Positions 1-39,930 of a DNA stretch of 39,930 bases are shown piece by piece; within the stretch, counting starts at the first letter, position 1; every line of letters begins with the position of its first letter. Origin of the DNA: Vulcanimicrobiota bacterium (GTDB lineage: Bacteria; Vulcanimicrobiota; Vulcanimicrobiia; Vulcanimicrobiales; Vulcanimicrobiaceae); assembly GCA_003135555.1 (NCBI GenBank), contig PLCF01000030.1, positions 1 to 39,930 on the forward strand, given 5' to 3'. The notes below the pieces were generated by a model. It was not told where the DNA came from. It made no database searches and saw only the letters and a program-made list of their open reading frames with translations. Both the position numbers and the translations under genes were made by a program.

Positions 1-345
<345 letters not shown>

Positions 346-350
346 TCGTC

Positions 351-680
351 GTGGCCGCCGAGAGCTCCCGACAGAAGATCCGGATCAGGCTCAAGGCCTA
401 CGACCACATGATCCTCGACCAGTCGACGGCGAAGATCGTCCAGACCGTGCAGCGCACCAACGCGCGCGTGCAGGGCCCCGTGCCGCTGCCCACCGAGAAG
501 CACCGCTACACGGTGATCCGCTCGCCGCACAAGTACAAGGACTCCCGCGAGCACTTCGAGATGCGGGTCCACAAGCGCCTGCTCGACATCGTCGACCACA
601 CGCCGAAGACCGTGGACTCCCTCCAGCGCCTCGATCTGCCTGCGGGCGTCGACATCGAGATCAAGATCCGCCAGAGCTAG
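351..680 (+). CDS. rpsJ: 30S ribosomal protein S10
   Basis: [45 protein letters not shown] start. Confidence 0.99.
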
Positions 681-705
681 TCGCGTCGCCGCCCGGATCG
701 AGGCG

Positions 706-1133
706 ATGAGCGAGGCGACCGAGGCGGTCACCGCGAGGTGCTGGGCCGAGGTCTCAGGAAGCGAGACCTCGACGTGCTCGAAGAGCTGTTCCACCCAGAC
801 TTCGTCCTGTACCTCGCGGGTGCGACCTCTCGGGCGTCGCCGCGACGCGTGCGTCGGTTCGCGACCCAGTGGTTCGAGCCGCTCTCCGACCCCGCCGTCA
901 GGACCGTCTCCACGTGCAGCAGCGACGACCTCGTCGCCGACCCGCTCGTGTTCACCGGGACGCACTCGGGCACGGCGTTCCACCGGGGCCTCTTCCAGGC
1001 GAGGGGCTGTCGGCCGTCCCCGCCGAGGGGGCCGCGATCGAGTTCACGCAGACCTGCTTCACGCGCGCCCAAGGCAGCCAGATGCTCGAGACGTGAGAGG
1101 ACTTCGACCGGGTGCAGCTCTGCATGCAGCTAG
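706..1133 (+). pseudogene. Degraded SnoaL-like/ester cyclase (NTF2-like) gene
   Basis: Pieces in three frames join into one protein: MSEATEAVTARCWAEV / RDLDVLEELFHPDFV..FTGTHSG..F / VPAEGAAIEFTQTCFTR..MLET*EDFD..LCMQL; at least two frameshifts and one stop. Confidence 0.7.
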
Positions 1134-1177
1134 TCGTCGGCGTCGAGGTCCCCGCCCCCTAGGATCGAGCGCCGCAC

Positions 1178-1207
1178 TGGCACCGGGCTGTGCCTGTGGT
1201 GTAGCCT
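1178..1207 (+). promoter_or_regulatory. Candidate internal promoter for rplC
   Basis: TGGCAC-N18-TAGCCT about 170 nt upstream of rplC; weak consensus match only. Confidence 0.3.
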
Positions 1208-1305
1208 CAGCGGCCGGTCTTTGCGACCGGATCCCTGCAAATGGGGTGTTGCAACAGACGTGTCCGAGCGCCCGGTGACGGGGACCTCGGTCCGAACCAG
1301 TCGAG

Positions 1306-1335
1306 CGCTCCGCTCGGGGACACCCGAGCGGAGCG
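1306..1335 (+). promoter_or_regulatory. Perfect 13-bp hairpin in rplC leader
   Basis: CGCTCCGCTCGGG-gaca-CCCGAGCGGAGCG; no U-tract. Confidence 0.55.
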
Positions 1336-1377
1336 TCTGTGTGTGGGTGAGTCCCGCGCCAGGAAGAGAGAAGGATC

Positions 1378-2031
1378 GTGGCGACGAGGGCCATCGTGGG
1401 CGAGAAGGTGGGCATGACCCAGGTCTGGGACGAGCAGCACCGTGCCGTCCCGGTGACCGTGGTCAAGGTCAGCCCGCTGCGCATCGTCCAGGTGAAGACG
1501 CCCGACACCGACGGCTACGCCGCGGTCCAGGTCACCTGGGGCACGACCAGGCCGTCGTCGCTCACCCAGCCCGAGCGCGGGCACTTCGAGCACGCGGGCG
1601 TCGCCCCCGGCCGCCGTCTCATCGAGCTGCGCCTCGCTGACGTCTCGACCTACAGCGTCGGCCAGGAGCTCACCGTCTCTGTCTTCGAGAAGGGCGAGCA
1701 CGTCGACGCGATCGCGACCTCCAAGGGCAAGGGCTTCGCGGGCGGCATGAAGCGACACAACTTCAAGGGCCAGGGCGGCGGCCACGGCAACCACAAGCAC
1801 CACCGTGCGCCCGGCTCGATCGGCGCGTGCGCGACGCCGGGTCGGGTCTTCAAGGGCACCAAGATGGCTGGGCGCATGGGCGGCGAGCGCGTGACGACGA
1901 CGAACCTCGAGATCGTGGGCGTCGACACCGAGCGCGACCTCGTCCTCGTGAAAGGCGCGATCCCCGGACCCCGCGGGGGCGTCGTCGTGCTGCGCGACTC
2001 GGTCAAGACCGTCTCGGGCGGTGCGCGATGA
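1378..2031 (+). CDS. rplC: 50S ribosomal protein L3
   Basis: GEKVGMTQVW..DGYAAVQ..SKGKGFAGGMKRHNF..HRAPGSIG..PGRVFKGTKMAGRMG. Confidence 0.99.
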   Translation: MATRAIVGEKVGMTQVWDEQHRAVPVTVVKVSPLRIVQVKTPDTDGYAAVQVTWGTTRPSSLTQPERGHFEHAGVAPGRRLIELRLADVSTYSVGQELTVSVFEKGEHVDAIATSKGKGFAGGMKRHNFKGQGGGHGNHKHHRAPGSIGACATPGRVFKGTKMAGRMGGERVTTTNLEIVGVDTERDLVLVKGAIPGPRGGVVVLRDSVKTVSGGAR

Positions 2032-2708
2032 GCGAGACGATGACGCTGCGCGGCCCCGTGAAAAAGGACCGGCCCGAGCCCGTGTCGCGAAGCGTCGAGC
2101 GGCGCGATGCCACCGGTGCGGTGCTTGGCACCGTCGCGCTCGAGCCCACGATCTTCGGCATCGAGCCGAACATGGCGGTGCTGCACCAGGTGGTCACCGC
2201 CCAGCTCGCGGCCAAGCGCTCCGGCACGCAGTCGACGCTGACCCGTGCCGAGGTTCGTGGCGGCGGGCGCAAGCCCTACCGCCAGAAGGGGACCGGCAAC
2301 GCCCGCCAGGGCTCGACGCGCGCACCGCACTTCGTCGGTGGTGGCGTGACCCACGCACCGAAGCCCCGCAGCTACGCCCAGCGGACCCCCAAGAAGATGG
2401 TGCGCCTGGCCCTGTGCTCGGCGCTGTCGGACCGCGCGAGCGAGTCGCGCGTGGCGGTCCTCGACCGCTTCACCTGGGAGACCCCGCGCACCAGGGACGC
2501 GGCCGCACTCCTCGATGCCCTCGGCCTGGAGGGCACGGTGCTCGTCGTCGTGTCGCCGAGCGACGCGATCGCGACGCGCTCGCTGCGGAACCTCGCGCGC
2601 GCGTCCACGATCGCCGCGGGCGAGCTCAATGCCTACGACGTGCTCGCCAACGACTGGGTGCTCTTCACCGACGAGACCCTCCCGACGGCGCGAGAGGAAG
2701 GTGCCTGA
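2028..2708 (+). CDS. rplD: 50S ribosomal protein L4
   Basis: [29 protein letters not shown] overlap with rplC. Confidence 0.98.
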
Positions 2709-2998
2709 TGCGCGAGTCGATGAGCGTGCTGCACCGCCCGGTGGTCTCCGAGAAGACCTACGCGCTCATGGACGCGCACGTCTACGTCTTCGACGTGGAC
2801 ACCGACGCGACGAAGATCGACGTGCGGCACGCCGTCGAGCAGGTGTTCGGCGTCAAGGTCACGAAGGTCAACACCCTGAGGCGCAAGGGCAAGTCCAAGG
2901 TCAACCGGCGCACCAATCGCATCGGGCGCACGCCCGACACCAAGCGGGCCATCGTCACGCTCGCACCTGGCAACAAGATCGACCTGTTCGAGTCGTGA
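2708..2998 (+). CDS. rplW: 50S ribosomal protein L23
   Basis: [47 protein letters not shown] overlap. Confidence 0.98.
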
Positions 2999-3005
2999 GG
3001 CACTG

Positions 3006-3842
3006 ATGGCACTCCGATCGCGCAAGCCAACGAGCCCAGGACGGCGGTTCCAGACCGTCTCGGACTTCGCCGAGCTCACCCGCTCGACGCCCGAGCGATC
3101 GCTGCTCGCCGCCAAGCCCAAGACCGGGGGGCGCAACGTCGCGGGCCGCAAGACCTCGCGGCACCGCGGCGGCGGCCACAAGCAGCAGTACCGGATCGTC
3201 GACTTCCGGCGCAACAAGGACGGCGTGCCGGCCAAGGTCGCCCAGATCGAGTACGACCCCAACCGGACGTGCCGCATCGCGCTCCTGCACTACGTCGACG
3301 GGGAGAAGCGCTACATCCTCGCGCCGGCGGGGCTCAAGGTCGGCGACGTGCTGCAGTCGGGTCACGGCGCGGACATCCGGACCGGCAACGCGCTGCCGAT
3401 GCGCTACATCCCGACGGGGTCGGTCGTCCACAACGTGGAGCTGCGCCCGGGCGGTGGCGGCAAGATGGCCCGCAGCGCCGGGATGAGCGTGCAGCTGGTC
3501 GCGAAGGACGGCGGCTTCGCGACGCTGCGGCTGCCCTCGACCGAGATGCGTCGCGTGCCGATCGACTGTCGGGCCACGCTCGGCGTCGTCGGCAACGCCG
3601 AGCACGAGCTCATCAAGGTCGGCAAGGCGGGCCGCAACCGCTGGAAGGGCGTTCGCCCCCAGACGCGCGGCGTCGCCATGAACCCTGTCGACCACCCGCT
3701 CGGTGGCGGCGAGGGCAAGTCGTCGGGCGGACGCCACCCGGTGTCCCCGTGGGGCAAGCCAGAGGGACGAACTCGACGGGGCAAGAAGAAGTCCGACGCG
3801 ATGATCATCCGCCGGCGTCGCGGTCGCGGCGCGAGGCGTTAG
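3006..3842 (+). CDS. rplB: 50S ribosomal protein L2
   Basis: [37 protein letters not shown]. Confidence 0.99.
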
Positions 3843-3850
3843 GGAGCGAG

Positions 3851-4126
3851 ATGCCGAGAAGCCTGAAGAAGGGCCCGTTCGTCGACGACCACCTCTTGAA
3901 GAAGGTGGACGCGATGAACGCGTCCGGCGACAAGAAGGTCATCAAGACCTGGTCACGCCGCAGCACGATCATCCCCGACATGGTCGGCCACACGATGGCC
4001 GTTCACGACGGTCGCCGTCACGTGCCCGTCTACGTGACCGAGGCCATGGTCGGCCACAAGCTGGGCGAGTTCTCTCCGACGCGTACCTTTAAGGGTCACG
4101 GCGGCGACAAGGCCAAAGTCTCATGA
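3851..4126 (+). CDS. rpsS: 30S ribosomal protein S19
   Basis: [42 protein letters not shown]. Confidence 0.99.
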
Positions 4127-4647
4127 GCGCCGCTGCTACCGAACGCACCGAGGCCCTCGCGCACCTGAAATTTGCGCGGGTGGGCCCGCGCAAGCTGCGC
4201 CGCGTCGCCGACGCGATTCGCGGTAAGAGCGTGCGCGAAGCGCTGGTGCTCCTGAAGTTCGCCGGCGTGTTCGCCGCGGAGCCGCTCGAGAAACTGCTGC
4301 GCTCCGCGGTCGCCAACGCCGAGAACAACCACGACATGAGTTCCGACGGGCTCTACATCACCCGGATCACGGTCGACGGCGGGCCCGGCGGCGGGTTCAC
4401 CAAGCGGCTCGATCCGCGCGCGCAAGGCCGCGCGGCGTTCAAGCGCAAGCGCCTCTCGCACGTGACGATCGCGGTCGGTCCGGAGCGTCCCAAGAATCAG
4501 CCCAAGCAGCGCTCCGGCGCGGCGATCGGGCTCAAGACGCGCACGCAGCGTCAGGCGCAGGCGGCCACGACCAAGCCGAAGACCAAGGCGAAATCGGCGG
4601 CACCGCGCCGCAAGAAGCAGACTGCCGCCGCGGGCGCGGGGGCGTAA
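4123..4647 (+). CDS. rplV: 50S ribosomal protein L22 with basic C-terminal tail
   Basis: [42 protein letters not shown]. Confidence 0.98.
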
Positions 4648-4654
4648 GGACAGC

Positions 4655-5896
4655 ATGGGACAAAAGATTCACCCGGTTGGGCTGCGCCTCGGTATCACGC
4701 GTACTTGGGACAGCCGCTGGTTCGAGAAGAAGAACTACGTTGCGTGGCTGCACGAGGACGTCGCGATCCGGAAATACTTCGGGCGCATGACCCGTGCGGC
4801 TGCGATCTCGCGCGTCGAGATCGAACGCCGCGCGAACCAGGCGCGCGTCATCATCAACACCGGCAAGCCGGGCATCATCATCGGCAAGCGCGGGGTCGGG
4901 ATCGACGAGATCCGCCGCAACCTCGAAAAGCTCACCGGCAAGCAAGTCCAGGTCAACGTCGTCGAGATCAAGACGATCGAGCTCGACGCGCGCCTGGTCG
5001 GTCAGAACATCGTCGATCAGCTCGAGAAGCGGATCGCGTTTCGCCGCGCCATGAAGCAGGCGATCATGCGCACGATGAAGGCCGGAGCCCGCGGCGTCAA
5101 GGTGCAGGTTTCGGGTCGCTTGGGCGGCGCGGAAATCGCGCGCACCGAGCGCAACCACGATGGTAAAGTTCCGCTGCATACGCTGCGCGCCGACATCGAC
5201 TACGCGCACGTCGAGGCGTTCACAACCTTCGGCCGCATCGGCGTGAAGGTGTGGATTTACAAGGGCGAAGTGCTGCCCGACCAGCCGCGCGGCGAGCGCG
5301 AGGTCCAGGGCGGCGGACGCGCCAGCGAAGCGGCACGCTTCCGCGACAACCGTCGCGGAACGCGCGGCGGTCGCGGCCGCGGCGGAGCCGCCGACGGTGC
5401 TCCGCGCACCGGTGAGGCCGGCGGTCGCCCAGCGCGTCAGCCCGGTGACCCGGCCAGCCCGGAGACGGGCGAAGCCGTAGAGTCGACAGCAGTAGAGTCG
5501 ACGGCAGTAGAGTCGACGGCAGTGGAGTCGTCCGCGGTGGAGTCTCCCGTTCTGGATACGGCCGCAGCGATGCAGGTCGCACAGGCGGATTCGCAGTCGC
5601 TCGACTCGGTGATCGACGGCGCGCCGTCGATCGAAGGCGACAAGCCCAACGCCCCGCACGGCGGCGCCGATACGGGCTATCGCCCGCATCCCGGCGACGA
5701 AAGCGTCGGCGAAGTTTCGCAGCCGACCGCGGAGTCGCAGCACACCGTCGACGAGGCCGAGCGTCCCGGGGCGCAATCCAGCGCGCCGACGGCGCACCAC
5801 CGCGAACCCGCGCCGGGCGGCGGCACGCACGATCGCCCCGAGCTCAAGACCGGACCGGAAGACGACAACGCCGGCACCGGAGGGGTTGGACGCTAG
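4655..5896 (+). CDS. rpsC: 30S ribosomal protein S3 with long low-complexity C-terminal extension
   Basis: [46 protein letters not shown], then about 200 extra aa. Confidence 0.98.
5474..5545 (+). repeat. 15-bp tandem repeat (~4.8 copies) encoding AVEST within rpsC
   Basis: gccgtagagtcgaca / gcagtagagtcgacg / gcagtagagtcgacg / gcagtggagtcgtcc / gcggtggagtct. Confidence 0.95.
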
Positions 5897-5899
5897 AAG

Positions 5900-6331
5900 A
5901 TGCTCACCCCAAAAAGAGTGAAGTGGCGCCGCCAGCACCGCGGCCGGATGCGCGGCAAGGCGCTCGTCGGCAACACGCTGACGTTCGGCGAATACGGGTT
6001 GCAGGCGCTCGAGCCGGTGTGGATGACCAACCGGCAGATCGAGGCGGCTCGTGTCGCGCTGACGCGCCACATCAAGCGCGGCGGCAAAGTCTGGATCAAG
6101 ATCTTCCCGGACAAGTCGGTCACCAAGAAGCCGGCCGAGGTTCGCATGGGCTCGGGTAAGGGCAACCCGGAATTCTGGGTCGCCGTCGTGCGGCCGGGCC
6201 GCGTGCTGTTCGAGCTCGCGGGCGTCGATGAAAAGACGGCGCGCGAAGCGCTGCGCCTGGCCGCGCAGAAGCTGCCGATTTCGACCAAGATCATCACCCG
6301 AGCCGAGCAAGAAGCCGAGGTGGCGTCGTAA
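5900..6331 (+). CDS. rplP: 50S ribosomal protein L16
   Basis: [31 protein letters not shown]. Confidence 0.99.
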
Positions 6332-6576
6332 TGAAGCGCAACGACCTGCGCGCACTGCGCGAACTGTCCATCACCGAGCTCGAGCAGCGCGCTCGCGAAA
6401 CGAAGGAAGAACTCTTCAACCTTCGGTTTGCGCTGCGCACCGGACACCTCAGCGACTTCTCCCGCGTGAAGCTGGTCCGCCGCAACTACGCCCAGATCCA
6501 AACCGCGATCTCCGAGAAGCGGATCGCCCTTCGACCAGCACAGGACAAGCTAGAGGCACGTCATGGAGCAGCCTAA
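6331..6576 (+). CDS. rpmC: 50S ribosomal protein L29
   Basis: [32 protein letters not shown]; conserved position. Confidence 0.97.
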
Positions 6577-6838
6577 GACCGTGGAACGCCCCAACCGGCG
6601 CCGCATCAAGCAGGGGCGCGTCAAGAGCGACAAGATGGACAAGACCATCGTCGTCGTCACCGAGACGCGCGTACCCCATCCTGTCTACCGCAAGGTCGTT
6701 CGCCGGTCGACGCGCTTCAAAGCGCACGACGAACAGAACGAGGCCAAGGCGGGCGATTTGGTGCGCATCCAAGAGTGCCGCCCGATGTCGCGCGAAAAGC
6801 GCTGGCGTCTGGTCGAGATTCTCGAGCGTGCCAAGTGA
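6563..6838 (+). CDS. rpsQ: 30S ribosomal protein S17
   Basis: [38 protein letters not shown]. Confidence 0.99.
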
Positions 6839-7212
6839 TTCAGCAAGAGACGCGGCTCAAGGTGGCCGACAACTCCGGCGCGCGCGAGCTGCTGTGCATT
6901 CACGTGACCGGCGGGTCGCGGCATCCTTACGCGCACGTCGGCGACATCATCGTCGGCACGGTCAAGAGCGCGATCCCGGGCGCGGCGGTCAAGAAGGGCC
7001 AAGTCGTCAAGGCGGTCATCGTGCGCACGTCCGCACCGATGCGCCGGCCCGACGGTTCGGTCATCAAGTTCGACGAGAACGCGTGCGTGATCATCAAGGG
7101 CGAAAAGGACAACCTCGACCCCCGCGGGACGCGCGTGTTCGGTCCGGTTTGCCGCGAGCTGCGTGACCGGGGCTTCCTCAAGATCGCGTCGCTCGCGCCG
7201 GAGGTGCTCTAA
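6835..7212 (+). CDS. rplN: 50S ribosomal protein L14
   Basis: (M)[41 protein letters not shown] overlap. Confidence 0.99.
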
Positions 7213-7214
7213 CC

Positions 7215-7580
7215 ATGGGCGCCGGGAGCAGCGCGGTCGCTACCAAACCGAAGATCGTCAAGGGCGACACCGTCGTCCTGCGGCGCGGCAAGGACAAAGG
7301 CAAGCGCGGCATCGTCAAGCACGTCTTTCCGAAAAACGGCGTCGCGACCGTCGAAGGTCTCAACGTCGTGAAGCGTCACACCAAGGCCGGCGCGACCGGC
7401 GTGAAGAGCGGCGGCATCCTCGAGAAGGAAGCGCCGATCCCGCTTTCCGCGCTCATGGTCGTCGATCCGAAGACCGACCGGCCGACGCGCGTGCGCCGGA
7501 CTCGTCAGGCCGACGGCACGTCCGTTCGCGTATCCGTGAAATCCGGCGAGCAGCTGCTCGTCCCGGCAAAGGCACGATAA
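7215..7580 (+). CDS. rplX: 50S ribosomal protein L24
   Basis: [34 protein letters not shown]. Confidence 0.98.
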
Positions 7581-7582
7581 TC

Positions 7583-8155
7583 ATGGCACCCAGATTGCAA
7601 GAGAAGTATCTGTCCGAGGTTCGGCCCAAGCTGCAGGAACGGTTCAACTACAAGAACCCGATGCAGGTGCCCAAGCTCGAAAAGGTCGTCATCAACATGT
7701 CGGTCGGCGAAGCGATCCAGACCTCGAAGGCTCTGGACGCGGCGGTGGCCGAGCTGACGACGATCAGCGGGCAGAAGCCGATCATCACCAAGGCCAAGAA
7801 ATCGATCGCGGCGTTCAAGCTGCGCGAGGGGATGAACATCGGCACGAAGGTGACGCTGCGCGGCGAGCGGATGTACATGTTTCTCGACAAGCTGTTCAAC
7901 ATCGTGCTGCCGCGCATCCGTGACTTCCGCGGCCTGAACCGCAAGTCGTTCGACGGCCGCGGCAACTACAGCCTCGGACTGCGCGAGCAACTCGTGTTCC
8001 CCGAGATCAACTTCGACAAGGTCGACAAGGCGCGCGGTATGGACATCGTCATCGTGACGACGGCCCGCAACGACGAAGAGGCGACCGAGTTTCTCACCCA
8101 CATGGGGCTGCCGCTGCAGAAACCTGCCGCGACCGCCGCCGGAGCTACGCGATAA
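7583..8155 (+). CDS. rplE: 50S ribosomal protein L5
   Basis: [45 protein letters not shown]. Confidence 0.99.
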
Positions 8156-8340
8156 TGGCCAAGACCTCGAGTATCGAGAAGTCGAAGCGGACGCCGAAGT
8201 TCAGCGTGCGCGGACACAATCGTTGCAAAGTGTGCGGCCGGCCGCGCGCGTACTACCGGCGGTTCGGCATGTGCCGCATCTGCTTCCGGGAGAACGCCCA
8301 TCGCGGCTTCATCCCGGGCATCACGAAGGCTAGTTGGTAG
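8155..8340 (+). CDS. rpsN: 30S ribosomal protein S14, short zinc-binding (type Z) form
   Basis: 61 aa with [16 protein letters not shown]. Confidence 0.98.
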
Positions 8341-8470
8341 TTATGAACATGTTGTTGGGCGCGTCCTCGGGGAATCGTGCCGTGAATCATATCGTCAACG
8401 CGCCCGCGTTTCGGGGGCCCCACGCCGAAGGCGTGGGGGGCGCGCAGCCTGGGGCGGAGCGCCGTTAGAC

Positions 8471-8875
8471 ATGGGCGTCATCACCGATCCGATCGCGGAC
8501 CTGCTCACGCGGATCCGCAACGCGAACACCGCGAACCACGAGACCGTCGACATCCCGGCGTCGCGGATGAAGAAGGCCGTCGCGCAGATTCTGCTCGACG
8601 AAGGCTTCATCACCGGCCTCGAAGAGCTCAAGAAGGAAGGCCCGCAAGGGACGCTTCGCATCACGCTCAAGTACGGTCCGGAAAAGGAGAAGGTCATCAC
8701 CGGCCTTCGCCGCATCAGCCGCCCCGGTCTGCGCGTCTACACGTCCAAGACGGAGATCCCGCGCGTTCTGGGCGGACTGGGCGTGGTCATCATGTCAACC
8801 TCGAAGGGCATCATGTCGGGCAAGCGCGCCAAACGCGAAGGCTTCGGCGGCGAAGTCCTGGCCTATGTCTGGTAA
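8471..8875 (+). CDS. rpsH: 30S ribosomal protein S8
   Basis: [39 protein letters not shown]. Confidence 0.99.
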
Positions 8876-8881
8876 TTTTTC

Positions 8882-9430
8882 ATGAGTCGAATTGGTAAGC
8901 TTCCGGTCGCGGTTCCGTCCGGCGTCGATGTGACGCTGAGCGACTCGACCGTCGTCGTCAAAGGTCCCAAGGGTCAGCTCCAGCAGCGGATCCTGTCGGT
9001 CGTCGCCGTCTCCATCGACGGCGGCCAGGTCATCGTCACGCGCAAGAGCGACGACAAGCCGGGCCGTTCGGCGCACGGTTTGACGCGCACGCTCGTCGCC
9101 AACATGATCGACGGCGTCACCAAGGGCTTCCGCAAATCGCTCGAACTCCAGGGTGTCGGCTTCCGCGTCAACAAGGCGGGCAACGACCTGAACTTTTCGC
9201 TGGGCTACTCGCATCCGGTGAGCTACGTCGCGCCGGATGGGATCGCGTTCACCGTCGAGGGGACCAACCGCGTCCACGTCGACGGGATCGACAAGCAGCG
9301 CGTCGGCCAGGTAGCGGCGGAGATCCGTAACCTGCGCCCACCCGAGCCGTACAAGGGCAAGGGCATCCGGTACTCCGGTGAGCTCGTGCGCAAGAAGCTC
9401 GGCAAAGCCGGGAAGGCGGGCAAGAAGTAA
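8882..9430 (+). CDS. rplF: 50S ribosomal protein L6
   Basis: MSRIGKLPV..LGYSHPV..RPPEPYKGKGIRY. Confidence 0.99.
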   Translation: MSRIGKLPVAVPSGVDVTLSDSTVVVKGPKGQLQQRILSVVAVSIDGGQVIVTRKSDDKPGRSAHGLTRTLVANMIDGVTKGFRKSLELQGVGFRVNKAGNDLNFSLGYSHPVSYVAPDGIAFTVEGTNRVHVDGIDKQRVGQVAAEIRNLRPPEPYKGKGIRYSGELVRKKLGKAGKAGKK

Positions 9431-9793
9431 ATGCCGATCTCACGGACGGCTCAGCGTGCCAAGCGTCATACGCGCCTTCGCAAGAAGGTCGTGGGGACGC
9501 CGGCGCGTCCGCGCCTGCAGATCTTCCGCAGCCTGCACCACACCTACGCGTTCGTCGTCGACGACACGAAGGGCCACACGCTCGTCGCCGCGTCGACGCG
9601 CGAAGGCGCCGTCGCCGACGGTTTGGGCTCGCGCACGAACGTCGCCGCGGCTCAGAAGGTCGGCTCGGCGATCGCCCAGCGTGCGAAAGCGGCTGGGATC
9701 GATTCCGTCGTGTTCGACACGTCGGGCCATAAATACCACGGTCGCGTCGCCGCTTTGGCGCAAGCGGCCCGCGATGCGGGACTGGAGTTCTAG
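9431..9793 (+). CDS. rplR: 50S ribosomal protein L18
   Basis: RPRLQIFRS..TLVAAST..YHGRVAALAQAARDAGLEF. Confidence 0.99.
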   Translation: MPISRTAQRAKRHTRLRKKVVGTPARPRLQIFRSLHHTYAFVVDDTKGHTLVAASTREGAVADGLGSRTNVAAAQKVGSAIAQRAKAAGIDSVVFDTSGHKYHGRVAALAQAARDAGLEF

Positions 9794-9796
9794 CGC

Positions 9797-10306
9797 ATGT
9801 ATAATCGAGGCGGTCGCGACCGCGACAACCAGGGTTTCGAAGAGGCGGTCGTGCGCATCAACCGCGTGGCGAAAGTCGTCAAGGGCGGTAAGCGCTTCAG
9901 CTTCAGCGCGCTCGTCGTCGTCGGCGACAAGAAGGGCCGCGTCGGCTTCGCCATCGGCAAAGCCGGCGAAGTTCCCGAAGCGATTCGCAAGGGCGTCGAG
10001 CAGGCGCGCAAGGCGCTCATCACCGTTCCGATGATCGAGAAGACGATCCCGCACCAGGTCAACGTCCAGGTCGGGTCCGGACACGTGATGCTCAAGCCGG
10101 CCTCGCCCGGAACGGGCGTGATCGCGGGTGGCGCGATGCGCGCGGTCCTCGAGCTCGCCGGCATCCACGACATCGTCACCAAGTCGCTGGGGACCAACAA
10201 CCCCATCAACGTCGTGCTCGCGACCTTCGCGGCACTGAGCTCGCTCAAGACGGCCGAGAAGGTCGCGCAGCTGCGCGGCAAGACGGTTGCGGAACTGTAC
10301 GCATAA
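9797..10306 (+). CDS. rpsE: 30S ribosomal protein S5
   Basis: [33 protein letters not shown]. Confidence 0.99.
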
Positions 10307-10905
10307 TGGCTGAGAAGAAAACTGTACGCAAGGCCGCGGCGGCTCGCAAGGCGGCCGGCGACACGGGTGCCGTGGCGACGCTTCCGGCGCCGGCGTTCTC
10401 GCTCGCCACGCTCAAACCGAATCTCCATTCGCGTCCCAAGCGCGTGCGCATCGGGCGTGGCCACGGTTCGGGGATGGTCAAGACCGGCGGCGAGGGCGGC
10501 AAGGGTCAGACCGTGCGCTCCGGCGGCGGCAAAGGTCCCGCGTTCGAAGGCGGACAGACGCCGTGGAACCGGCGTCTGCCGATCCGTCGCGGTGTGTCGC
10601 AGAAGTCGCGCGATATCGGGCATTTCCGCCAGACCTACGCGGTGATCAACATCGGCGATCTCAACGGTTGGGACACGGCGATCGAGGTCAGCCCGCAGTC
10701 GTTGCGCCAGCACGGTAAGCTCAAGAGCACCAAGGACGGCGTCAAGATCCTGGGCGGCTCGACGAAGTCCAAGAAGCTCGACGGGCAGCTGCCGGCCGGC
10801 TTGAAGTTCCGCGACGTGTTGTTTTCCGCGTCCGCGCGCGAAGCGCTCGCCGCCGTGGGCGCCGACTTCGGCGACGCCGGCACCACCGAGACCACCGGAG
10901 CCTAG
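10306..10905 (+). CDS. rplO: 50S ribosomal protein L15 with N-terminal extension
   Basis: RIGRGHGSG..GKGQTVRSG..FEGGQTP..RRLP; TAATG overlap with rpsE. Confidence 0.97.
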   Translation: MAEKKTVRKAAAARKAAGDTGAVATLPAPAFSLATLKPNLHSRPKRVRIGRGHGSGMVKTGGEGGKGQTVRSGGGKGPAFEGGQTPWNRRLPIRRGVSQKSRDIGHFRQTYAVINIGDLNGWDTAIEVSPQSLRQHGKLKSTKDGVKILGGSTKSKKLDGQLPAGLKFRDVLFSASAREALAAVGADFGDAGTTETTGA

Positions 10906-10914
10906 CCTAGCCTC

Positions 10915-12207
10915 GTGCTGAACACCCTTCGTAACGCGCTGACCGTCCCGGACATCCGCAAGCGGATCTTGTTCGTCTTCTTCGCGTTCGCGGTATTCGT
11001 GTTCATGATCCACGTGCAGCTGCCCAACGTGAACCAGGCGCAGTGGAACCAGCTCATCCAGTCGGGCGCGTTCTACCAGTTCCTGGGCTTCCTCTCGGGC
11101 GGCGCGCTGCAGAAGCTCTCGATCATCGCGATGGGGATCACGCCCTACATCAACGCGTCGATCATCATGCAGCTCATGACGGTGGTCATCCCGCAGCTCG
11201 AAGAGATGGCGAAGAAGGGCGGCGAGGAAGGCCGCAAGACGATCAGCCGCTACACGCGCTGGCTGACGATGCTGCTGGGCACGATCCAGGCCACCTCGAT
11301 GTCGATCGCGATGAGCCGCGGCGGCGTGTTCTACGACCACTCCTGGCAGTTCATGGTCTACGCGGTGATCGCGTTCGTCGCCGGGACGATGTTCCTGATG
11401 TGGCTGGGCGAGCAGATCACCGACAAGGGGATCGGCAACGGCGTGTCGCTGATCATCTTCGTCGGCATCGTGCTGCGTTTCCCGACCCAGGTCGGGCAGA
11501 CGTTCTCGCTGGCCGGCAAAGGCAACGTGAACTGGTTCGGGATCATCCTGTGGCTGGCGATCGCGCTGGTCACGATCGTCTCGATCGTCTTCATGTACCA
11601 GGGGCAGCGCCGCATCCCGGTTCAGCAAGCCCGCCGGGTCATCGGGCGCAAGATGTACGCCGGGCGCTCGAGCTACATCCCGCTGCGCCTCAACAACGCC
11701 GGCGTCATCTCGATCATCTTCGCGATCTCGATCCTGCTGCTGCCCCAACAGGCCTTGTCGTGGTTCGGCGGAGCGAACGGCGGGAAGGGCGTTGCCGGGA
11801 CGATTTCGTTCTACATCCAGACGTACTTCGGGCCGAGCTCGTTCCTGTACAACTTGGTCTACTTCTTGCTGGTCGTCGTCTTCACGTTCTTCTACTCCGC
11901 GATCGTCGTCAACACCAAAGACATCGCCGACAACCTCAAGAAATCCGGCTCGTTCATCCCCGGGATCCGGCCCGGCCAACCGACCATCGACTACATCAAC
12001 AAGATCCTGGTGCGCATCACCACCGCCGCGGCGATCTACCTCGGCGTCCTGGCGGTCTTGCCGTCGCTGCAGCGCGACGTCGGCGTGACGTCGCTGTACA
12101 TCGGCTCGACCTCGCTGCTCATCGTCGTCGGTGTCGCGCTCGACTCGATCACCCAGATCGAAGCGCGTCTGGCGATGCGCGACTATCGCGGGTTCATAAA
12201 CAAGTGA
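10915..12207 (+). CDS. secY: Preprotein translocase subunit SecY
   Basis: [47 protein letters not shown]. Confidence 0.99.
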
Positions 12208-12860
12208 ATCTGATATTCCTGGGGCCGCCCGGCGCCGGGAAGGGCACCCAGGCGAAGGTGCTCGAGGAGAAGTTCGGCTACCGGCAGATCTCGACCGGTG
12301 ACATCCTGCGCCGGCATGTGGCCGAAGGGACGCCGCTGGGCGTCGAGGCGAAGGGCTACATGAGCCGGGGGGATCTCGTCCCCGACGAGCTGATCCTTCG
12401 CATGATGGACGGTGAGCTCGAACAGTCGAGCGACGTCATCCTCGACGGCTTTCCGCGCAACGTCGCGCAGGCGACGGCGCTCGACGAGCTGCTCGCGCGC
12501 AAGAAGCGCAACGCCGTGGCGGTGCTGTTCGACGTGGACCGCGACGTCTTGACCGATCGTCTGACCGGACGTTGGACGCACCCGGGCTCGGGCCGAACGT
12601 ATCACGCCAAGAACAACCCGCCGAAGGTTCCCGAAATCGACGACGTCACCGGCGAGCCGCTCGTGCAGCGACCGGACGATGCCGAAGAGACGGTCAAGAA
12701 CCGTCTTGCGGTGTACGACGAGCAGACGGCGCCGCTGATCGCCTACTACGACGATCCCGGCGATTCACGCCTTGCGCGCGTCGATGCGCTCGCCCCGATC
12801 GAAAAGGTCTCGCGTCAGCTGATCGACTTCGTTCGCAGCCACCCAAACGGTGCCGCATGA
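12204..12860 (+). CDS. adk: Adenylate kinase
   Basis: [28 protein letters not shown] overlap with secY. Confidence 0.99.
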
Positions 12861-13660
12861 TCAGCATCAAGTCGGCGCGCGAGATCGAGATCATGCGCCG
12901 CAGCGGCAAGATCACGTCCAAGACGCTGGAGCGTTTGATGGCCGCCGCACGTCCCGGAGTTACGACGGCCCAACTCGACCGCATCGCCGACGAGTCGATC
13001 CGCTCGATGGGCGGCGTCCCGACCTTCATCGGCTACAACGGCTACCCGTCGGCGATCTGCACCTCGGTCAACGACGAGGTCGTCCACGGGATGCCCGGCA
13101 AGCGCGTGCTCGCCGACGGCGACCTGCTCTCGCTCGACATCGGGACGACGCTCGAGGGCTACGTCTCGGACTCCGCCATCACCGTCGCGATCGGCAACGT
13201 GAGCGAGGCGGCGCAGCGGCTGATGCGCGTCACCCAGGAGTGCCTGATGTTGGGCATCGCCCAGATGCAGGTGGGCAACCATCTGGGGGACATCGGCCAC
13301 GCGGTCCAGCAGCACGCCGAGTCCAACGGGTACGGCGTCGTGCGAGCGCTGGTCGGCCACGGGATCGGCCGCAAGATGCACGAGGACCCGCAGGTTCCCA
13401 ACTACGGCAGTCCCGGGCAGGGAACGCTCCTGCGCAACGGGCTGGTCCTGGCGATCGAGCCCATGATCACCGAGGGCACGTGGGAGGTCGCAACCCTCGA
13501 GGACGGCTGGACGGTCGTAACCGAGGATGGTAAGCTAGCGGCGCACTTCGAGCATACGATCGCGATCACGGACCACGGTCCCAAGATCCTGACGTTGCGG
13601 GACGTCGCCGAGCACCCGGACGTAGCTCGCTATCGTCCTTCCGAAGAGGTCGCGGCCTGA
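12857..13660 (+). CDS. map: Type I methionine aminopeptidase
   Basis: [41 protein letters not shown]. Confidence 0.99.
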
Positions 13661-13700
13661 TGGCTTCCGGCCGCACCCATCACCCAGCAAGAGCAGCATC

Positions 13701-13817
13701 ATGAAAGTTCGTCCTAGCGTCAAGCGCATCTGCGATGCGTGCAAGATCATTCGTCGCGAAGGTAAAGTGCGCGTGATCTGCGCCGTCAACCCGAAGCACA
13801 AGCAGGTTCAAGGATAA
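13701..13817 (+). CDS. rpmJ: 50S ribosomal protein L36 (zinc-binding form)
   Basis: Manual translation [38 protein letters not shown]; not in ORF track; TAATG overlap with rpsM. Confidence 0.99.
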
Positions 13818-14197
13818 TGGCTCGAATCAGCGGCATCGATCTTCCGCGCGACAAGCGCATCGAGATCGGTCTCACCTACATCTTCGGGATCGGGCTCCCG
13901 ACGGCGAAGAAGATCCTCGCGCAAACGGGGGTTAGCCCCGACACGCGCGTCAAGGACCTGTCCGTCGAGGACGAACACCGCTTGCGCGAAGTCGTCGATG
14001 CGCTCAAGGTCGAGGGCGATCTGCGCCGCGACATCGCTTCGAACATCAAGCGTCTCACCGACATCGGCTGCTACCGCGGCTTGCGCCATCGGCGCGGCCT
14101 GCCGGTACGCGGCCAACGGACCAAAACCAACGCACGCACCCGCAAGGGACCCAAGCGCACCGTCGCCGGCAAGAAGAAGACCGCCACCAAGAAGTAA
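13817..14197 (+). CDS. rpsM: 30S ribosomal protein S13
   Basis: [36 protein letters not shown]. Confidence 0.99.
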
Positions 14198-14241
14198 CGC
14201 CGTGGAGCCGCGCGAGCGACGCGGTAGGCTAGAACCGGCAC

Positions 14242-14282
14242 GCGGCCCTCGCACCTCGAGTGTGAGGGCCGCTTCTTTTTTC
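14242..14282 (+). terminator. Intrinsic terminator after rpsM
   Basis: GCGGCCCTCGCAC-ctcga-GTGTGAGGGCCGC followed by TTCTTTTTT. Confidence 0.9.
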
Positions 14283-14333
14283 GGCGACTGGTTGTGCGGC
14301 GGAGGTGTACGGGGAGAAATCGAAACGACTCCC

Positions 14334-14915
14334 ATGGATTTCGGGCGGCTAGACGGACTGTCGGAACGTCGCTACCGTGTGAGCACGACGCCGTACCTGC
14401 CGCAGGGCGACTTGATCGACTTTCCGTGCTTTACCGAAAACCCCACCAGCAGCTTGATCTTGACGATCGAGCCGCACGACGGTGCAGCGTGGTATGCCGA
14501 CGTTCGGTCGAACACGGCCGGCGTCGGGCGGTTCTGGGCGACGAGCGACCCGCACGTCTTCTGTTCACTCTTTGGCGACGCGGCGTACTGGGTGGACGTA
14601 CGGGACCCGCGCTCCGTTGTCGGCTATCCCGCACACAACCTGGGCGGTAATGAACCGCTGTTTGTGAAGCACCACGACCTGCTGCTGTTTTCCGACGGGG
14701 CATCGATCCAGGCGTATGATCCCAGCGGATTTCGCTGGCGCACGGCTCGGTTGGCCTTTGATGAAATCATCGAATTCGTCGTCGACGGTGACGTACTGCG
14801 CGGTGTGGCGGACGACTACCCGGACCATAAGGTTCCCTTCGCTGTCGACCTCAAGACCGGCGCGCACGAGGGCGGCTTCCCGGGATGGGAAGGGCGGGTA
14901 CGGCGGCTCGACTAG
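14334..14915 (+). CDS. Hypothetical protein (beta-rich)
   Basis: 193-aa ORF from the ATG after the terminator; protein-like composition, ending FAVDLKTGAHEGG. Confidence 0.7.
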   Translation: MDFGRLDGLSERRYRVSTTPYLPQGDLIDFPCFTENPTSSLILTIEPHDGAAWYADVRSNTAGVGRFWATSDPHVFCSLFGDAAYWVDVRDPRSVVGYPAHNLGGNEPLFVKHHDLLLFSDGASIQAYDPSGFRWRTARLAFDEIIEFVVDGDVLRGVADDYPDHKVPFAVDLKTGAHEGGFPGWEGRVRRLD

Positions 14916-14980
14916 CGTTACGTCGCTGACGTCTCCGATCTGCCCCGAGGCCTAGTCCGCACGACGGACGAAGCGCGGCC

Positions 14981-15964
14981 GTGATGGCGGCATCGACCGA
15001 TATCGGCCTGGAGACAACGCGCGCTGGATTCCTCGCCGGAGCAGCTGCGATGCTCGCGGTGCCTGCGGTTGCAGCCGAATCGACCGTCATCATTCCGACC
15101 GCGTTTGACGGTGGGCGGTTCTTTGCGATCCCGCGGGTTGCGAGTGACGGTGCGGTGATGCGGTTGTGGCTCGATACCGACGGCGGTGGGTTCGTGTTCG
15201 CCGAGGCGGTCGAGCGCTGGAATTTGCCGGTGCTGCCCGGGCCTGGCGGGCGCAAGGGGCACTGGACGCGCCTGCCGGCGTTCGATCCGTCGGTCTCGGT
15301 TCCGCCGCCGCGCGGGCGTGACGGACTGCTGCCGATCTTCACTCGCGACGAGGCCGACCGGCGCGACGCGATCCTGGCCGGGTTCGACGGCCAACTCGGC
15401 GCGAGCTGGTTCCAGGAGCGGGTGTGGACGTTCGACTACGTCCGACGCCGCGTGCTGTTGCGCAGCGCGCTCGCCGGCACCGACGGCGTCAAGATCCCGG
15501 TGCGTTTCCGCACCGACGCCGCCGGCGCGCGGCGCGACGGCGCGCAGAGTCCGCGCCTCGACATTGCGATCGGGGGCGGGGCGCTCGCCGCCAGCTTCGA
15601 CATCGCGGCCACCGTCGCGTTGACGGAGACCGCGCGCACGCTGGTCGAGAGCGGTCCGCGCGCGGTGCGCGCCACCAGCTTCGTGCGCCGCAAAACGTTT
15701 GCCGCATGGCAGAGCGCGCACCCCCAGTGGCACGTGCTGCGAGACGTCTCGACGAACGCCGGGATCGACGCGATCCGCGTTCCCGCGGTGCAACTCGGCC
15801 CGATCGACTTGGGGACGGCGTGGTTCACGACGCGTCCGGACGACGACGTCTTCGAAGGCGACGACGACATCGACGCTAAGCTCGGCGCGCCCGCGTTTTA
15901 CGGGCGCGCGGTCTCGCTTGACTATCCCGCGGGGGTGCTCGCGCTGCGCAGCGGCGTCAGCTAG
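14981..15964 (+). CDS. Exported protein with two retropepsin-like (aspartic protease fold) lobes
   Basis: Tat-like signal TRAGFLAGAAA..AVAA; LWLDTDGG and ASFDIAAT DTG-like motifs; GQLG..DY and AKLG..LDYP lobe ends. Confidence 0.6.
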   Translation: MMAASTDIGLETTRAGFLAGAAAMLAVPAVAAESTVIIPTAFDGGRFFAIPRVASDGAVMRLWLDTDGGGFVFAEAVERWNLPVLPGPGGRKGHWTRLPAFDPSVSVPPPRGRDGLLPIFTRDEADRRDAILAGFDGQLGASWFQERVWTFDYVRRRVLLRSALAGTDGVKIPVRFRTDAAGARRDGAQSPRLDIAIGGGALAASFDIAATVALTETARTLVESGPRAVRATSFVRRKTFAAWQSAHPQWHVLRDVSTNAGIDAIRVPAVQLGPIDLGTAWFTTRPDDDVFEGDDDIDAKLGAPAFYGRAVSLDYPAGVLALRSGVS

Positions 15965-16916
15965 GGATCGGGAGCTTCGTGCCGCGGCCTTCGACGATGC
16001 AGGTGTTGAAGACGTGGGAGGCTGCGGCGATGTCCCAGAGTCCGATTCCCAGCGACTCGAACATCGTGATTTGATCGTCGGCGGTGCGGCCGAGGGTGTG
16101 GCCGGCGACGACGTCGCTCAGCAGCGTCGCGCGCTCCCAGGACCAGTCCCCGCTTTCGTTCGCGGCTTGGAGATCGCCTGACTCGACCTTGGCTTGCGCC
16201 AGGTCTTCGACGGCGACGACGCTCGCGCGGGTGACCGTTTCGACGTCGATCTCCTGCGCGGTCGCGCGGTTCGAACCGGCGGCGTTCACGTGCATGCCCG
16301 GACGCAGCCAGGCGCCTTCGAGGACCGGCTTCGAAGCGCTGGTCATCGTGCAGACCACGTCGGCTTCAGCGACGGCGTCGCGCGCGCTGTCGACCGGTTC
16401 GACAGCATGGCCGATGCGCGCAGCCATCTCTTCGCAGAACGCCGCTCGGCGTTGGGGATCGCGGCCATAGACGAGGACGCGGGTGAAGTCGCGGACGTGG
16501 AAGCAGGCTTCGAGCTGCGAGCGCGCCTGCCAGCCGGTGCCGATCACGGCGAGCGTACGCGCGTCGCTGCGCGCGAGAAAACGGGTCGCGACGCCGGAGG
16601 CGGCGCCGGTCCGAATCTGGCCGAGTGCGTCGGCTTCCATGAGCGCCAGCATCTCGCCGTTGTCGTTGAACAACGTGTACCAGAAGCGCGCGCCGCGCCC
16701 TTTCATCGCGACCGTGTACGTCTTGTGCCCCATCCGGCTCTCGTACGATGCCGCGAGCACCTGGATCACCGCCGAGGGCAGGTAGGCGCGCTGCCGGGGG
16801 CGGTTCTGCGCGCGGCCTTCGGCGAGCGCGCGGGCGGCGTGCTCGACCAGGGTGAGCGCGTCGCGCATCGTCAGCGTTGCGACGACGTCGCCTTCCGTGA
16901 GGTAGAGCGGGTTCAC
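15957..16916 (-). CDS. Ornithine cyclodeaminase/mu-crystallin family protein
   Basis: RTGAASGVAT..IGTGWQARSQL..ADVVCTMT..GMHVNAAGS..FESLGIGLWD; GTG start overlaps upstream stop. Confidence 0.93.
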   Translation of the reverse strand: MNPLYLTEGDVVATLTMRDALTLVEHAARALAEGRAQNRPRQRAYLPSAVIQVLAASYESRMGHKTYTVAMKGRGARFWYTLFNDNGEMLALMEADALGQIRTGAASGVATRFLARSDARTLAVIGTGWQARSQLEACFHVRDFTRVLVYGRDPQRRAAFCEEMAARIGHAVEPVDSARDAVAEADVVCTMTSASKPVLEGAWLRPGMHVNAAGSNRATAQEIDVETVTRASVVAVEDLAQAKVESGDLQAANESGDWSWERATLLSDVVAGHTLGRTADDQITMFESLGIGLWDIAAASHVFNTCIVEGRGTKLPIPS

Positions 16917-17761
16917 GCGCGTCCTGACCCGACGACGGAGGAGTCGCTCGAGCCGAAGCCGGCTGCAATGTAGCGATCGTACAGCGCGCCGACGGCGGGC
17001 ACGACGTCGAGCTTCGCGCCGTGACGAGCCGCTTCGTCTTCCATGAGCCGCAAGTCTTTGCGCGCCATCGTGAGTTCGAAGCTCGGGTTGTCGAACTTGC
17101 CGTCGGCCATGACTTTGCCACGGCCTTGAACGGCGTTCCCTGGGTTGAACTCGGTGAAGAGCGAGTACGCATCGTGCGGGTCGATCCCGAGCGAACGGCC
17201 GAGCTTGTAGACGTCGGCGAGGCCGCCGCTGATGACGAGCAGCATCATGTTGCCGAAGAGTTTGAACGATGCGCCGCGCGTAGGATCGTCCCCCAGGTCG
17301 ATAATCTTGCCGGTCATCGGCGCGAGCAGCGGCTTCACCCGCTCGCGCACTGCCGGGTCGCCGGAGAGCAGCATCAGCCCGGTTCCCTCGCGGGCGTGCG
17401 CGGGTGCCATGAAGACCGGCGCGTGGACGAACGTACGGGCGCGTTGCGCCCAGCGCCGGACGCGCTCGCCGGTAGGCGTCGGCGCGGTCGTCGTGTGGTC
17501 GGCGATGACTGCCGTCGGCAGGATCAGGTCGGCGAGCGGGTCGAGCACCGAGTCGACCGCAGCGTCGTCGCTGAGCGTGAGGTGGATCTCGCTTGCGCCG
17601 CGCACCGCCTCGGCGGCGGTGTCGAACGCCTTCGCCCCGTCCGCTTCCAGCGCTTTCGCCTTCTCGGAGCTGCGGTTCCATACGTGCACGGTCTCGCCGC
17701 GCTCGAGCATTTTGCGGACGAAGTTGGCGCCGAGTAAGCCGGTGCCGAGCCAAGCGATCAC
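16913..17761 (-). CDS. NAD(P)-dependent oxidoreductase, beta-hydroxyacid dehydrogenase family
   Basis: IAWLGTGLLG..VWNRS..HAPV..FKLFGN..KDLRL; GGGAG RBS before GTG. Confidence 0.93.
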   Translation of the reverse strand: MIAWLGTGLLGANFVRKMLERGETVHVWNRSSEKAKALEADGAKAFDTAAEAVRGASEIHLTLSDDAAVDSVLDPLADLILPTAVIADHTTTAPTPTGERVRRWAQRARTFVHAPVFMAPAHAREGTGLMLLSGDPAVRERVKPLLAPMTGKIIDLGDDPTRGASFKLFGNMMLLVISGGLADVYKLGRSLGIDPHDAYSLFTEFNPGNAVQGRGKVMADGKFDNPSFELTMARKDLRLMEDEAARHGAKLDVVPAVGALYDRYIAAGFGSSDSSVVGSGRA

Positions 17762-17837
17762 GATAGTGGTTCTCCCAACGGGTGCGGTGCAACGCTTCGT
17801 TCGACCCCGGCACCGCCGCCGCCGTTGCGGTTCGTAG

Positions 17838-19238
17838 CTACAGGCAACTGGCCGGCTGCGGATGACCGCGCTTGAACGCGAAGACCGCGCCGCGCCGCGC
17901 CACCAAACGGTACTCGCCACAGGCGAGTGCCTCGCGCAGGCTGGTCTTGAGGATCTTCTGGAACGTCTGGTTCGGAAAGTCCGCCGCGAAGACGATGTAG
18001 TCACCGCCGATGAACGCGGTGCCGAGGACCTGGGCGCGCGGGTGCTGCGCGGCGATCGCCGTGTACCACTCGTCGTGCGTGCTGACCGAGGCCTCGGCCG
18101 GAATCGATGCAAGCACGGCGCGCGCATCGCTCAGCGCGTGATACGAGGGCCTCAGATAATGCAGCGGGTGCAGCGGGTTGAAGGCGATCAGCACCAGCGT
18201 CGAGAGGCCGAAGGCGATCGTCGCCCACCGGCGCTGCAGGCGCAGCGTCGCGATCCCGCCGGCGAAGGCGAGCAGCAGCCACGGGATCCACAGCGCCGCG
18301 TAGTGCATCCCCATCCGCCAGACCAGGCCGCTGTTGGCGAGCAACACGATGGCGAAGCCGGGGACCGCGAGCCATACGAGACGCGAACGCAGCGGCACGA
18401 ACGCCAGCGGGACGAGCGCTTCGAGCACGTAGGTGAGCCTGCCGAGCGTGAGAACCGCCGCGCCGAAGGCCAGCGGATGGGTGAGCGGCGCGAGGAGCAG
18501 CTCCGCCGGTCCGTGCGCGAACGGGTACTCGTAGAAGTGCGAGGGCGGCCAGGGTCCGACGCGCGGCAGCACGAGGCCGACGTAGATCGCGCCCGACACC
18601 AGAGCGAGGCCGGCGGAGCCGAGGGCGGCGTAGAGCTTGGCGCGATCGTCGTCGCGCGCTGCGTTGAGCGCGACGACCGATCCGACGATCGCCAGCTCGA
18701 GGCAGACGTCTTCCCGCAGGCCGGCCAGCAGCAGCGCGGTGACGCCGACCAAGAGCCACGAGCGCCGCTGGAGTGCGAGCCACCAGCCGAGCGCGAGGAC
18801 CGGCAACAGTCCGAGGTCGCGGAACTCCCCGAAGCCGACCGCGACGAGCGGCGGGTAGACCAGCGCCACTGCTCCGATGCGGTCGGCGATCCTCGGCTGC
18901 AGTCGGGTCCCGGCGAAGCCGCAGCGGGCGATCGCGGCGAGCAGCGGTGCGCAGGCGACGGTGGCCGCGGCCAGGATCGTTTGCAGCACCCACAGGCTGT
19001 GCGTCGCGGCGAGGAAGGGCCACAACAGCACGAGCGTCGGCGACCAATGGAAGCGGTAGTGGGTGGTCCGCTCCATCCCGTTGCGCATCCCGCCGAACGC
19101 GTCGAGAATGATCTGGACGAACGTCCCGGTGTCGGCGCCATAGCTCCAGTCGGCCGCCCGCACCGCCGCCAGGCCGGCCAGGACGACGAACGCGACGATG
19201 GTTCCGATCCAGAGAGCAGACGGGCGGGTCAGGGGCAC
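17838..19238 (-). CDS. Polytopic membrane protein, DUF2079-like (putative GT-C glycosyltransferase)
   Basis: GADTGTFVQ..HWSPTLVLLWP..REDV..HYAAL; many TM segments. Confidence 0.75.
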   Translation of the reverse strand: MPLTRPSALWIGTIVAFVVLAGLAAVRAADWSYGADTGTFVQIILDAFGGMRNGMERTTHYRFHWSPTLVLLWPFLAATHSLWVLQTILAAATVACAPLLAAIARCGFAGTRLQPRIADRIGAVALVYPPLVAVGFGEFRDLGLLPVLALGWWLALQRRSWLLVGVTALLLAGLREDVCLELAIVGSVVALNAARDDDRAKLYAALGSAGLALVSGAIYVGLVLPRVGPWPPSHFYEYPFAHGPAELLLAPLTHPLAFGAAVLTLGRLTYVLEALVPLAFVPLRSRLVWLAVPGFAIVLLANSGLVWRMGMHYAALWIPWLLLAFAGGIATLRLQRRWATIAFGLSTLVLIAFNPLHPLHYLRPSYHALSDARAVLASIPAEASVSTHDEWYTAIAAQHPRAQVLGTAFIGGDYIVFAADFPNQTFQKILKTSLREALACGEYRLVARRGAVFAFKRGHPQPASCL

Positions 19239-19296
19239 GGCCGCCGACGTTCGTCCTCGCGCCGGGAAGTCATCGGTGGGGTGGGTGCGCAGCGTC

Positions 19297-20565
19297 TCAG
19301 GCGACTCGTGGCGCGGCTAGCGAAAGCTGTCGCGCGAACGCGTCCTTCAGCTCACCAATGGTCCCCCGCGTCACGCCGAAGTCGCTCGCGATCGGGGGCA
19401 GATCCTCGACTGCGGCCGCCACTTCGTCGATGATTGCGCTCGCGCGCCCGGCGCTGATGGATTGCGCGCCGCCAACGGCAAGAAGATCGCGCCGCCGCAC
19501 GTCGCGTCCCCGTCCGTTGACTGCCAAGTAGTGCTCGTTTCCGGGCCCGGAGGCAAAGGTGAGGTCATACGCCGGCGAGAGCCGCCACGCGCCCTCGCGG
19601 TCCAGAAGGAGCGCATGCTGTTTCGTGTGATCGTCGCGGTTGATCGCCAAGACATTGAAGACCATCCGGCGGTACATCTGCAGCACTGCCTGTTCGTCGC
19701 GAGTGGCGCTGCGCACGGCGCCTAAGAGCATTGCGTAGTCGATCGACGGCACCGTCCAATCCACGTCGAGCATCCCGGCGATCGAGAGCATGTGGAGGCG
19801 TCCGCCTTCAGGCTTTCGATCGAACCGTTCCGTTGCAAAGTACCCCGGACCACTCTGGGCGGAGATCAGGCGCGTACGGGGCATGTCTATTCCGGCGCGC
19901 CGCGCTGCTTCGGCGTAGGCGGCTTCAAGCGGGCCGATGTCCACCCGATCGACGGTGCCGCGGAACTTGACGATCCAGTTGGTAAACCCAGGCGCCGGCG
20001 TTTCGGTGTTGTCGGCGCGTGCGCGTCCCGCACCGTCGAGTGCCACCTGCACTTTCGGGCGGGCGCCTCCGGATGATCCGCCTAGCCGCTCGAGCTCGCG
20101 CAGAACCGCGCTCTCGTGTCCCTCAAGGACCTCGCCGGCGTCGTGCGCGAGTCGATCCAGATCGAGGTCGCCGGTGCCGTCGCCATCATCGTCACCATCA
20201 GCAGCAGGCTCGTACACGAGCGCGCCGCGTCCGCGCCGACCGACGAGGGCAAGGCGGTCTAAGATCGTCAGCGATGAGAGCGAAACACCGGCGCGACGGA
20301 GCCGCCGATCCACGAGGAGCTCGCCCCACGCGTCGGGGAGACTGTCTGCAAAGACCCCGTGCAATCCGCGAAATGCTTGCGGATCGCGCGGGCGCAGCAA
20401 TCCAGGCCCGATGCGGCCGAACGCCGGATTGAGCGAAAGCCCGGACGCGGCGAACGCGGCGTCGTATTCGAAGACGACCACGTTGCCGTCGAGCGCGAGG
20501 CGGCCGACCGGCACGTAACGATCCGGCGAAAATGCAAGCGTGACGCGCAGCAGCGGCGTCGTCAC
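19297..20565 (-). CDS. HipA-family toxin kinase
   Basis: FEYD..FADSLPDAWG N-domain; SSGGARPK, ERFDR, NRDDHTK, LSPAYDL. Confidence 0.95.
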   Translation of the reverse strand: MTTPLLRVTLAFSPDRYVPVGRLALDGNVVVFEYDAAFAASGLSLNPAFGRIGPGLLRPRDPQAFRGLHGVFADSLPDAWGELLVDRRLRRAGVSLSSLTILDRLALVGRRGRGALVYEPAADGDDDGDGTGDLDLDRLAHDAGEVLEGHESAVLRELERLGGSSGGARPKVQVALDGAGRARADNTETPAPGFTNWIVKFRGTVDRVDIGPLEAAYAEAARRAGIDMPRTRLISAQSGPGYFATERFDRKPEGGRLHMLSIAGMLDVDWTVPSIDYAMLLGAVRSATRDEQAVLQMYRRMVFNVLAINRDDHTKQHALLLDREGAWRLSPAYDLTFASGPGNEHYLAVNGRGRDVRRRDLLAVGGAQSISAGRASAIIDEVAAAVEDLPPIASDFGVTRGTIGELKDAFARQLSLAAPRVA

Positions 20566-20867
20566 CGGGTGCGCCCGCGTTGCGGCAGCCGGCGACGATC
20601 CAGAACCTGCTCGATGGTGCGCAGGTCGGGCAGCGGGAAGAGGTCGCCCAAATCGCGTTCGGCATTGAGCGCGACGGCGATTCGGACGAGCGCATCGACG
20701 CTGACGTTCGCGCCCGCCTCGAACCGCTGCACGGTCGGCAACGACACGCCCGCGGCACGTGCGACGTCGGCTTGCGAGCGCCTAACAGCCAAGCGAGCGG
20801 ACTGAGCACGGCGTCCGATGCGCTTCCGAATCGTCCCGGGCGACGTCTCGAGGAAATTTGCCATCAT
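20562..20867 (-). CDS. HipB-like XRE HTH antitoxin
   Basis: SQADVARAAGVSLPTVQRFEAG; GTGA overlap with the hipA-like gene; start uncertain (20864/20867/20888). Confidence 0.88.
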   Translation of the reverse strand: MMANFLETSPGTIRKRIGRRAQSARLAVRRSQADVARAAGVSLPTVQRFEAGANVSVDALVRIAVALNAERDLGDLFPLPDLRTIEQVLDRRRLPQRGRTR

Positions 20868-20915
20868 ATCTGAGTTACTATTGGCCACGACTGCTGGTAG
20901 TATATCACATATGAT
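20863..20915 (-). promoter_or_regulatory. Candidate hipBA promoter and operators
   Basis: Extended -10 TGnTATACT (20899-20907, minus strand); two ATCA-N4-TGA(T/G) boxes at 20904-20915 and 20863-20874. Confidence 0.45.
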
Positions 20916-21064
20916 GCTATATGGGCGCTTGCTTTGGCGACAGAGGTCAACCTTACGGGCCACGCCTCCTACGCGAGCGCCGGCACGGCGACCGGTCGCT
21001 GCAGGGCGAGCCGCCAGCCAGGCGTCGGCCCAGGCGCGCGCGGGCGCATCGATAACTTTCCGGT

Positions 21065-21709
21065 ATGTTCGCGTTCGCGTTTGTTTTGGTTCTTTCGATC
21101 GCGGGGATCGGAGCGGCGCATTTCCCGTCGGACCAGAGCATCGAAGCCCGTTGCAGAACGTTCCGAACGGACGCTGTCTGCAGCGAAGCCCTGGGACGCT
21201 GGATCGGGCGCATCGTGATCGGTCAAGAACTGACGCAAACGCGGAAACCGACCCATGTCTTGGACGGATTCTCGGGCCTACGGCGCAAGGCGGGAAAATC
21301 GTGGCGCAGGTCCGATCTCATTGGCACGCAGGTCGTGTATGGAGAAGCCGGCCCGTCCCAAGGGGCGCTCATCTACGATCGACAGCACCGGCTTGCCTTT
21401 TATGGCGGCGGCTGTTGCGCGTTCGGGAGCATCGTACTCGCGTTCGGCATCTCGCCGCCTCCCGTCCGAGTCATGGACACGGATCTGAGAGCCGTCAAGA
21501 CCGACACCGGCCTGCGCCTGGGCGACTCGCCCGAACGCGTGACGGCCGTGTACGGCGCTGCACCGTTCCGACGCGACGCGGCGCATCCGAACGTCGCATA
21601 TTTGCTCTATCGAAACACGGCGCCGCCGAACGGTCCCTGCGTGCAGGACCAGACCTTCGGTTTTACCGGCGGCCGCCTCAGCTACATCGAACTGGGCAGC
21701 GGTTGCTAA
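21065..21709 (+). CDS. Secreted hypothetical protein (Cys-containing)
   Basis: Hydrophobic N-terminal signal; TDTGLRLGDSPERVTAVYG motif. Confidence 0.7.
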   Translation: MFAFAFVLVLSIAGIGAAHFPSDQSIEARCRTFRTDAVCSEALGRWIGRIVIGQELTQTRKPTHVLDGFSGLRRKAGKSWRRSDLIGTQVVYGEAGPSQGALIYDRQHRLAFYGGGCCAFGSIVLAFGISPPPVRVMDTDLRAVKTDTGLRLGDSPERVTAVYGAAPFRRDAAHPNVAYLLYRNTAPPNGPCVQDQTFGFTGGRLSYIELGSGC

Positions 21710-21975
21710 GCGCCGTGGGCAGCCCGTTACCTGAGCGGTGTTAGCGACTCGACGATTGCGACTGCTTCGCGATCGGTAATCGCAGTGCCGCGGAAGGAAT
21801 AGAACCGCAGCGAATTGGCGGGCCTGTTGCTCCGCTTCAATCTTTCAACTTCAAGGGGTGACCTCGATCGAACATCAGGTCGGCACGCAGTGCCCGTTCT
21901 TCCAGACGTAGCCTGTGGGACAAATCCATTCGCCTGGAGCGGACCCGGTGCGCCGGTGCCGAAATCTTCGCCGCT

Positions 21976-22488
21976 ATGAGCAGACGCCCAGTTGCTTTGG
22001 TCCTGACGGGGTTCATTGCGTTCCTCGCTGCCGGCGTTCCGGCGCAGGCCGAAAACTTCAAGACGCCGAGTCAGTGCGTGGCCGGCAAACGCGTTACCGA
22101 CATGCTCAACCGGAACGGCACGGTCATCGAACTGAACCAAACCACCATGTGCAGGGTGCGCTTCGACGATGGCAAGACGGAAAATCTGCTCTTCTGGATG
22201 CTGCATCCGGCCGGCGGCAGCCGAGAGACCAACGACAAATTGGTTCCGGGGAAATACGAATGTTTCGCCGGCGGCCGCTACACGTTCATGGATATGTACA
22301 TCACCGGCCCGCACACCTATCGGGCCGCCGGGACGAGCGGGACGTTCGTCGTCCTCCCGTCACGCCAGATCATCTTCCAAAGCGGCTCGCTGAAGCCGTA
22401 TCACGCGAAACTCTTGGCCGGGCCGACCATCGGCCTCAACCAGAACGGCTCGAGCTTTTACGCGACGACCTGCGAACTGAAGAAGTAG
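21976..22488 (+). CDS. Secreted hypothetical protein
   Basis: Signal peptide MSRRPVALVLTGFIAFLAAGVPAQA; four Cys in the mature part; coding-like codon bias. Confidence 0.8.
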   Translation: MSRRPVALVLTGFIAFLAAGVPAQAENFKTPSQCVAGKRVTDMLNRNGTVIELNQTTMCRVRFDDGKTENLLFWMLHPAGGSRETNDKLVPGKYECFAGGRYTFMDMYITGPHTYRAAGTSGTFVVLPSRQIIFQSGSLKPYHAKLLAGPTIGLNQNGSSFYATTCELKK

Positions 22489-22494
22489 GTTAAG

Positions 22495-22563
22495 ATGAGA
22501 TATATCTCCGCAGCCTTGTCAATGGTCATCCTGCTCGTCGAGGCCGGGCCGATCTCCGCTTAG
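22495..22563 (+). pseudogene. Signal-peptide-only stub of a truncated secreted-protein gene
   Basis: MRYISAALSMVILLVEAGPISA* starts 6 nt after the upstream stop and ends on the stop of the convergent protease. Confidence 0.4.
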
Positions 22564-23603
22564 ATCATTTTCGCGGGTTCATCCGGCGAATATGGGTTCA
22601 AAACCCCGACTCCGCGCCAAGCTTGCGCCAGCGCGTCGAACGTCGGCTCACCGTGTCTCGCAGCCGCGAACAGCGTCTCCGCGGCGAACGCCGCGAAGGT
22701 ACATTTCTCACTGAGCCCGGTGCACATCGCGTCGTACCAAATGCGGCCCGGCGTTTCCCAAGCGTGGCCGCCGAGCGCTTTCGCGAAGAGATAGAAGGCG
22801 TGATTGGGGATACCGCTGTTCGTGTGGACCGGGTCGCGGATCTCGTCCGTGACCAGGTCTCGCATGTGCGCCGGCTGTGTGTCGTGCAGGCCGAGCCGCT
22901 TGTCGTTGTATGCTGAGCCGGGCGCCGCTAGCGACCGTAGCGCTTTGGCGTGGATCGGCGGCCGGAAGATGCCCTTTGCCATGAGCCAATCCGCTTGGGC
23001 GGCGGTCTGGCGATGCTTCCACTGCTTCACCAGGCTGCCGAAGACGTCGGCCAGCGACTCGTTCAGGGCGCCGGCCTCGCCTTCATAGCCGAGCCGGGTC
23101 TCGTTGTAGATGATCCCGTGGGTCAGCTCGTGCGCGATGACGTCGAGGAAGCGGGTGAACGACTTGAACACGACACCGTCGCCGTCGCCGTACAGCATCT
23201 GCGCGCCGTCCCAGCGCGCGTTGTCGAACTGCACGCCGTAGTGCACCGATGAGATCACATGCCTTCCGTGACCGTCCAGCGAGTCGCGGCCGAAGACCGT
23301 TCGGTAGAACTCGTGCGTGGTTCCGGCACCGTCGTAGGCGCGGTTGACGTCGGCGTCGTCGCAGGGCGGCTGCGCTTCTCGTCGCCGGAGGGTTCCGGGC
23401 AGGCGGGTCTGATGTTCGCAGTCGTAGACGAGGCGGTGCTGGTGCGACCCGGGTGCATCGGTCCGCGCCGCCGGGTGGTACTCCAGGCGGCGCATCTCGT
23501 CGAGGGTGCGACTGATAGGTCCGCGGACGCGGCCGCTTTCGTGCGCTTGGAGCGACTCCAGTACCGACATCGGTACGATGAAGCACGCCGAAGTCGTCGT
23601 CAG
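22560..23603 (-). CDS. M4 metallopeptidase, protealysin-like
   Basis: CFIVP propeptide motif, NARWDG, HELTH, GALNES, HTNSGIPNHAFY; no signal peptide; start uncertain (CTG 23603 or ATG 23573). Confidence 0.92.
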   Translation of the reverse strand: MTTTSACFIVPMSVLESLQAHESGRVRGPISRTLDEMRRLEYHPAARTDAPGSHQHRLVYDCEHQTRLPGTLRRREAQPPCDDADVNRAYDGAGTTHEFYRTVFGRDSLDGHGRHVISSVHYGVQFDNARWDGAQMLYGDGDGVVFKSFTRFLDVIAHELTHGIIYNETRLGYEGEAGALNESLADVFGSLVKQWKHRQTAAQADWLMAKGIFRPPIHAKALRSLAAPGSAYNDKRLGLHDTQPAHMRDLVTDEIRDPVHTNSGIPNHAFYLFAKALGGHAWETPGRIWYDAMCTGLSEKCTFAAFAAETLFAAARHGEPTFDALAQAWRGVGVLNPYSPDEPAKMI

Positions 23604-24445
23604 CGGCGGGTCTCCGCGAACGGCTGTCCGGCGAGCTCGTTCGCGAGACGGCCGAAGATGTCGCCCATCGCAAGGCGTTCGGCGCTGTTGCGCGCGGTTA
23701 CCGCGCCGTTGCGCACGCTGCCGAGTTCCGCCCAGTCGATCGGCGTGACCATTTCCAGCGCGGTGGTTCCGGCCAGGGTGTACGGGAGCGCGCTGATTCG
23801 GCCGACAGCGTTCGTCGCGACGCAGATGTGAACCAGACGCCGCTCCGGCGGGTCCATCTCGGTGGTGAACAGCTCCGGCCGGCGCGCGGCGGCCGCATCG
23901 GCAACCTCGTGAAGCCATGACCGAACCGCTTCATAGGTCGGCGTGTCGCCGAACGGAATGAACAGCGCCGCGGTGATGTCGCTGCCGAGGACGGGGATGC
24001 ATTCGACGTGGCGCTCGCGCAGAACGCTCTGAACGACGAGCATGGCGGATTCGAGGTCGTCGGCCGTCGCTCCGTATTTTGCCGAGATGATCACGCGCCC
24101 GAAGCCGACGCTCTCGGGGTCGCGCGGGCTGGGAGTCCAGGAGGCAAAGCCGATGGCGTTGCGATGCACGAGCCACAGTAGCGAGTTCGGAGCGATCGCG
24201 ATGTAGCGCTTGGTGTGCCCATACTCGCCGATTTCGACGGTCGGGATCGTCTCCGGGACAGGGTGATGCAAGGACGCCGTGAACTCGGGTCGGCCGCCGG
24301 GGCCGGGATAGTACTCGATGGCTTCGATCGGCGCGAGTGGGAAGTTCGCGGCGATGAAGTCGACGGCGCGCTCGTAGTGCGCGAGCACTGCCGCGCGAAC
24401 CTCCGGCGTATACAGCGTATGGGGATGCGACTGCTTGCGTTTCAC
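23600..24445 (-). CDS. LigD polymerase (AEP primase-polymerase)-like protein, catalytic motifs eroded
   Basis: Motif order YYxx-like HYERAVDFI, LLWLV..GFASW, YEAVRSW, PELFTTE, N..GR..PYTL..VTPIDWAEL matches LigD Pol; GTG start overlaps upstream stop. Confidence 0.75.
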   Translation of the reverse strand: MKRKQSHPHTLYTPEVRAAVLAHYERAVDFIAANFPLAPIEAIEYYPGPGGRPEFTASLHHPVPETIPTVEIGEYGHTKRYIAIAPNSLLWLVHRNAIGFASWTPSPRDPESVGFGRVIISAKYGATADDLESAMLVVQSVLRERHVECIPVLGSDITAALFIPFGDTPTYEAVRSWLHEVADAAAARRPELFTTEMDPPERRLVHICVATNAVGRISALPYTLAGTTALEMVTPIDWAELGSVRNGAVTARNSAERLAMGDIFGRLANELAGQPFAETRR

Positions 24446-25518
24446 GGATGAATCACCACGATCGCGCCGCCGGGCTCGTCGAGCCAGCGCGCGGCGCGCA
24501 CCAGCGGCGACGTGAGGTGTGCGAACGCCGCGCGAACCTCCTCGCGCGCGCAAACGGCTTTGGAGCCGCGCATCTCGAGCGCTTCGTCGACCAAGGCCAT
24601 CGCGACGTCTTCGGAGATCGCGGGCGCCTCCTCGCGGTTGCCGAGCAGCGAGACTTGGCGGCGCCAGACGATCTCACGGATCAGCTGGGCCGTGACCGCG
24701 ACGCGCTTGGCGCGCCCGTGCGTGCGCTCCCAAACCAGCGCGGGCAGATGGTCTTCGGCGTAGCCCGGCGCGAACACGGCGCGCAGCTCGTCGGGATCAG
24801 CGGCGATGCGCAAGGCGGCGACCAGATCGTCGACCGACCACGCGCTCACGTGATGTAGAGCGAGCTCGCCCGTGAGCTCACTGTCCGCTTCGCTGAAGCT
24901 CGGCCCGATGATCATCGAGTAGTCGCCGTCGTAGGACTCGCGCCATTTGGCTGCCTCGGCGACATCGGGGTGGGGAACCGCTGCTCCCGAGGAGGTCTTG
25001 CACTCCAGCATCACGCGATACGCGAGCCGGCCGAGCGGCGCTTCCAGCACGCCGTCGGGAGCACCCTGGCCGCCAATGTGGCGCGAGACAAAACCGAGCG
25101 CGTCGAACGCTTCGCAGATCGCGCGCTCGAATGCGTCGGGGTCTTCGCCGTGACCGAGCCGGTGTAGGCGGTTTTCGTAGGCGTCGACGTCGTGAACCGC
25201 GCGGCGCGTCGGGAGTGGCTCGTCCGGCTCCGGCCAGTCGTCGATCGGGTGATTCGCCCGGAAACGGCGGTCGGGGTCTTGCACGATGAGTTGCGCGCGG
25301 CCCGATTCGTTGACGCGCGCCAAGTATTGTGTCAGCGAGACGTACAGGACTTGCGCGCTTGCGCCGTGCGGAAGAAGGCGCTGCGCGACGCCGGCCTCGA
25401 CGATCTCTTTGGCAGTGCGTGGCCTACCGTCCGCGAGAACGGCAAGCGCGGCACGAAGATTCACACCCCGCTGGCCGGCCTTTGCAAGCGGCTCCGGCAG
25501 AACCATCCATTGTTCCAC
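24442..25518 (-). CDS. N-terminal winged HTH (HARE-HTH-like) fused to Mrr-like PD-(D/E)XK restriction endonuclease
   Basis: VLADGRPRTAKEIVEAG..LYVSLTQY wHTH; FERAICEAFDALGF..GGQGAPDG..MLECKT nuclease core. Confidence 0.8.
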   Translation of the reverse strand: MEQWMVLPEPLAKAGQRGVNLRAALAVLADGRPRTAKEIVEAGVAQRLLPHGASAQVLYVSLTQYLARVNESGRAQLIVQDPDRRFRANHPIDDWPEPDEPLPTRRAVHDVDAYENRLHRLGHGEDPDAFERAICEAFDALGFVSRHIGGQGAPDGVLEAPLGRLAYRVMLECKTSSGAAVPHPDVAEAAKWRESYDGDYSMIIGPSFSEADSELTGELALHHVSAWSVDDLVAALRIAADPDELRAVFAPGYAEDHLPALVWERTHGRAKRVAVTAQLIREIVWRRQVSLLGNREEAPAISEDVAMALVDEALEMRGSKAVCAREEVRAAFAHLTSPLVRAARWLDEPGGAIVVIHP

Positions 25519-25613
25519 AGCAAGTTCTTACTACGCCCGGGCGTCGTAAGCCTCTGGAAACCCTCGCGCCGTGTGGTTTCAGCCGTAGGGCCAGGTCGGC
25601 GGGCGGACGACGC

Positions 25614-25660
25614 GCTGACTGTTAATCAGCGGGTCGTTGGTTCGAGTCCAACTCCGGGAG
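25614..25660 (+). pseudogene. tRNA-Asn(GTT) 3' fragment, copy 1
   Basis: GCTGA-ctGTTaa-TCAGC anticodon arm, GTTGG-ttcgagt-CCAAC T arm, TCCGGGA-G; no matching 5' acceptor strand or D arm, no CCA. Confidence 0.9.
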
Positions 25661-25667
25661 CGTGAAC

Positions 25668-25703
25668 AAAGCCCGTCGGATCGGTGATTCCGACGGGCTT
25701 TCG
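25668..25703. terminator. Hairpin terminator after tRNA fragment (possibly bidirectional)
   Basis: AAAGCCCGTCGGA-tcggtgat-TCCGACGGGCTTT. Confidence 0.8.
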
Positions 25704-25855
25704 ATTTCACTGCGCGCGGGTTGATGCACGTACGCCTTACGGCGGGCTCAGGAGCGCCGGCGGCTGATCGCCGTTAGGGCGTAACCTTGGCGCAGGTTCG
25801 GCGACTGATCCAAGGAACGTCGCTGAACCCCCCTGGGTTTGCGAGGTGGTTCTGT

Positions 25856-27031
25856 ATGAGCACTTTCGGTGCTTCGGCACACGCCGCTCGCCGGTTCGGA
25901 CCGGTGGCAGCCTTCGCGCTGCTCGCGGTCGCAAGTGCATTCCTGCCGCGCGCCGCCGACGCTCGTGACCGGCCGGGAACCCCCAGCCAAGAGCAGCTTA
26001 CGGTCTGCGGTACCCCCGCACCGTCCTATCGACCGCTGTTGTGCGGACGTTTCGACAACACCGCGAGCGAAAAGGTTCGCGTCGAAATTCAAATGACGAG
26101 AAATGGGGCCTCGTTCCCATTGGACACCTCGTCGATCACCTGTTCGAACATGCCGACATCGAGAAGCCCGAACGGCACGTACACTCCTTCGGGAGAAGAA
26201 GGCTGTTATACCCCGGCCCAGATATTGGAACGAAAAGATTATTATTATGTGTTCCGGACCGGCGCGGTCAACTTTAGCACGCAATACTGTGTCCGCTTTC
26301 GAGCACGCCGGACCTCGGACGACGTCGTGTCGGAAAACTGGTCGAATTACGCATGCGCGCAAACCCCGGCGCCGCCACCGAAGCCCGGGAAGCCCGATTT
26401 CGGCGTGACGTTCTACGGCACGCAGACGTCGGTGGCTCCAGGCACGTCCGGCCAGAAGACGGCGACGATTCCCGAGCGCTTGGACGTCGTCGTCAACCTG
26501 CCTTCCGCCGGAGCGGTTAACCAAGACGTACGCATTTTCGCGCTGGGAAACACGACCCCGCTTTCCAGCGCAACGAAATACCCGTTCCAATTCGCGCTCG
26601 CTCCAAACCTGACCGCGGTCAGCGTTCAGGTGTGCGGGTACAATTTCTCCGGTCAGACCTGCACGATCAAGCCATACACGCTCACGAGCTCAAGTCAGAT
26701 TACTCTTCCGAACGCGCGGGCGCCGGTGTCGATCGCCACGGCGGCGCCGAAGCCGATCAAGATCACCGGCCGGCCGCGAGTCGCGGACCAAGCGATGATG
26801 GTCGGTGTCGACATGCCTGGCAATGACTACCACAATCAGCCGATCAACGGAACCGCCGTCGATTGCCAGACTCTGTGCGCGCGCGATGGGAATTGCCTGT
26901 CTTGGACGTGGGTCAAGCCGGGCGTGCAGGGCGCGCAAGCGATGTGCTGGCTCAAGAACGCCGTGCCGCCGTCACGGCCGAACCCCAACACGACTTCCGG
27001 CATCAAGGCCGGCAGCACCGCGGTCCACTGA
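25856..27031 (+). CDS. Secreted protein with C-terminal PAN/apple domain
   Basis: GAGGTGG RBS and signal peptide ending ADA; DMPGNDY..CQTLC..C.SWTWVKPG..CWLK. Confidence 0.85.
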   Translation: MSTFGASAHAARRFGPVAAFALLAVASAFLPRAADARDRPGTPSQEQLTVCGTPAPSYRPLLCGRFDNTASEKVRVEIQMTRNGASFPLDTSSITCSNMPTSRSPNGTYTPSGEEGCYTPAQILERKDYYYVFRTGAVNFSTQYCVRFRARRTSDDVVSENWSNYACAQTPAPPPKPGKPDFGVTFYGTQTSVAPGTSGQKTATIPERLDVVVNLPSAGAVNQDVRIFALGNTTPLSSATKYPFQFALAPNLTAVSVQVCGYNFSGQTCTIKPYTLTSSSQITLPNARAPVSIATAAPKPIKITGRPRVADQAMMVGVDMPGNDYHNQPINGTAVDCQTLCARDGNCLSWTWVKPGVQGAQAMCWLKNAVPPSRPNPNTTSGIKAGSTAVH

Positions 27032-27123
27032 ACTTGCACCCGCCTTCGCGGGCACTTCTCGGCAAGCTCGAGGGCACGCTGAACGACGCCGGCGAGATCC
27101 TCGGGGCGATGCTCCTTCCTCAC

Positions 27124-27660
27124 CTATCTTAGGGAGACGGTCTCTCCAAGACGGCGCGAGTCATTTTGGACGCGCGAGTTGACGCGAAGCTTCCCGAATA
27201 TCGATCGAACATGCGTGCCGATGGTGTTGGGTGAAAGCACGAGCTCAGCGGCGACACCCCGATTGGTGTACCCGTCCGCTATCAGACGTGCGACGCGCTT
27301 TTCGATTTCCGTGAGGGCCTCCCAGCCTTCGCTCGGGCGCTTTCCTGAGGTGCTGAAAGCGCGCCGCCGGATGCCGAAAGACCGAAGGAGACGGTCCACC
27401 CGTTGCGTCTCTCCGATCGCGCCGACGCTGTGATAGAGGTTCCGTGCGTTGTCTAGCGCGGCGATGCCTGGACCTTGCGCCGACTCAGCCAGCAGCAAGG
27501 CGCCATAGCCGGCCTCGACGTCGGCGCGAACGAGGACTCGAGGACTCTTGCGTGCGATCTCGAGCGCGGCCTTCATGTGCACGGCATCGCCCGCCAAGAG
27601 CCCTTGCGCGTGCAGAGCTGCCGCGACGCTCGTCCGAATCGAGTCGCGCCCCGTGTCCGT
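27124..27660 (-). pseudogene. C-terminal fragment of a large LuxR (MalT/LAL-like) regulator
   Basis: GWEALTEIEKRVARLIADGYTNRGVAAELVLSPNTIGTHVRSIFGKL; no credible start, abuts the upstream gene's stop. Confidence 0.75.
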
Positions 27661-30443
27661 CAGCCGCCGCATCCGCGCTCTTCCTCTTCAGCCTTTTTCA
27701 CCGCTTCAATGGCATCTTCAAACGTTTTCCCTTCGGCAGCGCTGCTGTCTTGAGTTACGGCAATCATCGCTGCCGCAACAACTCTGCACGCCAATATCCG
27801 CCATTTTGGAACGGGTTTTACCGCGACTTCCTCGGTGACTTCCGCGTCCTCAGCCCCCTCCGGATGCCGGCCGAACGCGTTTTCGTCGCGGAGCGTGCCG
27901 CTTGCCGGATCGACGATCCAGAACGCGTAGGGCGGCCCCCCGGCTTGCGCAACCTCGGGAACCGGCTCGAGCAGCGAGGCACCCCGTGCGAGGTAGGCCG
28001 ACATCCGCGCTCGAGCTTCGTCGGGAATCGCGGCCGTTGCTTGAACCGCACCACCCGGACGAAGCGCAACCATGCGCGTCCCGAGCGCGGTCGCGACGTC
28101 GAACGCGCCGAGCGCGTCGTTTGCCGCGCCGACGCCGCTCACGGGGACGTCTCTGTTGAGCAATTCGCGCTCCGCCAGAACGGTGGACGCGGCCCACATC
28201 GGACGCGCTTCGTCGGTTGTGAGCGGGATCGCGTCGTCGCTCGCGATGTCGCTGCTGAGGCTTCCGTCGTTTGCCATCGCGATCACACTGATGCCCGGTT
28301 TTGCGGCGGCGACATCCACGCTGGTGCCTCGCGCGTCGTCCATGATCGCGCGCCGCAAGGCATAGTACGCTCCGTTCAATCGCGAAAGCGCGCTGCCGAT
28401 CGCAGGCGCCGAACTGCTGGAAGTCACGTTCGCGGGTCCACCTCCGCTGACGACGTGTCCCGCCGAGACCGCGATGTTCCACACTGTTTGCATGGAGCGG
28501 TAGGCGCCCGAGTCGGGCTGCACCGGAAGAGCCGTAGGAACGGCATGCGCAGCGCGCGCGACGTAGCCGATGCGGTCGAAAATCGCACTCTCCACATGCG
28601 TCGTCACGCCGGCTGGTGAGGCGACGCTGATCTCCATCCAAAGACCCGTTACCATCGGAAGGGTTGGCGTACGAACCGGACTCGGCGTCGGACCCGGTGT
28701 ACCTAACGCGCTCAAGACGGATCCGATGCTCCCGCTGACGGCTTTGCCGACGCTGCTGCTCACCGGCGAGGGAAGCCCAATCGGCGCGCCCGTGATCCTC
28801 TCATCGCCGACGCGCAAGAGCGGCGTAAACGTTAGCGCGCCGACCGGCGGAGACGCGGCCGCCCCCGCGCCGACCTCCGTTCCGGTTGGTTCGGCAAACA
28901 TGAAGGAAACGTCGCGATCGCCAATGTCGACGGTGCGCATCGTGCGATCGAGCACGATCGTTCGTCGCGGCGACCCGCTACGCGTGTCTTCGACTGCGAC
29001 GCGCACGCCGATCACGTCGTAGAGGTTGTCGGCGAGCGTTGCGCCTTGGCTTTCCGGCGCACAGCGCGTCTTTCCCGGGGTGCCGGGCTCGATCGTCGGA
29101 TCGAGATCGACCCAGTTTCCGCCCACTTGCGCTCGCACCCAGACGTGCTGCGCCGCGAGCGCCCGCAAAGCGTCCCGCGCCGGCAGCCCCGCAGGCAGCA
29201 CGAGCCCCGCCGTCTGCAACGAGGCGGCGAGTTTTCGGCTTTCGCTCTGCGCCTGCCCGACGATCGTTTTCCACCCTTCTGCCCAGTGTTGCACCCGCGT
29301 GCGCGTTGCCGGGTCCTTCACGCCGGCTACAGCGGTGCCGGCCTGTTGCATGAGGATCTTCGGGTGCGCTTTGCCCAGGCGGGCTTGCGCGATCAGCGCA
29401 TCGGATTCGGCTGTCGGGAGGCTGCACTGCGCGAAGACCGTCGCGATATTCGGACTCATGACTCGCAAGACGTCGTGCAGCAGTAACGCTTTGTCGATGC
29501 TATTGGCACCTCCGCTGCGCAACGCTCCGACGGATCCGCCGAGCGCGCCCGGATAGAGGTCGTCCCCAAGTGCAGCGACGGCACCCAGTGCGTGCTGCGG
29601 ATCCTTCGGGATATTCGCAAACGCCACGCTGACCTCGACCGGAACGTCGCCGCTGCCTTTCGGAACGAAGCGCGGGCCGCTTTCGGCAGCGCGTACGTCT
29701 CCCGCAACCGTTTGCCCGCCGGCGCCGGCGCCCGACGATTGCCCGCCTGCGGCGACACTCGACGATTGGACGGCTGCGGCGTTTGGCGCGTGCTCGAACG
29801 CGACAAGCGTCGGCAAGCCGGCGAGGCCCGCGGCGAACGCTCCCAACTGACTTCCCGCGAGCAGCGCTATGGCGAGAACCAGGAGAGCGACCCCTCTCGC
29901 CCCCTGCTTACGGGAGAGTTGAATGAAGCCGTACAGCAGTGAAATGACGGCCGCAAGCGGCAACAACACCTCCGCGGCCACGTAGGGGCCGCGCGTCCAG
30001 GCCAACGGCCCCGACCCAAGTGCTGCTGCAAGGCCGCCATGCTGTACGGCGGCGGCCGTCGGGATGAGGGCGTATGCCGCCAGGAGCGCGACGAGGATTC
30101 GCAGGGCCGCGTTGCGCAGCGCAAGGCACGCCGAAACGGCACCGGCGAGAATCAGCCCCGCGAACACCAGCGCCGCCGAGTCTGCGGCGTCGAGGCCCGT
30201 GAACGTGGGACCGGTACCGGCACCGACGAGCGCACCGAATGCGAAGGCTGCTGCGAGTAGGAGGACGCCGAACGAAGCCGCGATCCAGGGGCGTCGCCAG
30301 AACAGTCCGAACGCGACGACCCCGAACACCGTGCCACCGGCAACGGCCGCAAGAGCAGCCGGCGCACCGTGGATGGTGGCGACCGTCGCGTCCGCCATGA
30401 TGGCGACGAGCGCCAGGGTTACGAATCGGGCGATCCATGACAT
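27660..30443 (-). CDS. Large membrane-anchored protein with transglutaminase-like domain
   Basis: About 7 N-terminal TM helices; YPGALGG..GANSIDKALLL and HVWVRA..WVDLDPT; GGAAGG RBS. Confidence 0.75.
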   Translation of the reverse strand: MSWIARFVTLALVAIMADATVATIHGAPAALAAVAGGTVFGVVAFGLFWRRPWIAASFGVLLLAAAFAFGALVGAGTGPTFTGLDAADSAALVFAGLILAGAVSACLALRNAALRILVALLAAYALIPTAAAVQHGGLAAALGSGPLAWTRGPYVAAEVLLPLAAVISLLYGFIQLSRKQGARGVALLVLAIALLAGSQLGAFAAGLAGLPTLVAFEHAPNAAAVQSSSVAAGGQSSGAGAGGQTVAGDVRAAESGPRFVPKGSGDVPVEVSVAFANIPKDPQHALGAVAALGDDLYPGALGGSVGALRSGGANSIDKALLLHDVLRVMSPNIATVFAQCSLPTAESDALIAQARLGKAHPKILMQQAGTAVAGVKDPATRTRVQHWAEGWKTIVGQAQSESRKLAASLQTAGLVLPAGLPARDALRALAAQHVWVRAQVGGNWVDLDPTIEPGTPGKTRCAPESQGATLADNLYDVIGVRVAVEDTRSGSPRRTIVLDRTMRTVDIGDRDVSFMFAEPTGTEVGAGAAASPPVGALTFTPLLRVGDERITGAPIGLPSPVSSSVGKAVSGSIGSVLSALGTPGPTPSPVRTPTLPMVTGLWMEISVASPAGVTTHVESAIFDRIGYVARAAHAVPTALPVQPDSGAYRSMQTVWNIAVSAGHVVSGGGPANVTSSSSAPAIGSALSRLNGAYYALRRAIMDDARGTSVDVAAAKPGISVIAMANDGSLSSDIASDDAIPLTTDEARPMWAASTVLAERELLNRDVPVSGVGAANDALGAFDVATALGTRMVALRPGGAVQATAAIPDEARARMSAYLARGASLLEPVPEVAQAGGPPYAFWIVDPASGTLRDENAFGRHPEGAEDAEVTEEVAVKPVPKWRILACRVVAAAMIAVTQDSSAAEGKTFEDAIEAVKKAEEEERGCGG

Positions 30444-30890
30444 CTAGCTACCCTTCCATTTCGGACCGGCGGGCAGGTCCTCGGTACGCTCAATGAGGTT
30501 CGAACTGCTTTCGGGTTCGCAACCTCCGGCACCCATGTAAGCGGCGCCGCCGCGTTGTCGGTGTTCCTCGATCGAGATCTTACAGGAGCTACTGTTTGCG
30601 CGTCGTCGCGGGTTCTGATTCGGGCGTGGGGGGTAAGCCGCTCCTGAAAGACGATCGGTGCGCTCTGCTTCGTCTCAAGGGGCTCAAGAGTCGCGTCGTA
30701 CGCGATACAGTGCGCAATCATTGCCTTCAGCTTCGCGAGCAATGCGCCCAAACCGAACGCCGGCCGCCTCGACATACGTGGTGGCAACGGTGTCGTGCGT
30801 GTACAGGTTCGTTTAGGTCGTTGTTGTCGATTTCTCGGACGACGGTGCTCATGCCCGTGTGATAGATCGGCGATCAAGCCGATGCATCCC

Positions 30891-31560
30891 TCAAACGAGC
30901 GAGGTTTCGAGCTGCGAGCGCTCCTCCGTCGAGAGTCGATCCATCAGGGCGTGCATGAGTTGGACGCGAGAGTTCACTCCCAGCTTCCCAAAGATCGCCC
31001 GTAAATGGGTGGCCACGGTGTGTGAAGAGAGCGTGAGCACGTTCGCCGCGGAGCGGTTCGTATGGCCCTGGAAGATGAGCCGCGCGACGCGCTGCTCCGT
31101 CGCAGTCAAGGAGTCCCACCCGGTCAGCGGTCTTGGTTTCCGCGATGCCCAACGCACCCGGCGCACGCCCGTGCCTTGAAGCGCGCTAGATGCGTTCCGC
31201 GTCGCTGGTCGCGCCGAGGGCATTGAAGCGATCCCAAGCGCGGTCCAGCGCCACGACGCCCGCGTCGCGCCGGCCGTCAGCGAGGAGTGCCAGGCCGTAG
31301 TCGCCCTCCGCATCGGCGAACAGAAACCGGCGCGGGCTGCGCTCGAGTAGCGCGGTTGCGTGACGCAGCGCCTCGACGTCGCGCCGCATGAGCCCGCGTA
31401 TCTGTTCCGCGATACCGACGATCGTTGCGACGTCCGGATTGCGCTCCGCTAAGCCCAGCGCCAGCGACTCGATCTCCGCTGCGAGGCCTGCATCGCCGCC
31501 GCGCAGCGCGGATCGCGCGGCGACGACCAGCCAGCCCGGCAGATTCCGCTACCGGTGCCG
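30891..31560 (-). pseudogene. Frameshifted, 5'-truncated large LuxR (MalT/LAL-like) regulator
   Basis: Helical region ..ALDRAWDRFNALGATSDAERI* shifts frame near 31186 into GWDSLTATEQRVARL..HLRAIFGKLGVNSRVQL. Confidence 0.8.
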
Positions 31561-31579
31561 GACCCCACGCCGCGGATGC

Positions 31580-31830
31580 ATGACCCACAACGCCGATCAG
31601 GTCTTCTACTACGACGAACGCTTCATGCTGCGCCGCATGGATTACTCGCCTTTCGTTACGGGCAGTCCGCTGATCGCCCACTACACGTACGACGCAAGGA
31701 TCTTTGATCGCTTCGTTTTCCCCACCCGACGGATGATTTACCGCCGCGACGCCAATGGCATCGCCAACCAAAAGCTTCGCGCCGATTACCATGAACGTCC
31801 ACTCGATCACAATCGAGCGCGAGTAGTGAC
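31580..31830 (+). pseudogene. Probable C-terminal fragment of a hypothetical gene
   Basis: THNADQVFYYDERFMLRRMDY..AHYTYD..FDRFVFPTRR is protein-like; upstream is antisense LuxR sequence. Confidence 0.45.
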
Positions 31831-31883
31831 CCCGCCTGACCCCAAAGAAAGGCGTCATGATCCGGAAAGTCAAGGTTGCGCGG

Positions 31884-32279
31884 TTAGCGCTCGCGGGCAC
31901 CGTTCTGAACCGAGAGCTCCCAGCGATACCCGTCCGGATCGTGAAACCACAGGCCCATATGCGGCGAGCCCGGCGATGTAGGGCCGATCTCGTTGCCGGG
32001 ATCTTCCAGTTCTACGCCGTTTTTCTTCAACATGTCAAGCGCTTCGCGCAGCGCGCGCATGCTCTCGAGGTAAAACGACATGTGGTCGATCGTGTCCGGA
32101 TGTGGTGTGCCTTTGAAAAACCCGATGATCATCGCGTCGTTCGTCAGCGCGATGGCCTCATCGGATCGGAACATTTCCTGCTGATCGAAATTCTCGATCC
32201 CAAACTGCGCGCTCTTCTCCGGGTCTCCGACGGCAAGGCTGAAATGCCAGACCGCGCCAAGTTGTACTTTCACGTCCAT
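31884..32279 (-). CDS. VOC/glyoxalase family protein
   Basis: HFSLAVGDPEKSAQF..DHMSF..WFHDPDGYRWEL; GAGG RBS. Confidence 0.9.
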   Translation of the reverse strand: MDVKVQLGAVWHFSLAVGDPEKSAQFGIENFDQQEMFRSDEAIALTNDAMIIGFFKGTPHPDTIDHMSFYLESMRALREALDMLKKNGVELEDPGNEIGPTSPGSPHMGLWFHDPDGYRWELSVQNGARER

Positions 32280-32701
32280 ACCTCTTCGTAACGCATCAAG
32301 TCGCGGCTTGTACGCGCGGATGATGCGAGCTTTCTGCGCATTCGTCAGGCCCCCGTCATTCCACCATCGAGCAGCCCTAGAGCCTTATGGTTCCGCAAGC
32401 TTGTCTTGCTCGGCGACTTACGAGGCGACAAACGAGCGACACTCATTGCCTGCAGCTCGCGGTCGCGCGCACGTCCCGCTTACGCGAGGCGCTCTACGCG
32501 CCGTACGAACGCAGCCCAACCAAGTGACGTCACCCACCGATTATAGCGCGCGCTGCTCCCGGTATCAGGTATTCGTGGCACCGCCAATGGCACAAAGTCA
32601 CCCAAACCGGCACCAAATTGACCCTCCTACCTGACCACGGAGACCCAAGCCGGCCAAGGTGAAATGACCTCCCGCCAACCAACGGTGGTCGTTCGCGCCT
32701 C

Positions 32702-32747
32702 ACTGTTAATCAGCGCGTCGTTGGTTCGAGTCCAACTCCGGGAGCCA
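32702..32747 (+). mobile_element. att-like tRNA-Asn 3' fragment, copy 2
   Basis: actgttaatcagcgcgtcgttggttcgagtccaactccgggagcca; begins at the anticodon loop, ends in CCA. Confidence 0.9.
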
Positions 32748-32752
32748 CTTCA

Positions 32753-32780
32753 AACCGCGCTACGGCGCGGTTGTTCGTTC
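32753..32780 (+). terminator. Hairpin after tRNA fragment copy 2
   Basis: AACCGCGC-tacg-GCGCGGTT-gttcgttc. Confidence 0.7.
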
Positions 32781-33020
32781 ATTATACGGACTTGGCCGGC
32801 TTGGAAAAGGCCGCAGCCGTCGTGCTGCAGCGCAACGACTATCAGAGCCTCGAAGCATCGCTCAAGGACAAGCACCGGGATTCCCTCCGACGACGGTGCG
32901 GAACTCGGCGGGATACGACCCGCTGTGCATAATCTCGCGCATCGCACACGTCCCCGCCAGGCTACCGGCGCTACGTTCCTCAAGAGGGCCGCACGCTCGT
33001 GCGTCCGCGCGGCAAATTCA

Positions 33021-34073
33021 TCAGAGTCCGTTGTGAAGGAAGGGGATGTTGTAGACCGCCTTCACCGTCTCGAAACCCTCTGAGTAAATGGTGGCGGCCT
33101 TGAGCGCGCCCTCCAGCGCCTCTTTGGTCGTATCGAGGAGACCGCCAAGCGATCCCGAGACGTGCGCCGACATGTGAGACTTGCTTCCGCGAACGAGGGC
33201 GGGCCAGTGGGTTCTCACTTGGTCATACACTGTCTGTTCGCTGTAGTTGCTATCGCGGTCGGATTGGCCGCCAGTGAGGTGGCCCTTGATTTTGCCGCCG
33301 TGTTGGAGCGTGAAAACCGTTCCATCGCTTGCGTAGATCGCCCACGAGATGGAATATACATAGTCCTGCGCACCCGAATCGTGAAAGTGAGACGTGAACT
33401 CCACCGTGCCGTCGCTATGCAATCTAACATGCGAATTTGCATTTGCGGCGATGCCGCTAGCGAACGTGATCGCAAGTTCGTCGTACCTGAGGAGGTCCGT
33501 CAAACTTCCCGGAGCGGGCGCGTGATAGGGAAGGTTGAAAACGAATCCCTGCGCGATGTGCGTCTTACCGGCCGGACACCGGCCCTTGGTGGGCCCACCG
33601 TCGTAGAATAAGGCGAAGCATTGTTGGCAGAAGCGCCACTGTGTTTGCGAAGACGGCGGCGCAGATGCGGCGTAGTTGAGTCCGAAGTCGAAGCCCTGCG
33701 CGGAATGCGGACCTCCGCTCGGGCAGTGGCCTCGGGTCGAACCGTTGTAGAACATCGCGAAGCACTTCGAGCAGAAATGCCAGCCGTATTGGACATTCGG
33801 TGCGCTCGGTTCTGAATCATCATAGTGGGGAAAGAACGCGAAGCCTTGCGAGGTGTGCCCGCCACCGTCTGCCGGACATTTGCCCTTCACGCCGCTGCCG
33901 TCGAAAAACAACTCGAAGCATTTGTCGCAAAAGCGCCACGATTCTTGATCGCCGACGGCAGCTGACGCCGTGCCGCGTAGACACGTACATGCAAGCAACG
34001 CGAGTCCCGAAGCCACGAGCGCTTGGCGACGCGACGGCCGACCGGCGAACGCGCCGTGAACGATGGTCTTCAT
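33021..34073 (-). CDS. Tat-exported protein with three Cys/His repeats, paralog B
   Basis: SRRQAL Tat motif; 3x W.FCxxC..F..G..G.CP....H..QGF; ATG 34073 with GGAAGGAG RBS. Confidence 0.85.
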   Translation of the reverse strand: MKTIVHGAFAGRPSRRQALVASGLALLACTCLRGTASAAVGDQESWRFCDKCFELFFDGSGVKGKCPADGGGHTSQGFAFFPHYDDSEPSAPNVQYGWHFCSKCFAMFYNGSTRGHCPSGGPHSAQGFDFGLNYAASAPPSSQTQWRFCQQCFALFYDGGPTKGRCPAGKTHIAQGFVFNLPYHAPAPGSLTDLLRYDELAITFASGIAANANSHVRLHSDGTVEFTSHFHDSGAQDYVYSISWAIYASDGTVFTLQHGGKIKGHLTGGQSDRDSNYSEQTVYDQVRTHWPALVRGSKSHMSAHVSGSLGGLLDTTKEALEGALKAATIYSEGFETVKAVYNIPFLHNGL

Positions 34074-34125
34074 TGCAGTGGAGTCTCCTTCCAATCAACT
34101 ACTACCGAACGTCCGTCCGCGCAGC

Positions 34126-35190
34126 CTATGGCTTTACCATGTTGTCGAAGAGCCCAGTCGTGTCTTTGGACACTCCCTGATACGCCGAATCGAACGCAGT
34201 TGCGGCAGCCACTACGGCATCCGCGGCTTCTTTGACGGTGTCTTGGAGCAGGCCGAACTTCAGGGCAACGTGTGCCGACATACGAGCGAGATTCGTTTTC
34301 GCAAGGGCGGGCCAACGGCTCGCGACGAGCGGGCTCGTCGTGTCACCGTTGAAGTTGTCCTTACGATCGGCTTGTCCGCCGGTGAAGTGTCCGTTGACCT
34401 TGCCGCCGTGCCGGAGCGTGAAAATCGTCCCGTCGCTTGCGAAAATCGCCCACGCGATCGAGTAATAGTAGTCCACTGCACCCGAATCGTTAAAGTGCGT
34501 CGTGAACTCCACGCGACCGTCACGATGGAGTTTGACGTGCGAATTTCCGTTTGCAGCAATACCGCCCTTGAACGTGATCGAGTTGTCGTCGAACGCGAGA
34601 AACTCGGGCAACTTCGATGGGTCGACGGCGGCTTCGAGATGATAGGGAAGATTAAAAATGAATCCTTGCGCGATGTGGCCGCCGCGAACCGGGCACCGGC
34701 CCTTGGACGATCCGCCGTTATAAAACAGCGCGAAGCATTGTTGGCAGAAACGCCACTCCGTTTGCGAAGACGGCGGTACGGATGCCGCGTGATTGAGTCC
34801 AAAGTTGAAGCCCTGCGCTACATGAGAGCCTCCGCTCGGGCACCGGCCTCGGGTCGAACCGTTGTAAAACATAGCGAAGCACCTGGAGCAGAAACGCCAA
34901 TCGTATTGGATATTAGACTGCCCGGGCGCCCCGTCGTCATAGTGCGGCGTGAACAAGAAGCCTTGCGCGACATGCGCGCCGCCGTCCGCCGGACACTTTC
35001 CCTTGTTGCCGCTGCCGTTGTAAAACATCGAGAAGCATTTTTCGCAAAAACGCCACGATTCTTGATCGCCGACGGCGGCCGACGCTGTACCGCCCAGGCT
35101 CGAACATGCGAGCACCGTGAGCCCCGAGGCCACGAGCGCCTGGCGACGCGAGAGCCGACCCGTGAGAGCGTCGCGAGCGATCGTATCCAT
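34126..35190 (-). CDS. Tat-exported protein with three Cys/His repeats, paralog A
   Basis: Same architecture and near-colinear sequence as the neighbour; AGGAG RBS. Confidence 0.85.
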   Translation of the reverse strand: MDTIARDALTGRLSRRQALVASGLTVLACSSLGGTASAAVGDQESWRFCEKCFSMFYNGSGNKGKCPADGGAHVAQGFLFTPHYDDGAPGQSNIQYDWRFCSRCFAMFYNGSTRGRCPSGGSHVAQGFNFGLNHAASVPPSSQTEWRFCQQCFALFYNGGSSKGRCPVRGGHIAQGFIFNLPYHLEAAVDPSKLPEFLAFDDNSITFKGGIAANGNSHVKLHRDGRVEFTTHFNDSGAVDYYYSIAWAIFASDGTIFTLRHGGKVNGHFTGGQADRKDNFNGDTTSPLVASRWPALAKTNLARMSAHVALKFGLLQDTVKEAADAVVAAATAFDSAYQGVSKDTTGLFDNMVKP

Positions 35191-35380
35191 TGCAGTTGAG
35201 CTCCTGGAAATTGAAGTTTACAAAAAGTGTTAAAGCCGTAAGCTCGATTGCGCCATCGTCAACCGAAGGCGGCCAATTTGGAGACGTTGCCAGAGGCGTG
35301 GGCGATATTGGCTTGGGCGTGCTTGTGTCGACAATGACGTTCCCCAATCCTTGGGGTGCTGTGAGGCGGGGTCCTTTAAG

Positions 35381-35626
35381 ATGCCGAACCGCAAGGCCCG
35401 CCCAGTAACGGTTTCCGGGCCGCAAAAGGGCCGCTCAAAATCAAAACGCGGGATTCCCCTCGACGAGCTACTCGCCGCACACGCCGCCGGCCGTCCCGCC
35501 GTCGCGACGAAAACGACCCCTGTCCGGGTGCCGGCAACGGCCAAAGCGCCGAAACGAAGCCAAAGAAAGCCCCAGGACGGCGTTTACCGCGCCGGGATGA
35601 TGAGGCCGATTGACGCGAAAGACTAG
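35381..35626 (+). CDS. Small basic hypothetical protein
   Basis: 81-aa Lys/Arg-rich ORF with GAGG upstream, ending just before the att-arm-like repeats. Confidence 0.35.
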   Translation: MPNRKARPVTVSGPQKGRSKSKRGIPLDELLAAHAAGRPAVATKTTPVRVPATAKAPKRSQRKPQDGVYRAGMMRPIDAKD

Positions 35627-35730
35627 GGGGATTCTTTGGGGGGATACAGGAGCGCCCGGTGGCGACGTAGGCGACACAAGCGACACGGTTTTCCCTCGTA
35701 AACGGCAATCCGTGCGAGCCTGCCCGCTTC

Positions 35731-35775
35731 CTGTTAATCAGCGCGTCGTTGGTTCGAGTCTAACTCCGGGAGCCA
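35731..35775 (+). mobile_element. att-like tRNA-Asn 3' fragment, copy 3
   Basis: ctgttaatcagcgcgtcgttggttcgagtctaactccgggagcca; one substitution versus copy 2. Confidence 0.9.
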
Positions 35776-35878
35776 TGAAAAGGCCCCCCTGCGCGAGGTT
35801 GGGTGAGCGCAAGCCGTCGCGGTAGCGCCGGCGGCGCTCGACCACAGTGCAGTCAGAATCGGTATTAGCAGTGAAGGC

Positions 35879-36613
35879 GTGAGGGTGCCTGAGGCTGTGG
35901 ATCCGTCCTCCCTCCCCTTCATCGACTGGGAGCGCATCGAGTCTTTCGTCGGCTTTGGTCAGCCTGATGCCCTGGTCGTCTTCATCGGTCTAGAAGAAGG
36001 CCTCAAATGCGAGGATGCACTTCTTGAGGACTTGACGGTTCGCTCGACCTACAGCGAACCCGTAATGGACCTCATGAAAGCCCATGAGGGCATTGCTGGC
36101 ACCGAGGACTACTTCAATCCCGAGCGCGCGCCTCGACAGCCGACATGGCGAGTCATGGCCGACCTCATGGAACGCCGAGGCGGCAATCCTGCGCCAACGG
36201 GACAGGACCGTAAGCGATACAGGACGCTTGACCTCGGACGATCGCACGGCGAGACGTTGCTAACGGAGCTCCTTCCGTATCCGCATCCGAAGACCAGGCA
36301 CTGGCTCTACGCTCGTTTCGGTAGTTACCTCACTCGCGCGGAATACGAGACGGCGCGTCTTCCCGTACGCACAAGGATGCTTCGCAACGTGCTATCCGAA
36401 GCGGATCGTGATCTCATCGTGTGCTATGGCAAGAATGGTTGGCCAGACTTCAAAGCACTCTTTGATGATGTCGATTGGCGGCCCGATGGAATTCATTGCG
36501 TGGGTACGTGGCGCGGGACACGTGTGGTCCTCACGAACCATTTCAGCCGCTCCGACTTCAACACCGACGAGCAACTAGCTGACCTTGCGCGCGTCGCTTT
36601 GGTTCAGCGTTGA
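35879..36613 (+). CDS. Divergent uracil-DNA-glycosylase-superfamily-like protein 1
   Basis: GFGQPDALVVFIGLEEG (motif A position), TELLPYP, LIVCYGK, VVLTNHFS (HPS-like motif B); start may be 35879 or 35885. Confidence 0.6.
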   Translation: MRVPEAVDPSSLPFIDWERIESFVGFGQPDALVVFIGLEEGLKCEDALLEDLTVRSTYSEPVMDLMKAHEGIAGTEDYFNPERAPRQPTWRVMADLMERRGGNPAPTGQDRKRYRTLDLGRSHGETLLTELLPYPHPKTRHWLYARFGSYLTRAEYETARLPVRTRMLRNVLSEADRDLIVCYGKNGWPDFKALFDDVDWRPDGIHCVGTWRGTRVVLTNHFSRSDFNTDEQLADLARVALVQR

Positions 36614-37362
36614 CGTTGACTGGCGGCTCCGATCGCAATCGCTTCGAGGAGCTGAAGGCGCTTCTGGCTGGCCTTCCGGATTGCGCCACGGTCGCGCCGC
36701 TCGATTGCCGTTTGAGCGGATTCCCTTCATTCTTTCCTGGCGGCCCAGGATTTTGCGGTAGCGAATTTCCCGTTGGCGGTGTCATGTTCATCGGCAACAA
36801 CTTCGGCACGATTGAGCAGTATGATGCTTTGCCGTCAACCGTTCGCGAGTTTGAGCCCGAGGTCACAAAGCGCACCGAAAACAAGACGTGGTGGGATTTA
36901 TGGTACCTCGTTCTACCGGAGTCGGGTATCCCGATAGAGAGGTGCTTTTTCACGAACGCGTACCTTGGTGCGATCGTGACAGACCCCGAACGCGCGGCGA
37001 AGGGGAAGAAGACGAGGAACGTCGGGGCTCTCAGGGCCGAGCGAGCCTACAGGAGCGCTTGCATTTGCGCGCTCGCGGGGCAGGTTCGCATTGCTGAGCC
37101 GCATCTAATCGTGCTCATGGGCGGTCACGCGCCCAAGGCGTTTGCACAAGCATTTCCGCAGTTTGGACCTTTCGCGAAGGGCGGTGTAGCGGCAATGCAG
37201 CGACGGCAGCCTATCGGTGGGAACGCGCTGGCCTTAGCACCAGAGCTGCGCGCTCGCGTGCTTGTTCTCCAACATCCGTCGAACCCACGGAGCGATACGT
37301 CGAAACGCGAGCAGGGTCGGCTTCTGAAAGCGGCTTACGGCGCTGCAAGCGTACAAGCCTAA
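36610..37362 (+). CDS. Uracil-DNA-glycosylase-superfamily protein 2
   Basis: VMFIGNNFG, CFFTNA, PHLIVLMG, LQHPS; TTGA overlap with the upstream gene. Confidence 0.8.
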   Translation: MTLTGGSDRNRFEELKALLAGLPDCATVAPLDCRLSGFPSFFPGGPGFCGSEFPVGGVMFIGNNFGTIEQYDALPSTVREFEPEVTKRTENKTWWDLWYLVLPESGIPIERCFFTNAYLGAIVTDPERAAKGKKTRNVGALRAERAYRSACICALAGQVRIAEPHLIVLMGGHAPKAFAQAFPQFGPFAKGGVAAMQRRQPIGGNALALAPELRARVLVLQHPSNPRSDTSKREQGRLLKAAYGAASVQA

Positions 37363-37386
37363 GATAGCCCTCCCTTCACCGTCAAT

Positions 37387-37881
37387 CTAACGCCGCGGCG
37401 TAGCACCGAGCGGCCACACCTTCTTTGCGATTGACTTGAACTGGGATATCCCTAGCGAGTTGCGCTCGTTACGAGCCTTCGAACCTGGCGCTTCAAGCCT
37501 CACAAGAACGTCTTCACGTCGCGCCTGCCAAATCTCAATGGCCTCGTAAGTCGCACGATCTAACAATACAAGTAGAACCCATTCAAAGTCGGAGTCGCAC
37601 TTGATCGACGACATGCGACCTTTATATGGCTCACTTCGATCGACGGCTCGCCCTTTGATTTGATACCGTTGCGTTTGTCCGTCGCTCTCAAGAATCGCGT
37701 CGAAGTAGGCGGTACGGACTTCGGTTAGCGTTAATCCGAGCTTCTCTGCCGCCTCAAGTTCTGCTACCTCGCCAGTTACGCCCAGTGGCTTGCCCGTGAG
37801 CGTGTAGTAACGAACGGCAAGGGCCTTGGCCTCACGCAGCAGCGCCTTAAGAGCTTCGGACTCCGCCTCAAGACTCGGCAT
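37387..37881 (-). CDS. Small PD-(D/E)XK-like nuclease (DUF6998-like)
   Basis: GKPLGVTGEVAE..YFDA..RYQIKGR (E..D..QxK arrangement). Confidence 0.7.
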   Translation of the reverse strand: MPSLEAESEALKALLREAKALAVRYYTLTGKPLGVTGEVAELEAAEKLGLTLTEVRTAYFDAILESDGQTQRYQIKGRAVDRSEPYKGRMSSIKCDSDFEWVLLVLLDRATYEAIEIWQARREDVLVRLEAPGSKARNERNSLGISQFKSIAKKVWPLGATPRR

Positions 37882-38054
37882 GCGTCGCCGCTTCGGCCTG
37901 TTCCGGAACGGTCCCCGTCACACGCGCACCGAGACGTGCCGTTAGCGCGGCCTAGTGAATAATCCGGGTAGAGCTCCGGCTTTTGTAAGGGGCTACCGCC
38001 GTCGCGGTCCGGAGGCAACGTCCTCCGAGGGGTGGGTCAAATTTAGACCGGCGT

Positions 38055-38537
38055 TTAGACGAGTAGGCGGCGATCGTACGAGAAGTGATCGATCTTCCAC
38101 GTGATCGCTGCGAATTGCGGGTGTAACGGATTGATGAGCACGTTTTGCTCTGGCGCCACGACCGGGAGAATCGCGGAAGGAACGGCGAGGCCCACGGACC
38201 CTCCGCCGGCAATCCATGCATCGCCAATCGCAGGGAGAGCGGCGGGCGCTGGAATATGGCGCCAATCGGGCGGTAGTGTAGCGCCGGCGCCGGCTAGAGA
38301 AATGACGGCGTGGTCAGCGACTTCGGCGGTGACGACAACCAGCTCGGGTGGTGAAGCTACGTCAAAGTCCGATGGATCGATATGTGCAAGGAACTCGAGC
38401 ATCGCGAGCGTCGTCGTCGATGACGTGTAGGCCATGCGCGTTCTCGGACTGGACCAGCGCCCTCCAACCTGAAAGGACCCCTCTCCGTCGAGAGGGGTCC
38501 CTGCGTACTTGCGATACGCGATCCGGTAGATGTGCAA
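38055..38537 (-). CDS. RES-domain toxin
   Basis: YRIA..DGEGS..GGRWS..YTSS..AMLE..VPSA..EQNVLINP.HP. Confidence 0.95.
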   Translation of the reverse strand: MHIYRIAYRKYAGTPLDGEGSFQVGGRWSSPRTRMAYTSSTTTLAMLEFLAHIDPSDFDVASPPELVVVTAEVADHAVISLAGAGATLPPDWRHIPAPAALPAIGDAWIAGGGSVGLAVPSAILPVVAPEQNVLINPLHPQFAAITWKIDHFSYDRRLLV

Positions 38538-38548
38538 CGGCGAGCGGC

Positions 38549-38995
38549 CTAGCTGTATCCACCCAAGAGAGCGCGGGTGAGGACGGCTTCAACCTCACGC
38601 GCGCCGACGTCGGTCTGCAGAAGCGAGATCGGCTCGACGCCGCCCAACGCGGGGTTCGATTTCTGTAGCCATCGTCCGACTGCGGCCCACGACCCGAGGG
38701 CTTCGTTCCCGAGCGACGCTATCCGACCGAGCCGAATGGTCCGCTCCGACTCGACGAGGTCGAGACGCTGTCCTTTGCCGCCCTTTCGGCGCCGAATCGT
38801 GCTCCGGGCAATGCCGACTCCATCGAGGATCGCACGCTGCGTAGCTCCCAAGACAACGATGGCGTGGTCGAGGGCGGCAATCGGCAGGCCTTCGTGTATC
38901 AGCGTATCCAGATCTCGATCGGTGCGGATGGACCGCCGGCCAAGGGTCGCTTCGCCGCCCAGGATCGAAACAAGGTTTTCGAAATTGTGCGCCAT
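38549..38995 (-). CDS. Xre/MbcA/ParS-type antitoxin
   Basis: IHEGLP..STIRRRK..L...ESER..R..WLQKSNPALGG..PISLL.TDVG..V..VL.R...G.YS. Confidence 0.93.
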   Translation of the reverse strand: MAHNFENLVSILGGEATLGRRSIRTDRDLDTLIHEGLPIAALDHAIVVLGATQRAILDGVGIARSTIRRRKGGKGQRLDLVESERTIRLGRIASLGNEALGSWAAVGRWLQKSNPALGGVEPISLLQTDVGAREVEAVLTRALLGGYS

Positions 38996-39005
38996 CTGGA
39001 CACTC

Positions 39006-39034
39006 AGTATGCTCCATTTGAGCGCAAAGTTCAA
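39006..39034 (-). promoter_or_regulatory. Sigma70-type promoter of xre-RES (near-leaderless)
   Basis: TTGAAC-N17-CATACT, ending 10 nt before the ATG. Confidence 0.6.
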
Positions 39035-39193
39035 GTGTCCCACGTCGGTAGGGCCCTGATGCTTGCCTTGGTTATCGACGAAGACCCCGGCAAAGGGGCG
39101 GGGATCGTGGCCCATGCTTCGACGGGGCTCAGCATGACAATAATGGGCTCGGGGTTGTCCCGAGCTATGCCGGTCACAAGCTATGTCGGTCGC

Positions 39194-39222
39194 TTGTCGA
39201 TCGGCTCGGGCTGTGGTAAAGT
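39194..39222 (+). promoter_or_regulatory. Sigma70-type promoter for rpsK-rpsD
   Basis: TTGTCG-N17-TAAAGT with extended -10 TG. Confidence 0.65.
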
Positions 39223-39388
39223 AAGCCGTTGTGTCCGGCCGCGGACGCGACGCGCGTTCGCGCGCCCACCGCATTCGCCGTGCGGGTGGAAAACGAGGTC
39301 GGACGTCGAGTGAGATGCTCGCGTGCCGGTCGAGGCGACGACACCTGGCCGCGCCGGGCAAGATAAACCACCAGAGAGCAGTTTTCTT

Positions 39389-39784
39389 TTGGCCGCGAAG
39401 AAGCAAACCAAGACGCGCAAGAAGCGCGAGTTCAAAAACGTCGGATCGGGCGTCGCGCACATTCACTCGTCGTTCAACAACACGATCGTGACGATCACCG
39501 ACAACACCGGTTCGACGATCGCCTGGGCCTCGGCCGGCAACCTCGGCTTCAAGGGCTCGAAGAAGTCGACGCCGTTCGCCGCGCAGATGGCCGCTGAGGC
39601 CGTCGCGCGCAAAGCGATGGATCACGGGATGAAGACCGCCGAGGTCTACGTCAAGGGTCCCGGGGCCGGGCGCGAAGCCGCCATTCGTTCGCTGCAGGCC
39701 GCCGGTCTGGAGATCACGCTCATCAAAGACGTCACGCCGATCCCGCATAACGGCTGCCGCCCGCCGAAGCGCCGTCGAGTGTAA
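39389..39784 (+). CDS. rpsK: 30S ribosomal protein S11
   Basis: [51 protein letters not shown] start inferred. Confidence 0.99.
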
Positions 39785-39802
39785 GGGAGTTTAGAGAAAA
39801 AG

Positions 39803-39930
39803 ATGGCCCGTTACACCGCAGCCGTGTGCCGCCTGTGCCGCCGCGAAACCGCGACGTCCAAGACCGGCGAAAAGATCAAGCTCTTCCTCAAGGGCGACCG
39901 CTGTCTGTCCAAAAAGTGCGCCGTCGAGCG
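39803..39930 (+). CDS. rpsD: 30S ribosomal protein S4, 5' part (runs off window end)
   Basis: Manual translation [42 protein letters not shown]. Confidence 0.98.

Follow-up and report, generated by a model that had tools for sequence, protein, structure and literature searches.

We found that a catalytically eroded polymerase domain of the LigD/Prim-PolC type (POL) is conserved beside, or fused to, a FokI-like nuclease (RE) in Vulcanimicrobiota, a phylum with members in soil and peat, and that one lineage has added a protealysin-like M4 metalloprotease. The set of polymerase, nuclease and protease is likely to be an undescribed defence against invading DNA, a function that we predict from sequence. 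All three genes are present in the window, the 39,930-nucleotide stretch of DNA that was analysed (Table 1).

Table 1 Features of the locus and its surroundings in the window.
Feature	Position	Strand	Remarks
Nuclease gene (RE)	24442..25518	-	354-358 aa; open ORF; Pfam Mrr_cat, E 2e-6
LigD/Prim-PolC-type polymerase domain (POL)	23600..24445	-	281 aa; full length, eroded; Pfam LigD_Prim-Pol, E 8e-16
Protealysin-like M4 metalloprotease precursor	22560..23603	-	Pfam Peptidase_M4 and M4_C
tRNA-Asn 3' fragment	25614..25661	+	Integration-scar-like; context, outside the conserved module
Near-perfect palindrome	25527..25550		24 bp, just upstream of the RE gene
HTH and HipA toxin-antitoxin-like pair	19297..20963	-	Neighbouring; context

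The locus and its context

The preliminary description had reported three co-oriented ORFs chained by 4-bp overlaps and a tRNA scar ~95 bp away. We observed both: all three ORFs are open on the minus strand, with GTGA at 24442-24445 and CTGA at 23600-23603, and a 48-nt 3' part of a tRNA-Asn gene lies 95 nt from the first ORF. In our protein collection RE starts at 25506, which gives 354 aa. ARAGORN reports a tRNA at the position of the fragment, which is 100% identical to an intact gene (G000:C56:95235-95310) and matches only its 3' part. The locus is part of a variable stretch, flanked by rpsM and rpsK, that holds three tRNA scars. As a part of the system the adjoining scar was rejected, since most of 40 other loci have no adjoining tRNA or long tRNA fragment; it is incidental to the conserved module. 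No palindrome was seen upstream of RE in the orthologous locus of G023, an Rfam search of the window for non-coding RNA gave no match, and an HTH and HipA pair is also found close to the POL-M4 locus of G033.

Linkage and fusion of the three genes

To place the window locus among its relatives, we used 80 loci picked by RE alone. In 61 of them POL lay no more than 3.5 kb from RE, as an in-frame fusion in 31, upstream in 12, on the opposite strand in 10 and downstream in 8, so that co-occurrence and fusion across genomes are strongly conserved. The three-gene system proposed earlier held up in its POL-RE unit, whereas the protease joins RE within the same distance in only 8/80 loci; the core is thus a two-part unit of POL and nuclease, and the protease is an accessory. 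Longer RE homologues (at least 419 aa), scanned from the 150 matches listed, carry LigD_Prim-Pol in 41/47 cases and M4 in 2/47. The RE family comprises 138 clusters (50% identity, E<=1e-30), concentrated in this one little-studied phylum.

RE, POL and M4 occur together in five gene arrangements. Among 61 genomes, 13 of the 16 M4 matches at E<1e-60 adjoin RE or POL. In the M4 tree, 14 module proteases group in a single clade (SH-aLRT 97), and its subclades agree with gene order; the M4 of locus L080 branches beside it, and two stand-alone M4s are separate. The L050 protease, of the FTP-propeptide type and 3 kb off, was left out of the module protease count. All three genes are under purifying selection (dN/dS 0.10-0.21; POL 0.13-0.18, M4 0.14-0.21). 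RE and POL distances are correlated in 16 unfused pairs (r 0.75), a correlation that linkage and kinship alone could yield. RE was found without POL within 3.5 kb in 19/80 loci, a few of which are cut off by the end of a contig. In G018, which is 94% complete, three RE copies are nearly full length and this query found no match to POL. RE can therefore persist alone, and POL is not obligatory.

Distribution and neighbourhood

The hosts keep intact end-joining: we detected Ku in 33/33 near-complete genomes, and RE in 15/33. There are up to 10 RE matches per genome, many of them fragments, and G015 holds a tandem duplication. Ku was not found in G000 (84% complete), which is uninformative given its relatives. 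Toxin-antitoxin families (E<=1e-8) made up 8/145 scanned neighbours vs 0/117 control genes (Fisher p 0.009), where the neighbours are cluster representatives taken in order of their distance from the locus, and the controls were hand-picked from long contigs. DISARM DrmB/C, SAVED-HNH-like, PD-T4-7-like and AbiE genes were also among the neighbours, the majority of which are ordinary genes. A defence role fits this patchy, multicopy and methyltransferase-free distribution.

We rejected a mobile element that brings a recombinase or termini of its own, as the loci share no conserved transposase, integrase, terminal repeat, boundary or neighbour, and one IS1595 neighbour was seen. Carriage by phages or plasmids was rejected as well: no RE relatives were found in viral contigs and no POL in plasmids, with five distant RE matches. 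In the PADLOC 2023 models the best match for RE was REase_II (E 0.028), with none for POL or M4. In the literature listings and abstracts covered, and in the papers cited here, we found no description of the combination, and PMC12839542 makes no mention of LigD.

RE carries winged helices on both sides of a FokI-like nuclease domain

RE consists of an N-terminal winged helix (aa 15-89), a FokI-like PD-(D/E)xK domain (aa ~108-260) and a C-terminal winged helix (aa 266-357). Its E..PD..(D/E)xK site on a restriction fold (E131, P154-D155, E172-C-K174 and E188) marks it as an Mrr_cat/FokI-like PD-(D/E)xK nuclease, and the motif is nearly invariant (D155 in 97/97 sequences, E172 and K174 in 96/97 each). 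The closest structural match was FokI (Z 15.8), while aa 15-89 matched Zur (Z 8.4) and aa 266-357 the WHB domain of Cul1 (Z 8.9); the C-terminal domain also weakly matched a MutYX chain (Z 7.3), tied with many winged helices. RE shares with FokI (PDB 1FOK/2FOK) the cleavage domain with HxGG..PDG..(D/E)xK and the preceding winged helix, over FokI residues 303-579 with an rmsd of 13.1 across the hinge. It differs in lacking a counterpart of the residues before 303 and in adding the C-terminal winged helix.

The earlier reading as a HARE-HTH/Mrr nuclease was correct for the Mrr_cat PD-(D/E)xK domain and overlooked the second winged helix, but its HARE-HTH domain was not recovered: Pfam PF05066 matched 0/37 members at E<=1 and nothing in G000 at E<=10. 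HARE-HTH is described, in the available part of PMC11037411, as a winged helix with an additional helix within the HTH. The N-terminal model of RE has helices at 15-30, 36-45 and 55-72 and two strands, with no helix of four or more residues between the second and third. The nearest ESM cluster is 16% HARE-HTH (score 0.81), which is a lead only.

Unlike the FokI type IIS restriction-modification system, RE has no recurring cognate methyltransferase. No methyltransferase cluster recurred among 642 neighbours, and a scan of 290 of the 391 neighbour cluster representatives gave no methyltransferase by Pfam in 145 and one partial mad2-like match in the other 145. A separate C5 methyltransferase-Vsr set lies 1.3 kb from the copy on G000:C16.

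POL retains the polymerase fold and has lost its active site

POL has the whole AEP fold of the LigD clade, with TM scores of 0.79 to the Mtb PolDom and 0.86 to Prim-PolC (range 0.79-0.87; PDB 2IRU, 2R9L and 5OP0). Its catalytic residues are gone, in agreement with the eroded LigD-type polymerase first described. The catalytic DxD, H178 and D227 are all present in 8/8 host PolDoms. Across 72 eroded copies, L (54) was most frequent at D137, E (31) at D139, A (58) at H178 and H (33) at D227, and Asp was outside the five commonest residues at every catalytic aspartate position. The 5'-phosphate pocket (N13, K16, K26) and the junction residues R53 and F63 are likewise found in 8/8 host PolDoms and vary in the 72 copies, with R (14), T (10) and E (9) among the residues at the K26 position; the alignment is less certain in this N-terminal part. 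POL keeps P55 (56/72), an aromatic residue at F64 (69/72), the loop-1 tyrosine, N231 and, in many copies, R244. The subfamily in the window has lost R244 and is more eroded than the fused forms.

These residue roles are those of the Mtb PolDom, in which a single pocket mutation abolishes DNA binding according to the accessible text of PMC3898472. The idea that POL binds DNA ends is weakened by these data, as N13, K16, K26 and R53 are invariant in the host polymerases and unconserved in the eroded copies, and classical end-binding appears doubtful. Since the 5'-phosphate pocket is lost, POL may have given up DNA binding altogether. POL thus departs from LigD PolDoms and Prim-PolC at D137, D139, D227, H178, N13, K16 and R53, and its hosts retain separate, intact PolDoms. 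The scanned neighbourhoods contain neither Ku nor a ligase with POL.

The protease has intact catalytic motifs and no adjoining emfourin gene

The protease matches protealysin (2VQX) over its full length (E 2e-83), which upholds the original assignment, and its HExxH motif, GxxNE-type third ligand and catalytic His are intact (H158-E-L-T-H162, E182 and H260). The copy in the window appears to have a short propeptide with an altered PPL motif, IVPMSVL, in which the second Pro is replaced; the PP motif is present in module orthologues. In G022, G023 and G033 the orthologue begins with an ATG 2 nt past the POL stop, where the window has ACG. The ATG that follows (23570) falls within the propeptide motif, and one related-strain contig lacks it (run X5, depth 5.05). 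The overlapping CTG is a plausible start, and the start codon is uncertain.

As in protealysin-emfourin operons, the module M4 has intact zinc and catalytic motifs and what appears to be a short propeptide; unlike there, it is linked or fused to a nuclease and has no adjoining emfourin gene. We found no emfourin beside 13 module proteases, nor anywhere in 8/9 of their genomes, whereas 2/3 stand-alone M4s (G026 and G052) adjoin one. In the portions available, PMC6778150 reports that protealysin builds up inside cells as an inactive precursor and PMC9505478 that it cleaves RecA and FtsZ.

Proposed mechanism and alternatives

We tentatively propose, at a little less than an even chance, a nuclease directed at invaders and gated by a pseudo-enzyme, POL, which would sense abnormal DNA and turn the nuclease on, in the manner of END nucleases, with the protease as back-up. 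The nuclease would be held off by default, because no methyltransferase travels with RE and RE persists in genomes. POL, which is N-terminal to the winged helix in the 31 fusions, would fill the place of the FokI recognition subdomains and bind a DNA structure of an incoming or replicating phage or plasmid. A gap or a single/double-strand junction would be a likelier target than a 5'-phosphorylated end, because POL retains P55, the F64 aromatic, the loop-1 tyrosine, N231 and, in many copies, R244, but not the phosphate pocket. Several nucleases might then assemble on the POL-bound DNA and cut; FokI needs dimerisation. In the weakest step, the protease would be kept as an inhibitor-free zymogen and, once matured, could be a second, self-destructive effector or process the module. 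A more elaborate form, which we regard as doubtful, is an integrated decoy, with an inactivated copy of the host NHEJ polymerase wired to a FokI-like nuclease, such that invaders exposing ends or gaps, or recruiting or attacking LigD via Ku, would summon the nuclease in place of a repair enzyme, with the uninhibited protealysin zymogen as suicide back-up.

Type IV-like, modification-dependent restriction, in which the RE winged helices read a modified base, RE acts alone and POL gives only optional help, as a scaffold or by raising affinity, seems rather unlikely to us. It would suit the loci with RE and no POL, the lack of a recurring methyltransferase, the weaker fold matches to AspBHI (Z 8.1) and MspJI (Z 7.3) and the ESM lead, and nucleases fused to winged helices can sense 6mA according to part of PMC11037411. 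However, Pfam detected no HARE-HTH domain among the 37 members, the N-terminal helix domain aligns inside FokI 303-579, where the winged helix reportedly makes no DNA contact (same source, same limits), and the conservation and fusion of POL are left unexplained. That same fusion, a single polypeptide in 31/80 loci, argues against a selfish addiction module with RE as DNase toxin, POL as antidote and M4 as antidote-removing protease, as does the persistence of motif-intact RE without POL. The multicopy, scattered and often fragmented copies, the toxin-antitoxin-rich surroundings and the tandem duplication would agree with addiction, yet no transposase, integrase or terminal repeat is conserved and no match was found in viral contigs or, for POL, in plasmids; we consider it improbable.

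Equally improbable in our view is a decoy or Trojan LigD, with POL recruited by host or phage Ku, or bound by a phage LigD inhibitor, and the nuclease delivered or triggered at phage genome ends. The hosts do carry Ku and intact PolDoms, phages engage host NHEJ at cos ends (PMC12848934, in part), and D162, V194 and R198 of the Mtb polymerase domain are the site of Ku binding (PMC13717202, in part); the POL helix aligned with that of V194/R198, Y171-x3-R175-x-W-L-H179, is among its best-conserved parts. Still, by eye these three positions vary in POL and in host PolDoms, no Ku gene was among the scanned neighbours, and a nuclease guided by Ku would put breaks in the host's own DNA at risk. Accessory DNA repair or recombination by a structure-specific nuclease led by a former repair polymerase, the protease being linked for an unrelated reason, is more improbable again. 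The LigD/Prim-PolC ancestry of POL, purifying selection and a weak fold match to NucS/EndoMS (Z 7.3) point that way, but RE, with this query, is absent from 18/33 near-complete genomes that all have Ku, its loci are variable with many fragments, and it would be unexplained why an uninhibited protease is kept repeatedly through inversions and fusions. That the genes are chance neighbours in an insertion hotspot, as the variable rpsM-rpsK region might suggest, is scarcely credible: it is at odds with the five arrangements, the two kinds of fusion and the proteases adjoining the module, and the linkage counts already refute chance.

If the sensor-gated nuclease is correct, an inactivated primase-polymerase would be a new sensor class, joining the short list of repair enzymes made into immune sensors, and the fused forms (~620-650 aa) would be compact single-chain nucleases that may cut structure-dependently. 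The integrated decoy, if true, would be the first defence made from end-joining machinery and would give protealysin-like proteases a concrete anti-phage role. The role of the cytoplasmic members of that family would become directly testable, the inhibitor having been traded for a nuclease partner.

Relation to known nucleases

END nucleases, as far as the available text of PMC12191111 describes them, also carry, fused to a methyltransferase-free, type IIS-like nuclease, an inactive DNA-repair enzyme as proposed sensor, and swap sensors and nucleases. Their sensor is an inactive EndoIII/Ogg1 and their nuclease PLD or NucS-like. Here, in contrast, an inactive LigD polymerase domain occurs with no EndoIII/Ogg1, the nuclease is FokI-like between two winged helices, and sensor and nuclease are either separate or fused and are joined by an accessory protease.

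RE as a whole aligns with the C-terminal half of a Staphylococcus plasmid nuclease, WP_186312825.1 (hhalign 94%, E 9.5e-8), a 659-aa stand-alone 'restriction endonuclease' whose function comes from annotation only. The two share winged helix, Mrr_cat and C-terminal domain end to end, and no methyltransferase is listed within 4 kb of the plasmid gene. Its ~310-aa N-terminal half is unrelated and stands where the fused forms have POL, and the cassette therefore takes exchangeable front modules.

Linkage and gene order of the module

We observed three minus-strand reading frames joined by two 4-base overlaps, as the preliminary description had it, encoding a FokI-like nuclease (RE), an eroded LigD-type polymerase domain (Pol) and a protealysin-like M4 metalloprotease (M4). 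Among 61 related genomes, RE occurs in 32 and M4 in 15; Pol queries match 42, the weak matches being true LigD domains. The anticipated co-occurrence or fusion across genomes was borne out, with Pol within 3.5 kb of RE in 61 of the best 80 of 126 GTDB loci, which were picked by RE alone and are not independent events, since several share genomes. Pol is part of an in-frame fusion with RE in 31 of the 61, precedes RE in 12, follows it in 8 and sits on the other strand in 10. M4 is present in 8 of the 80, each time with Pol, and a scan of 47 long RE homologues found a polymerase domain in 41 and a protease in 2. Thirteen of the 16 M4 matches in the 61 genomes (E < 1e-60) end within ~100 bp of RE or Pol. 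Because the named records in the 80 loci are mostly Vulcanimicrobiota (Eremiobacterota), we place the family there; other labels are Acidiferrales (2), Limnocylindrales (2), Dormiibacterota (1), Actinomycetes (1) or unclassified.

All three genes occur together in five orders (::, in-frame fusion; -, adjoining genes): RE-Pol-M4 in the window genome (G000), G023 and G022; M4::RE-Pol in G015 (twice), G027 and locus L098; Pol-M4 convergent with RE in G025; M4-Pol::RE in locus L080; and Pol-M4-RE, which rests on the unpublished genome G032. The G000, G022, G023 and G033 loci, which share the Pol-M4 order of the window, are close orthologues and were counted as one lineage. On contig C24 of G023 a Pol remnant, seen by eye, lies ahead of M4-RE; the G022 locus holds protease and nuclease remnants. 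G000 carries a second, fused Pol::RE copy on contig C16, beside a C5-methyltransferase/Vsr set. The M4-linked REs are spread over five clades of a quick tree. Of the module proteases, 14 group in a single clade with subclades that track gene order, which suggests one main recruitment of the protease, retained through inversion and fusion.

No further gene family travelling with the module was found among its neighbours (391 cluster representatives; 145 scanned by Pfam, 145 by PADLOC). Toxin-antitoxin families (E ≤ 1e-8; Fic 3, AbiEii 2, RES, PemK, HipA) occurred in 8 of 145 Pfam-scanned neighbours versus 0 of 117 control genes from 17 hand-picked regions (p 0.009), a comparison biased by design on both sides. 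PADLOC identified DISARM DrmB/C beside L080 and SAVED-HNH-like, PD-T4-7-like, AbiEi and PDC matches at other loci; most of the 145 neighbours had no match, and the module proteins match none of its models. RHS-repeat genes lie near L039, L042, L043, L044, L049 and L100, twice with a secretin gene alongside, and between two tandem module copies on contig C30 of G015.

Nuclease, polymerase and protease

RE is predicted to form three domains (pLDDT 90.6). The central one resembles the cleavage domain of FokI in a profile comparison (E 4e-4) and, in the predicted model, in structure (Foldseek E 9e-8); the model matches FokI residues 303-579 (Z 15.8), HindIII (Z 14.5) and BspD6I (Z 11.5). Residues E131, D155, E172, K174 and E188 are kept in 96-97 of 97 sequences. 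Winged helices at aa 15-89 (Zur, Z 8.4) and 266-357 (cullin WHB, Z 8.9) flank it, with Z scores of a size that can reflect a common fold. The earlier assignment of the N-terminal domain to HARE-HTH found no Pfam support in any of 37 members, and ESM embedding gives a lead, no more. RE aligns over its entire length to a stand-alone Staphylococcus plasmid nuclease, matching its C-terminal half; the N-terminal half there is different. Judged by alignment, RE thus behaves as an effector cassette. By ESM, a 397-member cluster is related to this plasmid nuclease.

The predicted Pol structure (pLDDT 93.9) matches the Mtb LigD polymerase domain (PolDom; TM 0.79) and Prim-PolC (TM 0.86). We compared 72 eroded copies with 8 intact PolDoms of the hosts, which served as the internal control. 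D137, D139, D227, H178, N13, K16, K26, R53 and F63 are invariant in the 8 and unconserved in the 72, which keep P55 (56), an aromatic at F64 (69), N231 (67) and R244 (42). By motif, Pol is enzymatically dead. PMC3898472 assigns N13, K16 and K26 to a 5'-phosphate pocket, where one mutation abolishes binding, and F63/F64 to a wedge at the single/double-strand junction. The suggested end-binding role, in its classical form, is doubtful because those pocket residues are not conserved. Purifying selection nevertheless acts on the gene (dN/dS 0.13-0.18), which has invariant residues of its own. Hosts do not need Pol for end joining, as Ku is present in 54 of 61 genomes and in all 33 near-complete ones.

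M4 matches the protealysin precursor over its full length (E 2e-83) with motifs intact; the PPL motif is altered in the window. Orthologues begin at an ATG two bases past the Pol stop, where the window species has ACG, and the downstream ATG is missing as well from one contig of a related strain, so that the overlapping CTG named in the preliminary description may be the working start. Emfourin exceeded the cut-off in 3 of 61 genomes. In G026 and G052 it directly follows a stand-alone protease, and in G012 its contig is unlinked; among the 9 genomes carrying module proteases, 8 (70-97% complete) gave none.

Proposed function

An intact nuclease, no recurring methyltransferase, patchy multicopy spread and frequent decay are expected of a conflict system. 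FokI dimerises, and in Pol::RE fusions Pol occupies the place of the FokI recognition subdomains. END nucleases (PMC12191111) set a precedent, with a dead repair enzyme proposed as their sensor. From these features we infer, tentatively and with somewhat less than even confidence, that Pol would gate RE cleavage of invading DNA, probably at gaps or junctions. The proposed protease role rests on protealysin, an intracellular inactive precursor (PMC6778150) which, in the absence of inhibition, cleaves RecA and FtsZ (PMC9505478); the literature searched did not confirm the earlier statement that a phage-defence role had been proposed for it.

In 19 of 80 loci, and likewise in G018, RE is retained without Pol. 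This counts against Pol-gated cleavage and in favour of the RE winged helices reading modification, an unlikely reading overall. A Ku-recruited decoy, drawing on PMC13717202 and PMC12848934, is quite improbable, and the named interface residues vary; an addiction module, equally improbable, fits less well than Pol-gated cleavage, as does a repair role, which we regard as more improbable still.

The module is real and conserved, and apparently undescribed: the literature searched yielded neither the Pol-RE pair nor the trio with M4. It resembles END nucleases in its proposed mode of working without being a member, does not belong to type IIS systems, and is not a protealysin-emfourin operon; Pol is not an active LigD.

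Genomic surroundings

The tRNA-Asn 3' fragment described 95 nt upstream of the first frame is present, its 48 nt identical to the intact tRNA-Asn of another G000 contig; sequence comparison gave two further, degenerate copies. Of the four fragments tabulated, three lie well away from the intact gene. Among the window frames scanned, no integrase was noticed. The window locus lies between rpsM and rpsK in a variable region expanded also in G023 and G033. The window stretch is present in peat metagenomes and contiguous, without differences, in one run, possibly its source.

Features of the window and of compared loci
Location	Positions	Feature
Window	1396-3842	L3-L4-L23-L2 genes, foreign-looking
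Window	14198-39388	~25 kb variable genes parting rpsM from rpsK; insertion hotspot in ribosomal alpha cluster
Window	22560-23603 (-)	M4
Window	22684-22827	144-nt M4 piece; two copies bound a 7.6-kb segment in a related strain (run X4 record 10)
Window	23600-24445 (-)	Pol
Window	24442-25518 (-)	RE
Window	25614-25661	tRNA-Asn 3' fragment
Window	27660-30443	Membrane-anchored protein, 927 aa, no Pfam match; LuxR-type fragment on either side
Window	32694-32745	tRNA-Asn 3' fragment, degenerate
Window	35725-35773	tRNA-Asn 3' fragment, degenerate
Window	36610-37881	Uracil-DNA-glycosylase-like and DUF6998-like genes; low-GC, past third tRNA scar
Window	38055-39115	RES toxin, Xre/MbcA antitoxin
L001	5741-8782	Convergent unnamed gene, C5 methyltransferase and Vsr, adjoining fused Pol::RE of G000
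L003	9541-9589	tRNA-Asn 3' fragment
L155	3077-5056	Staphylococcus plasmid nuclease, 659 aa; RE cassette, uncharacterised N-terminal half
G000 C83	48687-50222	16-tRNA-gene array, one call with CUA anticodon

Of five genomes of the same genus that were searched, four have an L3 sharing only 44-47% identity with that of the window, versus 81-84% at the DNA level for rpsM. Contig C51 of G000 carries another L3-L4-L23-L2-S19 set (38-71% identity). The L3-L4-L23-L2 block is likely a chimeric assembly or contamination, possibly transferred genes.
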